Below, piece by piece: positions 1 through 64,000 of a DNA stretch of 64,000 bases. Where the stretch lies: positions 2,816,001 through 2,880,000 of the forward strand of contig CBDBCY010000004.1 in the NCBI GenBank assembly GCA_965203555.1, in the 5' to 3' direction. Both the position numbers and the translations under genes were made by a program. Under the pieces are notes generated by a model that worked only from the letters and a program-made list of their open reading frames with translations, made no database searches and was not told the origin of the DNA. The first letter of the stretch is position 1, and each line of letters opens with the position of its first letter. Source of the DNA: Acidimicrobiia bacterium (GTDB lineage: Bacteria > Actinomycetota > Acidimicrobiia > Spongiisociales > ZC4RG35).

Positions 1-19
1 CTCGGCTGTCCTGTGTGGT

Positions 20-556
20 TTATGTCTGGTGGACGCCCTTGAAGAGATGGTTGTCGCCCACCACGACGGTTTTCTTCCCTCGAACGACTGCTATCCCGCC
101 GACTTTGGTTCGATCTCCCACCAATGCCCCGTCCTCCACCTTGGCTCGGTGCTCCACGACGGCGCTTCCTCCCACGATGCCCGAGGATCGGATGGTGGCG
201 CCGTCCCGCACCACTGCCCTGTCGGTCACGGCGCCGCCTTCCAGGACCTGGGCGTCGTCGCGCACTTGGGCTGAACCTCCCACCCATGAGTGGTCGGTGA
301 TCAAGGCGCGACCGCTGACAGTGGCTTGTTCCAACACCAGGGCGTCCTTGGTCACCTTGGCCTGGTCGAGTACCCTCGCTCCTTCCTCCACCCAGCAGGT
401 TCCCGCCTGGGACAGGTTGTACGGCCCCGCAACCAGCCCTCCCCGATCTCCTTTCTTCACCGTCAGGTTGTTCTTGCGGGAAGTCTTGAAGTCCCGTACC
501 GCTATCACCCTGTACAAACCCGCGGCGTCAGGCTGGAGGCGGTATTTTTTTGCCAT
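20..556 (-). CDS. Left-handed beta-helix (hexapeptide repeat) protein, phage-related type
   Basis: N-terminal 'LYRVIAVRDF...VKKGDRGGLV...NLSQAGTCWV' followed by 6-residue repeats (A-x-V-x-D/G-x) of LbH type. Confidence 0.6.
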   Translation of the reverse strand: MAKKYRLQPDAAGLYRVIAVRDFKTSRKNNLTVKKGDRGGLVAGPYNLSQAGTCWVEEGARVLDQAKVTKDALVLEQATVSGRALITDHSWVGGSAQVRDDAQVLEGGAVTDRAVVRDGATIRSSGIVGGSAVVEHRAKVEDGALVGDRTKVGGIAVVRGKKTVVVGDNHLFKGVHQT

Positions 557-629
557 GAGTTAGTCACTCCCTGTGACGGACTTACACCATGTTAACGCAG
601 GGAATCGGTTCCAGAGGCAACGACAGGCT

Positions 630-1871
630 TCAGGCTACCGGCAGCCTCCGCGCCAACCCTTGCAGGGCGCGATAGGTCTGTTCGCCCACGCCTGCATCGT
701 CATCATCGAGCAGGTTGGCCATCACCTTCAGAGTCCACTCCATCAGCGGCCGGTTTCGCAGCCCGGTGTGCGCCAGGGTACGCATCACGGCCGGTCGGCC
801 GATCAACTTCACAAATATCCGCGCGGTGCGGTAGTAGAGACCGTACTCGCGGTCCAGAAGTCGGGGGTATTCGTCCAGGATCTGCGGATCATCCTCCGCC
901 ACCGCCCTGCCCGCCAGTCGGGCGGCGATGCGACCGGTCTCGTATGCGTAGGCGATCCCCTCTCCGTTCCATGGGTTGATGGCTGCCGCCGCGTCTCCGA
1001 TCACCAACCAGTTGGGTCCCACCAGGGGTGAACGAGAAAACGACATCTGGAGAGCCCCTCCCACCGGCTTGGTGAGCCGGGTGTCTTCGGACAGACCCCA
1101 GTAGTCGGGAGCGGCCTTCACCCAGTCGGCCATCATCTTGGTGGTGTTGGCCTGTTTCCAACGTTTGAAGGTGGAGAGCAGCCCGACCCCGACGTTGACC
1201 GTGCCGTCGCCCAGGGGGAACACCCAGCCGTAGCCGGGCATGGTTGCGCCGGTGCTGTCGCGGATGTCCAACTGGCTTTCCAGGAAGGGGTCCGAGGAGC
1301 GAGGGCTCTGGTAGTAGCCGCGGGCCGCCAACCCCCGCGGATAGTCCTTCCGACGGGTCACTCCCAGGTGGCGTCCGAAGCGGTTGAGAGCGCCGTCGGC
1401 CACTATCACCACTTCGGGGCGGATCGTCTCCACCGACCCGTTGACCACCAACTCCACTCCTTCCAGGACGCCGTCGTCCGCCACCGGCCGCGCCTCGGTC
1501 TTTTCCCGGATCGTCACGCCCTGGCCCCGGGCCAGATCAGCCACCTGTTGATCGAGTTCTCGGCGGCGGATCACCCCTCCCCAGTCGGGAAAGCGGGAGT
1601 GTTGCGGCCATGACATCTCCAGCATCACCTTGTCCCCGGCGTAGGAGCGCAGTCCCGTGACGCGATGGAAGCCCGGCGCCGAAAAGTCGAACCCCATTCG
1701 AGTCAACTCGTGGATGGCGCGGGGTGTGAGTCCGTCTCCGCAGGTCTTGTCGCGGGGAAAGGACTTGCGTTCCACCAGGGTCACATCATGCCCGTCCCGC
1801 GCCAGCCAGTAGGCGGCCGCCGCCCCGGCAGGGCCCCCTCCCACCACCAATACTTCACCGCCGCTCATCAT
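630..1871 (-). CDS. Geranylgeranyl reductase family FAD oxidoreductase (MenJ-like menaquinone reductase)
   Basis: GGGPAG FAD motif, 'FPRDKTCGDGLTPRA', 'PGYGWVFP', 'GDAAAAINPWNGEGIAYA'. Confidence 0.85.
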   Translation of the reverse strand: MMSGGEVLVVGGGPAGAAAAYWLARDGHDVTLVERKSFPRDKTCGDGLTPRAIHELTRMGFDFSAPGFHRVTGLRSYAGDKVMLEMSWPQHSRFPDWGGVIRRRELDQQVADLARGQGVTIREKTEARPVADDGVLEGVELVVNGSVETIRPEVVIVADGALNRFGRHLGVTRRKDYPRGLAARGYYQSPRSSDPFLESQLDIRDSTGATMPGYGWVFPLGDGTVNVGVGLLSTFKRWKQANTTKMMADWVKAAPDYWGLSEDTRLTKPVGGALQMSFSRSPLVGPNWLVIGDAAAAINPWNGEGIAYAYETGRIAARLAGRAVAEDDPQILDEYPRLLDREYGLYYRTARIFVKLIGRPAVMRTLAHTGLRNRPLMEWTLKVMANLLDDDDAGVGEQTYRALQGLARRLPVA

Positions 1872-2028
1872 CCCTCAAAGATAGCCGTCGTCGGGGTGGC
1901 TTCAACCAGGAAGTGATGGGTGCTGAGCGGCTGCCCGCCGGTCAGGGCGCTTGCCCTTTGTCATCTCGATCACCGATCGGAACCGGGCGATTTGGGGTCC
2001 TTTCCGCGGGTGTAGGATGTTGGAGAAC

Positions 2029-2664
2029 ATGGCCAGAGGGGACATACCCGACACGACCGTTTCTCGTTTGCCCTGGTATCTGAGGTGTCTGGATCAATTG
2101 CCCGACTGCCAGGAAACGGTCTCATCCGACGAGATAGCGATGGCGTTGAACATCAAGGCCGCGCAGGTGCGAAAAGATCTGTGGTACCTGGATTGTGAGG
2201 GCCGTCGGGGAGTGGGATACGAGGTACAGTCGCTGATCTCCCAGATCTCCGCCGTGCTGGGCATCGATGCACCGGTGGCCATCGTAATCGTGGGAATGGG
2301 CAACTTGGGAATGGCCCTCGCCAACTATCAAAGATTCGCCAACCGCGGTCTGACGCTCAGCGGCCTGTACGACACCGATCCGCAGAAGATCGGAAACCTG
2401 GTGGGCGGGATCATGATCCGGCATCCCGATCGCCTGCCCCAAGATGTCGCCGAATCGGGGGTTTGCATCGGGATCGTCGCCACTCCCGCTCCCGCCGCCC
2501 AAGCGATTGCGGATCTGCTGGTGGAGGCGGGGGTGACCTCGATTCTCAACTTCGCGCCGGTGGTGCTGAGGGTTCCGTCCGGCGTGACCATCCGACGGGT
2601 AGACGTAGCCACCGAACTACTCATTTTGGGATTTCACGAATCCAAGACGGGACAGCCCGGATAG
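2029..2664 (+). CDS. rex: Redox-sensing transcriptional repressor Rex
   Basis: '[14 protein letters not shown]', 'QVRKDL', 'GRRGVGY', GxGxxG, 'ILNFAP'; GGAG RBS before ATG 2029. Confidence 0.93.
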
Positions 2665-2675
2665 GGGGTCCGTTG

Positions 2676-3781
2676 GTGAAGATCACCGCCGTTCGCGCCT
2701 TCCAGGTCGACCTTCCCCTGGTTGAGGGTCGCTACACGTGGTCGGACGGGCGGTATGTGGAAGTCTTCGATGACACGGTGGTCGAGATCCAGACCGATGC
2801 CGGGATTTCAGGGTATGCCGAGAGTTGCCCGCTCGGCTCCGCCTATCTGCCGGCCCATGCCCTGGGGGTGCGGGCGGGTCTGGCGGAACTGGCGCCGCAT
2901 CTGATCGGCAGGGATCCCCGGGATCTGAACGAGATCAACCGGGCCATGGACGCCGCCCTGCTCGGCCATCCTCATGCGAAGGCGCCGGTCGACATCGCTT
3001 GCTGGGACATTGCGGGCAAGGCCACCGGGCTTCCCCTGTACACCCTGTTGGGAGGTCGAGCCCAGCAGGATGTGGCGCTCTACCGGGCCATATCACAGCT
3101 GCCGCCCGACGAGATGGCGGCCAATGTCGCCAAGTACCGGGCGGAGGGTTACGGTCGATTCCAATTGAAGGTGGGAGGGGACCCCAACGACGACATAGCC
3201 CGCATCCGCGCCGCCCGGCGGATCCTTTCAGACGAAGATTGCTGGTGGCCGACGCCAACACCGGTTGGACGCGACATGAAGCCGCCCGGGTGGTCAGCGC
3301 GGTGGAGGATCTGGACGTGTACATCGAGCAACCCTGCACCACCTTCGCCGAGTGCCTCTCCATCCGCAGGCGTACCTCCCGGCCGTTCGTGCTTGACGAG
3401 ACCATCGACGGATTGGAGACTTTGATCAGGGGATTGGCGGAGGATGCGATGGATGTGATCAACCTCAAGATCTCCAAGGTGGGTGGACTGACCCGGGCCC
3501 GGCTGATACGGGACGTCTGTGTGTGGTCGGGAATACCGATGATCATCGAGGATCCGTGGGGTTCGGACATCACCACCGCCGCCATTGCTCATCTGGCCCA
3601 ATCGACGCCCGATGAGTTCACTTTCGCCGGGACCGATTTCAATTCCTACGTGACCGTCTCCACCGCCGCCGGCGCTCCCCGGCGGGAGTTGGGAAGGATG
3701 CGAGCCGCGGACCGACCCGGCCTGGGCGTCGAGCCGCGTTTCGAGGTACTGGGCACTCCGGTGTTGGAAGTCTCCGGTTGA
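2676..3781 (+). pseudogene. Enolase-superfamily mandelate racemase/MLE protein (cis-3-hydroxy-L-proline dehydratase / hydroxyproline betaine epimerase-like), frameshifted near 3240
   Basis: N-terminal half in frame 2463 ('FQLKVGG'), C-terminal half in frame 2825 ('ADANTGW','IEQPC','LDE','NLKISKVGG'); one missing base at gat-tgc. Confidence 0.8.
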
Positions 3782-3788
3782 AAATCCG

Positions 3789-3808
3789 CCCGGCCCTCTC
3801 GGGCCGGG
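3789..3808 (+). terminator. GC-rich hairpin after the enolase-family gene
   Basis: cccggccc-tctc-gggccggg, 8 bp perfect stem, no U-tract. Confidence 0.5.
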
Positions 3809-3901
3809 GGCGTCAGGCCCGAGGCGCAGCGATGTTGTCCGATGCCTGTCGGTTCCGTGACGACAGAGTTGTGAAAAAACCTGAGGTCAGAGGGTTGATC
3901 C

Positions 3902-3923
3902 TGTCACAGCAGTGTCCCATACT
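3902..3923 (+). promoter_or_regulatory. PafBC/RecA-NDp-like promoter motif with no obvious downstream CDS
   Basis: TGTCAC-N10-CATACT, same spacing as the motif at 4342-4363. Confidence 0.35.
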
Positions 3924-4341
3924 GGCAGAAGCCAATCACCGAGGCGGTTCGTCCCGGCGTCGTTCGGACCGCGCCATGGGATCATATTGTTTGTCACAGC
4001 GAGCACTGCTCAGATCCGGCATGACGCTCCGTTCCGGGCTGGGCGGAATTCGTGCGACCACGGCATGGAGGAGGCGGGGGAGGGAGTCCGGAGGGGCAAG
4101 TGGCAGAGCGCTTTTCACAGGATAGGGAAGGAAAATCGCGACTTGCCGTTGATCAAGGTCTGGTGAAATCAGGATGCCCGACTCAGGTTTTCCACTCATT
4201 GTCATATCCAAGGGAGGGGATGCTTCGACATCACTCAGGCTTCTAGGGCGTGTCCACATTACGTAGGGTGCCGCTGATGAGGTGGATGTTGTGGAGAGTT
4301 TTAGTGTTTGTTTTCACAACTTAGTGATATGCACGATGTTT

Positions 4342-4363
4342 TGTCACACCCCCTTTGCATACT
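4342..4363 (+). promoter_or_regulatory. PafBC/RecA-NDp-like DNA-damage promoter, leaderless
   Basis: tTGTCAC-N10-CATACT ending 6 nt before ATG 4370; resembles TGTCGG-N10-TANNNT. Confidence 0.5.
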
Positions 4364-4369
4364 GTAAGC

Positions 4370-5590
4370 ATGAAACAAGCAGTCAACCGTCGGCGGTCCG
4401 CCAACCTGGCCAAGTTGCTGGCGCCCACCATGCCGGTGATGGAGGCGTCGGTTGAGGAACTGAAACAGCGTATACAGTCCACCATCCGCGTCCAGAACCA
4501 AGTGGCGGCGGTCCGCGCCCAGGCAGTGTCGGAGTTGCGCCGCCGCCAGGGAACGGAGAAGGTGGAGACGATTTTGCGGGAGGACGGTCTGTTGGGCCGT
4601 CGGAAGGCTCGGTCGGAGGTGGAGACCGCCCGGGGGTTGGAGGAACTGCCCAAAACCCGGGAAGGGTTACGCAAGGGAGAGATCTCTGCTGACAACGCGC
4701 GTATCCTGGCGGGCGCCAACCAGAGGGGAACCATCATCGAGGATGAATTGTTGGACGGTGCCCGTTCCCAGTCTCCTGACAAGTTCGCGGCTACGGTACG
4801 CAAACACGAACAGGCCCGTGCCCAAGATGATGGTGTGTCGAGGTTGGAGCATCAGCGTTCCCGCCGGTTCGCGAAGATCACCACTGACCAAGATGACGGG
4901 ATGACCGTGTTGTATGGGCGGTTTGACCCGGTTACGGGTGCCCGGGTGGAGACGGCGGTGTCTCACATGATGAAACAACTATGGCACAAGGAGGACCCCA
5001 GGGATCGGGCTACTGCGGGTCAGCGGATGGCCGACGCCCTGGCCGAACTGGTCACTCGGGAAGGAGAGGATGGTGGTTCCCAGGGCGTGAGGTTGTTGTT
5101 GATCGCCGATTACGACGCGGTCAGTGGACAGTTGGGCAACCCTCGCTTGGAGAACGGAACCCCCCTGCCCGCCCAGACGCTACGCGAGTTGGCGTGCGAC
5201 GCTCAGGTCCTCCCCGCGATGTTCTCGGGTTCGTCGGTGCCGTTGGATTTGGGTAGGGCGCGGCGAACAGCGAGCGGTTCCCAGCGGGCCGCGCTCGTCG
5301 CCCGGGACAAACACTGCATCGGTTGCGGCGCCAAAGCTGCTTGGTGTCAGGCCCACCACATCGTCCACTGGGCCGATCAGGGTCCCACGAACCTGGACAA
5401 CATGTGTCTTCTGTGCAGCAGATGCCACCACAAAGTCCACGACAATGACTGGCAGGTTGAACGCACTACAACCGGTGCCTACCGGCTCCGCAAACCACCA
5501 ACCGACCGGCCACCACCCCGCCGAACCCCCAACCGCTACCGCCGCCCACCCACCCGCAAACGCCGACGTCCCATGCATCAAAGAAAATGA
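4370..5590 (+). CDS. DUF222 (13E12 repeat family) HNH endonuclease
   Basis: 'QRMADAL', 'RELACDA', 'LDLGRARR', 'RDKHCIGC...CQAHHIVHW..GPTNLDNMCLLCSRCHHKVH'; Arg/Pro-rich tail. Confidence 0.9.
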   Translation: MKQAVNRRRSANLAKLLAPTMPVMEASVEELKQRIQSTIRVQNQVAAVRAQAVSELRRRQGTEKVETILREDGLLGRRKARSEVETARGLEELPKTREGLRKGEISADNARILAGANQRGTIIEDELLDGARSQSPDKFAATVRKHEQARAQDDGVSRLEHQRSRRFAKITTDQDDGMTVLYGRFDPVTGARVETAVSHMMKQLWHKEDPRDRATAGQRMADALAELVTREGEDGGSQGVRLLLIADYDAVSGQLGNPRLENGTPLPAQTLRELACDAQVLPAMFSGSSVPLDLGRARRTASGSQRAALVARDKHCIGCGAKAAWCQAHHIVHWADQGPTNLDNMCLLCSRCHHKVHDNDWQVERTTTGAYRLRKPPTDRPPPRRTPNRYRRPPTRKRRRPMHQRK

Positions 5591-5705
5591 AACAGCCCGC
5601 CACCCAAAGCGTGAACATGCCCTAACAGGGTTGAGTACCCTGCTAACCCGGTGGCCGCTCATCAAATGCCCATGAGTGACGAGTGTGACAGCCAAAAGGG
5701 GGCTT

Positions 5706-6250
5706 ATGAAGCGATACGAAGTCACGCCATTGCCGAAGTACGATCCCGTGATCGGTCGATGGCTGTGGGTCATGGAAGAGATGCGAAAGCGCACTTTGCG
5801 CCTGGTTGGGGGTCTGGACGACCGCCCCTCGACTGGGAAGGGCCTGATGGTCAAGAGAACGCCATCGGAACACTTCTCTACACATCACCGAAGTGGAGAT
5901 GGCCTGGCGTTGGGGAGAGATGAAAGGTCACTCTCGAAATGCCGCCGGAGATAGCAAGAGATTTCCCGCTCGAGCCGCGGGACCTGCAGACAGGCCGGCT
6001 CTCTCGGATCCGAGGTGTCCCCCTCGCTGAACACCTTCGGCGGCTGGAGCGCAGTAGGGAGGTGTTTCTGAAGGAAGTGAAGAGATTTTCTCCAAGCTTT
6101 GGTATACCCCGCGGCCGGACCCCGAACACGGGAGATTCGAGGCCACCCCGGAGTGGATGCTGTTTCACCTCATTGCCTCATGAGGCAGAACACTACGAGC
6201 AGATATATGGATCTTCGCTTCGGAGCAGGGATCGTGGGGACTCTTGACCT
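5706..6250 (+). pseudogene. DinB/YfiT-like protein, multiply frameshifted
   Basis: Pieces in different frames: 'IGRWLWVMEEMRKRTLRLVGGL', 'NAIGTLLY/HITEVE', 'LAEHLRRLERSRE', 'TPEWMLFHL', 'HEAEHYEQI'. Confidence 0.65.
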
Positions 6251-6325
6251 GGAAAGTGAGGGGCCACATACTGACGGAGTGGCTCCCCAGGGGCCAGAGG
6301 TCGGGAAAAGGTTTCTGAGGTGCAG

Positions 6326-7054
6326 TTACCGACTATCTACCAACGCGTCCAGGGCTATCCCGATCATCCGGCCCACCGCCTCTCTCACCACCTCCCGGTG
6401 GGGGTCGTAGCCGGTCATCTCCTCGTCCCGTTGCGCCAGAGGATTCCCGTCCACGGTCAGGATCGCCCCGGTTTCAACTCCGGCCAGCCCGGCCAGGACG
6501 AACAGCACAGCACATTCCATCTCCACCGCTTTCACTCCCGTCTTCTGCCAAAGGGCCAGGTCGGAACCGAGTATGTCATGTGAATAGAAAACGTCGCTGG
6601 TCAGGGTCAGGCCCTCATGGATGTCGACCCGGTCTCGGATGGCCCTGCGAAATGCAGCGATCACATCCGGCGAAGCCAAAGCAGGATATCCGTCCGGGAC
6701 AATTCGGGAGGTGAAACCCTCATCACGCACCGCCCCGGTGACAATCACCAAGTGGCCGTCGGTGACATTGTCCTGCATCCCTCCGCAAGTTCCCGCTCGG
6801 ATCATCCGTCGGACCCCCGCCTTCAGCAATTCCTCGAAGCACACCGCCGCTCCGGCCGCGCCCACGCCATGGGACACGACTCCCACTTCAACACCGCGGT
6901 GTCTGCCCGCCATGGTGAGGTACTCACGGTGGTTTCCCAGTTGGACGGGTTCGTCAAGAAAACCTGCTGCCCGCCGGGCGCGATCGGGATCGCCCACCAC
7001 CAGCGCCAGTTCGGGAATGTCCCCGGAGTCAACATTCAATACGGGAAGCAGCAT
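6326..7054 (-). CDS. Nucleoside phosphorylase (PNP/UDP family)
   Basis: 'GDPDRA', 'HREY', 'SHGVG', 'IRAGTCGG', 'AVRDEG', 'AVEME'. Confidence 0.9.
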   Translation of the reverse strand: MLLPVLNVDSGDIPELALVVGDPDRARRAAGFLDEPVQLGNHREYLTMAGRHRGVEVGVVSHGVGAAGAAVCFEELLKAGVRRMIRAGTCGGMQDNVTDGHLVIVTGAVRDEGFTSRIVPDGYPALASPDVIAAFRRAIRDRVDIHEGLTLTSDVFYSHDILGSDLALWQKTGVKAVEMECAVLFVLAGLAGVETGAILTVDGNPLAQRDEEMTGYDPHREVVREAVGRMIGIALDALVDSR

Positions 7055-7055
7055 T

Positions 7056-9023
7056 TCAAATCACCCTTTCGTTTCCGCCGTCGACCGGTATCTGAGCGCC
7101 GGTGGTGGCCGCGAAACGGTCTCCCGCCAGTTCCGCAACCACGGCCGCCACATGGTTGGATGTCACGGCCGTTCCCAGCAGGTTTCGCCGCTTGTACGAT
7201 TCCACATCCATGTCGTACTGAGCTGCCCTGGTGGCCAGCAGTTCCTCGTTCCAGATTCCGGTGTCGAACACCGCGTCGGGATTGACCGTGTTGACGCGGA
7301 TGGCGTCGGAGGCCCACTCCAAGGCGGCGACCCTCGCCAGTTGGGTGAGAGCCGCTTTGGACGAGGAGTAGGCTGCCGCTCCCGGACCCGGCGCCGGCAC
7401 GTTGCGGGTGGAGACCACCACCACCCGGCCTCCAACAGGTGAGAGCGCAAGGAAAGGGTGCACCTGCGAGAGCAGATCGGCGGCCGCGTCGACATTGACC
7501 GCCATCGTCTTCCTCCAGGCGGAGCGGTCCAGTCCGGCGATCGGACCGGCGCCCAGGAAAATCCCCGCACAGACCACCACTATGTCGATTCCGCCGAACC
7601 GTTCCACCGCTTGTTCGATCGCACCCGATTGCGCTTTCGGATCGGTTACATCGCATTCGACTCCCAACCAGGAGGCGGAGTCGAATGTTGTTGCCACTCC
7701 CGGCGAGAGATCAAGTCCGGCAACCGCCGCTCCCCGCCTCATCAGTTCCGCTGCACAAGCCCGTCCGATTCCCGACGCGGCGCCCGTAACCAGTGCCGCC
7801 GTTCCGGCCAGTTCGGGAGACGATCCTTGGCGTTTCAGCTTGGCCTGCTCCAATTCCCAGTACTCCACCTCGAACAGGTTCCCCTCGGAGAGAGCCTGAT
7901 AGCCGCCCAGATGGTCCTCGGATCGGATCAGCGTCGGCATGGTGTGGTGGTAGATGTCCGAAGCGATCCGGGCCGCTCCGGCGGTGGCCCCGACGGTGAG
8001 CATCCCGATCTGAGGATCGACCACGACCCGGGGAGCGGGGTCCAGCATGGTGGTCTCTCCCCGGGCCCGGTGCAGATTGCGCCGGTAGTAGTGCCGGTAC
8101 TCCTCGGCGTAGGAGGCCACGTCCCGGCCCACCATCGGGACCCGTTTGGTGCGGATGATGTGATCGGGGGTGAGGGGTCCACGGGTCGCCAGCGACGCAA
8201 GGTCTTCTCGTTCGACAAAGCTCGCCACTTGGGCGGAGCGGTCGCGCACCGAGATCATGGGCCGTCCCGCCGCCCGGGAGATGTCCGCCCGCAGTCGGGC
8301 CAGTTCCACCGGATCCACCTTACCGAGCGGCTCGCCTTCGGCCGGCAGGTGCGGGGCATGGTCATCCAGCCACCGGGTCGCCCGGCCGATGACTTCCAGA
8401 TGGCCTCGGTAGGCATCGCGGGTGGTGGACCCGTAGGTGAATAGGCCGTGATTCATCAGCACCATTGCGTCCGAGTCGTCTCCGCCATCGGGCCACATGT
8501 TCCTGATCTCCCGGGCGAGGTCAAAGCCGGGCATCACATAGGGCACGATCATGACTCCATATCCGAGGACCTCCCGCACCCGGTGGACGCCATCGGCCAG
8601 ATTGGTGAGAGTGACGATCGCGTCGGCGTGGCTGTGAAGGACCGCCCGGTGGGGGATGAGGGCATGAAGGAGCGACTCCACCGATGGCTGGGGAGCGGCA
8701 GGGTCGAGCCGGGCCGCCGACAGTTCCCGCATCATCGCCGTATCCGAGAGGCTCTCCAATTCCAGGAGTTGGTGAAGGCGCCGGAGCGGCAGGGGAGCGA
8801 AGCCGCCCTCTTCGATGCTGGCCATGTCCCACCCCGATCCCTTCACCCACAGGGCTTCAACCTGGGCGCCCGTGATGTCAATAAAGGGGGTCTTCACCGA
8901 GGAGTTGCCTCCCCCGTGGAGCACCATGGAGGGATCGGCGCCGATGAGACGGGACCCGTAGACGCACTCGGCCAGCGGATCGCAAGCCTGCGGCGCTACC
9001 GCATCGTTCCACAAGTCCGCCAT
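7056..9023 (-). CDS. Bifunctional class II aldolase / short-chain dehydrogenase (RhaD/YuxG-like)
   Basis: 'LHGGGNSSVK', 'VKGSGWD', 'PSVESLLH', 'HSHAD', 'NHGL', 'YWELEQAKL', then SDR 'TGAASGIG' and 'YSSSK'. Confidence 0.9.
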   Translation of the reverse strand: MADLWNDAVAPQACDPLAECVYGSRLIGADPSMVLHGGGNSSVKTPFIDITGAQVEALWVKGSGWDMASIEEGGFAPLPLRRLHQLLELESLSDTAMMRELSAARLDPAAPQPSVESLLHALIPHRAVLHSHADAIVTLTNLADGVHRVREVLGYGVMIVPYVMPGFDLAREIRNMWPDGGDDSDAMVLMNHGLFTYGSTTRDAYRGHLEVIGRATRWLDDHAPHLPAEGEPLGKVDPVELARLRADISRAAGRPMISVRDRSAQVASFVEREDLASLATRGPLTPDHIIRTKRVPMVGRDVASYAEEYRHYYRRNLHRARGETTMLDPAPRVVVDPQIGMLTVGATAGAARIASDIYHHTMPTLIRSEDHLGGYQALSEGNLFEVEYWELEQAKLKRQGSSPELAGTAALVTGAASGIGRACAAELMRRGAAVAGLDLSPGVATTFDSASWLGVECDVTDPKAQSGAIEQAVERFGGIDIVVVCAGIFLGAGPIAGLDRSAWRKTMAVNVDAAADLLSQVHPFLALSPVGGRVVVVSTRNVPAPGPGAAAYSSSKAALTQLARVAALEWASDAIRVNTVNPDAVFDTGIWNEELLATRAAQYDMDVESYKRRNLLGTAVTSNHVAAVVAELAGDRFAATTGAQIPVDGGNERVI

Positions 9024-9042
9024 ATGAATGTCTCCTTTTCGT

Positions 9043-9828
9043 CTAGTAGGGGGTGTCTCCACCGTCGATGCTGATCGCCTGGCCACGGATGATCAGGGCC
9101 TCGTCGGAGAGCAGAAAAGCGATGACCCGTCCGACTTCCACCGGTGCGATCCTGCGTCCCATCTGGGCGGGTCCCATCTGTCCCAGCAGCTCTTCGGCGG
9201 GCACTCCCAATCTGGGTGAAAGCCAATCTGCCACTCCAGCCAGCATGGGGGTGTCCACCCCGCCGGGGCAGACCGCGTTGACGTTTATTCGATCCCCTGC
9301 CCACTCCATGGACAGCGAGCGGGTGAGCCCCAGCACTGCTGCCTTGGAGGCGTTGTAGCCGGCCATGTTCGGATACCCGACCTTGCCGCAATTGGATGAG
9401 ACGTTCACCACTGCTCCGCCCCCGTGATCCCGAAGGTGAGCGCCGACCGCTTGTGCGAACACGAACGACCCGGTGACATTCACCTCCAACTGGCGGTTCC
9501 ATTCCGCCGCAGAAGAGTCCCAGGCCGTGTCCAGGAACACCACCCCCGCGCAGTTGACCAGGCCGTCCAGGCGCTCGAAGCGTTCGGTGGTTCTTCTCAC
9601 CGCCTGCCGGGCGTCGCCGGCTGAGGTGACGTCGGCCGCCAGTGGGAGGGTGTGTTCTCCCCCGGGATCCACTGCCGAGGCCGTCTCGACCGGCGCCGAA
9701 AGGTCCACCATCGACACTCCGCGGGCGCCGTTCTCCAGCAGCGCAGAAGTGACCCCACCCCCGATGCCGCCCCCGGCCCCGGTCACCACGTACACACGAT
9801 CCTTGAGTCGAATGTTCTCTCTCCTCAC
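9043..9828 (-). CDS. Short-chain dehydrogenase/reductase (sugar-alcohol dehydrogenase-like)
   Basis: 'TGAGGGIG', 'VNCAG', 'YNASK', 'VCPGGVDTPM'; GTG start overlaps upstream TGA. Confidence 0.85.
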   Translation of the reverse strand: MRRENIRLKDRVYVVTGAGGGIGGGVTSALLENGARGVSMVDLSAPVETASAVDPGGEHTLPLAADVTSAGDARQAVRRTTERFERLDGLVNCAGVVFLDTAWDSSAAEWNRQLEVNVTGSFVFAQAVGAHLRDHGGGAVVNVSSNCGKVGYPNMAGYNASKAAVLGLTRSLSMEWAGDRINVNAVCPGGVDTPMLAGVADWLSPRLGVPAEELLGQMGPAQMGRRIAPVEVGRVIAFLLSDEALIIRGQAISIDGGDTPY

Positions 9829-10595
9829 CAGGTGGGATGCGCCAGGACACCCCCATCCACCACCAGGTTGGCGCCGGTGATCCATCGGGCCAGGGGAGAA
9901 ACGAGGAAGAGGCAGGCGTCCGCCACATCTTCGGGGGTTCCCAATCTGGTCAGCGGCGCCGCAGCCTTCCAGCGGACCATCCCCTCCGGCCACTCTTCTT
10001 CCACGCCGCTTCGATAAATCAGTCCCGGGGAGACCGAGTTGACCCTGATGCCGTGTTGGCCGTATTCCAAGGCGGCGGCCCGAGCGTGCATGATCACACC
10101 TGCCTTGGTGACGGCATAGTGACCGTGGAGAAGTCCGGGTTGGCTGCCCTCGATGGAAGAAATGTGGATCACCGATCCCGGAGAACCACGGGAGATGAGA
10201 TGAGCCGCCGCCACCCGGGTAAGGCGATGGACTGCGGTCAGGTTGGTGTCAACCATTGTCTGCCACTCCTCATCGTCCATGTCGGTCATGGAGGCCAGGG
10301 TCTGAACGGCGGCGTTGTTCACCACCGCGTCAAGTTTGCCGAAGGACTCTACTGCGGTCTCGACGATCCGGTCAGGCCCGTCGGAGTGTCTAAGGTCGGC
10401 GGTGACAGCCGCCGACGGGCCGGGAAGGGAGTTGAGAAGCGCTCCCAGGGGAGAGGTGCGGGTGTGGGCGACCACCGTTGCGCCGGCCTGGGAAAACCGC
10501 CGGACGATCCCCTGCCCGATGCCGCCCCCCGCACCGGTAACCGCCACCACCGTCCCCGAGAGGTCCAACATGGCGGCGGGTGACGGAAGAGTCAT
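9825..10595 (-). CDS. Short-chain dehydrogenase/reductase
   Basis: 'TGAGGGIG', 'VNNAA', 'YAVTK', 'ITGANLVVDGG'. Confidence 0.9.
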   Translation of the reverse strand: MTLPSPAAMLDLSGTVVAVTGAGGGIGQGIVRRFSQAGATVVAHTRTSPLGALLNSLPGPSAAVTADLRHSDGPDRIVETAVESFGKLDAVVNNAAVQTLASMTDMDDEEWQTMVDTNLTAVHRLTRVAAAHLISRGSPGSVIHISSIEGSQPGLLHGHYAVTKAGVIMHARAAALEYGQHGIRVNSVSPGLIYRSGVEEEWPEGMVRWKAAAPLTRLGTPEDVADACLFLVSPLARWITGANLVVDGGVLAHPTW

Positions 10596-11050
10596 TGCAG
10601 GACGTGGCCGCGGGTGAGTTCCACAATCCGGTCACCGGCCTGCGGATACCGTCCGGCCAGGTGGGATCGGTCTCCGAGTTCGAAGCCGTCGGGATTCCAT
10701 GGCGGCGCCATGGTGGCGCCCACCAGGGTCCAGTCTCCCAGGGTGGAGGCGCCCATCCACACCCCCGCCGGGACGGTTACGCAGGGTCGTTGGCCGGCCG
10801 CCAAATCCTTTCCGAGGATGGGCTGGTCCACCGATCGGTCGGGATGGAGCAAAAGCATGCCGGCCGCAGCGCCCAGGTAGTGGTGCCAGATCTCGGTCGC
10901 CTCCAGGCGGTGCATGGCGGAAAAGTCACCGGGCCGCATCAGAAAGTAGATGGCGCTTGTGTGATCGTCGAGCCAGATCCGGGTCCACATGCCGCCTTCC
11001 CCGGGAAGGGGTTCGAGGCCCAGCGCAGCGATGACTTCGTCGGCGTTCAT
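10592..11050 (-). CDS. Cupin_5 (DUF985) domain protein
   Basis: 'LGLEPLPGEGG', 'SAIYFL', 'FSAMHRL..TEIWHHYLG', 'VPAGVW', 'MAPPW...GFELG'. Confidence 0.85.
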   Translation of the reverse strand: MNADEVIAALGLEPLPGEGGMWTRIWLDDHTSAIYFLMRPGDFSAMHRLEATEIWHHYLGAAAGMLLLHPDRSVDQPILGKDLAAGQRPCVTVPAGVWMGASTLGDWTLVGATMAPPWNPDGFELGDRSHLAGRYPQAGDRIVELTRGHVLQ

Positions 11051-12360
11051 CCCGCCAGCCGCGCGGCGCGGCGCGCTACGTCTCGTCCCACGGCTTTGAC
11101 ATCCACCGTGAGCACCTCGCCTCCCGACATCACCTGTCTTCCTCCCACCCAGGAGGACCGAACCGCCGACGGGGCGCCCGACCACACCAGCCGGGAGATG
11201 AGATCGTCCTCTCCGGGGATCACCGGGCCGAAGGCCGGGTCGGCAGTGGAGACCGCGATCATGTCGGCCGGATTCCCGGGTGCCAGCCGTCCCAGGTCGG
11301 GGCGGCCTATGGCGTCGGCCGCTTCCCTGGTGACCATCGCCAGAGCGTCACGGGGCAGCAGCGCCGCCGCGTCCTGTGATCGGATCCGGGCCAGGCGCAG
11401 GGCCATACGCATCTCCTCGAACATGTCCAGCCGGTGATGGGAGGCCGGCCCGTCGGTGGCGATCCCCACCGGGATCCCGGCGGCGCGCATCTCCGCCACC
11501 GGGGCGATGCCGGAGGCGTGCTTGCCGTTGGAACATGGGCAGTGGGCCACTCCCGCTTCCGCCGCCGCCAGAATGTCGATGTCGTCGGGCGAGATCCACA
11601 CCGAGTGGGCGGCCATCGTGTGGGAATCCAGGATGCCCACCCGCTGCAGGTAGGCCGTGGCCGACATGCCGGTCTGCTTCCGCACCGCCTCCACCTCCCA
11701 CTCCTGCTCGTCGACATGGATGTGGACCAGCATCTGGTGAGCGTCCGCCGCCTCGGCCACTCCCTCCAGGCATTGTTCTGACAGCGAATACACCGCGTGG
11801 GGGCCGATGCCCACCTGGATCAGGTTGCTTCCCTCCCAACGCCGGGCAAGTTCGGTCATCTCGTCCAACTGGTCCTGCCATGTGCCGAACCTGCTCAGTT
11901 TGGCGTCTTCGATGAGAGGAGCGGTGACCACGCACCGCAGTCCCGCCCAGGCCGCTCCGGCCGCCACTGCTTCGCCGCAGAAATACATCTCCATCGAGGT
12001 CGTTACGCCACCGGCCAAGAGTTCCGCGGCGCCGGCTGCCATCCCGATCTCCACGTCCTCGGGGGTGAGACGGGCCTCCCGAGGCCACATCACCTCGCGC
12101 AGCCACCGGTCCACCGGCAGGTTTTCTCCGGCCCCTCTCAACAGCGCCATGGGAGTGTGGCAGTGGATATTCACCATTCCGGGAAGCAAAACGCCCTCCA
12201 CCCGTTCGGTGGTGGCTTCGGCACGAGTCGGGGCATCCTCGGCCCTTCCCACCCACGCCACTCTTCCCTCTTCCACATCCACCACTCCCGGTGAGTGGAT
12301 GGCGCCTTCGGGGTCCATCGGAACCACATAATCGGCCAGATATCGAGAGGTCTGGGTCAT
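11047..12360 (-). CDS. mtaD: Amidohydrolase, MTA/SAH (5'-deoxyadenosine) deaminase-like
   Basis: 'PGMVNIHCH', 'GPHAVYS', 'HIHVDE', 'AAHSVW', 'HCPCSN', 'ATDG'. Confidence 0.8.
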   Translation of the reverse strand: MTQTSRYLADYVVPMDPEGAIHSPGVVDVEEGRVAWVGRAEDAPTRAEATTERVEGVLLPGMVNIHCHTPMALLRGAGENLPVDRWLREVMWPREARLTPEDVEIGMAAGAAELLAGGVTTSMEMYFCGEAVAAGAAWAGLRCVVTAPLIEDAKLSRFGTWQDQLDEMTELARRWEGSNLIQVGIGPHAVYSLSEQCLEGVAEAADAHQMLVHIHVDEQEWEVEAVRKQTGMSATAYLQRVGILDSHTMAAHSVWISPDDIDILAAAEAGVAHCPCSNGKHASGIAPVAEMRAAGIPVGIATDGPASHHRLDMFEEMRMALRLARIRSQDAAALLPRDALAMVTREAADAIGRPDLGRLAPGNPADMIAVSTADPAFGPVIPGEDDLISRLVWSGAPSAVRSSWVGGRQVMSGGEVLTVDVKAVGRDVARRAARLAG

Positions 12361-12384
12361 CTGGCTATAGGCTAGATACTTGCC

Positions 12385-13455
<1,071 letters not shown>

Positions 13456-13475
13456 CTTACCAAGGAGGTAATCCG

Positions 13476-14507
13476 ATGAAGAACCGCAAGATGATCATCG
13501 GCATCTGCGCGATGCTGGCCCTTGCCCTACTGGCCTCGGCCTGCGGCGGCGAGGAAGAGGCCGAGGCGGAAGGGCCAAGCCTGATCTATGTGACTCCCAA
13601 CCCGATCGGCGTCAACAAGTTCCTTGAACTCGGCCAGGTAGGCACACAGAGGGTGGCCGAGGAACTGGGTGGAACCTGGAAGACCTTCGAGTCGACCAAC
13701 GACTCCGACCGCCGGGCCAACATCGAGGCCGCCATCGACGAGGCGCCCGATGTGGTGGTGTTGACCACCTTCACCCTGGTCGAGTTGGCCGATGAACTGT
13801 CCAAGGCCAATCCCGACCAGCAGTTCATCCTGATCGACGCCTGTCCCGACGAGCCCGCCGCCAACCTGCACTGCGGAGTGTTCCGCGAGCACGAGGGGGC
13901 CTACCTGCTGGGCATCATGGCCGGCCGTCTCAGCCAGGCCAAGGAGATCGGTTCGGTGGTGGCGCTCGACATTCCCTTCCTCCATCGCTGGTCCGACAGC
14001 TTCGCGCTGGGCGCCCAGAGCATCGATGCCTCCATCACCGACACGCAGGTGTTCATCGGGGGCGACAACCCCTTCTCCGATCCCGCCCGCGCCAAGGAGC
14101 AGGCCCTAGCGGTGGCGGCCCGTGGCGCAGACCACATCTTCGCGGTGGGCGCCGGGTCCAACGGCGGCATCTTCGAGGCTGCCGTGCAGGAAGGGTTCCT
14201 GAGCTACGGCGTCGACGTCAACCAGTGCCCCGAGGCTCCGGGACACATCGTCGACAACAACCTGAAGCTGGTGGACGTGCTGGTCGAGCAGTTGGCCAAG
14301 CAGGTCCTCGACGGAACCGCCGGTCCGGTGGTTGCCTTCGGGCTGGCCGAGGGAGGTACTGGCGTGATGGCGCTGGAGTCGGACGAGGTGTTGGCGGACA
14401 GCCAGTGCGTGATTGCCGATCATCCCGACATCGTCGCTGAAGTCCGTGACGCCCGGGACGCCATCGTCAGCGGCGACATCGTGGTCCCCGACCCCCTGTT
14501 CGGCTGA
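13476..14507 (+). CDS. BMP-family nucleoside ABC transporter substrate-binding lipoprotein
   Basis: Lipobox LASAC, 'FREHEGAYLLG', 'FSDPARAKEQA', 'GVDVNQ'; GGAGG RBS. Confidence 0.9.
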   Translation: MKNRKMIIGICAMLALALLASACGGEEEAEAEGPSLIYVTPNPIGVNKFLELGQVGTQRVAEELGGTWKTFESTNDSDRRANIEAAIDEAPDVVVLTTFTLVELADELSKANPDQQFILIDACPDEPAANLHCGVFREHEGAYLLGIMAGRLSQAKEIGSVVALDIPFLHRWSDSFALGAQSIDASITDTQVFIGGDNPFSDPARAKEQALAVAARGADHIFAVGAGSNGGIFEAAVQEGFLSYGVDVNQCPEAPGHIVDNNLKLVDVLVEQLAKQVLDGTAGPVVAFGLAEGGTGVMALESDEVLADSQCVIADHPDIVAEVRDARDAIVSGDIVVPDPLFG

Positions 14508-14511
14508 TTAC

Positions 14512-16035
14512 TTGACATTTGAACTGGAGCTGCGCGGGATAACCAAGCGGTACCCCGGCGTCCTGGCCAACGACGCGGTGGACCTGGCGGTGCGTCCCGC
14601 GCAGATCCATGCCATCGTGGGAGAGAACGGGGCGGGCAAGACCACTCTGATGTCGCTGCTGTACGGACTGTTTCCCCCCGATGATGGCGAGATTTTCATC
14701 CGGGGGGAACGGGTCCGGTTCGCTTCCGCCCTGGATGCCATCGCTGCCGGGCTGGGGATGGTGCACCAGTCTTTCAAGCTGTTTCCCACCCTGAGTGTGG
14801 CCGACAATGTGGTTTTCCGCCAGGAGCCGACCCGTCGCGGCCTGATCGACCGAGCGGCCAGCGCCGCCCGGGTGCGGGATCTGGCCGAACAGTATGGCTT
14901 GGCGGTGGATCCCGAGGCTGCGGTGGAGGATCTTCCCGTGGGGGTGCTGCAACGGGTTGAGATACTGAAGGCCCTCTACCGCGACGCCCAGGTCTTGATT
15001 CTGGACGAGCCCACCGCGGTCCTCACTCCCCAGGAGCGGGACCAACTGTTTGAAGTCATCAGGAGACTGCGGGACGCGGGACGCACCATTTTGTTCATCA
15101 CCCACAAGCTGGGGGAGGTAATGGCCATCTCCGACCGTGTCACTGTGCTCCGCAACGGCCGGGCCGTGGCCCACCTGGTGACCGCCGAGACCAATCCGGC
15201 CGAGATCACCCTGCACATGACCGGCCGGGCGGTCGATCTGGATCGGAGGGCCCCCGAACACGATCCCGACCAGGTGGTCCTGGAGGTCAGCAACCTGACC
15301 GTGCTGGGCGGGCATGGACGTCCGGTGGTTGAGGATGCCGACCTCGACGTGAGATCAGGTGAGATAGTGGGTATTGCCGGAGTGGCGGGGAACGGGCAGA
15401 GCGAGTTGATCGAAGCTCTGTGCGGGCTGCGAGAGACGGATGCAGGATCGGTCACCCTTTCGGGAAGAGACATCAGCCATGTCGATGTTGCCGGGAGGCG
15501 AGCGGCCGGACTGGCTTACATACCGGAGGACCGGTACGGAGTGGGCACCACCCGCCAAGCCTCGGTCTCCGAGAATCTTCTCATGGGTCATCAACGCCGG
15601 CCGAGAATCCAGCGAAGGGGGTGGTTCGACCGGGAGGCGGTGGGGGGACTGACCCGACGGCTGGTGGAAGTGTTCGGGATCAAGGTGGGTTCGGTGTCCG
15701 GCCCGGTTGCCAACCTTTCGGGCGGCAACCTGCAGAAAGTAGTGGTTGCCAGGGAGATGGACCATGGCACTCCACTGCTGATCGCCGAGCAGCCCACCCG
15801 CGGTCTGGACATCGGCGCCATCGAGTTTGTCCACGGCCGGTTGATCGAGTACCGCGACCAGGGAGGAGCGGTGCTGTTGGTGTCGGCCGAACTGTCGGAG
15901 ATCCTGGCGCTGAGCACCCGCATCCTGGTGATGTTCGAGGGGCGTATCGTGGCGAGCCTCGACCCCCGCCGTGTCGCCGAGCCCGAGATCGGCCTCTACA
16001 TGACTGGGGCGCACGTGGAGGCGGCGGTTGCTTAG
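14512..16035 (+). CDS. Nucleoside/sugar ABC transporter ATP-binding protein (two NBDs)
   Basis: 'GENGAGKTTL', 'ILDEPTAVL', 'LSGGNLQK', 'QPTRGLD'. Confidence 0.92.
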   Translation: MTFELELRGITKRYPGVLANDAVDLAVRPAQIHAIVGENGAGKTTLMSLLYGLFPPDDGEIFIRGERVRFASALDAIAAGLGMVHQSFKLFPTLSVADNVVFRQEPTRRGLIDRAASAARVRDLAEQYGLAVDPEAAVEDLPVGVLQRVEILKALYRDAQVLILDEPTAVLTPQERDQLFEVIRRLRDAGRTILFITHKLGEVMAISDRVTVLRNGRAVAHLVTAETNPAEITLHMTGRAVDLDRRAPEHDPDQVVLEVSNLTVLGGHGRPVVEDADLDVRSGEIVGIAGVAGNGQSELIEALCGLRETDAGSVTLSGRDISHVDVAGRRAAGLAYIPEDRYGVGTTRQASVSENLLMGHQRRPRIQRRGWFDREAVGGLTRRLVEVFGIKVGSVSGPVANLSGGNLQKVVVAREMDHGTPLLIAEQPTRGLDIGAIEFVHGRLIEYRDQGGAVLLVSAELSEILALSTRILVMFEGRIVASLDPRRVAEPEIGLYMTGAHVEAAVA

Positions 16036-17122
16036 GCGGTTCTTGGACGAATTGCGGAGTATGAGCCGGCGGGCGCTGGTGAGCCCGGTGACCTTCTCCC
16101 TGCTGTTCGCCTTTGCCCTGGCGGCCGCCATCGTGGCCGTCACCGGCGGCGACCCCTTGGCTGCGGGGGAGGAGATGTTCACGGGCGCGGTCACCGGTTC
16201 CGGATTGCGCAACACTTTGGGCAGGGCCATCCCCATAGTGGGCATGGCGCTGGCGGTCTCCATCGCCTTCCGATCGGGAATCATCAACCTGGGGGGAGAG
16301 GGACAGATGGTGATCGGCGGTCTGGCGGGCACGATCGTGGCCATCTATCTGCCCGGTCCGGGATTCCTGGTCGTTCCTGCGGCCATGATCACCGGAGCAG
16401 CGGTAGGCGCCCTGTGGGCCTTGCTGCCCGCCTATGGTCAAACAAGGCTGCGGCTTCCCATCCTCATCACCAGCCTGCTCCTCAACTACGTGGCGCGCGC
16501 CATCACCGGATACCTGGTCCGGTTTCCGCTGTCCGACGTTTCGGTCACCTTGGCGACCACCCGCCAGGTCCCCGAGTCCGCCCGGATGCCGAAGATGCCG
16601 GTCTTCGGAGGGGTCAGCCTGTCCTTGATTCTTGTCATGTTGCTGGTGGTGCTGCTCTGGATGGTCTACACCCGCACCGTGGCGGGCTACGAGACGCAGA
16701 TGGCCGGCTTCAACATGCGTTCGGCCCGCTACGGGGGCATCGACGTGGAGCAGCGGACGGTACAGGTGATGGTGGTGGGCGGAGCGATCGGGGGCCTGAT
16801 CGGGACCCATCTCATCATCGGCGAGGCGCTTCGCTTCATAGACGGGGAACTGGTGCTGAGCGGCTTTGCCTGGACCGGTCTCCTGGTCGCCCTCCTGGCC
16901 GTGAACCGTCCCATCCCCATTTTCGTCACGGGATTGTTCTTCTCGGGTCTGCAGATCGGCGGCCTGGCCATGCAGCGCAACGCCGGTGTTTCGTGGCGCC
17001 TGTCGCAGGTCCTGCAGGCGGTGGTGATCGTGGCGGTGGCCTGCCGTCTTGCCATCCGACGCAGTGATCGCCGACCTTCGGAAGCGGGAGAAGCCGAGGC
17101 TGCGGGAGTGGGGGAGGTCTGA
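16028..17122 (+). CDS. Nucleoside ABC transporter permease 1
   Basis: 'FRSGIINLGGEGQ', 'ITSLLLNY', 'SARYGGI'; multiple TM segments. Confidence 0.9.
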   Translation: MLRRFLDELRSMSRRALVSPVTFSLLFAFALAAAIVAVTGGDPLAAGEEMFTGAVTGSGLRNTLGRAIPIVGMALAVSIAFRSGIINLGGEGQMVIGGLAGTIVAIYLPGPGFLVVPAAMITGAAVGALWALLPAYGQTRLRLPILITSLLLNYVARAITGYLVRFPLSDVSVTLATTRQVPESARMPKMPVFGGVSLSLILVMLLVVLLWMVYTRTVAGYETQMAGFNMRSARYGGIDVEQRTVQVMVVGGAIGGLIGTHLIIGEALRFIDGELVLSGFAWTGLLVALLAVNRPIPIFVTGLFFSGLQIGGLAMQRNAGVSWRLSQVLQAVVIVAVACRLAIRRSDRRPSEAGEAEAAGVGEV

Positions 17123-18039
17123 TGTTCGAGCAGATCTTCGACACCGCCCTGTTCGACTCGGCCACCCGGGCGATGATCCCCATCCTGCTGGCGGCCCTGG
17201 GCGGGATGATCTGCGAGCGGGCGGGGGTGTTCCAGATCGCGCTGGAGGGAATCATGCTGGCCGGGGCGTTCGCGGCGGTCGCCGGTTCCTACCTGGCGCT
17301 GAATTCCGGTGTGGGGGTGATGTTCGGGATGGCGGCCGGGATGCTGATCTCCCTGGCGCTCGCCTACGGAACGGTCACCCGCCGCGGCGATTCCATCGTG
17401 TTGGGAATCGCCCTGAACCTTCTGGCCATGGGACTCACCGGGTTCCTGCTGCCGCAGCTCTTCGATGTGCGGGGAGTGTTCCAGCATCCCCGGATCGACG
17501 GATTGGACCGGATCGCCGTTCCCGGCCTGTCCCAGATTCCCTGGGTCGGTCCGGTCCTGTTCGACAACACCGTTCTCACCTACGTGGCGCTGTTGCTGGT
17601 GCCCGCGCTGTGGGTGTTCCTGTTCCGCTCGCCGATCGGGCTGCGTCTGCGGGGTGTGGGCGAGCGTCCCCTGGCTGCCGAGACCCTGGGCGTCAGCCCC
17701 ACCGTGTACAAGTACGGGGCGGTGCTGGCTTCCGGCGCCCTGGCCGGGATAGCCGGCGCCCAGCTTTCGCTCGGCAACGTGGTGCAGTTCGCCGAGAACA
17801 TGTCCAGCGGCCGGGGGTGGGTGGCGGTGGTGGCGGTGATGCTGGGCAGGGCCCACCCGGTCGGGGTCCTGGCGGCCGCCGCCCTCTTCGCCCTGGCGGA
17901 AGCGCTCGGCTTCCGCTTCCAGGGCAACGGCCTGCCGGTACAGGTCACCGACGCCCTCCCGTTCGTGGTAACCCTGATAGCCCTGATCGTCGCCCGAAAA
18001 CGCTTCGCCCGCCTCCTCGACCTGACCACCGCCGGCTAA
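17122..18039 (+). CDS. Nucleoside ABC transporter permease 2
   Basis: 'ERAGVFQIALEG', 'GLRLRGVGERP', 'SGRGWVA', 'LPFVVTL'. Confidence 0.9.
   Translation: MFEQIFDTALFDSATRAMIPILLAALGGMICERAGVFQIALEGIMLAGAFAAVAGSYLALNSGVGVMFGMAAGMLISLALAYGTVTRRGDSIVLGIALNLLAMGLTGFLLPQLFDVRGVFQHPRIDGLDRIAVPGLSQIPWVGPVLFDNTVLTYVALLLVPALWVFLFRSPIGLRLRGVGERPLAAETLGVSPTVYKYGAVLASGALAGIAGAQLSLGNVVQFAENMSSGRGWVAVVAVMLGRAHPVGVLAAAALFALAEALGFRFQGNGLPVQVTDALPFVVTLIALIVARKRFARLLDLTTAG
17985..18032 (+). repeat. 48 bp direct repeat, copy 1 (3' end of permease gene)
   Basis: gatcgtcgcccgaaaacgcttcgcccgcctcctcgacctgaccaccgc, identical to 19397-19444. Confidence 0.95.
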
Positions 18040-18135
18040 CGCTATCCACGGTCGGACAATCTTTACTGTAGGTTGGCAAACTTCTCCCTCCTGGGCGGGC
18101 ACTCCGGTTTGGTGTGATCACTAGCGTTGGGCTCA

Positions 18136-19263
18136 TGACGGTGGCCGTTTCGGAGCCGGTGTTCATCTCCGTCGATGATCTCCGGTTTGATCAGGTCAAC
18201 CCGCGTTTCCACGGGGAGGAACAGGGCGAGCCGCAGGAAGCCATCCTGAAACGACTCTGGCGCGAGTTTGCCGTGGATGAAATCGCACTGTCGATCGCCG
18301 CCGCCGGGTTCTTCCTTCATGATCCGGTTTTCGCGATCCCTGATGGAAGGAGTGGGTGAATCTTCCTATGTGGTTATAGAGGGCAATCGGCGGCTGGCCG
18401 CGGTCAAGCTGTTGCGGTCGAGGAACCTGCGACGCAAGGTAAAGGCGACCGACCTGCCCGGCATCAACGAAGAGGATCGACGAAGACTGGACACGATCCC
18501 GGTAATCGTCACCAGCCGGAAGGAAATCTGGCCGCTGATCGGCTTCAAGCACATAAACGGACCGCAACACTGGGACTCCATGGCCAAAGCCGAATACATC
18601 GCTTGGGTGTTCAGGGAGACGGGGGTACCTCTCATGGACATTGCCCTACAACTTGGCGATCGTCACGACACCGTCGTACGGTTGTACAGTGGTCTCACAG
18701 TGCTGGAGCAAGCAGAATCGGCAGACCAATTCCACCGTAAGGACCGCTTCTTTAAGTTCTTCCACTTTTATCACCTCTACACCGCACTCGGTTACCGAGG
18801 AGTGATGGACTATCTCGGCACCAGTAGTGAAAAACTCCGTTCTGCCCATGACGAGCCGGTACCGCCTGACAAGCTTGATAACCTGGGTCGATTGTGCCGT
18901 TGGCTCTACGGCGACAAGACCCGCAGCGAACCGCCCTTGGTTAGACGCCAGAATCCTGATCTGCGAGATCTGAGCACAACATTGGAAACCGAGGTGGGCA
19001 GGGCGGCATTGGAGAGCGGGCAAGGCTTGAAGAGGGCACTAGATATTACCAAGGGTGACACGCGAATCCTTCGAGACGCACTGATAGAAGCGAAGATTGC
19101 CTTGCAGACAGCCAGAGGCAGAGTGGCAACAGGGTATGCGGATGCTCCCGACATACGGGATTACGCCAGGGATGTCCTTGTGCTGGCGCGTGCTGTAGAT
19201 GAAGATATCCGGCAAATGGATGCGACAACGATCACTCGAGATGGCTACTCCGGCTATCGATGA
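18136..19263 (+). pseudogene. ParB/Sulfiredoxin N-terminal domain protein of the RM-associated type, frameshifted near 18345
   Basis: 'LRFDQVNPRF...IALSIAAAGFF..DPVF' in one frame continues as 'YVVIEGNRRLAAVKLL...GFKHINGPQHWDSMAKAEYI' in the next. Confidence 0.75.
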
Positions 19264-19396
19264 TCAGCACGCGGATTACTTGGAGTTGTTGGCCTTGATG
19301 ATGGACGACAGATCGGCTTCCATGAGCGACGTGGGTAGAGACCTCGCTCAGGATGGGGGTTTGGGCGAACTGCCCGGAGAAGCGGATTCTGCCCAG
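19241..19396 (+). pseudogene. Truncated N-terminus of ParB-partner hypothetical protein
   Basis: 'MATPAIDDQHADYLELLALMMDDRSASMSDVGRDL' overlaps the ParB-like stop and is cut exactly at the 48 bp repeat. Confidence 0.45.
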
Positions 19397-19444
19397 GATC
19401 GTCGCCCGAAAACGCTTCGCCCGCCTCCTCGACCTGACCACCGC
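19397..19444 (+). repeat. 48 bp direct repeat, copy 2
   Basis: Identical to 17985-18032; followed by ggcgtaa versus cggctaa in copy 1. Confidence 0.95.
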
Positions 19445-19631
19445 GGCGTAATCAACCTCCACACCTGGTTTGTCACAGCAGCTGACCAATCTGAGGAGAT
19501 AGCCCGGAAGCATATAGATGACAATATTGGGAGGTTGTATGGAAAGGGTGGTGCAGGGTTTTCTAGAACTGGGTAGGAATCATTCAAAAGGGAGAAGCTC
19601 TCGGACCACCGGTTACCTCATCCAATCGGGG

Positions 19632-20528
19632 ATGACCGGTAAAATTGATCCCATCGGATTGCAGCAGATCGAAATATCGCCCATTCCTGCGGTCAATGTT
19701 GCTTCGGTACCGCAACGTAGCCCGCTCCGGTACCCCGGCGGCAAGACCTGGCTGGTTCCTCACATTCGCGCCTGGCTGGAGGACTACTCAGAAAGACCCG
19801 GTTTGCTGCTTGAACCCTTCGCCGGGGGTGGGATTGTCTCGTTGACCGCTGTGATGGAAGATCTGGTGGACCAGTGTCTCTTGGTTGAACTGGACCGCGA
19901 TGTCGCTGCCCTTTGGCACGCCGCTCTTCGAAATGGAGACGAGCTTGCCGAGAAGGTGCTGTGCTTCACTCCTACCAGGGATGCAGTGCACTCTTTGATG
20001 GCCCGAGTGCCTGAGAATGTCCTGGAGCACGGCTTCCGCACCCTCGTGTTGAACCGTACCCGTAGGGGCGGAATCCTCGCTCCCGGCGCATCTTTCACCA
20101 AGAGAGGGGAGAATGGGAAGGGGCTGGCGTCTCGTTGGTACCCGGAGACGATCGCCAAGCGGTTGGGGGAGATTGCCAAACACGCAAACCGTATCGGCTT
20201 TTGCGAGACCGATGGAATGCAGATGCTATCGGCATTCTTGCATCAACTCGGTGAAGGAGTCGTGCTCTTCATCGATCCTCCCTATACGGCAGGTGGCAAG
20301 CGGGCAGGGAGGCGTCTTTACGCTCACAACGAGTTGGACCATCCCCGGCTTTTTGAGATGCTTGCTGAGAGCGACGCTGATTTCCTCATGACCTACGATC
20401 TGTCGTCGGAGATTGTTACCTTGGTGCGGGAACACGGCTTTCACGCAGTCCAAGTAATCATGAAGAACACCCACCATGCCCGCATCCCGGAACTAGTGAT
20501 CACTCCACGGCCCGTCTTCGGGCCATGA
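19632..20528 (+). CDS. D12-class DNA adenine methyltransferase (Dam-like)
   Basis: 'SPLRYPGGKTWL', 'EPFAGGG', 'FIDPPY'; start uncertain (ORF open from 19518). Confidence 0.88.
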   Translation: MTGKIDPIGLQQIEISPIPAVNVASVPQRSPLRYPGGKTWLVPHIRAWLEDYSERPGLLLEPFAGGGIVSLTAVMEDLVDQCLLVELDRDVAALWHAALRNGDELAEKVLCFTPTRDAVHSLMARVPENVLEHGFRTLVLNRTRRGGILAPGASFTKRGENGKGLASRWYPETIAKRLGEIAKHANRIGFCETDGMQMLSAFLHQLGEGVVLFIDPPYTAGGKRAGRRLYAHNELDHPRLFEMLAESDADFLMTYDLSSEIVTLVREHGFHAVQVIMKNTHHARIPELVITPRPVFGP

Positions 20529-20560
20529 CAACCCGTTTCTTCGGGCCATGACAACTCGTT
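20515..20560 (+). repeat. 23 bp tandem duplication at the MTase/REase junction
   Basis: tcttcgggccatgacaacccgtt / tcttcgggccatgacaactcgtt. Confidence 0.9.
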
Positions 20561-21426
20561 TTGGGATAGCGGAGTGGTACGGACACCCTCTTCTGGCGCT
20601 CTCGGCCCAAGATCGGAGGGTCCTGGCCAGGAAGGCGCTCCGAGAAGAGAGCGGGACTCCGCCTTGTCCATTTCAGGAAGGCAGGCCTCCTTGCCGTAAA
20701 CGCGGCGGCGTTTGCTCTCTCCGCCGCTATCAAGAAGGCGAGAGGGGTCGGATAGCCCAGGCGGTGGAGGATCCGGTGGTAGTCTGCCCCGCTCGCTTTG
20801 AGGAAGGACATATGCTGGTCGGGTGGTTGGCTGAGATCGTCGGGTTCTCCGCAGCGAAGACCAAACTCGCCAGGGAGGTCCCCTTCATGGAGGGAACTAC
20901 CACCGGGAAGCCGGCGGGGAAGATCGATATGGTGGTGGCCAGAACTTCCAACGGTGATCTCGACTGGTACGGCCTTGAGATTCAGGCGGTATATTTCTCG
21001 GGCAGGGGCATGGACTCCGAGTATCAGACATTGCGAGACGATGACTGTGCCGAGCCCCCGTTTCCGGGAGCGGTCCGCAGGCCGGATTGGCGATCCTCGA
21101 GCGCCAAGCGCCTCATGCCACAACTTCAGATCAAAGTGCCCACCTTGCGAAGGTGGGGCTCCAAGTTGGCCGTGGCTGTGGATCGGCCTTTCTTTGATTC
21201 CATGGGAGGGCCGAGTTCCAATCCAAGCCACGATCTGAATGAAGGTGACATCGTATGGATGGTGCCAAAGTTATCGAAAGACACCAATGGGAAATACACG
21301 CTTTCACATGACCATTGGGAAGTTCTCACTTTGGAAGATTCCAGCAGGAAACTGCTTGCTGCAAGGACGATCCCACGTGGGGCATTCGAGCAAACTCTCC
21401 GAGACAAGCTGCAACTCATAGGTTGA
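20548..21426 (+). CDS. NotI-family restriction endonuclease
   Basis: Cys4 metal motif 'CPF..C..GGVCS...VCPARF', 'IDMVV', 'LEIQAVYFSG', 'RPDWRSSSAKRLMPQLQIK...WGSKLAV'. Confidence 0.8.
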   Translation: MTTRFGIAEWYGHPLLALSAQDRRVLARKALREESGTPPCPFQEGRPPCRKRGGVCSLRRYQEGERGRIAQAVEDPVVVCPARFEEGHMLVGWLAEIVGFSAAKTKLAREVPFMEGTTTGKPAGKIDMVVARTSNGDLDWYGLEIQAVYFSGRGMDSEYQTLRDDDCAEPPFPGAVRRPDWRSSSAKRLMPQLQIKVPTLRRWGSKLAVAVDRPFFDSMGGPSSNPSHDLNEGDIVWMVPKLSKDTNGKYTLSHDHWEVLTLEDSSRKLLAARTIPRGAFEQTLRDKLQLIG

Positions 21427-21466
21427 TCGGGAATCTACGGTTGGGTAAAGGAGAGGAGTAGATGGT

Positions 21467-21586
21467 ATGAGCAACCAGAAGCTTTGGGAACGCCTGCAGG
21501 AACGGTTGAATCACAAGATCCAGAATTTCGCGGGAGTGGCGGGAGTCCCGGATGACTATTCTGGGCCAGGGCTAAGGAGAGGTTGA
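21467..21586 (+). pseudogene. Truncated 5' paralog of the serine hydrolase at 23487
   Basis: MSNQKLWERLQERLNHKIQNFAGVAGV versus MSNRGLWERLEKRVGQKIEGFAGLAAV; own AGGAG RBS. Confidence 0.75.
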
Positions 21587-22116
21587 GAGCGACCGTGCTC
21601 TTTCTTTACATTTTCGGGCTGGCAGTCGGTTTGCCGTTGCTGCTCGTTTTCGCCTTCGGCGGAGAACTGGGCGCGGACACCGACACCGGCTCGGAAGGGG
21701 GTTTCTTCTCGTGGGTGTCGATCAGCGCCGTTTCCTTTGGGGCTGTGTTCTTCGGTCTGGCCGGTTTGATCACGGTCTGGACGGGTCTCGCCGCCATTCC
21801 AGGGTTACTGATCGCGGTCGGGTTTGGCGTTCTGGGGGCATCTTTTCACAACGCCCTGTTCGGTTGGCTGCGCCGTAGCGAAGCCTCCAGCGAGGTGACC
21901 AAAATCGATCTGGTGGGCGCCAACGCCATAGTGGTGCTGGAGGTCTCCACCGAGCACAGAGGCCAGATAGTCGTCGATGCGGCCGGCGCCCGCCATAGAA
22001 TGACTGCCTCGCCCGCCGATCGGGATGACCGGTTAAAAAAAGGCGACAGGGTCACCATCGTAGGAATGGAAGGTGGATTGGCCCTAGTCGGAAGACAAAG
22101 AGAGAAGGAAAACTGA
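21583..22116 (+). CDS. NfeD/YuaF-like membrane protein with OB-fold
   Basis: Three TM helices then 'LVGANAIVV...GQIVV...LKKGDRVTIV'; precedes flotillin. Confidence 0.8.
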   Translation: MRATVLFLYIFGLAVGLPLLLVFAFGGELGADTDTGSEGGFFSWVSISAVSFGAVFFGLAGLITVWTGLAAIPGLLIAVGFGVLGASFHNALFGWLRRSEASSEVTKIDLVGANAIVVLEVSTEHRGQIVVDAAGARHRMTASPADRDDRLKKGDRVTIVGMEGGLALVGRQREKEN

Positions 22117-22118
22117 CA

Positions 22119-23420
22119 ATGGACACCTCATTAATTCCTGCCGTGGCCGGTGTGGGTCTGGCCCTAGTGGTCTTGATCATGATCTTCATCTTCAAGTCTT
22201 TGATCATTATCTGCCCACCCAACCGGGTGGCCGTCATTTCCGGACGTAAACGGGCGCTGGCCGACGGGCGCCTGGTCGGCTACCGCCTCCTACAGGGGGG
22301 TCGTACCATCCGTATCCCCATGATCGAGCGGGTCCAGTGGATGAATCTGAACACCATTCCGTTGCAGGTGGCGGTGACCAACGCCTATTCGCGGGGGACG
22401 ATTCCTCTCAATGTGGAGGGGATCGCGAATGTGAAAGTCTCCAGCCGGGAAGGTTTGCTGGAGAACGCCGCCGAGCGGTTCCTGGGACGGAGCAGCGCAC
22501 AGATCGGGCAGATCGCCAAGGAAACGCTGGAAGCCAACCTCCGTGGAGTCCTGGCCACTCTGTCACCGGAGGAGGTGAACGAGGACCGGCTCAAGTTCTC
22601 CCATCAGTTGATCGACGAGGCGGACGACGACATCAAGACCCTGGGATTGGAGCTTGATGTCCTAAAGATCCAGAACGTCACCGACGACGTCGACTATCTG
22701 ACCTCGGTGGGACGCCAACTCACTGCCAAGGTGGTGCGCGACGCCCGGGTGGCGGAAGCCGAGCGCAAAGCCGAAGCGGAAAAAGCCGAGGCCAACTCGC
22801 GACAGGTGGGACAGATTGCCGGCATCGAGGCGGACAAGGCGATCGTGGTGGAACGCAATGCCCTGCGGGTTCGCACCGCTGAATTGGAGGCAGTCTCCAA
22901 CGCCCGGGAGGAGGAGGCGCTGGTGGCGGGAGATGTCGCCCGAGTGGTGGCCAGCCAGGAACTGGAAGGCCAGCGCATCGAACTGGAGAAGCGACGGGTA
23001 GAAGCAGCTGTGGTAGTTCCCGCCCGAGCCGAGTTGGAAGCTCAACAGTTGCAGGCCCGGGCCGAAGCGGCATCCATCATCGAGGACGGGAAGGCCCAGG
23101 TTGAGGTGTTCAGGCTCCTCACCGACCAGTACCAGGCGGCCGGAAAGGACGGCCACCACGTACTGGTTCTCAACATGCTTCCCGAACTGATCGACAAGAT
23201 CGTCGCCACGGTGCAAGGAGTCAATATCGACCGGGTGGCAGTGGTGGACTCCAACGGCGAGCGGGGCGCCGGCGGCGGAGGCATACCCGGCCTGGTTTCC
23301 CAACTGCCGGCCGCACTGGTGGCTCTGACCGAACAGATAGACGCCGCCACCGGAGTGGACATCCTGGCTTCGCTGCGCCGTAGTGAAGAAGGGCAAACCG
23401 AAGACGACGGTACGGCATAG
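22119..23420 (+). CDS. Flotillin / SPFH domain protein
   Basis: 'GGRTIRIPMIERV', 'AAERFLG', 'ETLEANLRGVLA', 'LGLELDVLKIQNV', AE-rich coiled coil. Confidence 0.9.
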   Translation: MDTSLIPAVAGVGLALVVLIMIFIFKSLIIICPPNRVAVISGRKRALADGRLVGYRLLQGGRTIRIPMIERVQWMNLNTIPLQVAVTNAYSRGTIPLNVEGIANVKVSSREGLLENAAERFLGRSSAQIGQIAKETLEANLRGVLATLSPEEVNEDRLKFSHQLIDEADDDIKTLGLELDVLKIQNVTDDVDYLTSVGRQLTAKVVRDARVAEAERKAEAEKAEANSRQVGQIAGIEADKAIVVERNALRVRTAELEAVSNAREEEALVAGDVARVVASQELEGQRIELEKRRVEAAVVVPARAELEAQQLQARAEAASIIEDGKAQVEVFRLLTDQYQAAGKDGHHVLVLNMLPELIDKIVATVQGVNIDRVAVVDSNGERGAGGGGIPGLVSQLPAALVALTEQIDAATGVDILASLRRSEEGQTEDDGTA

Positions 23421-23486
23421 CCAGGCTCCTTCACGATCTGGAGCAGCAGGCGAGGAGACCGTTACCGCGGTCGAGGAGCAAATGAA

Positions 23487-24332
23487 ATGAGCAATAGAGG
23501 GCTGTGGGAGCGCTTAGAGAAACGGGTGGGACAGAAGATCGAGGGCTTCGCGGGACTGGCGGCGGTTTCGGTGTTGGATCTGGAGCGTGGAGACGGATTC
23601 TCCATCCGCGGCGACGAGGTGTTTCCCACCGCGTCATCCATCAAGATTCACATCCTGACACAGCTGTTGACCCGCTCCGAGCGGGGTGAGATCGACCTTG
23701 CCGACCGCGTCAGGATTACCCCGGAGATGTACGGAAGGGGCAGCGGGGTGGTCCACTACATGGAGAGCGAACCCGAACTGTCGGTGCTGGACATCGCCAT
23801 CCTGATGATCATCGTGTCGGACAACACGGCAACCAACATGTGTATCGACTGGGCGGGCATGGAGGCAACCAACGCGCTGTTGGAAGACATGGGCCTCGAG
23901 AACACCAAGCTGAGGCGCAAGATGATGGACAGCGAAGCCATAGACCGCGGTGAAGAGAACATCTCGACGCCGAACGAACTGGTGGCGATGATGGAGATGC
24001 TGTATCGGGGGAAGCCGTCGCCGACGGTGGCGGAGCAGGTCCTGCGCATCCTGGGAAAGCCCAAGTCCGCGCCGTTGAACCGCGCGATCCCGCCCAACCT
24101 GGCGGTTGCCAACAAGTCGGGCGGAATGGAACGGGTCCGCTGCGACGTTGGAATCGTGTTTCTCCCAAACCGGCCCTACGCCATCACGGTGATGACCAAG
24201 TTCGGGCTGCACGACTCCACAGCCAGCGAAGCGTTGATCGTGGACGTGGCCCGCGACGTACACCAGACCATGGTGGCGCTGGCCAGCACCAACGACTACG
24301 GGTTGGGTGTTCTCACCTTCACGAGTTACTGA
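23487..24332 (+). CDS. Serine hydrolase, class A beta-lactamase-like family
   Basis: SxxK 'ASSIK', 'SDNTATN', 'NKSG'; no signal peptide. Confidence 0.88.
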   Translation: MSNRGLWERLEKRVGQKIEGFAGLAAVSVLDLERGDGFSIRGDEVFPTASSIKIHILTQLLTRSERGEIDLADRVRITPEMYGRGSGVVHYMESEPELSVLDIAILMIIVSDNTATNMCIDWAGMEATNALLEDMGLENTKLRRKMMDSEAIDRGEENISTPNELVAMMEMLYRGKPSPTVAEQVLRILGKPKSAPLNRAIPPNLAVANKSGGMERVRCDVGIVFLPNRPYAITVMTKFGLHDSTASEALIVDVARDVHQTMVALASTNDYGLGVLTFTSY

Positions 24333-24715
24333 TACGAGTCTCTGCCAGTTGCGACTCAGGGAGTGGTGCGCAGTCGCCGGGTAGCGCGAGTAACCAGCCA
24401 CGGCGAACCAGGAAGCTAGGCAAAAACTCGCGAAAATCCCCCTCTCGGGCCCACCCCCGCCTCCACCGCGCCGTAGGTCTGGCAGGTTTCAGCCCAGCCG
24501 GGACTGGGGCTGATTGATCAGACCGGATGATCCCTTGCGCGGCCCGTGTGACGCCGGACGGGCCGGTTCGGTGTTTGGCTTCTGTCACTATGAGACATCG
24601 GTGGGACAAAGTCAACCCTGGGGCGCAGATTTCTTTGCCGAACGGATCCCGAACAGGAGGAATGCCTGAGCCACACCCCCGTCACAGGCCGGATCAGGGG
24701 CCGGTCAGGGACTCC

Positions 24716-26030
24716 CTAGCCTGCTGGTCCTCCCGGTCCGACCTCGTAGACCACGCTCTCTCTGGTGGCCTGGATGTTGGTGGAGTCGAGATGTTCGTGG
24801 ATCACCACCCGGGAGGCGCCGCAGTCCCCGAACTCGTCGCAGCTGAGGACGCCGGTCACTCCCTGGAAGCCGGACAGGTTGTCGAGGTACTCTCGTACCC
24901 CGGCCCGGTCTATCACCAGGGCACTGTCTCCAGAGCGCAGGTAAGAGGCTGCGGTGATGGCGTCGAGAAGCAGGACCGTGGCGTCGTAGGCATGCCCCCA
25001 GAACGTGCCGGTGGGCGGTTCGCCATCGGCTTCCAGATACCGGGCCTCGAGTTCCGGAGCGCTCCATCCGGTGCTCTGGTTGGTGTTGTTTCCGAAGCGT
25101 GTGTTGGGACCTGATATGTACATGCCTTCGCTCTCGGGCAGCGAGAGGAAAGTCGTCGCCGAGCAGCCCGTCGGCGCCGGCGAACACGGTCTCGGAGAAG
25201 GCCGGCATCTCGGCAGCCTGCTCCACCAGGACGCCGCCGGTGGGGAAGAAGATCGGGAAGAACAGGGCGTCGGGAGAGGTCTCGGCGATCTCGGTCAGCA
25301 CCGGCATCAGGTCCTCTTCCCTCCGTTCGACCTCCCAGGTACCGGTGATCGTGCCCCCGTGTTCCTCGAAGGCGGCGGAGAAGGCGGTGGCCAGACCCTC
25401 GGTGTAGGGGCCTCCGTCGTGCACGACCGCGGCGGTGGAGACATCCTTGTCATACAGGAAGTGCGCCATGGCCTCGCCCTGGATCAGATCGTTGTGTGCG
25501 GTGCGGTAATAGCCGGGGAAGTGGCTCCCTCCCTCGGTGCCGGCCAGGTCCGATGTCAGCGAGGGAGCGGTGTTGGATGGCGAGATCAAAACCATTCCGG
25601 CGCTGGTGATGAGAGGAGACGCCTCGGCCGCGGCCGCCGAACAGTTGGTTCCGACCACCCCCACCACGTCACCTTCGGCGATCACCAGTGAACCGGTGAT
25701 CATTCCCCCCTCGGGAGAGCACATGTCGTCGAGGCCCACGCCCAGGTCGACCCGGAAGCCGTGGATGGTCCCATAGTCCTCCACGGCGTAAACGATGGCC
25801 CTTTCAGCGGAGTTTCCCAACAGAGCGATGTCCCCGGGGTTGGTGTAGACCGAGCGGATCTGGACGCTGTCGCCCTGCGCCACCTCCACGGTACCCAGCG
25901 ATCCGTCGCCGAGATACTCGGGCGTCCCGCCACCACAGGCGGCGCCTACCAGCAGAAGGACCGTCAAGGTGGCCGTCAAGAGGTGTGTTCGGGAGATTTC
26001 TTTAGTCTGTTGCTTCGTTTTGGTGTTCAT
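24716..26030 (-). pseudogene. Branched-chain amino acid ABC substrate-binding lipoprotein, frameshift near 25148
   Basis: Lipobox GAAC, 'ISPSNTAPSLT', 'YYRTAHND'; extra T in 'gactttcc' relative to the paralog; C-terminus in ORF 24716-25123. Confidence 0.85.
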
Positions 26031-26158
26031 CCCGAGACGATATGGTACGGATGACCTCGTGTGATGTATGGGAATTGCGATCGGTCGCCAATCTCAAGGG
26101 ATGGAAATCTGGGTCAGCGAGGGGATTCTGCGATGGCGGCCGGCCAGTGAATGCCCCA

Positions 26159-27454
26159 TCAGGGTCCGACCTCGAACACCACGCTGTCTCGGGTGGCTTG
26201 GAGGGTTGTTGAATCAAGGTGTTCATGGATCACCACCCGCGAGGCGCCGCAATCTCCGAATTCGTCACAATTCAATTCTCCGGTGATCCCCTGAAATCCC
26301 GAGAGGCTGTCGAGGTACTGTCGCAGGCCGGCCCGGTCGACGACCAGGACGTCATCGGAACGGATGTAGGAAGAGGCTGCGATGGCGTCGAGAAGCAGCA
26401 CGGTTGCGTCATAGGCATGACCCCAGTACGCGCCTTCGGGAGGCTCTCCGTCGATGTCCTGGTAGCGGGCCACGAGTTCTGCGGCGCTCCATCCGGTGCT
26501 CTGGTTGGTGTTGTCTCCGTAGCGGGTGTCGGGACCCGAGATGTATATGCCCTCGCTTTCGGGCAGGGAGAGGAAGCTGTCGTAGAGCAACGCATCCGCC
26601 GCCATGAACACCGTTTCCGAGAAGGCGGGCATGTCTGCGGCCTGCCTCACCAGATAACCGCCGGTGGGAACGCGAATCGGGAAGAACAGGGCCTCCGGGT
26701 CGCTCTCTGATATCTCGGTCAACACCGGAAGGAGGTCCTGAGCTGCATGTTCCACTTCCCAAACGCCCGTGACAGAACCGCCGCGCTCCTCGAAAGCGTC
26801 GGAAAAAGCGATGGCCAAACCCCGGGTATAAGCATCTACTTCATGAACAACGGCCACCCTGGAAATGCCTTCCGCGTTGAAGAAACGAGCCACGGTCCGG
26901 CCCTGTACCAGATCGTTGTGAGCGGTTCGGTAGTAACCGTGAAAGTGGCTCTCGCCTTCGTGGCCGGCCAGGTTCGACGTCAGGGACGGGGCGGTGTTCG
27001 ATGGAGAGATCAGGACCATTCCGGCACCGGTAATCAGTGGCGAGGCTTCCACGGCCGCCCCCGAACATCTTGTGCCGATTGCACCCAAGACGTTCCCCTC
27101 GGCAACCACCAGGGAGCCGGCGATCATCCCCCCTTCGGGCGAGCACATTTCGCTGAGTCCCACACCCAGGTCGACTTCGAAACCGTGGATCGTTCCGTAG
27201 TCCTCGACCGCGAACACGATGGCCTTCTCGACGGAGTTTCCCAACAGAGCGATGTCCCCGGGGTTTGTGTAAACGGAACGGATCTGGATCGCCTCGCCGG
27301 GCGCCATCTCCACGGTTCCCAGTGAGCCGTCACCGAGGTACTCCACCGGTATGTCCGCACCGCCACAGGATGCAGATGCCAGCCCCACCATGGTCAGAAC
27401 AGCGACCAGTAAACGCGGAGTGGAGGGCTTATTGCCTGGTAAAAGTCTCAACAT
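26159..27454 (-). CDS. Branched-chain amino acid ABC substrate-binding lipoprotein (LivJ/K-like)
   Basis: Lipobox SASC, 'ISPSNTAPSLT', 'HAYDAT', 'FQGITGELNCDEFGD'; close paralog of 24716-26030. Confidence 0.88.
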   Translation of the reverse strand: MLRLLPGNKPSTPRLLVAVLTMVGLASASCGGADIPVEYLGDGSLGTVEMAPGEAIQIRSVYTNPGDIALLGNSVEKAIVFAVEDYGTIHGFEVDLGVGLSEMCSPEGGMIAGSLVVAEGNVLGAIGTRCSGAAVEASPLITGAGMVLISPSNTAPSLTSNLAGHEGESHFHGYYRTAHNDLVQGRTVARFFNAEGISRVAVVHEVDAYTRGLAIAFSDAFEERGGSVTGVWEVEHAAQDLLPVLTEISESDPEALFFPIRVPTGGYLVRQAADMPAFSETVFMAADALLYDSFLSLPESEGIYISGPDTRYGDNTNQSTGWSAAELVARYQDIDGEPPEGAYWGHAYDATVLLLDAIAASSYIRSDDVLVVDRAGLRQYLDSLSGFQGITGELNCDEFGDCGASRVVIHEHLDSTTLQATRDSVVFEVGP

Positions 27455-27501
27455 TGGTGAAGAGAACGATAATTGTTTATCTTCAGTTAATAGAGGAATG
27501 T

Positions 27502-27861
27502 TCAGAGATCGGCTTTTTCCCGGGCTTCTTCATATTGATGCAATGCCACCAAAAAGCCTATGAACAGGACGGCGGAAACCACCGTATAGGCAATCGGGAC
27601 GATCCGCACCTCGAAAGCGTTGAGTCCCTCGATGTTGGCCGGGCGAGGTCCCCGCGGCGCATAGAGCACGAACAACAGGCTCCCGATCGTCATCCAGGCC
27701 GAAATCCCGGCGCCGGTGACCAGGAAGGCGAGTTTTTTGCCAAGGTTGGTGTAGTTCAACAGGTATATGGTGCCGTAGAACACCAGGATGGCCGTCAACA
27801 GCAGGATGATCCCGGTGACGAACAGATTGGCCGAGAGCAGGGAGCGGAAAAGTTCGCGCAT
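27502..27861 (-). CDS. Small 3-TM membrane protein, last gene of the qcr-like operon
   Basis: Hydrophobic ORF starting 2 bp after the cytochrome c stop. Confidence 0.75.
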   Translation of the reverse strand: MRELFRSLLSANLFVTGIILLLTAILVFYGTIYLLNYTNLGKKLAFLVTGAGISAWMTIGSLLFVLYAPRGPRPANIEGLNAFEVRIVPIAYTVVSAVLFIGFLVALHQYEEAREKADL

Positions 27862-27863
27862 TT

Positions 27864-29570
27864 CTAGGTCCCCTTACCGTTGAGATCAGCAGCCCACAGA
27901 TACTCCACCAGCAGGTCCAGGTCGTCGGACGACAGCACTGCGCCAAAGGCCGGCATCTGCCCGTTCCCGAACCCGTTCACCCCGTAGGGTTGGTCCGCCA
28001 CCGCTCCCACCAGCAGGAAGTCGCGGAGGTTGTCCTTGGTCAGGAACTGCACGCGGGGCCGGCCTCTCCAGACGGCCGGTCCGAATCCTCCCGAGCCCGG
28101 CTGGCTGGCGTAGGGCGTTCCCGCCGACCAGCCGGACGTGTGACAGCGGGAGCAGTACCCGGTGAACACTCCCACCGCCCGGGTGGCGCTGTCCAGGTCG
28201 CCTCCGAAGGCAACGTCGGCCACGCCTTGGAGGTCTATCTCCCAATTGCGGTGTTGAACGGCGGCCAGCAGTTCCTCCAGTCCCGCTCGGGCGGGAGCGA
28301 GCAGACGTTCGGCGTTCTCGGTTCGCACGCGAAGGTTGATGGCGGCGGCTTCCATGCCGGAGATGGCGGTGGCGGCGGCCTGGTCGTCGGTGACCCCCCC
28401 TCCCGAGGAAGCCCGTTCCGGGTCGAGGTCCACCACCGTCAGGGTGTTGGGCCGCAGGGCGGTACGGGCCAGGGCGAGTTCGGCGGTGAGCACTCTCTCC
28501 GCCCGGTCGGACAGTCCGTCCCCGTCGGAGTCCTCCTCGCCCTCGGCCTGCAATGCCGTTCGGATCGACTGCATCCGCAGTTCCAGGACGGGCGCCCGGG
28601 ATATCACTTCCTGCAGTTCGGAGATGGCATGATCGGCCACGTCGGCATCGGGACGCCCGTCGGTGGCGGGGTTCTGAGGATCGAAGGTCAGAGCCTCGAT
28701 CTCGACGATGTCGAACAGAGCCGCCGCCGCGGCGGTAAGTTCGGAGATGGCCACCTCGGAGGCGTCGGAGAGATTGTCGCCGTCCCGGTCGATCCCCCGG
28801 CCGGAACCCTCCCGCGTCTGGCGGGCCAATTCCACCAGGTTGGCCATCGTGAACGCGTAGCGGGGCGCGCTTTCGATGTCGGAGATCAACTGGCGCTGTT
28901 CGATGATGGCTCTCTCCAAGGCCTGGTCGGCGTTCTCCAGCAGGCTCAACTGGCCCGTTACGATGGTGTCGGTCTTGCGGAGGCTCTCTTGCTGGGAGAC
29001 CTGGATGCTCTCGAGGTAGTTGACGATGTCGAAGATCTGCTGCTCGTTCATGGGACCGCCTCCCACCGTGCCCCAGGGAGGCATCGGAGAGTTGCCCCGT
29101 CCATATGTGACCCAGTAGGTGATGATGTCACGGTCATACCGCATGAATATGTCATCCAGGGCGGGCGCCGACCAGGAAACGCTCACTCCGGTGCGCTTCT
29201 CCACGTAGCTGGCCACTCCTCCCACGCCGTTGGGGCCGTGACAACTCCAGCAGTCCGCCTCCCCCGGTCCCACCAGTTCGGCGCCCCTTTCCACCGACTC
29301 TTCGTGGAACTGGTCGACGAAGCTGTCCTGGCGGTCGGTTTCGGTCAGGTAGTAGATCGCCAGTCCCACCGCCAGGAACGCCGACAGCAGGACGGCGCCC
29401 TGCTGGACCCGTTCCAGCCGCCGGGTCTCCAAGGCGTCGTCGGTGACCCCCGGCGCCTGGTTGGGCGGGATGCCTTCCCGTCGGCGGGAGCGCAGTGCGG
29501 CCACTCCCAGGAAACTGAGCCAGATGACGGCTCCCACCATCACCAGGGTGATTACCAGCGTTGAGTCCAC
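27864..29570 (-). CDS. Membrane-anchored diheme cytochrome c of the Rieske/cytb complex
   Basis: Two N-terminal TMs; CWSCH...'SPMPPWG' and CSRCH...'GQMPAFG'; DxDGDxLSD motifs between the heme domains. Confidence 0.85.
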   Translation of the reverse strand: MDSTLVITLVMVGAVIWLSFLGVAALRSRRREGIPPNQAPGVTDDALETRRLERVQQGAVLLSAFLAVGLAIYYLTETDRQDSFVDQFHEESVERGAELVGPGEADCWSCHGPNGVGGVASYVEKRTGVSVSWSAPALDDIFMRYDRDIITYWVTYGRGNSPMPPWGTVGGGPMNEQQIFDIVNYLESIQVSQQESLRKTDTIVTGQLSLLENADQALERAIIEQRQLISDIESAPRYAFTMANLVELARQTREGSGRGIDRDGDNLSDASEVAISELTAAAAALFDIVEIEALTFDPQNPATDGRPDADVADHAISELQEVISRAPVLELRMQSIRTALQAEGEEDSDGDGLSDRAERVLTAELALARTALRPNTLTVVDLDPERASSGGGVTDDQAAATAISGMEAAAINLRVRTENAERLLAPARAGLEELLAAVQHRNWEIDLQGVADVAFGGDLDSATRAVGVFTGYCSRCHTSGWSAGTPYASQPGSGGFGPAVWRGRPRVQFLTKDNLRDFLLVGAVADQPYGVNGFGNGQMPAFGAVLSSDDLDLLVEYLWAADLNGKGT

Positions 29571-29578
29571 GAATACTC

Positions 29579-30442
29579 CTAGATGCAGGAAGGGCCTTGC
29601 GGATAGGACACGGACTGGGCGATGGCCCGCGGGGTCTCCACGATCGTCCCGGTTCTGATGATCAGCCGCCCGTTGTCTGACACGTGGACCGCGAACCGGT
29701 CGAGGTTACGAGGGGCCGGACCGGCGAAATATTCGCCGATGGAGTTGTACTTGGAACCGTGGCAGGGACATTCGAAACCCTGGGAGTCGCCACACCAGGG
29801 CACTCGGCATCCCAGGTGTACGCATCGTTGATACAGCGCCATCAGGCCGCCGGCCACGAGATCCTGTTCGGCGAGTTGCTCGCTTCCCTGGGCGGGCGCC
29901 GGGACCACGTAGGCGCGGGCGTCGGGAATGAAAGCGGGAGTGATCAGCCCGGCGGCGTCGGTCATCTCGGGAACCAGGTCGGCGACGTTCCCGGCGTCCA
30001 CGTCGCTTCCGAAGCCCCCGCTGATCTTGGGCCATAGAAAGGCCAGAATCTCTATTCCCATGATTCCGAACCATGCCACCGACATGGCGGCCAGCGACCG
30101 GTTGAAGAACTGTCGGCGTGTCACCCCCACTTCCTCGGGGGAGGCTTCCACTATCACCTGTGATTCGGTGATGGGCGCCAACGCCTCCGTCACATGGGAG
30201 GGCTCCTCTTCTGTCACCGCCACCTCGTCCCCGGCCATCTCCGGTTCTTCGGCGGTGGCGGGGATCACCAACTCCATGGTGGGAGCGGAACGGTCGGCCT
30301 TGCGGGCGGCGCGTTCCACCCGCTTGGGCCACAGAGACGAGGCGTCCGGCTCGGCGCGGCGGAAGGCGATGGTGAATGCGCCAACCGCCGCGGCGATTGC
30401 CACCGCCGCCACTCCGATGATGATCAGCTCTGCGCCGCCCAT
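29579..30442 (-). CDS. qcrA: Rieske 2Fe-2S subunit of menaquinol:cytochrome c reductase
   Basis: 'CVHLGC' and 'CPCHGSKY', 'GPAPRNL', Tat-like 'TRRQF' before the TM. Confidence 0.92.
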
Positions 30443-30470
30443 TACTCCAACCGGATCCGATTATCGGGCA

Positions 30471-31391
30471 TCAGTGTCCTCCAAAGTCGACCCAGTCTTT
30501 CAAGTCGTCGAAAAAGACTCCGTCAACCCATGGATATGCGAAATTGAATCCCGGGCCCCGGAACAACACTCCCAGGATGGTGAGAGTGGCCGACCCGGTC
30601 AGGAAGATGGTGTAGAGCATGATGGCCAGTTTGCGGTCCGACGGCCGGGTGGAGGGATTGCGATCGATGTAGGGGATCATCATGAATCCCACTATCCCGA
30701 TCACCGTCGGCACAGTCACCCCGGCGATCTGAGGATCGAAATAGGACAGCATCTCCTGCAGCCCCAGGAAATACCAGGGCGCCTTCGACGGGTTGGGGGT
30801 GGCGTTGAAATTGGCCGCTTCCAACAGAGGCGCCTGGAGGATCACCGACAGAACCAAGAGGAATGCGGTCATCGCCAGCAGGGCGGTGAATTCGGTGATC
30901 ATCAGATGCGGCCAGGTGTTGACCTTGTCGGTGGGATCGGCCTTCACCTGCTGGATTGCCCGGGCTTTCACCACCGTCAGCAGCCGCTGGTGGCGCACTC
31001 CCTCCGGAAGGTCGGCCGGCGGCGCCGAGGGGCGGACCGACACCACCGCAGCCAGTCTTCCGGCGCCGTTTTCCGCCGTGTCGGCCGGAGCAACAGGAGG
31101 TGGTTCCGCGGCGGGCGCCTCGGGGGCCTCCGGCTCGGCCACCGCGGTGACGGCGGGCGGCGGGGCGGAAGCCGGGTCGGGAGGCTGGGGTTGCGGAGGC
31201 ATCTCCGAAACCGGAGTATGGGTGGTGGTCGGAACGAATTCCGGAGCGGGCACCGAAACCGACTCGGCGGCTATCTCGGTTACCGGGGCCTCCCCGCGCA
31301 TCTCGGCCAGCACCTGCTCCACCGGCAGGCCCAGCGCCTTGGCCTTGGCTTCGGCGGACCGCCTGAGCAGTTCTTCGGGTATCTGTGGCAC
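30471..31391 (-). CDS. Cytochrome b6f subunit IV-like (cytochrome b C-terminal) with N-terminal helical motif and Pro-rich linker
   Basis: 'TWPHL', 'ANFNATPNPSKAPWYFLGLQE' (PEWY-equivalent), 'PYIDRNP'. Confidence 0.88.
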   Translation of the reverse strand: MPQIPEELLRRSAEAKAKALGLPVEQVLAEMRGEAPVTEIAAESVSVPAPEFVPTTTHTPVSEMPPQPQPPDPASAPPPAVTAVAEPEAPEAPAAEPPPVAPADTAENGAGRLAAVVSVRPSAPPADLPEGVRHQRLLTVVKARAIQQVKADPTDKVNTWPHLMITEFTALLAMTAFLLVLSVILQAPLLEAANFNATPNPSKAPWYFLGLQEMLSYFDPQIAGVTVPTVIGIVGFMMIPYIDRNPSTRPSDRKLAIMLYTIFLTGSATLTILGVLFRGPGFNFAYPWVDGVFFDDLKDWVDFGGH

Positions 31392-31410
31392 TAGCGCTTA
31401 CCTCGCATAT

Positions 31411-32199
31411 TTACAGAGGTCCGGAGATGCCGCCGTCTTTGCGGACTCTCCAGAAGTGGACAGCCAAAAAGATCACGATGATGAAAGGGAGGAACAACAC
31501 ATGGAGCACGTACCATCGCAGCAGCGTCCCGGCGGTGACCTCCACCCCGCCCAACAAGGCGAATTTCACCTGCGTGCCTATCACCGGGACGAATCCGGCC
31601 ATGTTGGTTCCCACCGTCACCGCCCACAGGGCCAACTGGTCCCAGGGAAGCAGGTAGCCGGTGAAGGAAAGCAGCAGGGTCAGCAGCAACAGGATCACAC
31701 CCACCACCCAGTTGAACTCCCGGGGTGGCTTGTAGGCGCCGTGGTAGAACACCCGGGACATGTGGAGGAATACGGTGAGCACCATCAGATGGGCGCCCCA
31801 GCGGTGCATGTTCCTCATCAGGGAACCGAAGGCGATGTCGGTGGAGAGCGCCTGCACGTCGATGTAGGCGCGTTCGGCGGTGGGGGCGTAGTAGAACATC
31901 AGGAAAATTCCCGTGACGGTCAGGAGGATGAACAAGAAGAAACTCAGCCCGCCCAGGCACAGCGTGTAGGAAAGCTTGACTCCGTGCCGCTTGACCTTCA
32001 CCGGGTGGAGGTGGTAGAGCACGTTGTTCATGATCACGTAGGATCGGTTGCGGGGAGTGTCGGTGTATCCCTTCTTGAAAGGGGAACCGGGCCGCAGGAC
32101 CGAATCCATGAACTGGCCCGACCAGACCCGACCCGCCAAGTCGGCGGCATGGGTGCGGGCCTTGGTCATCAGACCCTGCTTTCCGTTTCGTCTGCTCAC
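31411..32199 (-). CDS. qcrB: Cytochrome b6-type (short) cytochrome b subunit
   Basis: 'YTLCLGG' (heme ci Cys), '[15 protein letters not shown]', 'TGYLLPWDQ', 'YVLHVLFLP...[16 protein letters not shown]'. Confidence 0.93.
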
Positions 32200-32209
32200 T
32201 GCTCGCTCC

Positions 32210-32659
32210 TTACCAGCGCATTCCGTAGGTGTAGCCGTGCTTGAAGTCTCGCTGGCCGGTGTCCACCTCCCAGGGCGCCGTGTTGAGGCCCATCTCCTCG
32301 GCCTGGGCGGCCAGGGAGCCCTCGAATTTTCCGAGTGAGATCACCCCGGTGGGACAGCGGTCGATGCACAGGGCGCAGCGGGTGCATTCGTTCTCGTCGA
32401 CCACGAAGAAACCATAGTTGGTGGTGTCTTGGCGGGGATCTTCGACATTGACCGCTTCGTCGATGGCTTCCATGGACAGATAGAAAATGCATTTCCACGG
32501 GCAGATGTCCACGCACCCTTCGCAGATGATGCATTCGGACTGGTCGATGTGGAGGAACTGCTTGGGACGAAGCTTCCCCTTGTAGAAGTCGTTCTCGACC
32601 AGGGCGAGCTGGTAGTCGTCGCGGAAGGGCGGGGTCTCGTCAACAACGCCGCGGGGCAT
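32210..32659 (-). CDS. 2x[4Fe-4S] dicluster ferredoxin
   Basis: [12 protein letters not shown] and [12 protein letters not shown]. Confidence 0.9.
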
Positions 32660-32660
32660 C

Positions 32661-33287
32661 TCAGCGGTCTCCCTTCACCATCGGCCGGCCGTAGGGGGAG
32701 AGTTTGGTGGCGGCTTTCTTCTTGGGCGGCTTGTAAACCTGCTGGAACAGGTAGGCAACCAGGCCGGCTCCCGCCAGGGCGGTCACGTTGTAGCCTCCCG
32801 AAATCGCGTCCTTGATGGCCGCCCAGCTTATCGAGACCTCGTTGCCCAGCATCAGTATGGGAGGAATGTCGAAGGCGATCCGCTGGTTCGACCAGTCGAG
32901 GTCGGTCTGGGAGAGGTTGAGCCACTCGGAGGGGACAATGCCGAACACCAGCACGAACTCCATCCAGACCAGGAAGGCGGCGAAGGCAGCCCTGGCCCAG
33001 GTCATCTTTTGGTTGAGCACCCACAGGAAGGCGGCGCCCACCAGCATCATCTGGGAGGCGCCGAAGGCGGCCAGATAGCCGATGCTCTTCCAGAACCAAC
33101 CGCGCGGCACCCAGTTGAAGTAGTCCACCACCAGGGGCGTCGCCACCCCGTCGACGATCTCGGTCTCGGGGAGCTTGGAGTAGTGAACCCACAGCACGGC
33201 CACCGCCATCAGGCCGGTGCCCAGCACCAAAGACGCCCACCCGATGATGATTCGGTGCTTATCGCTTATGGCTGCGAGGCGATGCAT
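32661..33287 (-). CDS. Hypothetical 4-TM membrane protein, first gene of the qcr-like operon
   Basis: Hydrophobic segments, 'GIVPSEWL', C-terminal 'SPYGRPMVKG'; 1 bp from the ferredoxin start. Confidence 0.75.
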   Translation of the reverse strand: MHRLAAISDKHRIIIGWASLVLGTGLMAVAVLWVHYSKLPETEIVDGVATPLVVDYFNWVPRGWFWKSIGYLAAFGASQMMLVGAAFLWVLNQKMTWARAAFAAFLVWMEFVLVFGIVPSEWLNLSQTDLDWSNQRIAFDIPPILMLGNEVSISWAAIKDAISGGYNVTALAGAGLVAYLFQQVYKPPKKKAATKLSPYGRPMVKGDR

Positions 33288-33435
33288 CTTTAGGAGATGA
33301 CCTTCCCGGATCGGAGCACTCCTATTTTTACACCGCAGGCGCCTTCGAACAAAGTTTTGTGAGTTCCCTGCCGATCGCCGGCGGCACCCGGCAGCACGAC
33401 CGGCGCGCCGAGCGGGGTTTCGTTCTTGCTATCTT

Positions 33436-35016
33436 TTGGAGCGGCGATCATTGGCTAACTTTCCAATCTGGAGCCACGGGGGTCGTGCTCTGAATACAAC
33501 CAAGAATAATCAAGTCGCAGATCCGAAGAAACGAGCCGGACGGTACGCCGCCTGGTCGGACAGGTTGGGTCCGGACACCGCCGCCAAGTGGCACATCGTC
33601 ATGTCCACCGCCTTCCTGGCCCTGGCCGGGATTGTCTGGGTGGTGGCCATGGTGGAAGTTCGGTTCTCCGGCACGCTGACCGGGCCTTTCTCCTACGGTC
33701 GGGTGCGGTCCGTGGCTCTGTTGCTGGCGTTGATCGGCTGGTTGACGCTGTCCCTGGCGGGTGGGGTCTATTACCTGTTGCCCAGGCTCACCGGTACGCC
33801 GATGCGCGGCGAGGCGTTGGCCGTGGCCGGGGGAGCGGCCACTGCGGCGGTGACGGTGGCGGGAGCGGGGGTGGTGCTCCTGGGTTGGGGAGACGGAAGC
33901 GGCCCGTTCGCTCTTCCCTGGTGGGCTTCGCTTCCGCTGCTGGTCACTCTGCTGGCGCCGTCGGTAGTGACTGTCTCCACGGTTCGCCATCGTCAGGAAC
34001 CCAACATTTTTGTGTCTCTGTGGTATGTCCTGGCCGGGGTGGTCTGGCTGCCGCTTCTCTATCTGGCCGGCGCCATGGCGGCGCCCTCCTCGCTGGCCGG
34101 GGCTCTTTCCGAGTCGATAGCTCTGTTCGGGCTCTCCAACTTGTGGGTGGTGGGCGTGGGAGTGGGGCTGGCGTATTACGCCCTGGTGAAGGACACCGGC
34201 AATCCGCTGGCCAGCAGGCAGTTGGCGAGAGTCGGATTCTGGTCCCTGGCTTTCGCGTCGGCCTGGTCGGGCGTGGCGCCGCTGGTTTTCGGTCCCGTTC
34301 CGGGCTGGCTGGAAGCGGTGGCGTTTCTGATGACCCTCGCCCTTCCCGTGTCGGCTCTGGCCAACGCCGCCAATCTTTCTCTCACCGCCGAACAGACCTG
34401 GGCCGATCGGCAGAGCCGTCCGGTGGTCGCCGCTGCCCTGGCGGGGTCGTTCTTCGCCCTGTTGACGGCCTCTCTAACCAGCTTCGGGACGGTTCGCTCC
34501 GCGGCGGCCGTGGTGGGGCTCACCCCCTTCTGGGACGGTGTGCTGTACGGGACCCTGTTCGGCGCCGGCGGCCTGTTCGTTGCGGCCTGGTCCTACCAGG
34601 CGCTTCCGTCGATCAGCGGGCGGAAGTTGGCCGGCATGAACCTTGCCAGGGGGCATCTGCGGTTGACTTTCTGGGGAGTGGGTCTGACTTCGGCGCTGCT
34701 GGTGGGGGCCGGGTTGGTATCGGGCTACAGCTGGGCGGGCGGCGCCTACACAGGGATAAGTCCCACCGGCGCCGGATGGGGGGATCTGGCCGGCATGTCC
34801 TCGTTGCTGGTCGGGTTGTCCATACTGACCGGGCTGGTGGCTCTGGCGGGGCAATTGGCCTTCTGTCTGCTCATCTTCAGGACATTCACCACCGGCAGGC
34901 CCGCCGCACAGGAGATGTTCACTTTGGCGGATGAGGACCTTCCGGCCGATTCCGACAGTTCCTATGATGACGACGGCGGAAGCGATCCGGATAAAAGGGA
35001 GGAAGAGCAGGGATGA
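33436..35016 (+). CDS. cbb3-type cytochrome c oxidase subunit I (CcoN) homolog lacking canonical His ligands
   Basis: CcoN landmarks 'FSYGRVR', 'YYLLPRLTGTP', 'IFVSLWY', 'AYYALVK..GNPLAS..L..VGFWSL', 'YQALPSISGR'; about 12 TMs; start uncertain. Confidence 0.75.
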   Translation: MERRSLANFPIWSHGGRALNTTKNNQVADPKKRAGRYAAWSDRLGPDTAAKWHIVMSTAFLALAGIVWVVAMVEVRFSGTLTGPFSYGRVRSVALLLALIGWLTLSLAGGVYYLLPRLTGTPMRGEALAVAGGAATAAVTVAGAGVVLLGWGDGSGPFALPWWASLPLLVTLLAPSVVTVSTVRHRQEPNIFVSLWYVLAGVVWLPLLYLAGAMAAPSSLAGALSESIALFGLSNLWVVGVGVGLAYYALVKDTGNPLASRQLARVGFWSLAFASAWSGVAPLVFGPVPGWLEAVAFLMTLALPVSALANAANLSLTAEQTWADRQSRPVVAAALAGSFFALLTASLTSFGTVRSAAAVVGLTPFWDGVLYGTLFGAGGLFVAAWSYQALPSISGRKLAGMNLARGHLRLTFWGVGLTSALLVGAGLVSGYSWAGGAYTGISPTGAGWGDLAGMSSLLVGLSILTGLVALAGQLAFCLLIFRTFTTGRPAAQEMFTLADEDLPADSDSSYDDDGGSDPDKREEEQG

Positions 35017-35819
35017 GCGAACTTCTGGAGGCAGCGGCCCAGGTGGTTGGCGCTCCCCCCGAATTGGTGCAACGTTCCGCGGAGGCGCGGGCCGGGGCCG
35101 ACGGCATTTCGGTGGAGGAAGTTCTGAGAGCTTGGGCGGGGGGAGGACCCACGCCTTCCTCGCCGCCCGGGATAGAAACGCCGCCCCCGGCGCCCGCGCC
35201 GGCCGCCCCCGCTCCGCCGGCCGCCCCCACGGCGCCCCCACCCCCAGCTCCGCCGCCGCCCGTAGCGCCGCCTCCTCCGTCCGTGGCTCCTGCCACCCCT
35301 CCGGCCCAGCCTGTTCGGCCCGCCGCGGCGGCCACCGGCCCGCCCCCGGTGCTGAAGGGCCGGGTTGACCGGCCGTTTCGGTATTTCTTCGGCGCCGCCG
35401 CCCTGTTGGTCCTGTGTCTGGTGGTTACCCTGGTGCTTCCCTCCTTCTCCGGCGCCGGCCGCGGCGCTCTCCATTCCGAGATTCCCTACACTGAAGCGGC
35501 TTTGGTGGGACAGAGTGAGTACTTGGCGGAAGGGTGTGCAGGTTGCCACACCCAGATGGTCCGACCGATAGTGGCCGATGCGCAACTGGCCGCCTCGGCC
35601 GGACTGGGCGGGATAACCCTGTCCGACACCAACCAGGTGATTGGTCGGCAACGTTACGGTCCCGATCTGGCCAACGTGGGAAATCGGATGGATTCCGAAA
35701 CCATCGAGGCGGTGCTTTCAGGGGAGGGAGGTCACATTCTCTACCGGGGAAGCTGGATGGACGACCTCGTGGCTTATCTTGTGGAGTCGAGAGTTTTGAT
35801 GGAGGCAGCCGGTGAGTGA
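35013..35819 (+). CDS. cbb3-type subunit II (CcoO)-like monoheme cytochrome c with N-terminal motif and Pro-rich linker
   Basis: 'PYTEAALVGQSEYLAEGCAGCHTQMVRP', 'GRQRYGPDLANVG'. Confidence 0.82.
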   Translation: MSELLEAAAQVVGAPPELVQRSAEARAGADGISVEEVLRAWAGGGPTPSSPPGIETPPPAPAPAAPAPPAAPTAPPPPAPPPPVAPPPPSVAPATPPAQPVRPAAAATGPPPVLKGRVDRPFRYFFGAAALLVLCLVVTLVLPSFSGAGRGALHSEIPYTEAALVGQSEYLAEGCAGCHTQMVRPIVADAQLAASAGLGGITLSDTNQVIGRQRYGPDLANVGNRMDSETIEAVLSGEGGHILYRGSWMDDLVAYLVESRVLMEAAGE

Positions 35820-36849
35820 CTTTCTTGCGCAGGCGGCCCAAGCCATGGGCGCCCCCGAGGAATTGGTGCAGCGTTCTGCCGAGGCGCGGGCCGGGGCCGA
35901 CGGGGTTCCCGTGGAAGAGGTGCTGCGGGCCTGGGCCGGGGGAGGTCCGTCGCCCGCTGCGACCGCGCCGTCGCCCCCGCCTGCTGCCCCACCCGCCCCC
36001 GATCCGACTCCGTCGCCTGCCGTGGTCGCCACTCCAGAGCCCACCCCCATCCCCGCCGCGCCCCCGATCGCCGCGGCCGCCGAAGTTGCGGCCCCTGCCC
36101 CACCGGTCGTGGCAGCCCCCCCGCCGCCGCCCTCGGAAGTAACCACCAAAGAAGCTGTGTCCTTTCCGGTGGTGGTGTCGGTCCCGACCGCTCGCCTGAA
36201 GGAGCGGACATCTTCGATCCTTCCCCGGTGGCTGGCTGCCCTCTTCCTGGTGGTTCCGGTGATCGGGTTGCTCTATCTGGCGGGGAATTCCGCCCGGGCG
36301 GGTTGTGTGGAAGGAGGAGTGGAGTTGGCTGTCAACCCCATAGATTCCACGGTGGTCAACTGCGACGGAAGCGAGTTCACCGGTCGGGCCGAAGATACCG
36401 CCGGAGCGTTTCTGGTGGTGGGGGAAGTTGTTTTCGAGACCTGCGCCGGTTGCCACGGCGCCAACGGCGAGGGCGGCGTGGGCCCGGCCATGGCCACGGT
36501 GCTGTCGGTTTTCTCCAGTTGCCCCGACCACATCGAGTGGGTCGCCCTGGCCACCGGAGGGTTCCAGGACGCCGGCATCGACACCTACGGCGATCTGGCC
36601 AAACCGGTGGGCGGCGGAGGATTCATGCCCGGGTTCGCCACCAGCAACACCGCCGAGGAGATCGCCGCCGTGGTGGCCTTCGAGAGGATCCGTTTCGGCG
36701 GCGCCGACCCTGACGAGACCCTCGTCGAGTGCGGTTTGATCGATGGAGAGGACGGCGAAGAGACCGCAGAGACCGGATCAGAGACCGAGGAGGCGGAGAC
36801 CGAGGAGGCGGAGACAGACGAGGCCGAGGCCGAGCCTGCCGACCACTGA
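35812..36849 (+). CDS. Membrane-anchored cytochrome c (CcoP-like position) with N-terminal motif and Pro-rich linker
   Basis: 'CAGCHGANGEGGVGP', 'FMPGFA', acidic tail; GTG start overlaps the upstream gene. Confidence 0.82.
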   Translation: MSDFLAQAAQAMGAPEELVQRSAEARAGADGVPVEEVLRAWAGGGPSPAATAPSPPPAAPPAPDPTPSPAVVATPEPTPIPAAPPIAAAAEVAAPAPPVVAAPPPPPSEVTTKEAVSFPVVVSVPTARLKERTSSILPRWLAALFLVVPVIGLLYLAGNSARAGCVEGGVELAVNPIDSTVVNCDGSEFTGRAEDTAGAFLVVGEVVFETCAGCHGANGEGGVGPAMATVLSVFSSCPDHIEWVALATGGFQDAGIDTYGDLAKPVGGGGFMPGFATSNTAEEIAAVVAFERIRFGGADPDETLVECGLIDGEDGEETAETGSETEEAETEEAETDEAEAEPADH

Positions 36850-36872
36850 GCAGGAGGAGTCGGTCCCGATGC

Positions 36873-37157
36873 CTACCCTTCCGGCTTCCGCCCCCACCTG
36901 CTCTTTAGGATGGCCGCCCACAGCCGGGCGGTCTTGATCTCTCCCTCCGCCAGGACCTGACCTCCCTGTCCTTCCACCACCGGGATGCGCAGGCCGTAGT
37001 CGACAGCTATTTCCGGACGGCGATCGATGTTGATCTCCTCGATGGCGAAGCCGGACCACCGGGCTGCTCTGCGCACCCGAGGCGCCGCCGCCGCGCACAG
37101 ATGACACTCGGGGCGGGTGTAGAAGATCAGGCGCCGGCGCCCGCTGCTCGTTGTCAT
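36873..37157 (-). CDS. Glutaredoxin-like (DUF836) protein
   Basis: 'FYTRPECHLC', 'EINID', 'YGLRIPVV'. Confidence 0.82.
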   Translation of the reverse strand: MTTSSGRRRLIFYTRPECHLCAAAAPRVRRAARWSGFAIEEINIDRRPEIAVDYGLRIPVVEGQGGQVLAEGEIKTARLWAAILKSRWGRKPEG

Positions 37158-37253
37158 CTGACTAGGAGATATCCTTGGCCCCTGCAAACCTCGTTGTAGG
37201 GAGTGACCTAGTGCGACCCGGCACTGCGATAGCGATAGTGGTCTTGGCCTTGG

Positions 37254-38096
37254 TCATCGTGGGCGCGGCGGTGGCGCAATTGTGGGGATTGATGTTCTCT
37301 CCATGACCACCGACATCCGCTCGGTGAGATTCAGTTCGTCGCAGGCCCTTCCTTCTCTCATGGCTATGGCCACCAGACCGGCCGAGTCGACATGGATCAG
37401 CAACTCCCCTTTACGCACCTGCGCATAGGTGGCGCCTGTCTTGATCCGATGAGTCGAGGCGCCCAATCTCACCACCAGTTCGGTGCGATCCTCCAAGCCG
37501 GCGGCTTGCAGGTCATCGGGGGAGATATTGGTCTGCACATTGCCGAAGGTGTCCACCCACCAGGCTTCGCCACTGACTCGCCCTGCGGAGACCTCCGGCA
37601 GGGGCAGAAGCAGCGGCGTCACCTCATGGGCGCCGATCGCGGGTCCCAAATCCTGCAGAGATGCTTCACCGGCGGCCAGCGCCGCGGCGGCCGGTGCGAA
37701 CACGTCCCGTCCCCAGAAGGTGGCGGAGGCGGCGGGCAGACGAAACTCGGGATTGTCGATGGACACTATCCGGTGGGCGCCTCCCATCATGGCAACCGCC
37801 GGCGAGAGCAGGCCGTTGTCAGGTCCGACGAAGGTCATCTCGCCGGTCTCCACCGCCAAGGCACGCCGGTCGGTTCCCACGCCGGGGTCCACCACCGCCA
37901 ATGTGACCCCCGGCGGAAGGTACTGGACAGCGCGTAACAGCGAAAGGGCGCCTGCCCGGATGTCGCCGCGGGCGATTCTGTGGTTTATGTCGATGACCCG
38001 AGACTGCGGGGCAATCCGGGCTATCACTCCGTGCACCACCCCCACGAACTCGTCGTCGGTTCCAAAGTCGGAAAGGAAGCTGATCGGAAGACTCAT
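37254..38096 (-). CDS. SAM hydroxide adenosyltransferase / chlorinase-fluorinase family (DUF62)
   Basis: 'SDFGTDD', 'VVDPGVGTDRR', 'GPDNGLL', 'TFWGRDVFAP', 'VDTFGNVQTNI'. Confidence 0.9.
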   Translation of the reverse strand: MSLPISFLSDFGTDDEFVGVVHGVIARIAPQSRVIDINHRIARGDIRAGALSLLRAVQYLPPGVTLAVVDPGVGTDRRALAVETGEMTFVGPDNGLLSPAVAMMGGAHRIVSIDNPEFRLPAASATFWGRDVFAPAAAALAAGEASLQDLGPAIGAHEVTPLLLPLPEVSAGRVSGEAWWVDTFGNVQTNISPDDLQAAGLEDRTELVVRLGASTHRIKTGATYAQVRKGELLIHVDSAGLVAIAMREGRACDELNLTERMSVVMERTSIPTIAPPPRPR

Positions 38097-38361
38097 GATG
38101 TCCAGCGGTTCGACAGCATTAAGGCCAAGGCCTTTAAGGGTAGAGCCCCTGCTGATCGAGGGCGTCTTCTGTGTCATTTCATCACGAAAATCGCGACGGG
38201 CGAGGGGTCCTCCGGCGCCATCCCGCCTTCCCCAGAGGTGGCGCTCGGGAGACCCTCTTCCCGTCGGTCACTACAGGTTTGGGACACCGGGGCTGATTCT
38301 TCAAGTCAATCCGCAGCTTCTTTTCGCGATCCGGCGATCGGCGCCCATTCCCGGTAGAGGC

Positions 38362-38781
38362 TCAATTCCTCCGAAAGGCCATCATCACCAACGGTCGGAA
38401 GCTGAGTTCGACCGCTTCGTAGATCTCTCCCAACAGCAGGTCCAATGTCTCGGGAGTAACCTCCTGCACCTTCAGGCGACCGGTCAGCACCACTGCGCCC
38501 TCCCGATCAAGAGAAAAGTGGCATCGCCACATCCGGTGGTTGCGGAGAAGGCACAGCCGGTACACCTCCGCCCGGTTGGCGGGCGGCGCCGGAAGCACGT
38601 AGGCCTCGGCGCTGACTGTGCGGTCGCCCACCGTCCACCACACGGTGGTGGCCGAGCGGACCCCTTGGCGCATCCGCACCGCCCAGCGATCCTCTACCTC
38701 CTCGGCATATTCGACGTCGCTGTGCGGGTCGGCCACCCAGGCGGAGATGGTCTGCACCAAAACCGTGGCGGGATCGTTCAT
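38362..38781 (-). CDS. YbjN-like domain protein
   Basis: 'VGDRTVSAEAYVLPAP', 'VYRLCLLRN', 'FSLDREGAVVLTG'; usual mshA neighbour. Confidence 0.75.
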   Translation of the reverse strand: MNDPATVLVQTISAWVADPHSDVEYAEEVEDRWAVRMRQGVRSATTVWWTVGDRTVSAEAYVLPAPPANRAEVYRLCLLRNHRMWRCHFSLDREGAVVLTGRLKVQEVTPETLDLLLGEIYEAVELSFRPLVMMAFRRN

Positions 38782-39998
38782 CTGTGGAAGAGTACGCTCT
38801 GATAGAGTTCCAGCAACCGGTCGGAGGTGGCTTGCCAGGAGTATCTGCCTGCCCACTTCACCGCCCGTGCCGCCATGGAGGCGCGCAGGTCCCGGTCTTC
38901 TATCACCTTGCAGATGGCCGCCGCGTAACCATCGGGCTCCCACCCGTCCACCAGCAGACCCGAACCGCCGTCGTCCACCACGTACATGAGTCCTCCTCGC
39001 CGGGCCGCCACCACCGGTAGCCCGCAGGCCTGGGCTTCGGCGGCCACCAGCCCGAAGGACTCGCTGCGCGACGGCGCCACCAGCACGTCCGCCGCCCGGT
39101 AGAAGTCGGCCAGGCGGCTGTGCCCGACCGGCGGGTGGAAGTTCACCGCCTCCGGTTCCAACCGGGCCGCGGCTCTTTTCAGATTCTGCATCTCATGTTC
39201 GCCCCGGGGACCGCTGGGTCCTCCCACTATCAGCAAACGCAGACTCTCCAGCCGCTCTCGCGCCATGGCCACCGCCGCAATGGCCACGTCGGGTCCTTTC
39301 AAGGCCTGGATTCTTCCCACGAACAGCACCAGCGGTTCGTCGCCCAAACCGAGTCTTGACCGGGCCTGGGACCGGCTTCCCGGTCGGAAGTAGGTCCGGT
39401 TGACGCCGGGAGGAGAGACGCACAACTTGGTGGGGTCGGCGCCGTAGTGATCCAACAGGTCGTCCGCCTCGAACGGCGTGGACGCCACCACGCAGTTGGC
39501 GTTTGAGATCAAGGTCTCCTCGGCAGCGATCCGCACCGGGTCGCTGGGAGACTGGTCCCTGCGCCGGGTGGCGTCCTTCACCCGGCCCAGGGTGTGGAAG
39601 GAGTTGGCCATCGGGATGTTGAAGCGCCGTTTGGCCTCCTGCGCCGCCCATCCCGACAGCCAGTAGTGGCTGTGAACCAGGTCGGGTGGGCGAGGGTCGG
39701 CTTCCAACCGTTCCACCAGCGCCCGGCTGAAAGCGGGCAGATGCGGCACCTGCTCTTCGATACAGAGGGCAGAGACCGGTCCGGCCGCCAGGTGGTGCAC
39801 CCGGTACCCCGGGGTCACGGCCACGCTGTCGGGCAGTCCCGGCTGGTCCCTTCGCGTGTACACGTCAACTTCCACCCCCTGGGCAGCCATGGTGGAGGCC
39901 AACTCGTGCAGGTAGACGTTCATGCCGCCCGCGTCTCCCTCCCCGGGGTCGCGGAGGGGGGAGGTGTGCATCGAAACGAAGGCGACTCGGGCAATCAT
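38778..39998 (-). CDS. mshA: D-inositol-3-phosphate glycosyltransferase (mycothiol synthesis)
   Basis: 'SMHTSPL..PG.GDAGGMNVY', 'HSHYWLSG', 'FVGRIQALKGPDV', 'SESFGLVAAEAQACG'. Confidence 0.88.
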   Translation of the reverse strand: MIARVAFVSMHTSPLRDPGEGDAGGMNVYLHELASTMAAQGVEVDVYTRRDQPGLPDSVAVTPGYRVHHLAAGPVSALCIEEQVPHLPAFSRALVERLEADPRPPDLVHSHYWLSGWAAQEAKRRFNIPMANSFHTLGRVKDATRRRDQSPSDPVRIAAEETLISNANCVVASTPFEADDLLDHYGADPTKLCVSPPGVNRTYFRPGSRSQARSRLGLGDEPLVLFVGRIQALKGPDVAIAAVAMARERLESLRLLIVGGPSGPRGEHEMQNLKRAAARLEPEAVNFHPPVGHSRLADFYRAADVLVAPSRSESFGLVAAEAQACGLPVVAARRGGLMYVVDDGGSGLLVDGWEPDGYAAAICKVIEDRDLRASMAARAVKWAGRYSWQATSDRLLELYQSVLFHR

Positions 39999-40903
39999 CG
40001 CTGACAACTGACGGTGTAGAGGGGTCGGTGCACGGCGCCCAGCCGGCGCTTGTACGTCTCGGCGCCCTTGAGGAAATCGAACCGGGTCAGGCCCTCGGCG
40101 ATCACCTTCTCGATCAGGGAAGTCAACAGGACCACTCCCGGGGACAGTGAAGAATAGGCCGGATCGAAAGAGGAGTTGTACAGGTAGTAGCAGTCTGTGT
40201 CGGAGTATCCGAACACGCAGGCGGAAGCCTGCCCGTCCCCAGTCTCCAGGAGATCGATCCTCCATCCGGGAAGATCTGCCAACTGCCGGAACAGCGGCGT
40301 GGTTTCCTCGTCCATGAACTGTCCTTTTGCTCCGGTAGCCAGTTTATGAAGTCTGACGAACTCCTCGAACTCCCATCCCGGATCCGGTTGGCTGTGCAGG
40401 CGGAGGTGGCCGATCCCACGGTGGTAGCGCCTGGTCTTGCGGCGGATCTCGTGGCGTTCCTTCTTGCCCACCATCTGCAGGTACTCATCGAAGGTAGGGG
40501 GCAGATGGAGCACCGCCGCCACCTCGGTCTGCTCACGGACAGGGTTGGCCCCGGCCAGGTTCAGGCCGTCCGACACCGCGTCGGCGGCCCGGCCGGGCAG
40601 AGAGTCCCACAGTAGTGTGGCGCCCGTCCCCTGGCTGCTCCACCACTCGGCGACCAACTCAGGGACGCTTCCTCCTCGAGGACTGTGGTAGTCGGTCAGG
40701 GAAGCGGGACCCGCCATCCGCACCGTTTGATCATCCCTTTGGAGGGCGAGCAATCCGTCGTCGGATTCCACCAGTTCCAACCGGTTCCGGCTGCGGTGGC
40801 CGGTGACCGCCTGCAAGAAGTCCCGACCGGGAAAGGGACCGAGGTGGGTGGACACCGTGGGGAGACGGAAAGCTGCGGTGTCCCAGTCCTGGTGAACAAG
40901 CAT
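39995..40903 (-). CDS. GNAT family protein (Acetyltransf_6, CelD/BcsL-like)
   Basis: 'LTDYH', 'LPPTFDEYL', 'KERHEIRRK', 'SLSPGVVL', 'FDFLKGAETYKRRLG'. Confidence 0.82.
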   Translation of the reverse strand: MLVHQDWDTAAFRLPTVSTHLGPFPGRDFLQAVTGHRSRNRLELVESDDGLLALQRDDQTVRMAGPASLTDYHSPRGGSVPELVAEWWSSQGTGATLLWDSLPGRAADAVSDGLNLAGANPVREQTEVAAVLHLPPTFDEYLQMVGKKERHEIRRKTRRYHRGIGHLRLHSQPDPGWEFEEFVRLHKLATGAKGQFMDEETTPLFRQLADLPGWRIDLLETGDGQASACVFGYSDTDCYYLYNSSFDPAYSSLSPGVVLLTSLIEKVIAEGLTRFDFLKGAETYKRRLGAVHRPLYTVSCQR

Positions 40904-40907
40904 CGGG

Positions 40908-42122
40908 TTAACAGGCCGCTCTCATGGTCGGATAGGGGTTGTAGGCGGGCGAACCCCTCCCGCTGGGATGAAGTTGCAGATGGAGGTGAGGAGGTCCCCC
41001 TTCGGCGTTTCCGGAGTCTCCGTTGTAGGCCACCAGCTGTCCGGAAGTCACCCGGTCGCCCTGATTGACCGCCCAACCGCTGAGATGGGCGTAGTAATAG
41101 CCAACCCCGGTGTCCGAATGCAGCCAGATGCCCCTGCCTCCCAAACCGCTGTTCACCACGGTGACGGTTCCGCTTGCCACCGCATAGAGAGGGGCGCCGT
41201 GGGGCCCGTACATGTCCACTCCCCGGTGGGTCCTGCCTCCCGATCGGGGATCTCCCCACGAGTCCACGAACGCCGACCCCGGGAAGGGGCACACCAGGCC
41301 GGGTATGGGTCCCACGCCCTCGCTCTGCCGCGACGCCCGGGCTATGGCCTGCAGGCGGGCCTGTTCGCGTCGACGGGCCTCGGCCGCTTGGGCGGCCGCT
41401 CTTCTTCGGGCCTCCTCCGCTCTCTTTCGGGCCTCCTCGGCGCGGCGCCGGGCTTCTTGGATCTCCCACTGCCTGACCAGTGCCTGGCACTGCTCGTCAA
41501 GTTCCTCCCAGGCCCCGTATTGGTCACGGGCAGTCAAGGCCAGGCTCTCCACCCAGTCTTTGCGTTGCTGTTCCAACTCCGCCAATTGGGTTTCCACCCC
41601 CGCGATTTCCTCCTGGTGTTGGTCGAGGTCCCGCTGGGAACTGAGGTAGTTGTTTATTTCGGCCAGTTGCGTCTCGGTTTGCGTGGCCAGGTAGTGGGTG
41701 CCCACTATCACATCTGCGGGGGTGTCTCCCAGAAAGGGAGCGAGGCTCAAGGCTCCCTGCTGCATGTACAACTGGATAGCGGTCTGCTCCAAACCGGCGC
41801 GAAGTTGCTCGACCTCTTCGGCCTTGAGGCTCGCCAGGGAAACCGCCACGTCACGTTGAGCCTGGACGATCTCGATCTCCTCCAGCACCAGGTACCACTC
41901 GGCGTTGGCTTCATGGAAAGCGTCCACCGCGTCCTCGTACACCACCAGATGGACGCTGGAGACTGCACAGGCCTTGTCAACTTCTGCCTTCTCTATCTGG
42001 GGCTGTGGGGGGTCTTCGTCCTCTTGCGCCATAGACAGGGTCGCTCCACCGGCGGCGAGGAGCATTCCTGTCAGTATCGCGACGAGGAGCAGGACGGCCG
42101 GGGCCCGCACCGCTTTTGCCAT
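40908..42122 (-). CDS. M23 family peptidase with coiled-coil N-terminus
   Basis: Signal peptide, coiled coil, 'HRGVD', 'YYAHL', 'HLH'. Confidence 0.9.
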   Translation of the reverse strand: MAKAVRAPAVLLLVAILTGMLLAAGGATLSMAQEDEDPPQPQIEKAEVDKACAVSSVHLVVYEDAVDAFHEANAEWYLVLEEIEIVQAQRDVAVSLASLKAEEVEQLRAGLEQTAIQLYMQQGALSLAPFLGDTPADVIVGTHYLATQTETQLAEINNYLSSQRDLDQHQEEIAGVETQLAELEQQRKDWVESLALTARDQYGAWEELDEQCQALVRQWEIQEARRRAEEARKRAEEARRRAAAQAAEARRREQARLQAIARASRQSEGVGPIPGLVCPFPGSAFVDSWGDPRSGGRTHRGVDMYGPHGAPLYAVASGTVTVVNSGLGGRGIWLHSDTGVGYYYAHLSGWAVNQGDRVTSGQLVAYNGDSGNAEGGPPHLHLQLHPSGRGSPAYNPYPTMRAAC

Positions 42123-42168
42123 ATACCAGATAGGTTAAAACGATTGGCAGGTCAATGATTCGAGGCTC

Positions 42169-43161
42169 TCAGGCGAGGAGGGTGAGCAGGGCGAAAAAGA
42201 CCATCCCGGCACACAGGGGACCGTCCAGGTTGGCCAGTATCCCCGGCAGGGGAGTGGACCACAGCCGTCCGGAGCGCAGCAGGGCGCCGAAACCTTCCCC
42301 GGCCAGATAAGCTGCCGCCAGACCGAACCCGATCAGCAGAAAACCGGTGATGGAGAAACCCCACAACATGGCGCCGAGCAACGACAGAACCACCACTGCG
42401 ATCACCACCGTGTTCTGTCGGTTCAGGAATCGGTTGGTCTTCACCCGCCGGGCAACCTCCGCCAGGATGATGGTGCCCACCGCCACCGCCAGGAAGAACC
42501 CCACGGTCCTGGAACCTGGTTCGTAGACGGCCCGGGCCAGCATCAGCGATGCCAGGGCCCCGCAGGCCACCGTGCCGATCCCCGCCGATATTCCGATGGA
42601 TACCAAGTGGCGCCGGCGGGGCACGAACACCGCTGCTCCCAGGGAGAAAACAACGCCCATGGAGAGGGCGAGGAGCGCCGCGGGCGGTCCCAACAGATGG
42701 ATCAGGCCCACGGCCACCACCTCGGCGGCCAGCAGTGCTCCCACCGCCATCCGGTACCCGCGTTCGGCGGCCGCCGCCGCTATGTCGATCGTCCACAATC
42801 CGACCATGGCTGCCAGGATGGGCTTCCACAGGCTCAGATCGCCCGACAGGTTGCCCAGGACCAGCGCCGCCACAACTATCAGGGTTCCCACCCCGCCCGA
42901 TCCCAGTTCCTTTCCCAACGCCACCGATCCTCCCGACACAGGGGGCAGCAGCGCTATCTCGTCATCGGCGTTGACCGGCGCAAGGGCGTCCACTTCTTCA
43001 CCGTTGCGCCACACCTTGGCGGTTGCCAATCCGGCCGCAAACTGGGCGCCGAAGCGGGAGGAAGCTGTTTCCAGCACCTCTCCCACCGTCTCGCCTTCGA
43101 TCATCACCTCGGAAGCGTGCGCCGCCTCTCTCAGACCGGCGAACAGTCGTACTCTAGGCAT
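42169..43161 (-). CDS. MoaD/ThiS ubiquitin-like domain fused to a multi-TM domain
   Basis: 'VRLFAGLREAA...DEIALLPPVSGG' continues without a stop into about 250 aa of TM helices. Confidence 0.78.
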   Translation of the reverse strand: MPRVRLFAGLREAAHASEVMIEGETVGEVLETASSRFGAQFAAGLATAKVWRNGEEVDALAPVNADDEIALLPPVSGGSVALGKELGSGGVGTLIVVAALVLGNLSGDLSLWKPILAAMVGLWTIDIAAAAAERGYRMAVGALLAAEVVAVGLIHLLGPPAALLALSMGVVFSLGAAVFVPRRRHLVSIGISAGIGTVACGALASLMLARAVYEPGSRTVGFFLAVAVGTIILAEVARRVKTNRFLNRQNTVVIAVVVLSLLGAMLWGFSITGFLLIGFGLAAAYLAGEGFGALLRSGRLWSTPLPGILANLDGPLCAGMVFFALLTLLA

Positions 43162-43284
43162 TGTTTATCAGGATAGACGGATCGCCTCTGCGTGGCTGTC
43201 TCTTGTTCGCAAACTGCAAGTATGGCCGTCTCCACGCCCCGGATATACACTGGACGGATTGAGATAACCCGTCCTGGAGGTGAG

Positions 43285-44256
43285 ATGTACGCGATAAGGG
43301 TGGAGAGCCACGGGGGCCCCGAGCAACTGCGGTGGACGCAGGTTTCTGATCGCGGGCCGGGTCCGGGCCAGACGCTGGTCACCGTGTCGGCCGCGGGAGT
43401 GAACTTCATCGACACCTATCACCGGACCGGTCTTTATCCGGTGGAGCTCCCCTTTACTCCCGGGTTGGAGGGGGCGGGGATCGTTGCGGAAGTGGGGGAA
43501 GGGGTGGAGGGGATCGAAGCGGGTGATCGGGTGGCCTGGACCAAGTGCCAGGGCTCCTACGCTGAACAGTTGGTGGGGCCTGCGGATCAGATGGTTCCCG
43601 TGCCGGAGGGTTTGGAGATGGAGTCGGCGGCCGCAGTGCTGTTGCAGGGGATAACCGCCCACTTCCTGTCGCACGACACTTATCCCTTGCGGGAGGGTGA
43701 CCGGGCGCTGGTGCACGCCGGAGCGGGGGGAGTGGGATTGTTGTTGATCCAGATGGCCAAACAGCGGGGGGCGGAGGTGTTCACCACGGTAGGTTCGGCG
43801 GAGAAGGGTCGTCTTGCCCAAAGCGCCGGGGCCGATCATGTGATCAACTACCGGGAAGTGGACTTCGGTGATGCGGTGGAGGAGATCGCCGGACCCAAGC
43901 CACTGGACGTGGTCTACGACGGGGTGGGCGCCGCCACTTTTGACCGGGGCCTGTCGGTGCTCCGTCGCCGGGGGATGATGGTCACCTTCGGGAACGCCAG
44001 CGGGCCGGTTCCTCCCGTGGCGCCGCTGCGCCTCACCCAGGAGGGGTCCCTTTTCTTGACCCGCCCCACGGGATGGGACTACATGACCAACCGCGCCGAA
44101 ATGCTGGAGAGAGCCTCTTCAGTGTTCGGAATGGTGCTGAGGGGTGAGGTGAGTCTGCGGATCGGTCACAGCCTGCCCATGCGGGAGGCCCGCAAGGCCC
44201 ATGAAATGCTGGAGGGAAGAGCCACCACCGGAAAGGTGATCCTCACCCCCAATTAA
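43285..44256 (+). CDS. qor: NADPH:quinone oxidoreductase (zeta-crystallin family)
   Basis: 'GVNFIDTYHRTGLY', 'HAGAGGVG', 'VYDGVG', 'FGNASG', 'GSLFLTRP', 'TTGKVIL'. Confidence 0.9.
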   Translation: MYAIRVESHGGPEQLRWTQVSDRGPGPGQTLVTVSAAGVNFIDTYHRTGLYPVELPFTPGLEGAGIVAEVGEGVEGIEAGDRVAWTKCQGSYAEQLVGPADQMVPVPEGLEMESAAAVLLQGITAHFLSHDTYPLREGDRALVHAGAGGVGLLLIQMAKQRGAEVFTTVGSAEKGRLAQSAGADHVINYREVDFGDAVEEIAGPKPLDVVYDGVGAATFDRGLSVLRRRGMMVTFGNASGPVPPVAPLRLTQEGSLFLTRPTGWDYMTNRAEMLERASSVFGMVLRGEVSLRIGHSLPMREARKAHEMLEGRATTGKVILTPN

Positions 44257-45407
44257 CGGCGGAGTTTTTCCATGCGCTCCAGGGCGATCCGCAGTGTCTC
44301 TTCGCTCTTGCAGAAGGCGAACCGGACCATCCCGGCCCCGTCGGCCGGGTCCTCGTAGAACGTTGACGGAGGGATGGTGGCCACCCCCACTTCTTCGATG
44401 AGGTGGTGCACGAAGGACACATCGTCAGGGAAACCGAAGGGCCGGTGATCCGCCATCAGAAAGTAGGTGCCCTCCGGGAGGTACACGCCGAATCCCAGCC
44501 GGTCCAGGCCCTCCGCCAGCAGGTCCCGCCGGGCGGTGTAGAGCGCCTGCAGGTCTTCGTAGTATCCAGGCGGCGCCGCCAGGGCGGCCACGGCGCCGTA
44601 CTGCATGGGATTGGGAGTGGTGAAAGTCAGGAACTGATGGGCGGCTCTCACTCCGGCGGTGAGAGTCCGGGGCGCCACCGCCCATCCGGTCTTCCAACCG
44701 GTCACGGAAAAGCTCTTTCCCACCGATGACATGGTCACCGTCCGTTCCCACATGCCCGGCCAGGCCGCCAGGGAGAGGTGGGGGAGACCATCGAACCGGA
44801 TGTGCTCGTACACCTCGTCGGTGAAGGCGATCACGTCGTGGGAGACGCACAATTCGGCCAGCAGATCCATCTCTTCGCGGCTGAACACCCGGCCGGTGGG
44901 ATTGTGAGGCGTGTTCACCACTATCGCCCGGGCGCCGCCCGCAAACGCCGCCCGCAGTTCCGCTTCGGGCAGCCGAAAACCGGGAGGTCGCAGCGTCACG
45001 AACCGGGGCGCCGCATCGGACAGCGCACATCCCACCGGATAGCAGTCGTACCAGGGTTGGAGCAGTATGACGGGGTCCCCGGGCTCCAATAGCCCAAGGA
45101 AGGAAGCGGCCAGTGCTTCGGTGCATCCCGAGGTGATAGTGACGTTGCGGCCCGGATCGACGGCCCGCCCGGTCTGATGTTCGAAGCGGGCGGCGACCGC
45201 CTCCCGGAGGGCGGGAATGCCCATCGAGGGGGGATACTGGTTGGACTGCTGATCGATACCCGCCTTGGCGGCGGCCTTCACAAAGTCCGGTCCCTCGAAA
45301 TCAGGAAATCCCTGTCCCAGATTCACCGCCTGCACCTCCAGGGCGCGGGCGGACACCTCGGAAAAGATGGTGCTTCCGAAAGGACGCAATCGGGTTGCAA
45401 CAGCCAT
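44253..45407 (-). CDS. PLP-dependent class I/II aminotransferase (DapC/YbdL-like)
   Basis: 'NLGQGFPD', 'NTPHNPTG', 'DEVYEH', 'SVGKSFSVTGWKTGW', 'VRFAFCK'. Confidence 0.92.
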   Translation of the reverse strand: MAVATRLRPFGSTIFSEVSARALEVQAVNLGQGFPDFEGPDFVKAAAKAGIDQQSNQYPPSMGIPALREAVAARFEHQTGRAVDPGRNVTITSGCTEALAASFLGLLEPGDPVILLQPWYDCYPVGCALSDAAPRFVTLRPPGFRLPEAELRAAFAGGARAIVVNTPHNPTGRVFSREEMDLLAELCVSHDVIAFTDEVYEHIRFDGLPHLSLAAWPGMWERTVTMSSVGKSFSVTGWKTGWAVAPRTLTAGVRAAHQFLTFTTPNPMQYGAVAALAAPPGYYEDLQALYTARRDLLAEGLDRLGFGVYLPEGTYFLMADHRPFGFPDDVSFVHHLIEEVGVATIPPSTFYEDPADGAGMVRFAFCKSEETLRIALERMEKLRR

Positions 45408-45465
45408 GATCAGATCAGATTAGGCGTCGTTGACCAACCACGGGGCCTATCGATCGGTTTGGCTT

Positions 45466-46119
45466 CTAGACCAGGACGGCGTGCACTTCGCCCGGTCCGT
45501 GCACCCCTCGGGTCAGGGTCAGTTCTATGTCGCCGGTGCGGCTGGGTCCGGTTACCACCATGATGTTCGCCATCCGGTCGGGTGATTCGACCTGTGCCGC
45601 CCAGTGCGACAGGGAGCGGACAATCCGGTTGGTCGGGATCAGCACCACGTGCACCTCGGGGATCACCGACGCCAGGCGGGAACGTCCCGGTCCCGACGTC
45701 ACCACCACCGAACCGGACTCGGCCAGCGCCGCCACTGCCGCCGATATCCCGACCTGCACGTCAAAATAGCCCGTCTGATGGGGAATCCGACTCTCGGGAT
45801 CCGAGGGCAGGACGGTCTCTATCCGCCGGTACCCCCGTTCGTCCAACTCGTCGAGCAACCCGTCGGCCGGGAGGTGTTCGGAGTCCCAGGCGACATACTC
45901 GTCGACACCGCGGTCCGCCATGATCTTGGTGATGACCTCAAGGGGCGAGTCATGATAGACCCTCCCGTCCAACTCTTCGAAAGCCTTGATGAAGTGAGCG
46001 GTCAACTCCACCTCGGGCAAATGGGGGAGGCTGGGTTCGGGATGGGTGTCGGTGTGCCCGGGAACCGTGTCGGCGCCAACCGCCTTGCGTATCCGGTTGA
46101 GAAACTCGCTACGTTCCAC
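45466..46119 (-). CDS. lutC: Lactate utilization protein C (LUD domain)
   Basis: 'ALAESGSVV', 'RLASVIPEVH', 'TGPSRTGDIELTLTRGVHGP'. Confidence 0.88.
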   Translation of the reverse strand: MERSEFLNRIRKAVGADTVPGHTDTHPEPSLPHLPEVELTAHFIKAFEELDGRVYHDSPLEVITKIMADRGVDEYVAWDSEHLPADGLLDELDERGYRRIETVLPSDPESRIPHQTGYFDVQVGISAAVAALAESGSVVVTSGPGRSRLASVIPEVHVVLIPTNRIVRSLSHWAAQVESPDRMANIMVVTGPSRTGDIELTLTRGVHGPGEVHAVLV

Positions 46120-47512
46120 TGCGATTTTCCTTCCACCATTGCCGAAAGGACTGGCCGGCGGGGGTGGGAAAGTCGCGGCTGTCGGTCCATCCCTTGGCGT
46201 GGAAGGGTAGACGGTGGAGCCACTCGCCGTCTCTTTTGACCCTTCCGGCCACACGACCGGCGGCCAGCGCCGATTTCCACAGGGCCGGACGTTTTGCGAT
46301 CTGGCGGTACAGGGCCAGTCCCGGACCCATCCATTTGAAGGGATCGTTCTCCTTGGTCGCCCGAACCCGCTGGTTGACCAGGAGTTTGGGAATGTCGATC
46401 CGCACCGGGCAAACCTCCCGGCAGGCGCCGCACAGGCTGGAGGCGTAAGGCAGGTCGACATGGTCCTTGAAGTCGGCCAGGCCGGGCGCCAGCACAGCTC
46501 CCACCGGGCCGGGATAGACGTGCCCGTAGGCGTGGCCGCCCACCTCCCGGAACACCGGGCAGACATTGAGGCAAGCGCCGCACCGGATGCAGGCCAGGAT
46601 CTCGGACGCGTCGCTCTCCAGGACCTTGCTCCGTCCGTTGTCGACGATCACCACCGCGAATTCGTCGGGACCGTCGGGGTCGCCGGGCCGTCGGGGACCG
46701 GTCACCACATTGGTGTACACGCTGAGCCTCTGTCCGGTGGCCGAGCGGGCCAGTATCTCCACGATGGTGGCCGCATCTTCGAAGGTGGGGACCAGCCTCT
46801 CCATGCCCATCACCGCGATGTGCATCCGGGGAGCGGCGGTGGTGAGCCACCCGTTCCCCTCGTTGGTGATGGTGACGATCGACCCGGTCTCGGCTATTCC
46901 CATGTTCACTCCCGAGATGCCGACGTCGGCGGTGAGAAAATAGCGACGCAGGTGGTGACGAGCCATCTGCGTGAGGGTCGGCGGATCGTCGGTGTAGGGA
47001 AGGTCCAGTTGCTTTTGAAACAGAGTCCCGACATCCTGGCGGGTGAGATGCATCACCGGAGCGATGATGTGCGAGGGGTGGTCCTCGGCGATCTGCACGA
47101 TGAACTCTCCCAGGTCGGTCTCCACCACGGTGTGACCCTGTTCTTCCAGATAGTGAAGCAACTCCAGTTCTTCGGTGACCATCGACTTGGATTTGATGAC
47201 CAGCGACTCTTTTTTGTTTCCCACCAGGCGGCCGATCATTTCGTTGGCTTCCCGGGCGTCGGCCGCCCATAGCACCTGCCCCCCGGCGCGTTCTACCGAG
47301 TCGGCGAACTGGTCCAGGTAATGATGCAGATTGGCCAGGGTGTGGAGTCGGATCTGCCGCCCGCGGTCGCGGGTCTCCTCCATGGCCGCGAAGTCGTCCA
47401 CCGCCCACTGGCGCTTGCCGGTGAACCGGCGGGCGGCTCGGCCCACCGCCGCAGGTTTGGGGGTGGACATCTCCTCGACGGCGCGGCGGCGGAAAGTAAC
47501 CGACTGTTTCAA
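46109..47512 (-). CDS. lutB: Lactate utilization protein B (Fe-S)
   Basis: 'KSKSMVTEE', 'ETDLGEFIVQ', 'PSHIIAP', 'CIRCGACLNVCP', 'SSLCGACREVCP'. Confidence 0.92.
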   Translation of the reverse strand: MKQSVTFRRRAVEEMSTPKPAAVGRAARRFTGKRQWAVDDFAAMEETRDRGRQIRLHTLANLHHYLDQFADSVERAGGQVLWAADAREANEMIGRLVGNKKESLVIKSKSMVTEELELLHYLEEQGHTVVETDLGEFIVQIAEDHPSHIIAPVMHLTRQDVGTLFQKQLDLPYTDDPPTLTQMARHHLRRYFLTADVGISGVNMGIAETGSIVTITNEGNGWLTTAAPRMHIAVMGMERLVPTFEDAATIVEILARSATGQRLSVYTNVVTGPRRPGDPDGPDEFAVVIVDNGRSKVLESDASEILACIRCGACLNVCPVFREVGGHAYGHVYPGPVGAVLAPGLADFKDHVDLPYASSLCGACREVCPVRIDIPKLLVNQRVRATKENDPFKWMGPGLALYRQIAKRPALWKSALAAGRVAGRVKRDGEWLHRLPFHAKGWTDSRDFPTPAGQSFRQWWKENRSGT

Positions 47513-48288
47513 GTCCGCGGTCCCCCTTCGGCCCGATCTTTGGCCAGCGCCGAGGCGATGTGAAGCACTTGCATGGGATTGTCGCGGCGCCGCAGTCCTC
47601 CTTCCAGGTGCATCAGGCAGGCGGCGTCCGCTCCCACCAGCATCTCCACTTCGGCTTCTTCCAGCCGGTCCAGCTTGGTGTTCATTATTTCGGTGGAGAT
47701 CTCGGGCATTTCCAGGGCGAACAGCCCCCCGAAGCCACAGCACTCCTCGGCGCCCTCCAGGTCCAGCCGTTCCACCCCGCTCACCGACTCCAGCAGAGAC
47801 TCTCCCTCTTTTCGCAGCCCCAGACCCCGGAGCGCATGGCAGGAAGGGTGATAGAAGGCGCGGGTCCGGTCCCCGGCGTCAGATCCGCCCGCCTCTTCCC
47901 GGTCCCCGGCGTGGTCTTCTTCTCTGTTTTCCGCCACGTAGGAGGTGAACTCGCGGACCCGGGAAGCCACCCGATGGGCGAGTGCCGCCTTTCCGGGAAC
48001 ATCGGCCGCCAGCCGCGGTCCGTGATGGATGATGAAGTCGGAGCATGACCCCGAGGGGATCACGATCGGCCCTTCGGTGCGGTCCAGCACTTCCAGGTTG
48101 TGAATCAGCACGTCGGCCGCCTCCCGGCGGTGACCGGCGTTGTAGGCGGGCTGGCCGCAGCAGGTCTGGTCCTGCGGGAATTCAACCCTGGCGCCGTTGC
48201 TCTCCAATTCTTCCACCACATCCCGGCCCACCTGGGGGAAAATTGCGTCTATGACGCAGGTGACGAAGAGTTGAACGGTCTCCGACAT
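47509..48288 (-). CDS. lutA: Lactate utilization protein A (CCG domains)
   Basis: 'LFVTC', 'QTCCGQP', 'PSGSC', 'HPSCH', 'ECCGFGG', 'CLMHL'. Confidence 0.92.
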   Translation of the reverse strand: MSETVQLFVTCVIDAIFPQVGRDVVEELESNGARVEFPQDQTCCGQPAYNAGHRREAADVLIHNLEVLDRTEGPIVIPSGSCSDFIIHHGPRLAADVPGKAALAHRVASRVREFTSYVAENREEDHAGDREEAGGSDAGDRTRAFYHPSCHALRGLGLRKEGESLLESVSGVERLDLEGAEECCGFGGLFALEMPEISTEIMNTKLDRLEEAEVEMLVGADAACLMHLEGGLRRRDNPMQVLHIASALAKDRAEGGPRT

Positions 48289-48387
48289 GGGGGTCCACAC
48301 TAGCGGAGAGCCATTTCGCCAGAGTTGTCAGACTTTTGCATTGGTAACGATTCGGGTTTGCCGGGTCTTTGGCATATTATCCCGGTT

Positions 48388-49227
48388 ATCGAATTACGCA
48401 GGACTTGGAGCTATCGGGGACCGGTTCGGGGAGTGATCCTCGACTGGAGCGGGACGGTCTGTGATGCATATGTGATGGCGCCCGCCCGGGGGTTCGTGGA
48501 AGTGTTCGGGGCGGCGGGGGTTGAGATAACCATGTCCGAGGCGCGGGAACCGATGGGCCTGCCCAAGGACCTTCACATCCGAGAGTTGCTGGGGGTCCCG
48601 GCCATCAGGAAGCGATGGAGGGCGGTGCACGGCCGGGAGCCCGACGACCGGGACGCCCGGGATCTGTTCGCCAGGTTCGAACCGCTGCAGATCGAATGCC
48701 TACCCGAATATGCGACGCTGCTGCCCGGTGCGGCGAGGATGGTTTCGAAATTGCAACGCGATTATGGCATCAAGATCGGCGTGACCACCGGCTTTATGCG
48801 TTCCATGGTGGACGTGTTGCTGGAACACGCCGCCGAGCAGGGCTTTTACCCTGACTGCACCGTGGCCGGCGACGAAGTAGCTCAAGGCGCCCGTCCCCGT
48901 CCGTTCATGATGTTCCGGAACCTGGAGCTCTTGGATTGCCATCCCGTGCGGTCGGTGGTGAAGGTGGACGACACGGTCTCCGGGGTGGGGGAGGGTCTGG
49001 AGGCGGGTTGTTGGTCGGTGGGGATCGCCCGATACAGCAACTACATGAACGCCGAGACCCTAGAGCAAGCCCGGTCCTGGTCGGCGGAGGAGGTGGCCGA
49101 ACGCCTCCGGAACGCCCGGCGTCTGCTGTGGGAGGCAGGCGCCCACTTCGTGATCGACGAACCGCCGGAATTGGTGGGGGTGGTGGACGAGATCAACCGG
49201 CGGCTGGCCAGGGGAGAGCAGCCTTGA
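48388..49227 (+). CDS. phnX: Phosphonoacetaldehyde hydrolase (phosphonatase)
   Basis: 'LDWSGT', 'AREPMGLPK..HIR', 'TTGF', 'RPRPFM', 'VKVDDT..GVGEG'; start codon unclear (ORF open from TTG 48325). Confidence 0.85.
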   Translation: MELRRTWSYRGPVRGVILDWSGTVCDAYVMAPARGFVEVFGAAGVEITMSEAREPMGLPKDLHIRELLGVPAIRKRWRAVHGREPDDRDARDLFARFEPLQIECLPEYATLLPGAARMVSKLQRDYGIKIGVTTGFMRSMVDVLLEHAAEQGFYPDCTVAGDEVAQGARPRPFMMFRNLELLDCHPVRSVVKVDDTVSGVGEGLEAGCWSVGIARYSNYMNAETLEQARSWSAEEVAERLRNARRLLWEAGAHFVIDEPPELVGVVDEINRRLARGEQP

Positions 49228-49338
49228 CAAGGGTGGCGCCATGTAAACGATCGGCCGTGGCAGCGCCGCCCCTCGGAGGGTGAACAGGCCGCTTCGGAGC
49301 ATTGAAGAGTTGAGTAGACGGGGGCTGATCTGCTGTGA

Positions 49339-50352
49339 TTGGTGAAGGTGGCTGCTAGTCTTGACTCCATGTTCGGAGCAGCGTCGCGCAAGGTCCGCCG
49401 TCGGCTCTTTTGGATGGTGCTGCTTATGATCATGGTGGGACTCTCCGCCTGCGGGAGCGATGACGAGGAGGTGGAGGGCGAGGAAGCGGCCGTGGAAGGC
49501 ACAGGCGCCACGGCGGCCGGTGAAGAGGCCGAATCACCCGACGGAGTGGAACAAACCACTGCTCCTCCCACCACCGAACTCACCACTACCACCACCACTG
49601 CTCCGCAACGACGCATGGGAGTGGTCCTGTTGGCCCCCGATGAGGCCAACAACAGCTTGAACGTGCGCGCCGGGCCGGGCACCCAGAACCCGGTGGTTAC
49701 CGAGTTGTCGCCCGCTCAGGCCGAGCTTGTTCCCACCGGCGCTATCGAAGTGGTGGATGGCCGGGTGTGGCATGAATTGGTCGCCCAGGATGTCGCAGGC
49801 TGGGCATACGGCTATTACCTCACCGAGACTTGGTCTCCTTCCGATGTCGAGCAGGAGTGGGACTGGAGGTCGGCTCTGGAGAACTTCGCCAATGCCCTGG
49901 TGCTGGGAGAAGGTTTAGAGGACACCGTTTCTTGGCGAGGATTGTTCGTGATCCATTTCGATGACAATCTGCGGCGCTGGACACCCGATGACCTGCCCCT
50001 GCTGCCCGAAGACGACAGCGACCTTAGATGGTCCAACACCGGGGCCTCGGCCAGTGAAGGGGAAGCCACGGTGGGGAGTTGGAAGGAAGTCATCGCCGAT
50101 CCGTTCCTGTCCGATTATCTCGACGAGGACGTGAACATCGGGGTGGGAGAACTGACTCTGGGCGCCAACTCAGTGCTGCCCGGTTCCGCCATCTCCTCGG
50201 CGTTCGCCAACTTCCCTTGGGTTGCCATCCACGATCCCGGGGACAACGAAGAATTCGCTGGACTTGACTGGTCCACATGGCTGGTTTTCCTGGAGATGGA
50301 AGAAGACGGTCCCAAGGTCGTGGGCCTGCAGCCCCAGGTCTCCTATCCCTGA
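49339..50352 (+). CDS. Lipoprotein with bacterial SH3 domain
   Basis: Lipobox LSAC, Thr-rich linker, 'LNVRAGPG', 'GWAYGYYL'; start uncertain. Confidence 0.75.
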   Translation: MVKVAASLDSMFGAASRKVRRRLFWMVLLMIMVGLSACGSDDEEVEGEEAAVEGTGATAAGEEAESPDGVEQTTAPPTTELTTTTTTAPQRRMGVVLLAPDEANNSLNVRAGPGTQNPVVTELSPAQAELVPTGAIEVVDGRVWHELVAQDVAGWAYGYYLTETWSPSDVEQEWDWRSALENFANALVLGEGLEDTVSWRGLFVIHFDDNLRRWTPDDLPLLPEDDSDLRWSNTGASASEGEATVGSWKEVIADPFLSDYLDEDVNIGVGELTLGANSVLPGSAISSAFANFPWVAIHDPGDNEEFAGLDWSTWLVFLEMEEDGPKVVGLQPQVSYP

Positions 50353-50686
50353 AACAGCCCAAGCCCTGGACTGACGCCACTGGAAACCTCGCCTCTCAAC
50401 GCTATGTCGCGAATTTCGGTTGCTACTCGCCTTTCACCACCCGGTGGCACCCTCGTTTGCCGCCGATCCTGGCCGTTTTCCCGGTATTTGATGTGGTAGC
50501 GACTTGCTCAACACCCCCACTACGTTCCTGAGGGTTGCGCAACCCTGACACAGTTGGGGGGATCCAGATGATCCTTGCGGTTGGCACACTGCCGAATGAA
50601 CCAGTCCCCAAGATTGGGGTGCTGGGGTACTATGGCTGGAATAGAGTTGGACATGGTGGGCGTGGAAGGGGTGTTGGTGGCGGCGC

Positions 50687-51622
50687 ATGTACGGAGCGGA
50701 TGCGATGGGAGTTGTTGATAGGGGTTTCGTGCCCACGCTGGCGAAGGCGGAGCGGGCTGCGAAGGTGGTGGCCGGGGAGGGAGCGGGAAGGGTGTTTTTG
50801 TTCGGGTCGGTTGCCCGGGGCAAGGCCCACTGTCACAGTGACATCGACTTGATGGTGATCTTTGATGATCTCGATTATGCCGTGCGGGAGGAGCTCACTT
50901 TGCAACTGGAGCGGTTGGCGGGTGCTGAGGTGGGCTGTTCCGTGGATGTGCATCTCACTGATCGTCCGGAGTGGAAGATGCGCACCGAGCAGGTGGTGAC
51001 CTCGTTTGAGAGCAGGGTGAAAAACCATGCGCTGTTGCTGGTGGACAGGGAACCGGGAGAGGTCGATTGGGACAAGGAGATGGTGATGCCGGCAAGCGAC
51101 TACGAAGAAGCAGTGGAACGGGTCCGCCAGGTAGGGAACGCGCTGGTGGCTATCCAGGGCCATTTGGTACCCACCGATTACCAGCAGCTCATGGAACAAA
51201 CCGGCCAGGAGATGGAGGCGTTCGCGGTTTACGAACAGAGACTCGCCCTGGGATGCGCGGCCGGGCACCTTACAGTGGAGACCGCGGTGAAGTCTCTGAT
51301 CCACCTGTCGGCGACTCCGCAGGCTCAGCCGTGGGGTCATGAAATAGACAAACTTCTTCCTCAGCTACCCGAACCGCACAGAAGCGAGATACAAACGCGT
51401 CTGGCATCGGTGGGTGTCAAGAACCTTCAGAAGTGGCAGCAACAGGCCCGTTACGAACGGTTTGTAACATCCAGCGTGGAGAGGTTCACCCAGATCGCCA
51501 AAGCCGCCTGCAGCGTGGCGCTATACACCGCGGATCAGTTCCCGCGGGAACTCGACGTCGCAACCCCGGTCTGGAGGAAGGTGTCATACATCGAACAGGT
51601 GATCGCCAGTCGCGACCTGTAA
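50687..51622 (+). CDS. Minimal nucleotidyltransferase fused to a HEPN-like domain
   Basis: 'LFGSVARG...SDIDL..VDV', then helical domain 'HLTVETAVKSL...WGHEIDKL...ARY'. Confidence 0.75.
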   Translation: MYGADAMGVVDRGFVPTLAKAERAAKVVAGEGAGRVFLFGSVARGKAHCHSDIDLMVIFDDLDYAVREELTLQLERLAGAEVGCSVDVHLTDRPEWKMRTEQVVTSFESRVKNHALLLVDREPGEVDWDKEMVMPASDYEEAVERVRQVGNALVAIQGHLVPTDYQQLMEQTGQEMEAFAVYEQRLALGCAAGHLTVETAVKSLIHLSATPQAQPWGHEIDKLLPQLPEPHRSEIQTRLASVGVKNLQKWQQQARYERFVTSSVERFTQIAKAACSVALYTADQFPRELDVATPVWRKVSYIEQVIASRDL

Positions 51623-51624
51623 AC

Positions 51625-51990
51625 CGGTCGTGACAGGTACGACACGCAAGGGCTGGGTCTGTCGTTCGATCTGTAAGCCCGGTGGCCTACTGCACGTCTG
51701 CTTGGCACGAATGTCATCCAGGGCCCAGTGGAAGCCAACCAGCAATGGGGACAAATAGGGACTCACCACAAGGCCCAGTGAATCCCCCCGCCCAGGATGA
51801 TCGCCGTTCACGCCCCCAACTGGAAGCCGGGAGGTCGAACCGAAGAACAGTGGCGATCCTGTCTCGCAACCTACGCCCAGCCAGTCCGCGGCTACAGCTT
51901 CACGAGGTCACCTCAGCGGATTCAATGGCGTGGGTGGCCCCCCTGTGGAACGAGAAGCCCGAGATGGCCCGCCTAGTGGACCGAGATCGA
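51625..51990 (+). pseudogene. Tyrosine integrase N-terminal remnant (Arm + SAM-like regions)
   Basis: Frameshifted pieces 'RYDTQGLGLSF', 'IAVHAPNWKPGGRTEEQWRSCLATYAQP', 'EVTSADSMAWVAPLWNEKPEMAR'. Confidence 0.65.
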
Positions 51991-52654
51991 GCTAGGGCGA
52001 CCTGTCCCTTATGAGCGGTGTGGTTAGGTGTGCCCCCACGTTGTGGAATCGGTCGATTCTGGATGAGCTTGGCTGTCAAGCCCTGATCTCCTCCTTGGGT
52101 TACCGGGGTGCTAGTCCCACTGCTCGGGAGCATGGCCATAGGTGGTGGCGGTTCCTCTCCCGTACCATCGGGGTTCACCACAACCATGGAAACCTATGGG
52201 ACCACCCTCATGGGAATCTCGACTACCTTCGCCGCAGGGGTTTCAATCGGGTTGACCATCCTCTACCCCGGATGCCCGCCCACCGGTGCGACTCCCTGGC
52301 GCTCTGCTACGGCGTAATGTGGTGGACGATCACCACCGGAGCCTGGACAGCTAATTGCAGGCGTGTCCTGGATGATTCTCCGGGTAGTGACCACCTTGGG
52401 ACGGCAGTGGAGGCACAGCCCGACAGCACGAGAGTGGTCACCGGACACGGGTCCAACCAATGCAGCGGTTTCGCATTGGCCATGCCGCCCAGCGGTTGGC
52501 AGCATGGCCCCGTGTTGAATCTGCCGCCAATCCCCAAGAAGCCGCTAGTTGATCGGTTTGGACCGGGGGTTCTTCCAATAAAGTGACTTGCTGTCAGAGA
52601 GGCTGATGACGATCATCACGCCACCGTTCTACTGGGTTCCCGGGAGGCTTTCTT

Positions 52655-53677
52655 CTATTGGTCGGGCCAGCCTTCAGCTCGCTCGCCGCCGTCAAGGGCT
52701 TCCCGAATGGCGGTAGCCGCTTGGTCGGTCACCCACTGGCGCCACACATCAGGGTTGTTGTTCAACCACCAGATCGCGGTGTCGGCATGGCTGGCGTCGT
52801 TGTCGATCCGCCATATAGACATTGATGCGTACTGGTCGGCACTCACATCCCACTTTCGTAACATGTCGGCCACTTCGGGAGAGCCCATCAGTAGTTCAGG
52901 ACGCACCGCGATCAGGAGAGTCGTTTCATCGTAAGCGCAGGCTTTGGTGGTAGCCCAGCACTGGTCGCTGTAAGGAGGTTCTTCCAAGTGGACCATGTCC
53001 AACTTCAACGAGGGGGCCATGCTGCTGTCCAGGTAACCCAGCCAGGGCACCTTTTTCTCATAGCTTTCGAATAGCTCGCTGTGCAACACCCCTTCGGATT
53101 CGGGCACAACGATGTGCACATGATCGGAAAGGCCATAGCTGTCGACTTGGACTTCGTTCACCACGTTGCAGGCCCAACCATCAGGACAAGAAACGAGCCT
53201 GGCCTTGCCGCCACTCTCGGAGGTGGCGAACAGCTTCTGGTAACGCTCCTCTTTCAGGTCTTCAACGCTGTCCAGCTCCGGATACGCCTCCTGCACATAA
53301 GCGGGGATCATGAACGCCGATTGCGAGAGTTTGCTCAAGCTTTCGCCCAAGGACACTACCTCGCCTGCTACCGTGGCTTCCTCCCAGGCTTCGCGGGCGT
53401 TGGGCAACCACAGCTCCATCATCACGTCGCTGTCGCCCCGTCTCAGCGCGGGGATCGCCACTGTCGTGCCCCCTTGGATCACATCAGTGGAATAGCCATA
53501 GCCTTTTTCAACGATGTACTGAGCGATGCGGTTCTGCGACAACGCGCTGTCCCAGCCGAGATCACTAAAAACAATGGGATCCTTGGGGTCGTCGGATGTG
53601 GAGGAACAGGCCCCGATCGCGAGAACCGCCACCACCGCCGCCGCTGCCCTCATCACCGGTCCGCAATTCATCTTCAT
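52655..53677 (-). CDS. Glycine betaine/proline ABC substrate-binding lipoprotein (ProX/OpuAC-like), orphan
   Basis: Lipobox IGAC, 'FSDLGWDS', 'DVMMELW', 'CPDGWAC', 'LEEPPY'. Confidence 0.85.
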   Translation of the reverse strand: MKMNCGPVMRAAAAVVAVLAIGACSSTSDDPKDPIVFSDLGWDSALSQNRIAQYIVEKGYGYSTDVIQGGTTVAIPALRRGDSDVMMELWLPNAREAWEEATVAGEVVSLGESLSKLSQSAFMIPAYVQEAYPELDSVEDLKEERYQKLFATSESGGKARLVSCPDGWACNVVNEVQVDSYGLSDHVHIVVPESEGVLHSELFESYEKKVPWLGYLDSSMAPSLKLDMVHLEEPPYSDQCWATTKACAYDETTLLIAVRPELLMGSPEVADMLRKWDVSADQYASMSIWRIDNDASHADTAIWWLNNNPDVWRQWVTDQAATAIREALDGGERAEGWPDQ

Positions 53678-53779
53678 AAGTTCCTTCCCCCACTCTAACC
53701 AACGCCTATACACAGGTGGAACCCTGCGCTCCTGGGTCACATCACTACCGCCGTGGGGTGTCTGGGGTGGGTTGGTCAA

Positions 53780-54075
53780 GAGTCGGTAGATCTCACGAGC
53801 GGTTTACCCTTTTCGGGCAGCGGATGACTTCCCGGCGGGTTTGCCTTCCGCCCGGCGTCTTTCGACATACTCGATGGTGTGTTGGTCTCGGACCATGCGT
53901 ACTGTGACGATCCGCCACCAGGGCGTTGTTGGGTGGCGGTTACCTGCCCGGTTGAGGCGATAGCGGACGATTCGTCCCGAGGACGCTTGGTGGGGGATCG
54001 TGCCGCGCAGTGCAGCGAAGGACCCTTCCGAGGTCATGCGTTCGGGGTTGTCACCGGCCGTGCTCAGTGGGGTGG
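53780..54075 (-). pseudogene. IS110 family transposase C-terminal remnant
   Basis: 'AGDNPERMTSEGSFAAL.G...ASSGRIVRYRLNRAGNR...VRMVRD..TIEYVERRRAEGK'. Confidence 0.8.
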
Positions 54076-54172
54076 GGCGGTGTCTGGACCGATGGGTTGA
54101 AGATCGACGACCCGGCGTCCGGTCTGCGATTGGCTGCGAGCCACGGGGTCGCCGCAGCCTGGTTTACACGCA

Positions 54173-54724
54173 TCAACTGGGTGGATGACCGACTGCTTCA
54201 TCTACAAGCGGGGCCAGATCCTTCCATGTTGTGAGAATGGTCTCCACTATGTAGTCGCGGTATTCCTTGAGGTTGTCATCCTCCCAAAACCTACCTTTCG
54301 GAGGATCCAGGTTCCGATAGGCTGGCCACCACCGGGTGGATTGTGGATAGGCGGGACGAGCCTCCTTGGTGAAGGGCGACCTATACCTTTCCACATTCGT
54401 CCTGACTCCGCTGATCAGCGACCCATGAGGAGGGAAAAACGCCGACTTGCGATACCATTCCAATCTCACAACCGGGTCATTCTTGCCCTTCGGCCAACCG
54501 TGTCGGCGCAGGCCCAGACCTGGCCAGTTTCCTCCGATTCGAAACGACTCTACGCTGTCTTCAGCGATCCTTCCGCTTGTTAGGGCCGCGTCGAGATCGC
54601 CTTTGAGACTGCGGTAGAATCGATGCACGAACTTCGACACTTCGGCTTCTAGAGCAGCCCACTCTCTGATCCGCGCTTCATGCTCCAGAAAGAACTTGAC
54701 CTGTTCGTCTTCGATCCGATTCAT
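54173..54724 (-). CDS. Hypothetical protein coupled to the PD-(D/E)XK nuclease
   Basis: 183 aa ORF whose ATG overlaps the upstream TGA. Confidence 0.65.
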   Translation of the reverse strand: MNRIEDEQVKFFLEHEARIREWAALEAEVSKFVHRFYRSLKGDLDAALTSGRIAEDSVESFRIGGNWPGLGLRRHGWPKGKNDPVVRLEWYRKSAFFPPHGSLISGVRTNVERYRSPFTKEARPAYPQSTRWWPAYRNLDPPKGRFWEDDNLKEYRDYIVETILTTWKDLAPLVDEAVGHPPS

Positions 54725-55470
54725 CCGAACTGCTCCTTTAGCGTCCGCAGGTAATTCTTGACGACATCAATAGCGCTGGCAACCTCAGTGGCAGACCGTG
54801 ATTCGTTCAGGGCCTCCTCCAACATCGCCCGAACCTCGGGCCACGAGAGGGTCTTGAAAGCACGTTGGGAGCACCGTGTGGTCGCCGTGTGCGGTCTCCG
54901 ACCGTCGGGGGTCAGAAACACGAAAAGAGGCGCCTTCTCGTTCTTGAAGTTCTCGTACAAATCGTCGCACTGGCTCGGCTGCTCTGACGCGTCAACCTTG
55001 TTCTCGATGACGAGCGTGAAGCTCCCGCCCCACACGACGAGGTCGGCCTCTCTGTCATTCCGCCACTCGGAAAACACCACCTTCCTCACCGCCGGTGGGA
55101 CGGACACCGGTGCCCCGGTGCAGTGTTCCACCAAACGCTCCACGAGCCCACAACCCAACCCGTGCCGGGCCGTCGGCGTCAACAGCCATCCCAGCAGGCG
55201 AGAATGGGTGTTCTCGTGGCGTGCTAAACCCACGATCTCAAAAAAGTCCGACGGCCCGGTCAACCACAGCCCGTCCGAAACGAGACGGTCATGCCGCTGG
55301 CGCATCTCCGTCATGGCCTCACGCCACTCGGCAAGGAGCCTCCTCGTCCGGCGCACGGCGATCTCGTCCCATTCACGATCCATTGTCCGAATGGTCCCCC
55401 GCCAGTCGGCCAAGCGCGTACTTGCCCGGCGCGCGGCGATCCCGTCCCACTCGCGCTCCATCGCACACAT
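54721..55470 (-). CDS. PD-(D/E)XK nuclease superfamily protein (PDDEXK_4-like)
   Basis: 'HENTHSRLLGWLL.P...HGLG', 'ADLVV', 'VIENKVDA.EQPSQ', 'VFLTPDG'; GGGAGG RBS before ATG 55470. Confidence 0.8.
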   Translation of the reverse strand: MCAMEREWDGIAARRASTRLADWRGTIRTMDREWDEIAVRRTRRLLAEWREAMTEMRQRHDRLVSDGLWLTGPSDFFEIVGLARHENTHSRLLGWLLTPTARHGLGCGLVERLVEHCTGAPVSVPPAVRKVVFSEWRNDREADLVVWGGSFTLVIENKVDASEQPSQCDDLYENFKNEKAPLFVFLTPDGRRPHTATTRCSQRAFKTLSWPEVRAMLEEALNESRSATEVASAIDVVKNYLRTLKEQFG

Positions 55471-55541
55471 GCGCGCCTCCCACAAGAGGACTCGATTAAC
55501 CGGTGTGCCTATAGGGGGTATGTCCGAAAACGATAGCGACC

Positions 55542-55625
55542 TCACATCTCCCGCACCCGCCCCAGCAGCGGCACGCGGCGCTCGCCCGGACTCTTCATCC
55601 GCTCCGCCGGGATCGTCCACTCCCC
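55542..55625 (-). pseudogene. Tyrosine integrase catalytic-domain fragment
   Basis: 'GEWTIPAERMKSPGERRVPLLGR', matching the P4-type motif WxIPxERMK...HRVPL. Confidence 0.7.
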
Positions 55626-55767
55626 GCACTTGATGCAACCCAGCACGTCCGCCCCTACGGGTCGCCCTAAGCGAAGTTATCGGTCCTGCTTTTTCGGATG
55701 TGAATTGCTTCAGCACCCGATTATGGAGGACCCTCCCTTTACAATCGAAGGATTCCAAACTCCCGCC

Positions 55768-56119
55768 CTATTTTCCCGAAGATCCACTTTGTGATGGAGC
55801 TGCCTGGCTTCGGTCTGCTTTAATCTCTACACCGGTCGGGTTTGCCGTGATGTGGTCAATCCCCTCTTGGAATCCATAGGCGATGACCAGTCCTGAGTTT
55901 TCGGCGACATACAGCCCTGTATCGTTCCCATCGAGAAGCACGGGATTCGGTTGGAAGCGATAGCTGGAGACGACCCCCGCAACCTGGAAATTGCTGCTGT
56001 CTCGGGGCTTGAATACGACGGGTCCTCCCGAGAAGCCGGGGATGTTGTGGCCGTCGATCACAAGCACCGTGGGCCCGCTCTGAGCGAGAACCCCTGCGAG
56101 AGTGCCCTGCCCGCACTAG
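55768..56119 (-). pseudogene. Trypsin-like serine protease, 3' part (after the IS1182 insertion)
   Basis: 'IDGHNIPGFSGGPVVF...VAGVVS' with catalytic Ser; one extra G near 56107. Confidence 0.8.
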
Positions 56120-56190
56120 GAGGCTGCTGATTTATTCGGGTGGGTGAGATGCTTGGTTTGGGGGGGTGGGTTGTGGGATAATTTTGGGGT

Positions 56191-57809
56191 ATGTTGGGTG
56201 TTGAACGTTTTGATCGGGAGTTGTTGGACGCGATGGCGGTGTGCGGTGATCTGGTGCCGGAGGGGTCGGTTTACCGGTTTTTGGCCGAGCATCGGACTGG
56301 GGTGTTCCCGGATGGGTTGTTCGAGGATTTGTTCGGCCCTCGGGGTCGTCCGTCGGTTCCGGGGTCGGTGGTGGCGACGGTGATGGTGTTACAGGCTTTG
56401 GAGGGCCTGTCCGATCGGGAGGCGAATGGGTCGGTTGCGGTGTGATATTCGGTGGAAGGCCGCGGCGGGTTTGTCTCTGGTGGATGGGGGGTTTCATCCG
56501 ACGGTGTTGACGCTGTGGCGGGCAAGACTACGCAAAAGTGAGACACCGGAGCGGATTTTCGACGCGGTTAGGAAAGTGGTGGACGAGACCGGGATATTGA
56601 GAGGTCGTCGCAGGCGGGTGTTGGACTCTACGATCTTGGATGATGCGGTGGTCACCCAGGACACGGTGACCATGATCTGTGCCCAGATACGCAAGGTTCG
56701 CCGTTTGATACCCCGAGCGCGGCAGGTGGTGTTGTCTCGTGATCTGTGAACAGGCTGGTAAGCCGTCGTGTGACTGGTCGGATCCGCAGAGTCGTTCCAA
56801 CCTGATCGACGGGTTGGTCACCGATGGGCAGGCGGTGCTGGACGCGGTCGGAGGTATCGATCTGGATGCTGGGCAGTCGGAGGCGGTGGGGTTGTTGGGG
56901 GTGGTGGTCGGCCAGGACGTGGAACCGGACCCCGATCGGGAGGGAAGATGGCGTATCGCTCGGCGGGTGGCTTCGGGTCGGACGATCTCGGTGGTCGACC
57001 CGCAGGCTCGTCACGGACGCAAAACATCGTCGCAGCGTCGCGACGGTTACAAGGCTCACATAGCTGCCGAACCGGAGACGGGGATCATCACCGTCGTTGA
57101 GGTCACCGCCGCCAACACCCCCGACGGGGAGACCGGCGCGAGAATGCTGCAAAAAGACAAACCAGCTGGCACGGACGACACCCACGATCCGGCTGGCATG
57201 GATGATCCGGCTGGTGTGGACGATCCGGCTGGTGTGGACGATCCGGCTGGTGTGGAGGTCATCGCTGATTCGGCGTACGGGTCGGGCGAGGTTCGCGCCA
57301 AGTTGAAGAAGGCCGGGTATACCACCACTGTGAAACCGATACCTTTGCGTGGTAACTATCGGTTGGGCAGTGACCAGTTCACCCGGGACGATTTCGAGGT
57401 GGATCACGACCGAAAACAGATCACCTGCCCGGCCGGGGTGACGGTGAACATCAGCCCCAAAGGCTGGGCCCGGTTCGCAAAACACTGCACCGGTTGTGGT
57501 TTTCGGAGTCGTTGCACCACCAACCGACGGGGTCGCCAGATGCGGATCCACCCCCATGACCGGTTACTGGTCCAAGCCCGCCGAAAATGGAAAGATCCCC
57601 CGACCAAACACCGGTACAACAAGTACCGGTCGACGGTTGAGCGGTTGATCGCTCACTTGGTTGCCAACGGCCACCGCAAACTCCGCTACCGGGGCACCGC
57701 TCGAAACCGGCAACAACTACACACCCGCGTAGCGGCGATCAACCTGCGCAGGCTCATCAACCTCGGACTGCACCCCACCACCACCGGATGGGCCACCAAC
57801 CCGATCTAA
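56191..57809 (+). pseudogene. IS1182-family DDE transposase, frameshifts near 56425 and 56745
   Basis: 'GRPSVP...LSDREA', 'LDST', 'VDPQARHGRK..DGYKAH', 'ADSAYG', 'CPAG', 'RSTVER'. Confidence 0.88.
57183..57254 (+). repeat. 4 x 18 bp in-frame tandem repeat (DDPAGV) inside the transposase
   Basis: gacgatccggctggtgtg units at 57183, 57201, 57219, 57237. Confidence 0.9.
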
Positions 57810-57952
57810 AACCCGGGGACCCCCAACAGAGAACAAGCAAACACTGGAGCACACCGGCCACCACCCCCCGGAACCGGTGCGCCCACCGCTCCGCTCTTCG
57901 AGATCAAGCCCAGTGACCCACCACCACCCCAACACCAATACTCAGCAGCCTC

Positions 57953-58337
57953 CTAGCGGCATCGGGAATCCAGCACTCTCCGGAAACGCAAGGAGTTCCA
58001 TCTCTGTGAAGCCCGAGAAGTAGACCTGCTGCCCTACGGATATACCACTCGGCGTGGGCTCCAAGGCCGTGTTCGCGTGAGACAACTGCTGTGGTGGCGC
58101 AAGGATCGCTACATCGACCGGGGATTCTGATAGCCAAGCAATCTGCACCTGCAATGGCTTCCAGTCTCCGTCGTGGTGTATCTCAACTGCCGCCTCGTCA
58201 CCGGTGAGCAGGCCATCCACAACGTGGCGGGCTGTGACGAGGTACTGGCGTGATGCGATGTCAATTGTGAAACAGGTGCCTATGGTGTCTCCGTGCTCCA
58301 GCCGGAAAGTGCAATGGATGACATTGCTGCTGATAAT
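57953..58337 (-). pseudogene. Trypsin-like serine protease, 5' part
   Basis: 'GTCFTI...YLVTARHVV' (His), 'VDVAIL' (Asp), 'GQQVYFSGF...FPMPL' ending at the CTAG target. Confidence 0.8.
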
Positions 58338-58729
58338 GAGTGCCCGCCTGCTAACTGTCCTAAAGACCGCCCGAACTGTGCTTTCGGCAGTCTGGTGGAG
58401 CCGTGATGATACCTCAGGCAGACGCGGCATCTCGGCGCTTGCTCGGGCCGATACGTCACATTCCCGCTGACTGGCCGGGAACCTCAAAACCGGCTCCGGC
58501 ATTAGAAGTGACACTCATTCGTGCCATCTGTACATTGACCTGGGATAAATCTTCTAGCGGAGGCGGACGAGGCATGGCAGCACCAGCGCCTGCAGTATCA
58601 AGGGTCCCTTTTGGTACGGACCAGGAGTTGGTTGCTGAGGGGATTCCTGTGCTAGGCGTCTGACCCTTTCCAGCGGGGTTAGAAGCCTATGGATAGACCG
58701 CGGTGTGTTCCTCTTCTCGTTCCGCTAGT

Positions 58730-59262
58730 TCAGCCCGGTTTTTGTTCGTGCTCCTTCCAGGCTTGGTCGATGATGTAGGTAGTAGCGGCCGGGATCATCC
58801 GGGAGGGGTATGCGTCCTGGACCAGTCGGTATAGCTCTGCCCGCCTTTTTATGTCTGATGCGGCCAGCAACGCTGGGATGTCCCATTTGTCCACGTCGCG
58901 GGCGGACACCAGTTTCATGGCCAGGACGTATCGGGCAGGAACAGCGTACACCCTTAGCCGTGTCCCCTCGAACACGAGTATCGGATCTTCTACCCGGACA
59001 GCTGGGGCTTTGAGTTTGGCGGCGTCGTTGAACCAGCCCGGTTCCAGGTCATAGTCGCGGGCGACCCGGGCTACAGCGGGGTCATGCCTTCGGACACGAC
59101 GTCCACGTCGTTGGTGATGCGCTGGTCGTCCCATAACAGGGCCACCGCCGCACCGCCGGCGATCATCACATCGTGATTTCTGTCTGTGAGTTCGTAGAGC
59201 TGCGCGTCGACTTCTGTGAACAGTTCAATGATGCGCCGGGGGGTTAGGTCCAAGGAAGCCAC
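58730..59262 (-). pseudogene. DUF6036/AbiEii-like nucleotidyltransferase, frameshift near 59080
   Basis: 'IAGGAAVAL...RITNDVDV' then 'WFNDAA', 'YVLAMKLVSARDVDKWDI'. Confidence 0.75.
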
Positions 59263-59729
59263 CAGTCAGGGGTGCCTTTGTCCAAGATCCGAGGATGGAA
59301 AAAGACCCGATGGTGAACACAGGTGGGGGGAGCCTGTTCCATTGCCCGCTTCCAGAAAAAGGAATCGTGTTCCCCCGGTTCGCAAAGCAGCACCCAGTCC
59401 TCGGCAAGGCGGTGTTCCCACACCCACTCTGGAACCGTCAGGTTCGCCCGATCCGCAAGGGCGTGAACAACCGCGGCTATCGAGGGAAGAAGATACCGGT
59501 CAGGGCCCTTATAGGAAGGAGCCTCCTTGATCATGGCCACCTTAGAGGGGGAACGGTTCCAATCAGCGACGAACTGCAACAACGGCGTCCTATAAGCCTG
59601 GAACAGGGTTTCGCCCACCATGTGAGGCGGCAACTCGGCTGCTGTGCGACGGCGTACCCGAAAGGAAGGCTCTCCTCTGGTAGGTGCCTTGGATGAAGGA
59701 CGGATAGGAAAGGTCAACTTGCCAGCCAC
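59244..59729 (-). CDS. Hypothetical antitoxin-like partner of the DUF6036 gene
   Basis: 'QFVADW...EAP...LLPSIAAVVHALADR...PEWV...PPT...HRVFF'; overlaps the NTase start; start uncertain. Confidence 0.55.
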   Translation of the reverse strand: MAGKLTFPIRPSSKAPTRGEPSFRVRRRTAAELPPHMVGETLFQAYRTPLLQFVADWNRSPSKVAMIKEAPSYKGPDRYLLPSIAAVVHALADRANLTVPEWVWEHRLAEDWVLLCEPGEHDSFFWKRAMEQAPPTCVHHRVFFHPRILDKGTPDWWLPWT

Positions 59730-59912
59730 AACTGTGTTTTTCTCCGTTCCTTGAGTGTAAAGGACACCCACCCCACACACTTGGGGGAATGTCTGACCGT
59801 TCATCGCAGGCAACCAATCATGGACAATCCCCAGGCGGTCTGTGTTTTGAATACCCCGGGGGGATTCAGGGACCGAAAGGAGACCTGCTAGCCTAAAACC
59901 ACCCAACCAGGG

Positions 59913-59960
59913 TGGAGAATTTCGATGATCGACTCTGGGGATTTTCGATGATCGTCATCA
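59913..59960 (+). mobile_element. IS21-like terminal remnant
   Basis: Two 19 bp direct repeats tggagaatttcgatgatcg / tggggattttcgatgatcg ending in tcatCA. Confidence 0.55.
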
Positions 59961-59982
59961 GCAGTTACCCCCCAAAACGGTG

Positions 59983-60155
59983 TCACGGGAGGACAACCCC
60001 TCCGACGAGCGGGTAGTGGCCGCGTTGGGTCGGAACGCCAAACCACCGACCCACCACAACGCCCTTCACCACTCACAAGTCCGATCTGCGATCAACACGA
60101 TCAAGACCGCCGACGCGTACTGGGCCGCTAAGGCGGCGCTGCGGTTCACATTTAT
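59983..60155 (+). pseudogene. Tyrosine integrase central fragment
   Basis: 'REDNPSDERVVAALG...HHNALHHSQVRSAINTIKTADAYWAAKAALRF'. Confidence 0.65.
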
Positions 60156-60245
60156 GTCGAAAAGTTATACAAAATCCCTATGAAGTTAAGATAAAATCTC
60201 TATACTTTACGTGTGAAACCGGACTGCGAACCTTAGGAGACCACA

Positions 60246-60749
60246 ATGAGCTTTCCAGATGCCATAGGGAGCGTGCTGAGGCAGTATGTCGTGTTCGGGG
60301 GCCGGGCGGCAAGGTCCGAGTATTGGTGGTGGGTGCTGGCCGTGTTCATCAGCCAAGTGATAGTCAACATAGTTGGCAATGCCATTGACACTCCGATCCT
60401 GGGTGTGATATTCTGGCTTGGGGTCCTGGTTCCGTCTCTGGCCGTTGCGACTCGTCGGCTCCATGACACTGGTAGGAGAGGCTCATGGCTAGTACTCTGG
60501 ATCGGGATTTACGCCATCCTGGGCATTATTTTGATCGTTAGCGCCGGGGCGCTCATTATGGGGTTGATGTTGGGGTTCGGGGCTGCAACGTCGTTTGAGG
60601 AGGTAATGGTCGGCGGAGCTATCGGTGTCGTGGTGTCGGCGATAGGGATGCTGCCTATAGCGATCTGGTCTATTGTCTGGTTGGCCGGGAAGGGAGACGA
60701 CGGCCCTAACCAGTTCGGACCGGACCCTCTAGCAGCCTCCGACGCCTGA
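60246..60749 (+). CDS. DUF805 inner membrane protein
   Basis: 'YVVFGGRAARSEYWW', 'LAVATRRLHDTGR', 'GPNQFGPDP'. Confidence 0.92.
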   Translation: MSFPDAIGSVLRQYVVFGGRAARSEYWWWVLAVFISQVIVNIVGNAIDTPILGVIFWLGVLVPSLAVATRRLHDTGRRGSWLVLWIGIYAILGIILIVSAGALIMGLMLGFGAATSFEEVMVGGAIGVVVSAIGMLPIAIWSIVWLAGKGDDGPNQFGPDPLAASDA

Positions 60750-60787
60750 CGCGGTAGCGGGACAATGAAAGCACGGGGGGGTGGTTC

Positions 60788-61144
60788 ATGACAGTGGCAG
60801 TGCTCCTCGCCTGGGTGCTGGCCGGGTGTGGCGATGATGACCCGTCCGGGGTGGGGGCTGCTGCGGTGGCGTCAATGTGCCACTTTGCTCCGACGGATCA
60901 TGGTCACGGTTTCATGCATCCTGACGGAAGACATGCCGGCGACCTACCGAACATCCTCGCGGGGATCGACGGCACCGCACGGGCGGACGTTTTCTCTGAC
61001 CAGGTGACCCTGTTAGCCGATACCGACACGTCCCTGTTTGACTCAGACGGCTCAGCGATCATTATTCACGCTAAACCGGATTCCTACGGTGCTGAACCCG
61101 GCGCCGGAGACCGGGTGGCCTGCGGTGTAATACAACAGAACTGA
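60788..61144 (+). pseudogene. sodC: Cu/Zn superoxide dismutase lipoprotein with internal deletion
   Basis: Lipobox LAGC; 'HFAP..HG...HAGDLPNI', 'AIIIHA.PD', 'GAGDRVACGVI'; N-terminal strands and the GFHxH Cu ligands are absent. Confidence 0.7.
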
Positions 61145-61252
61145 AAACAGTGTGAGCATTCCGCTCATATAGGGCGGCGTCTTCGGGGGATGCAGCCGAC
61201 CTGCAGAGCACCGACGGGGTTGTGGGAATGCTGGCCACGCCTGCTCCGCAGC

Positions 61253-61361
61253 GTTCGCAACCGTTCGTTTAGGCGTTCGCAAACCGTTCGCAAAGGGTTC
61301 GTTTGGGGTGTGACCTGGGGAAACACCAACTCCGAAGTGGCAGGGTTTCGCAAACCATTCG
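61253..61361 (+). repeat. Cluster of short direct repeats GTTCGCAAACC
   Basis: gttcgcaaccgttcg 61253, gttcgcaaaccgttcgcaaagggttcg 61275, ttcgcaaaccattcg 61347. Confidence 0.65.
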
Positions 61362-61898
61362 CCGCCCGGGTCCCTCGTGATGTGTCGTAGGAGTATGCGA
61401 CGAACGCTTCGGAGAAGAGCACCCGAACGCGCTCTCGAACCGGCCTGCGCCGCTGCGAGGTTGGTGGGTGGTTGCCCACCGAAATCTGTTGTGGGCAGTC
61501 TTTAGTGCAAACGTGTGGTTGAGATACGCCCACGAAAAACCGCTTTTTCGGATCGTTCCTGCGGTCTTTCTGGGGGTGCAGGATCTGTCCGTTGTGGCCA
61601 TGTTCACCGTGACGGACTGGACCTCGGTGTTGTGCTGTCCGGTTTAGGACGCTGTTCACTGTTTGGTTTCTTCTCCAGCTCTTGCGGGAATAGTCCCGCA
61701 GCATTGTCCGGCATGCTTCCTGGCATCTCATGGTGGGGTTGGCTGGTTGTTCCTCTCGTGGCGGTTTGCTGTCGGACAGGCGGCGGGTACGAGTCTGGCT
61801 TGTCCCGGCGTTGGTGATGGCGATCACCGATGGTGTCTCGTTCCGCTGGTGCGTCTTTTCTCGGTATCATGTCTGGACAGGTTTTGGAAGGGAGCGTG

Positions 61899-62741
61899 AT
61901 GGGGCTGCGTTCACGGCTTGGGACTCTGGCGGGAGAGTGTGTGTCCCTGTGTGAGCAGGAGGATTGGCTGGGAAGCGAGACCGGAACACTGAATTATCGG
62001 CTTCTATATTCCAGTGTGGAGAGCTTCGAGCAGGGCAGTGGGTTCGCGATAGTGGGGATGAACCCGGCAGGTGGCCCCCAGCACGCCGATCCGGATGACG
62101 CTGTTCGCCCGTTCCGCGACCCCCGATATTCGGCTTATTTGGATGACCGTTGGGGCGCGGAGGCGGGCGCGGCTCGGTTACAGCGTGTGATTCAAGCGAT
62201 AGCCATGGTCTGTGTGGGTGCGACTCCGGGTGAAGCGCTGGCGGTTATAGAGGACCCGACCCCAAGTCCAGAGGGGCGTCTCAACCCGAAGGCCATGTCT
62301 TTCCTTCGGAATACGCCGTCTATGAACATCGTTCCTTTCCGGGCTTCGGTGCTTGCGGATGTTCCGCCGACTCTCCGGGAACGAGGCGAGGAGATTGGTT
62401 GGCGACTGCTCTGTTCAGCTCGTCCCAGGCTCCGTTGCATCGTGACGCTGGCGAACCAAGTTGGTGGAGTTCCATGGAGGACGATTCTGAGAGAAAGTGG
62501 TCAGCGCCGGCGGCCGGATTACGAGGAGACGATCAACAGGCGCCTGCGCCGCACCTACAGAGAAGTTCAGCTAGTGGGAGGACCACTCGCCGGAACTCTG
62601 GTTGTCGGCCTGCCTGCCATAGTCCGGGACAAGTACAGACGCGACGTAACGAAGCCGCTGTTAGAGACCCTCCAACGACGCCTCCACCACCACGGGATCC
62701 TCGGAGCTCCCACCAGCCCCGGGACCTCCAAGAGGCGTTGA
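61899..62741 (+). CDS. Hypothetical protein, uracil-DNA-glycosylase-like fold suspected
   Basis: 'FAIVGMNPAG', 'AYLDDRW', 'RLQRVIQ', 'MNIVPFRA'; GGGAG RBS. Confidence 0.5.
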   Translation: MGLRSRLGTLAGECVSLCEQEDWLGSETGTLNYRLLYSSVESFEQGSGFAIVGMNPAGGPQHADPDDAVRPFRDPRYSAYLDDRWGAEAGAARLQRVIQAIAMVCVGATPGEALAVIEDPTPSPEGRLNPKAMSFLRNTPSMNIVPFRASVLADVPPTLRERGEEIGWRLLCSARPRLRCIVTLANQVGGVPWRTILRESGQRRRPDYEETINRRLRRTYREVQLVGGPLAGTLVVGLPAIVRDKYRRDVTKPLLETLQRRLHHHGILGAPTSPGTSKRR

Positions 62742-63710
62742 CGCCGACAAAGCCCGGTGCGCCAGGTGTGTGGATTGGACAGCCCTCTTGAATTGCCGAC
62801 GGAGTTGGGCTAACGGCGGTGCTGAATTGTTGCTATGTAATCTGTCCAATAGGTCGGGCAGGTTCCATTTGAGGGTCGTCGCCTGGCGAGCCATATAGAT
62901 ACCGACTTGCTTCAGACGGTATTCGTCCTCGTAGTCCAGCAGGACATAGCCGATCAGTTGGTACAGCATAGTCTTGGTGATCGCGGGAGTAACGGTCGTC
63001 TTGACTTCCAAAAGACGATTGCCCAGAATCAAATCTGCATCAGCTCCGCCGATATGGACACTGCCTGAGAACGTCGGGTTCAGGGTGACGGGATCGGATA
63101 GGCGTTCCTTATAGCATTCATAAAACGCTTTTGACAATGAACATAGATCGTCTATCCACAGGTCGTCAGCGATCCCGAGCAAGTCACAAACGGACGACAT
63201 GCGCTCTGCAAACAGAAGATTCCCGGGATGTGGGTTGATCCGGCGCATCTGCTCAAAGAGCGCCAGAACAAAACAGAACCTATTCAGCTGTCGCTCCCGA
63301 GCAGTCCCTAGCTTTCTCCCGCTAGGGCCGATCTCCCCAACAAAAGCCTCCAGTTCGACGAAAAAACCCTCAACCAAAGTCGGCGCGAGACTATACGTCT
63401 CTTCCAGTCTCCGCCTATGCAACTGCGCACCCGTCCAAGCAACCAGATCCCTATAGGGAGTAACCGCGAAATAGTAACGCAAGCGATAATCTATCGCCAT
63501 CCCCAAGTCCCCAAACGGGACAGGCCGATCCGGCGATTCTGCAGGACGAATGGTTTCAGTCTGACCCAGTTTCTTGTTTTGTTCCCGAACAAAACCACGA
63601 GTGTTAGGCGAGTTGTCGTAGAAGAACCTGCGTATCGCATTATCAGCCATGTCGGGTGAACCCAGACGACGATGACGCGAGGGCTTATCCAAATAGGAAC
63701 TCAAAGACAC
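62661..63710 (-). CDS. Hypothetical PD-(D/E)XK (RecB-like) nuclease
   Basis: 'NPTF..S..IGGADADLI...LLEVKTT...YQLIGYVLLD...GIYMARQ'. Confidence 0.65.
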   Translation of the reverse strand: MSLSSYLDKPSRHRRLGSPDMADNAIRRFFYDNSPNTRGFVREQNKKLGQTETIRPAESPDRPVPFGDLGMAIDYRLRYYFAVTPYRDLVAWTGAQLHRRRLEETYSLAPTLVEGFFVELEAFVGEIGPSGRKLGTARERQLNRFCFVLALFEQMRRINPHPGNLLFAERMSSVCDLLGIADDLWIDDLCSLSKAFYECYKERLSDPVTLNPTFSGSVHIGGADADLILGNRLLEVKTTVTPAITKTMLYQLIGYVLLDYEDEYRLKQVGIYMARQATTLKWNLPDLLDRLHSNNSAPPLAQLRRQFKRAVQSTHLAHRALSASTPLGGPGAGGSSEDPVVVEASLEGL

Positions 63711-64000
63711 ACCTACGCTCCTCTCGCCACCCAGAGACTCACTCGCCCCCGATTTCCTTTCGCTGCAAGCAAGATCCGCGACCGCAAAATCGTAGCAGAC
63801 CGAGCTCCGCCCTCAGCTAACCCGCGAGCAGCTGCACGCTTGGCCGGTGGTCAATCCCCAATGCGGGTGTTGTTTCCCAACTTCTCCTCTAACTCCAGGT
63901 GACGGCCGGGCAGACCACCACCGGCTTAGACCGGCAGGGCTACGCCCAGGCCTCCACCCGGTCGGCCAGATACATACTTACGTCCTTGGCCAGATCCAAA

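Follow-up and report, generated by a model that had tools for sequence, protein, structure and literature searches.

Among the closest described systems, the first mobile insertion cassette (MIC) to be reported was MIC231 from Bacillus cereus, which the IS231A transposase mobilises in trans; in the passages drawn on here, a MIC is defined by two IS-type inverted repeats around a passenger gene, the lack of a transposase, a duplicated target and a matching autonomous IS (PMC3913671). The IS427 group is described, in the part of the source consulted, as having two overlapping ORFs plus a frameshift motif within ~0.8 kb (PMC3281130). REP13E12 sequences, which an excerpt lists among repetitive elements (PMC10589994), are multicopy, were without a defined function as late as 2026 and show frequent gene conversion between copies, according to the portion of the text drawn on here (PMC13061034). 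In the accessible passages of the literature on DUF222 and REP13E12, no report of IS-type ends on REP13E12 copies was found.

The window analysed here is a stretch of 64,000 nucleotides from the genome of an Acidimicrobiia bacterium (G000). It carries a DUF222-HNH gene between TA-flanked TIRs (Table 1), and we regard this element, with a probability of roughly 85%, as a non-autonomous MIC-type cassette derived from an IS427-like IS5-family IS and moved by the IS transposase in trans.

Table 1. Layout of the DUF222-HNH element in the window (positions are those of the window)
Feature	Position	Strand	Remark
Left copy of the duplicated TA target	4244..4245	.	Read in the window sequence
Left TIR GGGCGTGTCCAC; family consensus GGGCGTGTTCAC	4246..4257	+	12-mer common to the ends of the 817-bp IS5-family element
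Left arm, IS remnant of the IRR side (end after the transposase gene), inverted relative to the DUF222 gene	4258..4298	+	
Conserved 5' block of the native DUF222 unit (TTTTAGTGTTTGTTTTCACAACTT ... TTTTGTCACAC ... CATACT)	4299..4369	+	
DUF222-HNH gene, 406 aa plus stop; ATG at 4370, stop at 5588-5590	4370..5590	+	
Right arm, IS remnant of the IRL side (end before the transposase gene)	5591..5610	+	
Right TIR (GTGAACATGCCC on the + strand)	5611..5622	-	
Right copy of the duplicated TA target	5623..5624	.	Read in the window sequence

The coordinates, the TIRs and the distance of 32 bp from the ORF stop to the end of the right TIR, as proposed in the sequence-only reading, were all reproduced. The TIR-to-TIR length is 1377 bp, 126 bp precede the start codon, and the two TIR arms are complementary at 10/12 positions. 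Chance had been allowed for, given so short a TIR. When the 250-bp stretches on either side of the ORF were shuffled 100 times, inverted 12-mers agreeing at 10 or more positions were indeed common (a mean of 2.1 pairs, against 5 observed near the ORF); TA stood on both outer sides of such a pair in 1/100 shuffles. Taken alone, the TIR/TA observation in the window is only suggestive; evidence from the family settled the question and confirmed the element as real.

The element had been described as holding a promoter and the DUF222-HNH ORF only, with no transposase. DUF222-HNH is the sole long sense-frame ORF in it, and among the matches to the IS5 family transposase profile NF033580 across the genome, none lies within the window copy. 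The promoter, however, is a putative one, and a scan of window positions 4150-5750 gave no match to the sigma-70 consensus. Because the 5' block of ~70 bp is nearly invariant in 24/24 copies across subfamilies, with its CATACT end 5 nt before the ATG, it may serve as the promoter/operator of a leaderless mRNA. In the TIR-less subfamily, homology on the left side ends with this same block.

Within the 3.4-Mb genome, 24 full-length DUF222-HNH copies (at least 1,090 bp, the window's included) were found at 74-89% identity, and 16 of them, the window element among these, make up a close subfamily. At least one end like TAGGGCGTGTTCAC, with at most 4/14 mismatches, is present in 15 of the 16 subfamily copies (both ends in nine, the left end only in six), and copy c04 has a perfect TAGGGCGTGTTCAC on both ends (14/14). 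Conservation of the TIRs averages 86% in pairwise comparison over 14 bp, a figure compatible both with selection on the ends and with its absence. Repeat boundaries in a self-comparison of the genome coincided with the TIRs (for example, window 4247-5625, C4:1177286-1178762 and C4:2751562-2753033), and no flanks common to copies were seen beyond the TIRs of the nine two-ended copies. On one side of several copies, TA is replaced by CA, TG or CC. The expectation that copies share exact boundaries holds for this subfamily but not beyond it: the eight other copies in the genome are without TIRs, as are 10/10 examined copies from five sister species, and such copies spread or persist without these ends. 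The TIR frame is not general among DUF222-HNH copies, and capture between IS ends is not the general route by which these genes spread.

A conserved motif, GTTTTSCCACTCTTG, was observed ~47-82 bp past the stop in TIR-less copies. Its derivation from a transposase was considered and found no support; the tails of copies c19 and c21 reached only E 5-8 in tblastn.

A search for the ends across the genome gave 37 sites within 2 mismatches of TAGGGCGTGTTCAC. Those with element-like interiors are ends of DUF222 elements, except for one pair, which brackets an 817-bp element at C4:3127550-3128366. The C-terminal frame of this element matched NCBIfam NF033580, 'IS5 family transposase', with 134.6 bits over profile positions 101-255 (cut-off, 110 bits), and the N-terminal frame with 99.3 bits over positions 2-113. 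The two overlapping transposase frames meet at an A6G slippery site (overlap CTAAAAAAGGG in G000), suggesting putative frameshifting between them. The transposase frame reaches the extreme IS end, where the target TA and the base after it complete the stop codon. Seven full-length, TA-flanked IS copies with the same ends were found (one in G000, one in G008, three in G009 and two in G003), and IS elements with these TIRs span 817-819 bp. The sole copy in G000 carries a nonsense codon (TGA at codon 19), whereas the transposase frames are intact or fused in the three sister species G009, G003 and G008, the G008 copy having a single fused frame. The resemblance of the cassette ends to IS5-family ends, suggested earlier from the letters alone, was thereby borne out. 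The other multicopy IS families of the genome (2297-, 1960-, 1825- and 1230-bp repeats and others) were considered as partners, and none has these ends.

The subterminal sequence of the IS is homologous to the cassette arms. Window 4244-4281 aligns without a gap to the reverse-complemented 3' end of the G009 IS, with 31/38 positions in agreement, and window 5592-5624, once reverse-complemented, agrees with the 5' end of that IS at 26/33 positions. The left ends of DUF222 elements align to IS positions 766-817, that of copy c13 to 713-817. Moreover, longer cassettes retain remnants from both ends of the transposase gene. In copy c02 (1688 bp), the stretch that separates the DUF222 stop from the right TIR contains, according to tblastn, a transposase remnant in reversed orientation (residues 31-76, 52% identity, E 6e-11); in copy c12, a remnant of residues 53-78 was detected (E 6e-5). 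Significant remnants in tblastn were confined to c02, c12 and L064, a copy of G008.

These features suggest the following origin. The parent would have been an 817-bp IS5-family IS of the IS427-like kind, with two overlapping transposase frames and the A6G slippery site. A complete DUF222-HNH unit in opposite orientation would have taken the place of the catalytic middle of the transposase gene, leaving ~40-50 bp of one IS end and ~33 bp of the other, with the 12-bp TIRs included. The IS DDE transposase, acting in trans, would have recognised these ends, and the cassette would have inserted at TA with duplication of the TA; such insertion may have given rise to the 16-copy subfamily of this genome. 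The DUF222-HNH protein would be cargo for this movement, kept intact by selection for a function of its own.

Target duplication was examined at loci where relatives lack the element. At the c04 site, G000 reads ...gtctaagtTA[GGGCG..element..CGCCC]TAgtcgaacc, whereas G003 reads ...gtccaagtTAgtcgaacc... with a single TA. The c07 site in G007 has one TA followed by ccctgtccaccc, and at the c11 site in G003 the flank picks up again at TAgcttctg. For c14 and c15, the element is missing from the syntenic intervals of relatives, and the junctions are not alignable. As for the window locus itself, the flanks at 3781-4243 and 5625-6335 had no homologue among 16 same-genus genomes; the interval between the conserved genes around it measures 370 bp in G009, 2.2 kb in G007 and ~10 kb in G003. 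A candidate empty allele was found in the coral-metagenome run X4, as one short contig of 197 nt (depth 16.4) with 37 nt on one side, matched at 90% likeness, in which window 4113-4244 is joined to 5629, skipping the element. The number of letters between, five, is that expected for an exact TA empty site, but they read GTCAA instead of the expected AACAG, differing at three positions and giving TG instead of TA; one of the three, position 5628, is variant in X3 and X4 contigs as well. Empty sites with a single TA, as predicted from the sequence, occur at the sister copies c04 and c07, while the window junction has the right length but reads TG.

Shared boundaries, homology of the arms to the IS, transposase remnants in longer cassettes and TA duplication at empty sites are all directly observed and support the cassette origin. 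The IS transposase is most likely what moved the cassettes. The partner IS, the absence of a transposase from the element, the shared boundaries and the empty sites together make mobilisation in trans of a non-autonomous transposon, as first proposed from the sequence, the best reading. There is no sign of recent movement in this genome, because the IS partner is defective and no copy pair falls below dS 0.20. On the same two grounds, the nonsense codon in the sole IS copy and the distance between the cassette copies, the family is probably immobile here at present.

The window ORF encodes a DUF222 domain (PF02720, E 4.5e-24) followed by an HNH domain (PF01844, E 1e-7), and the zinc-finger and HNH residues C316, C319, H329, H330, C349, H353 and H357 are invariant in 56 homologues. 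The family is large, with 17,837 clusters of 50% identity at E up to 0.001. Relatives were found in 8/72,556 plasmid records, all partial and below 60% identity, one of them annotated '13E12 repeat family protein', and in 1/50,697 phage records, at 29.5% identity. PADLOC assigned no family, and PHROGs matched the HNH domain only. In the AlphaFold model (mean pLDDT, 88), the N-terminal domain aligned with 6s6h_B over 99 residues (Z 8.0-8.1, rmsd 2.8-2.9), which is middling for helical models. Further middling matches were to KorB (Z 6.5-7.1), Spo0J (6.8-6.9), SopB (5.2) and VirB (4.9-5.1), and Foldseek against the PDB gave no match at E 0.001 or better. The N-terminal domain is predicted to resemble a ParB-type DNA-binding domain and not an RNA-guided scaffold, and the protein's own function is probably sequence-specific DNA binding and cutting.

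The ORF is intact in 20/24 copies of this genome, and the median dN/dS over 66 copy pairs is ~0.19, indicating purifying selection on many paralogues. Such selection would be unexpected if the cargo were irrelevant, and the protein may thus be of importance to the element. Copies at different loci within one genome share 92-99% protein identity (dS 0.08-0.29), whereas syntenic copies in two species are only ~75% identical (dS 1.0-1.6), and copies group by genome in a FastTree tree without displayed support values, in which rows L075 and L076, with very long branches, probably represent wrongly picked ORFs. Judged by these comparisons, the DUF222-HNH copies of any one genome undergo concerted evolution. 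Copies of the other subfamilies are without the ends, keep their positions across species and are homogenised within genomes, which points to gene conversion as the main dynamic of the DUF222-HNH family.

Such a dynamic is also compatible with a more active part for the protein, which might aid spread or retention as a site-specific nuclease that cuts element-lacking or divergent alleles and induces homing-like gene conversion, the IS ends being an added vehicle invaded by the nuclease gene. Besides the selection and the genome-wise clustering just described, this account draws on the position of the DUF222 unit, exactly that of the former transposase core, on the likeness of the predicted N-terminal domain to the ParB/KorB DNA-binding domains, and on the REP13E12 loci of M. 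tuberculosis, which the portion of the report drawn on describes as gene-conversion hotspots (PMC13061034). Nevertheless, no cleavage site or target is known, the structural matches do not exceed Z 8.1, and concerted evolution requires no dedicated nuclease. Furthermore, homing endonucleases spread without TIRs or target duplication, whereas the cassette has both, and its TA duplication and TIR-exact boundaries are typical of DDE transposition, not of homing. We consider this account unlikely. A broader form is also unlikely: DUF222-HNH genes in general would be selfish site-specific nuclease genes, whose ParB-like domain directs HNH cleavage to related or empty loci, the gene being copied there during repair. 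If it were true, it would explain the genome-wise homogenisation, the REP13E12 conversion hotspots and the replacement of the IS5 transposase core; the window element would be parasitic at two levels, with a homing-type nuclease gene carried by a hijacked transposon shell, and the 20/24 intact ORFs would be maintained by selection that acts on the nuclease and not on the host.

Alternatively, the copies might have been multiplied by segmental duplication or recombination, with the TIRs as passive relics of an IS that received the DUF222 gene. The age of the copies (dS 0.20 or more), the dead partner IS in this genome and the gene conversion evident in the family would all fit. Against it, homology between copies stops at the TIRs, and element-free forms exist at three sister-copy loci and at the window locus with junctions at the TIR ends and one TA (TG at the window junction), which makes this alternative highly improbable.

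The sequence-only reading had suggested that the protein may act as a homing or retention factor, conceptually like TnpB/IscB; neither role was borne out by the data, and only the HNH segment resembles IscB. The HNH segment (residues 303-364) is closest to IscB HNH domains (PDB 9nvu, E 0.0035; VIA Z 7.5), but the match to the IscB family NF040563 covers residues 305-363 only, at 30.6 bits against a cut-off of 175. The Pfam scan of the window protein showed no RuvC or other IscB domain, and Rfam gave no match at E up to 1 across window positions 3000-7000 or, at gathering scores, in five other copies. Although RNA contigs of run X7 align to portions of the ORF with 90-97% likeness, an RNA-guided nuclease of the IscB/TnpB manner, with its guide RNA encoded at an element end, is hardly credible in view of these results, of the little room outside the ORF in the window copy and of an N-terminal fold that matches DNA-binding domains.

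The locus bears on a wider question, as DUF222-HNH genes are very widespread and multicopy in many actinobacteria. It provides one documented and testable route of spread, in which a DUF222 unit was apparently caught between IS5 ends and transposed, with duplication of TA, to 16 sites. With intact transposases in the sister species and ends that are well delimited, mobilisation in trans is open to a clean experiment. In addition, the predicted ParB-like fold offers a first concrete hypothesis for the role of the DUF222 domain.

Compared with the OMEGA systems IscB and TnpB, the cassette is likewise a transposon with a nuclease gene dispensable for the strand-transfer chemistry, and the HNH is of the same broad type. 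It differs in that the protein has no RuvC, no RNA was detected and a ParB-like fold is predicted for the N-terminal domain; moreover, the element is of the DDE type with TIRs and TA duplication, not of the IS200/605 type. With the REP13E12 or 13E12 repeat family of mycobacteria, the window protein shares the Pfam architecture PF02720 plus PF01844, whereas its identity to actinobacterial plasmid homologues is only ~27-33%. The partner IS resembles the IS427 group in its ~0.8-kb size, two overlapping frames, frameshift motif and IS5-profile DDE transposase, which make it a putative member. Members of this group produce target duplications of 2-4 bp, and the partner IS has a 2-bp TA duplication. 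The cassette shows all the architectural features of a MIC, namely the repeats, the lack of a transposase, the TA duplication and the matching IS. Mobilisation in trans is inferred here from sequence, and the parent belongs to the IS5 family rather than being IS231, a member of the IS4 family. Unlike MIC231, the cassette is present at 16 copies in one genome, and its passenger is a nuclease gene that itself comes from a multicopy, selfish-looking family.

The window element measures 1377 bp from TIR to TIR, with arms complementary at 10 of 12 positions, and its ORF matches the Pfam families DUF222 (E 4.5e-24, residues 41–313) and HNH (E 1e-7, residues 316–358). As the sequence-only reading had stated, the right TIR ends 32 bp past the stop codon. 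When the 250-bp regions on each side of the ORF were shuffled, an inverted repeat of 10/12 or better with TA on both outer sides arose once in 100 shuffles; hence the window taken alone offers a hint, not proof, of a TIR-bounded element. The caution that chance could explain so short a TIR thus holds for the window by itself, whereas across the family the boundaries fall on the TIRs. We consider it about 85% probable that the element is a mobile insertion cassette (MIC) from an IS5-family element, transposed with TA duplication by the transposase of that element in trans; the comparisons demonstrate the boundaries, the origin from the IS and the duplication, and the enzyme that acted is inferred.

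Coordinates of the window element and related features (plain numbers, window positions; C4, source-genome contig; G001, G010, G013 and G014, sister genomes of the same genus)
Feature	Position	Strand	Detail
Left TA	4244-4245		
Left TIR	4246-4257		GGGCGTGTCCAC
DUF222-HNH ORF	ATG 4370, stop 5588-5590	+	406 aa; sole long sense ORF of the element
Right TIR	5611-5622		GTGAACATGCCC
Right TA	5623-5624		
Repeat boundaries coinciding with TIRs	window 4247-5625; C4:1177286-1178762; C4:2751562-2753033; C4:1591521-1592986		megablast
Partner IS	C4:3127550-3128366	minus (frames)	817 bp; TA on each side; TIR 14-mer pair
3849-3990 repeat near a DUF222 gene	G001:C124; G010:C29; G014:C46; G013:C3; G013:C1		

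The source genome (G000), a 3.4-Mb assembly in four contigs in which the window occupies C4:2816001-2880000, contains 24 DUF222-HNH copies by BLAST (at least 1,090 bases aligned; 74–89% identity), including the window copy, plus fragments. Sixteen of them (c00–c15) form subfamily 1, with 82–89% identity to the window copy. Both ends resemble TAGGGCGTGTTCAC (no more than 4 mismatches in 14 positions) in nine of the sixteen, six have the left end alone, and c01 has neither; c04 (C4:1177286-1178761) carries the perfect 14-mer at both ends. The right end begins 20 bp past the stop in eight of the nine two-ended copies and 235 bp past it in c02. In a megablast self-comparison of the genome, repeat boundaries coincided with the TIRs, bearing out the expectation that other copies share the element boundaries. 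The eight remaining copies (c16–c23) have no such ends.

In most copies an additional segment of about 100 bases separates the left arm from the conserved 5' block; the window copy is a short form. Within this segment (for example, L038:560-650, an extracted locus), a T-rich run comes after a perfect hairpin, CACCGG-CGC-CCGGTG; the segment is common to long-form copies and the TIR-less c18; it is possibly a terminator insulating a putative DUF222 promoter. RNA contigs of the public run X7 reach into it. A lone right cassette end, consisting of the TIR and the last DUF222 codons, lies 2.8 kb ahead of the window, at G000:C4:2813202-2813215, and downstream of an unrelated 490-aa ORF, and is a truncated seventeenth copy. 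Seven tandem units of 39-bp period at G000:C4:324816-325061, each with GGGCGTGTTCGCCCTCTTC, came up among near-matches of the TIR motif; they have no relation to the element.

Genome sites within two mismatches of the TIR 14-mer numbered 37, with one inverted pair outside DUF222 elements. The IS5 transposase with the same TIRs that had been predicted is encoded in this genome by the partner IS, whose two overlapping frames match NCBIfam NF033580 'IS5 family transposase' (134.6 bits over positions 101–255, cut-off 110; 99.3 bits over positions 2–113, with one TGA) and overlap at CTAAAAAAGGG, an A6G slippery motif. It is the sole above-cut-off match in the source genome; it has a TGA at codon 19, and one of its ends is adjoined by another IS. 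The cassette family has probably lost its mobility in this genome. Matches of this type occur in 9 of 17 genomes of the genus, the source included, and full-length 817–819-bp copies were found in the sisters G008 (one), G009 (three, equal scores) and G003 (two), all TA-flanked with ends TAGGGCGTGTTCACACTATTGG... and ...CCCTACGTAGTGTGAACACGCCCTA; G009 and one of the G003 copies have intact frames.

In seven extracted loci (L040, L048, L049, L050, L055, L056 and L059), the transposase frame stays open to the end of the IS; the duplicated TA and the next base (G or A, 7/7 full-length copies) supply TAG or TAA. For three G009 copies and cassette c04, GTC follows the target TA. A separate 1.82-kb IS family with ends CTAGGAGGCTGCTGA has seven copies in the source genome (G000:C4:3125744-3127560, 1178836-1180659 and five more), one abutting the IS5-family element end at its TA and another 74 bp from c04; it may prefer CTAG/TAG targets.

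The cassette arms derive from this IS. Window positions 4244–4281 align ungapped to the reverse-complemented 3' end of the IS (31 of 38 positions identical), and the right end, once reverse-complemented, agrees with the 5' end of the IS at 26 of 33 positions. Left ends of DUF222 elements match IS positions 766–817, and that of c13 matches 713–817. In the 1688-bp c02, a remnant of transposase residues 31–76 (52% identity, E 6e-11) lies on the opposite strand, past the DUF222 stop and ahead of the right TIR; c12 retains residues 53–78 (E 6e-5). The opposite-strand remnants and the arm matches indicate that the DUF222 unit occupies, in inverted orientation, the former position of the transposase gene's catalytic core. 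The window copy and the other shorter forms lost these remnants by deletion.

Empty sites with a single TA had also been predicted. At the c04 locus, G003 reads ...ctagtcgtgtccaagtTAgtcgaaccgctcttaacc... and the source genome ...ctagtcgtgtctaagtTA[GGGCGTG...CACGCCC]TAgtcgaaccgctcttaacc..., so G003 has an exact empty site with a single TA, and insertion duplicated this target. At c07, G007 reads ...aaaacTAccctgtccaccc..., its right flank aligning from the TA and its left flank diverged; at c11, the G003 right flank picks up at TAgcttctg, with about 18 bp of mismatched sequence at the left junction. Syntenic intervals of relatives lack c14 and c15, with junctions that are not alignable. At the window locus, the prediction was matched in length only: the one relevant contig from public runs (197 nt, depth 16.4, coral-metagenome run X4) covers 4113–4244 and resumes at 5629 for 37 nt, although contig joints at below 95% likeness may stem from other organisms. 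Its junction letters, GTCAA, equal in number the AACAG expected of an exact TA empty site and differ at three positions; X3 and X4 contigs vary at one of these as well (5628, G to A). The junction dinucleotide is TG, not TA. Both flanks joined by the contig are single-copy in the source genome. The sequence next to the element (3781–4243 and 5625–6335) had no homologue in 16 same-genus genomes. X1 contigs, identical to the window, end within the repeat.

The conserved genes around the element are an enolase-like MR_MLE_C gene, which ends at 3781, and a minus-strand PNP_UDP_1 phosphorylase gene from 6326; ORFs in the flanks between had no Pfam match. A repeat of about 140 bp at 3849–3990, with about eight further genomic copies and no Rfam match, contains TGTCACA...CATACTG, the motif pair of the DUF222 5' block. 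Several sister species have a copy of it about 180–260 bp upstream of a DUF222 gene, and an X3 contig connects 3972 to 4297. The repeat may represent a regulatory site in common or simply a favoured neighbourhood.

In the five-copy group c17 and c19–c22, homology extends from the 5' block TTTAGTGTTTG... to about 400 bp past the stop, with no inverted repeat. TIR bracketing was likewise absent from ten copies in five sister species (six in G008; one each in G014, G013, G005 and G010). At one G008 locus (L064, G008:C47:29800-32900), an IS miniature of about 108 bp that keeps both TIRs and part of the transposase (a remnant of residues 206–257) lies directly 3' of a DUF222 gene, about 10–120 bp past its stop, and is a second, independent association of IS and DUF222 gene. 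The c19 locus is syntenic with a G008 copy (flanks 80–86%, DUF222 unit 70.6% identity), and c21 is colinear with another, with related arrangements in G014 and G001; the syntenic TIR-less pairs are L020 (G000:C4:730272-734598) with L066 and L100 (G000:C4:832000-836800) with L068/L112. Because such units share about 71–73% DNA identity, less than their flanks (80–86%), whereas source-genome paralogues share 92–99% protein identity, concerted evolution or repeated replacement in place is indicated by these comparisons. Copies c19 and c21 are 93% identical in protein (dS 0.23), against 74–75% (dS 1.0–1.6) with their positional counterparts. In a FastTree tree displayed without support values, copies group by genome, two rows being on long branches.

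The ORF is intact in 20 of the 24 copies; c01 and c10 are frameshifted, c13 is IS-interrupted, and c12 was left out by the filter for its different start. Among 12 intact subfamily-1 copies (66 pairs), median dN/dS was 0.19 (range 0.14–0.26) and median dS 0.40 (minimum 0.20); dN/dS was 0.18 across all 190 pairs. Across 56 aligned sequences, the zinc-finger HNH motif has seven residues that never vary. The family comprises 17,837 representatives at 50% identity (E ≤0.001; 9,682 at E ≤1e-10), with homologue names including 'MAG: DUF222 domain-containing protein [Actinomycetia bacterium]'. The public runs in which parts of the stretch occur bear the labels sponge, coral and marine metagenome. The suggestion of the sequence-only reading that the nuclease promotes its own spread or retention appears unlikely to us.

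The AlphaFold model (pLDDT 88 overall, 90 for residues 1–300) gave no Foldseek match at E 0.001 or better. With VIA-align, ParB-superfamily DNA-binding domains ranked top for residues 44–152 in whole-protein and domain-only searches (ParB 6s6h_B, Z 8.0–8.1 over 99 residues; KorB, 6.5–7.1; Spo0J, 6.8–6.9; SopB, 5.2; VirB, 4.9–5.1), and residues 300–371 matched HNH domains of IscB, McrA, Cap5 and Cas9 (Z 5–7.5). Since these Z values are in the middling range of the tool, the modelled N-terminal likeness to ParB is a lead only. Likeness to IscB by sequence is confined to the HNH segment, searches for Rfam RNAs, PADLOC families and phage-typical families gave no match for the element, and an RNA-guided mechanism is highly improbable.

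The MIC-type reading, in which the IS transposase would act in trans, has published parallels. REP13E12 was reportedly first described by Gordon et al. 1999. REP13E12/DUF222 is a listed class of repetitive element (PMC10589994); the accessible literature on DUF222 and REP13E12 yielded no report of IS-type ends around DUF222 genes. As described, the IS427 group of the IS5 family has two overlapping ORFs and a frameshift motif, which the partner IS resembles; the G008 copy in L048 (G008:C82:11792-15610), with a single continuous 257-aa frame needing no frameshift, resembles one natural mutant of that group (PMC3281130). The homogenisation of DUF222 copies within genomes echoes REP13E12 loci, reported as gene-conversion hotspots in PMC13061034. 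MICs, as characterised in PMC3913671, are cassettes bracketed by inverted repeats that lack a transposase and usually show target duplication, and MIC231 is cited there as mobilised in trans by IS231A.

Follow-up and report, generated by a model that had tools for sequence, protein, structure and literature searches.

Why would a genome keep a cbb3 oxidase subunit I in which nothing appears to be left to hold heme or copper? The question is raised by one gene in a 64-kb stretch of Acidimicrobiia DNA, which we call the window. We refer to its product as pseudo-CcoN, and public databases title the proteins of this family 'cbb3-type cytochrome c oxidase subunit I'.

33436..35016, + strand: pseudo-CcoN, 526 aa, predicted 12-TM cbb3 subunit I homologue without heme/CuB ligands

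The gene does encode a full-length CcoN homologue, as the original prediction had proposed. Its product matches the Pfam family COX1 (PF00115) with 76.4 bits (E 2.8e-21, cut-off 34.8), residues 49-439 aligning with positions 2-414 of the 436 in the profile. Its sequence matches in the PDB are cbb3 CcoN chains in five cases out of five, none being NorB, and a 30-member family profile aligns end to end with the same five chains (E 8e-51 to 2.8e-40). The NCBIfam ccoN equivalog TIGR00780 is matched by 30/30 family members, the best E being only 1.8e-54, and pseudo-CcoN itself scores 87.7 bits, below the cut-off of 583.15. About 12 transmembrane segments had been proposed, which fits the end-to-end CcoN alignment; by hydropathy, 10 segments are strong and 2 weak, and Lys and Arg number 25 on the predicted cytoplasmic segments against 4 on the predicted periplasmic ones. 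Alignment, hydropathy and charge distribution thus point to the twelve-helix core. In the protein atlas, the homologue P0012 falls in COX1-type clusters only.

The reading frame had been described as free of stops and frameshifts. Internal stops are indeed absent over its 526 codons, but the start (TTG) is uncertain: another TTG is available at 33565 and, before about codon 14, the frame is disrupted by indels or stops in 5/6 close relatives. Codons 15-44 are in frame in 7/7 sequences, the window gene and its close relatives. The region upstream of the gene gave zero matches in Rfam and in a promoter scan.

Ligand His residues and the cross-link Tyr have an established role in the known mechanism of O2 and NO reduction by heme-copper enzymes. 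Counted on chain 3mk7_A (P. stutzeri CcoN), their columns hold the following residues, family consensus in lower case:

H60 column: family consensus a; pseudo-CcoN A94
H207: His-free stretch, an insertion according to the family profile; the L-INS-i partner is F231
Y251 column (cross-link Tyr): family consensus a; pseudo-CcoN S275
H257 column: family consensus a; pseudo-CcoN A281
H258 column: family consensus q; pseudo-CcoN P282
H345 column: family consensus v; pseudo-CcoN V369
H347 column: family consensus y; pseudo-CcoN Y371

Pseudo-CcoN retains 0/6 His ligands by both phmmer and hmmsearch. The motif pairings of the original prediction (GRLRPLH with GRVRSVA, FWALITVYIWAGPHHL with FWSLAFASAWSGVAPL, WTIGHVH with FWDGVLY) were recovered by HMMER, and the alignment to P. 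stutzeri CcoN brought back no ligand at any column. The only four His residues of the protein (14, 53, 185 and 407) lie elsewhere, as had been noted. The loss extends from the window protein to a large clade, as seen with L-INS-i: at five columns that are His-invariant in 19 ligand-keeping relatives, the His fraction is 0.00-0.01 among 72 clade members, and the Tyr fraction at the cross-link column, Ser275 in the window protein, is 0.00. The H347-equivalent column, under the 90% threshold of that comparison, was read from 76 orthologues instead; it is Tyr in 60/76, the top three residues being Y, F and L. At the H258 column, 66/76 orthologues have Gln and the window protein has Pro. An alignment artefact was rejected, as phmmer, hmmsearch and MAFFT L-INS-i concur on the absent ligands.

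With all six His ligands gone, and the cross-link Tyr with them, O2 or NO reduction by the known heme-copper mechanism is excluded. Judged from its sequence, pseudo-CcoN cannot be an oxidase, despite its database name, and the earlier view that it reduces neither gas finds support in the missing ligands and in the established roles of these residues. Heme b, heme b3 and CuB are presumably all missing from the protein. A NorB-type NO reductase was rejected too, given the lack of ligand His and the exclusively CcoN matches in the PDB.

Could a redox cofactor still be bound, through unconventional ligands or residues of a partner subunit, so that the protein remains in the electron path? Candidates would be Tyr371 and the Gln of the H258 column, both frequent in the orthologues as counted above, a neighbouring Met (one column beside H60 is Met in 80% of orthologues) and His53, which is new with respect to canonical CcoN and conserved in 99% of orthologues. 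However, in the window protein the H258 column is Pro and the Met-rich columns lack Met, and no candidate residue reaches 80% across the whole clade; among the clade columns conserved at 80% or more, zero are His, Met, Cys or Lys. His53 would lie where helix I is predicted to reach the cytoplasmic side, distant from the heme sites, which we take to be near the outer face of the membrane. We therefore regard a residual cofactor as very unlikely.

A more trivial explanation would be a recently disabled oxidase that drifts neutrally, or a ligand loss created by alignment or assembly. Pseudo-CcoN does evolve faster than cytochrome b, with 38-84% identity across the class against 66-96%. Nevertheless, dN/dS, for which the original prediction had named a value below 1 among His-less orthologues as a check, is 0.144-0.215 in 7/7 pairs, indicating purifying selection; the neighbouring genes give 0.124-0.188 (CcoO-like) and 0.028-0.055 (cytochrome b). 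The frame is uninterrupted across residues 60-490 in 76/81 sources, and each of the 120 relatives listed, all of them from metagenome-assembled genomes, has just 1-8 His in this protein. FastTree places pseudo-CcoN within a clade of 72/117 rows with support 100, 70 of them without any ligand His, while a quick IQ-TREE run gives a clade of 36/70 rows (SH-aLRT 99) with zero ligand-keeping rows inside. Because dN/dS is low, frames are intact and the His-less clade is deep, this is not a decaying copy; a pseudogene was rejected and, with three independent alignments concurring, drift or artefact keeps next to no probability. The His-less clade is old, monophyletic and under purifying selection. 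Pseudo-CcoN thus answers to the operational definition of a pseudo-enzyme, a homologue that lacks the catalytic residues and is under purifying selection.

What, then, is being selected? Fold-type Gly, Pro and Trp are retained in the clade. The most conserved part of pseudo-CcoN is the former active-site helix VII together with the loop on either side of it, at a mean identity of 0.67-0.75 where most other segments have 0.30-0.58. The conservation of this part would suit a helix bundle kept for a non-redox role of its own, as a channel for protons, ions or small molecules or as a sensor of gas or redox state, made out of the former substrate and proton paths, the cytochromes being secondary. 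The same holds for the conserved R117, R186, E188 and R261 (all 100%), R396 (92%) and E493 (97%), which lie on predicted cytoplasmic loops and tail, where we take the cbb3 proton path to start. However, polar residues invariant in the canonical enzymes (Bernardetia E143, T236, Y338 and S261) fall to 7-31% in the clade, which argues against an intact proton path, and no new conserved polar cluster is seen inside the membrane. A channel or sensor would also leave the tight coupling and fusion to heme c partners, described below, without explanation, and we consider it unlikely. Helix VII with its loops, H53 and the Gln at the H258 column could reflect a function that the interior has kept, in which case the protein would be more than a passive scaffold.

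Two overlapping genes follow pseudo-CcoN on the same strand:

35013..35819, + strand: CcoO-like mono-heme cytochrome c, with shared N-terminal motif, Pro/Ala-rich linker, one TM and heme domain
35812..36849, + strand: membrane-anchored mono-heme class I cytochrome c, weakly CcoP-like

The first overlaps the stop of pseudo-CcoN by 4 nt (ATGA) and the second overlaps the first by 8 nt. The CcoO-like protein matches FixO with 46.6 bits (cut-off 29.6), although it covers just profile positions 27-115 of 219, and its PDB matches are CcoO chains; pseudo-CcoN is therefore adjacent to a heme c ccoO homologue. Its heme site, CxxCH at C175-H179, is invariant in 71/71 orthologues, and an invariant His241 stands where CcoO has its axial Met. 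This swap suggests a changed redox role, for which a simple 'wire to oxidase' picture does not account. The second cytochrome likewise begins with the shared motif and linker; its heme site is CxxCH at C211-H215, again invariant among orthologues, and it has Met272 as well as four conserved Cys. With one CxxCH it is not a di-heme CcoP, and it gives only E 0.11 with FixP_N and 25.1 bits with Cytochrome_CBB3, below the cut-off of 27. Both heme c partners assigned to pseudo-CcoN by the original prediction are thus intact and conserved. Moreover, 30/72 clade rows are at least 600 aa long, and in 28 of these the C-terminus is a CcoO domain with CxxCH, a natural CcoN-CcoO fusion that occurs in a sister lineage. 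Fusion in 28/72 clade rows implies a permanent 1:1 association.

The pseudo-CcoN operon stands back-to-back with an operon for a b6-type Rieske/cytochrome b complex:

32661..33287, - strand: conserved membrane protein, 208 aa, no family match, first gene of the divergent operon
32210..32659, - strand: 149-aa protein resembling 2x[4Fe-4S] ferredoxins, identity across the loci 74-96%
31411..32199, - strand: cytochrome b6-type protein (N-terminal half of cytochrome b)
30471..31391, - strand: subunit-IV/PetD-like C-terminal half of cytochrome b, with motif and Pro/Ala linker
29579..30442, - strand: Rieske [2Fe-2S] protein
27864..29570, - strand: membrane-anchored di-heme cytochrome c, 568 aa, long insert between heme domains
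27502..27861, - strand: conserved 119-aa membrane protein, no family match, last gene of the bc operon

The best PDB matches of the b6-type protein are cyanobacterial and chloroplast b6. The 208-aa protein has no match in Pfam, nor in the PDB by sequence or profile; the PDB gave no match to the sequence of the 568-aa cytochrome or to the profile of the 119-aa protein. Of 80 related genomic loci, most of them titled Acidimicrobiia, 75 have the CcoO-like gene and 74 the mono-heme cytochrome c gene; the genes of the divergent operon, each counted singly, occur in 63-77. The module had been called accessory. This may understate the case, since it is strictly syntenic with the b6-type bc complex in most of these loci and could belong to that complex as an integral component. 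Among the Pfam-scanned ORFs of the window, small ORFs excepted, there is no ccoQ and no ccoGHIS gene for assembly and copper delivery. A crude screen for a second subunit-I-like gene within 10 kb either side in the 80 loci (ORF of at least 420 aa, GC3 at least 0.7, hydrophobic fraction at least 0.58) gave 3 candidates, none of them COX1.

A further tie between the operons is the shared N-terminal motif, whose HMM consensus is GIPEALVQRSAEARAKATGVSVEEVLAAWAGGGSV:

35049..35150, + strand: copy in the CcoO-like protein
35848..35949, + strand: copy in the mono-heme cytochrome c
31281..31385, - strand: copy in the PetD-like (subunit-IV-like) protein that the divergent bc operon encodes

These are the only three ORFs with the motif in the 64-kb window, and no fourth motif-bearing family was found in the window or the 80 loci. 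The 'shared docking motif' of the original prediction is thus real as a motif, and is carried additionally by the subunit-IV-like protein.

Synteny and coupling of this kind would also fit an assembly or stabilising factor, that is, a non-stoichiometric membrane chaperone for the cytochromes c, a real oxidase or the bc complex. A precedent is the single-helix cbb3 assembly protein CcoH, placed at the supercomplex interface in the available part of PMC7876108. On the other hand, the 1:1 association implied by the fusions does not fit such a factor, and 12 helices of roughly 50 kDa would make a costly chaperone, so that we find this explanation improbable.

We think instead that pseudo-CcoN is probably a cofactor-less structural subunit, the leftover of a bc-cbb3-type supercomplex, which would dock c cytochromes to the bc complex. 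According to this proposal, a 12-helix pseudo-enzyme descended from CcoN would have given up both of its b-type hemes (b and b3), CuB and the cross-linked Tyr, and would now be a membrane core holding two c-type cytochromes that are co-translated with it and anchored in the membrane. It would dock both of these, the CcoO-like and the mono-heme one, to the Rieske/cytochrome b complex of b6 type, the former oxidase arm merely positioning c hemes that hand electrons to another acceptor, probably a true terminal oxidase whose genes lie elsewhere. We infer the physical association from gene order, fusion and shared motifs; the direction in which electrons flow and their destination are likewise inferred.

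Rate covariation over 31 loci was used as an exploratory and weak indicator, since proteins that evolve fast may fall together on trivial grounds. The positive control pair, PetD-like protein and cytochrome b, was highest (partial r 0.60, the pairs not being independent). The best partners of pseudo-CcoN were orf119 (0.54), the 208-aa protein (0.47) and the CcoO-like protein (0.39); the mono-heme cytochrome c gave 0.02 and cytochrome b -0.05.

A broader reading, which we offer only tentatively, is that the ancient and diverse cofactor-less clade forms the membrane core of an undescribed, non-O2-reducing, b6-linked assembly in Acidimicrobiia and related Actinomycetota. A b6-type complex with its own ferredoxin and two membrane subunits of no matched family would be joined to an 'emptied' oxidase arm; this arm would carry two c hemes, one of them probably bis-His, and a shared cytoplasmic N-terminal tether domain would tie the whole assembly together. 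In that case these organisms lack the 'cbb3 oxidase' ascribed to them, and the assembly has a task other than O2 reduction. More generally, the conserved 9-kb cluster suggests that the part of the Acidimicrobiia respiratory chain that oxidises quinol has an architecture not yet described.

The accessible text of the preprint by Murali et al. holds the metal-ligand His of subunit I invariant across the heme-copper superfamily. A large, old and selected clade without them shows that the heme-copper fold can outlive its chemistry, and offers a test, set up by nature, of what the helix bundle does beyond catalysis. There is also a practical side. As far as the available portions of these papers go, ccoN serves metagenome studies as a marker of high-affinity oxygen respiration (PMC11334312) and metagenome-assembled genomes are credited with cbb3 oxidases (PMC8357290). 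If such calls rest on the pseudo-CcoN family, microaerobic capacity would be over-counted for a class widespread in soil, sediment and sea. In full-text literature that covers few subscription journals and no supplements, we found no description of a CcoN without ligand His or of the module, consistent with the original prediction that it is undescribed.

How does pseudo-CcoN compare with known systems? It resembles CcoN (P. stutzeri 3mk7_A, R. capsulatus 6xkw_n) over all twelve helices and has many Gly, Pro and Trp in common with it, but differs in having 0/6 His ligands, no cross-link Tyr and 87.7 bits against a 583-bit ccoN cut-off. The operon follows the cbb3 order, subunit I, then a FixO/CcoO homologue, then a further c-type cytochrome; here, however, the third gene is mono-heme instead of di-heme, and the CcoO-like protein has exchanged its axial Met for His. 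In the solved bc1-cbb3 supercomplexes (R. capsulatus 6xkw, P. aeruginosa 8smr), as the available parts of PMC7876108 and PMC10556555 describe them, a Rieske/cytochrome b complex is joined to a CcoN module, CcoN helices and the CcoP helix touch cytochromes b and c1, and membrane-anchored c cytochromes shuttle between modules. The counterpart here is two modules encoded back-to-back with one subunit motif in common, their association being deduced from the genes. CcoN is an active oxidase in those supercomplexes, whereas pseudo-CcoN lacks the cofactor sites, and cytochrome b is here of the split b6 type with a ferredoxin gene adjacent. Within the same superfamily, gNOR and nitric oxide dismutase also depart from the canonical ligand set, but the pseudo-CcoN clade has replaced all six ligands, and therefore no plausible metal site is left. 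A further parallel comes from the peptidase-like core proteins of mitochondrial bc1, catalytically dead homologues kept as structural subunits: in both cases an enzyme fold stays under selection after the loss of its catalytic residues, in an electron-transfer context. While the core proteins are peripheral domains of soluble type, pseudo-CcoN would be the emptied central membrane catalytic subunit itself.

The pseudo-CcoN and its two heme c partners are encoded by overlapping genes on one strand:

33436-35016, plus strand: pseudo-CcoN, 526 aa, free of internal stops
35013-35819, plus strand: CcoO-like gene, overlapping the pseudo-CcoN stop codon by 4 nt, with a Shine-Dalgarno-like sequence
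35812-36849, plus strand: mono-heme cytochrome c gene, overlapping the CcoO-like gene by 8 nt, with a Shine-Dalgarno-like sequence

By sequence, pseudo-CcoN is clearly a member of the heme-copper oxidase subunit I family. Pfam COX1 matches its residues 49-439 with 76.4 bits (cut-off 34.8). Within this family, cbb3-type CcoN is the closest relative: all five matches of a PDB sequence search were cbb3 CcoN chains, and the best NCBIfam model was TIGR00780 (87.7 bits, far below its equivalog cut-off of 583 bits). A family profile of 30 members (alignment A1) matched these five chains again, from helix I through helix XII (E 8e-51 to 2.8e-40). A hydropathy scan gave ten strong and two weak segments, and predicted cytoplasmic segments hold 25 Lys+Arg versus 4 in the predicted periplasmic ones. 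Together, the end-to-end profile alignment, hydropathy and Lys/Arg distribution fit a twelve-helix layout, in agreement with the original prediction of an intact ORF, free of internal stops, with about 12 transmembrane helices.

The start codon is uncertain. Codons 15-44 are in frame in 7 of 7 close genomes, indels or stops occur before about codon 14 in five of six relatives, and a second candidate TTG start lies at 33565. Around the annotated TTG start, a block of 22 nt (33423-33444, plus strand) is identical in all seven closest loci, and another block, some 45 nt further downstream (33487-33516, plus strand), is nearly invariant in alignment A3 (the window and six of the closest loci), against a synonymous divergence of 0.6-1.0 in the gene. 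RNAalifold pairs the two into a helix some 14 bp long, every pair of which is invariant and thus without covariation support. The blocks were not found in more distant loci, and Rfam and a promoter scan of the upstream region gave no match. They may form a lineage-specific leader hairpin over the pseudo-CcoN start.

Residues at the ligand positions, numbered along 3mk7_A (P. stutzeri CcoN), with window residues placed by the family profile alignment
H60: family consensus Ala, window A94
H207: inside a profile insertion, L-INS-i partner F231
Y251: family consensus Ala, window S275
H257: family consensus Ala, window A281
H258: family consensus Gln, window P282
H345: family consensus Val/Ile, window V369
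H347: family consensus Tyr, window Y371

The claim that all six heme/copper His are substituted and the cross-link Tyr is lost, which had been made by eye, is thus borne out by the profile alignment to 3mk7_A, with L-INS-i for H207. All the by-eye motif pairings were reproduced, and the only four His of the protein are indeed elsewhere, at positions 14, 53, 185 and 407. When 72 members of the His-less clade were compared with 19 ligand-keeping rows, the fraction of the clade with His at the five invariant His columns was 0.00-0.01, and with Tyr at the cross-link column 0.00. Polar residues invariant in the ligand-keeping rows (Bernardetia E143, T236, S261 and Y338) drop to 7-31% in the clade, fold-type residues (P64, W183, W266, W288, G411 and G423) are kept at 64-96%, and no column conserved at 80% or above is His, Met, Cys or Lys. 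In 76 orthologues from the related loci, the seven ligand columns are most often occupied by A, A, A, A, Q, I and Y. The residue pattern, as read from these alignments, excludes known heme-copper chemistry. In sequence and fold pseudo-CcoN is a member of the subunit I superfamily, yet it lacks the catalytic hallmarks that define each of the enzymatic families there; we class it as a pseudo-enzyme lineage of C-family oxidases.

Among the 76 orthologues, conservation is highest in the former CuB helix and its surroundings (loop VI-VII 0.70, helix VII 0.67, loop VII-VIII 0.75). The invariant or nearly invariant charged residues (R117, R186, E188 and R261 100%; K252 96%; R396 and R409 92%; E493 97%) all map to loops predicted to be cytoplasmic or to the C-terminal tail, and a new His, H53, is present in 99%, where helix I is predicted to meet the cytoplasm.

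Relatives of pseudo-CcoN, all from metagenome-assembled genomes, are numerous. A word-indexed search gave 197, the 120 listed ones all having only 1-8 His; the source-named relatives among these 120 are titled 'cbb3-type cytochrome c oxidase subunit I'. Searched exhaustively with HMMER, 1.84 billion cluster representatives yielded 706 clusters at E <= 0.001. In one scan of genomes representing species, 149 relatives came up, and we took the best 80 as loci; their record titles include 55 Acidimicrobiia, 3 other Actinomycetota, 12 'uncultured Acidobacteriota' (L018, L021, L035, L038, L044, L045, L047, L052, L053, L071, L073 and L083) and 1 'Gammaproteobacteria' (L065). The loci with the last two titles have the same gene order as the Acidimicrobiia loci and similar identities, and may be mislabelled bins.

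A rival reading of the missing ligands is neutral decay or an artefact. A single uninterrupted frame spans residues 60-490 in 76 of 81 sources (80 loci and the window); the remaining five are one frame truncated at a contig end and four long ORFs whose local alignment was simply shorter. Pairwise Nei-Gojobori dN/dS, a simple counting method applied to a GC-rich genome at dS 0.6-1.0, was obtained for the window against the seven closest genomes.

Pairwise dN/dS
Pseudo-CcoN: 0.144-0.215
CcoO-like: 0.124-0.188
Unrelated neighbour, SAM hydroxide adenosyltransferase: 0.116-0.193
Cytochrome b: 0.028-0.055

Pseudo-CcoN is under constraint, looser than that on a catalytic core subunit, and the expected dN/dS below 1 among His-less orthologues was found. 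The unbroken frames, these ratios and the agreement of the alignments refute decay or an artefact, to which we assign almost no probability.

Phylogeny was examined with 117 full-length proteins: the window protein, representatives, another six members of the family and, as ligand-keeping references, three translations from named plasmids (Sinorhizobium, Paracoccus and the annotated Bernardetia ccoN). FastTree split them 72 versus 45 with support 100. The group of 72 has 70 rows without His at any ligand column and 2 with a single one, and the group of 45 contains all 20 ligand-keeping rows. In a short IQ-TREE run with 70 rows and Bernardetia ccoN as the root, the window protein fell into a 36-row clade (SH-aLRT 99) with 34 rows without ligand His, 2 with one and no ligand-keeping row. 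Other heme-copper families carry the ligands; since the solved relatives are all CcoN and the partner gene is a CcoO homologue, loss rather than gain is the parsimonious direction. As the trees have no NorB or A/B-family outgroup, they are compatible both with a sister of the C-family and with a lineage nested in it. A second His-poor group, supported at 99, has 15 rows, 8 of them partial and 7 lacking His, among them P0215, P0238, P0261, P0252 and P0224. It lies in the ligand-keeping half of the FastTree tree, adjoining ligand-keeping Paracoccus-type proteins. Its position across the tree from the window's clade suggests that ligand loss happened more than once.

The CcoO-like protein is a CcoO homologue across its membrane helix and heme-binding half (Pfam FixO, 46.6 bits, profile positions 27-115 of 219), and its PDB matches are chains of CcoO. 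All 71 of 71 orthologues have both CxxCH and His241. Aligned with canonical and fused forms, His241 falls on the column of the axial Met in 'IMPxY', a motif kept in the 4 canonical and 13 fused clade domains aligned; the heme is therefore probably bis-His and, we infer, of lower potential. The mono-heme protein is a membrane-anchored class I cytochrome c with weak likeness to CcoP; its 68 orthologues keep CxxCH (99%), Met272 (94%) and four Cys (94-96%). In the His-less clade, 30 of 72 rows have at least 600 aa, and 28 of these end in a CxxCH-bearing CcoO domain. Such fusions are the strongest available sign that the emptied subunit and a heme c domain would act as a unit.

Helix VII conservation, Gln and Tyr conserved where two ligands once stood, His53 and the Met-to-His change in the CcoO-like heme misfit a purely passive scaffold. 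These four points keep three other readings alive. We think it unlikely that pseudo-CcoN is a channel or sensor, slightly more unlikely that it is an assembly factor, and give a slightly smaller chance still to a cofactor bound in an unconventional way.

The CcoO-like, mono-heme cytochrome c and PetD-like proteins share an N-terminal motif of about 35 residues (HMM consensus GIPEALVQRSAEARAKATGVSVEEVLAAWAGGGSV), ahead of a Pro/Ala-rich linker and then a membrane helix:

35049-35150, plus strand: CcoO-like copy
35848-35949, plus strand: mono-heme cytochrome c copy
31281-31385, minus strand: PetD-like copy

An HMM from 171 instances found exactly these three window ORFs, in both divergent operons, so the shared docking motif of the original prediction holds. 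Three ORFs were found in 52 of 81 sources; the others have one (4 sources), two (13), four (10) or five (2). Pfam gave no match to the motif, which topology predicts to be cytoplasmic, and the fused sister lineage lacks it. In P0219, a database fragment of 253 aa, the C-terminal part of a pseudo-CcoN is joined straight to the motif, through a genuine fusion or a gene call that ran across the 4-nt overlap; in both cases the join puts the motif on the cytoplasmic side. A database search with the motif also revealed a fourth family, of 385-413-aa multi-helix proteins without Pfam domain (two carry the JGI name 'MFS family permease'), not encoded in the window or the 80 loci.

A seven-protein operon is transcribed divergently from a 150-bp region shared with the pseudo-CcoN operon.

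Genes found by tblastn of window proteins in the 80 loci, many misses being loci truncated at contig ends
Divergent operon, 208-aa membrane protein: 77
Divergent operon, 2x[4Fe-4S] ferredoxin: 76
Divergent operon, cytochrome b6-type protein: 74
Divergent operon, PetD-like subunit IV: 70
Divergent operon, Rieske protein: 65
Divergent operon, 568-aa di-heme cytochrome c: 64
Divergent operon, 119-aa membrane protein: 63
Pseudo-CcoN operon, CcoO-like gene: 75
Pseudo-CcoN operon, mono-heme cytochrome c gene: 74

Position and orientation are the same wherever the genes were found. The cytochrome b (31411-32199, minus strand) is of the split b6 type, far nearer to cyanobacterial b6 than to actinobacterial QcrB: a PDB search gave b6 of cyanobacteria and chloroplasts as the best matches (E 5e-48), with QcrB at about 1e-23. 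It has a 'CLGG' stretch, which we take to resemble the b6 heme-cn cysteine motif. The highly conserved ferredoxin gene (32210-32659, minus strand) lies directly upstream of it, a hint that the bc complex has a ferredoxin link of its own on the cytoplasmic side. In the di-heme cytochrome c (27864-29570, minus strand), some 270 inserted residues separate the two heme domains, and the insert weakly matches bacterial TSP3 repeats (21 bits, under cut-off); a PDB sequence search with the protein found no relative. Elsewhere in the window, an adjacent D12-class adenine methyltransferase and NotI-family restriction endonuclease (19518-21426, plus strand; G+C lowered to 0.57-0.58) are likely an acquired restriction-modification system, a class-A-type beta-lactamase family protein lies at 23487-24332 (plus strand; Beta-lactamase2, E 2e-59) and a DDE transposase at 56739-57809 (plus strand), in the lower-G+C right-hand part.

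We consider it reasonably probable that pseudo-CcoN is a cofactor-less structural subunit, a platform for both cytochromes c in one assembly with the b6-type bc complex. As a membrane platform, it would hold the helices of the two cytochromes and place their heme domains. With the oxidase arm emptied, electrons would leave the c hemes toward another acceptor; a crude screen of the 80 loci, reaching 10 kb to either side, found no second subunit I gene.

Full-text searches of open-access papers and bioRxiv turned up no ligand-less subunit I homologue. The module around pseudo-CcoN may be a new kind of complex. In the solved bc1-cbb3 supercomplexes (PMC7876108, PMC10556555), CcoN helices VIII and IX and the CcoP helix touch cytochromes b and c1, and membrane-anchored cytochromes link both complexes. 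The window module resembles such a supercomplex, but one with its oxidase arm emptied.
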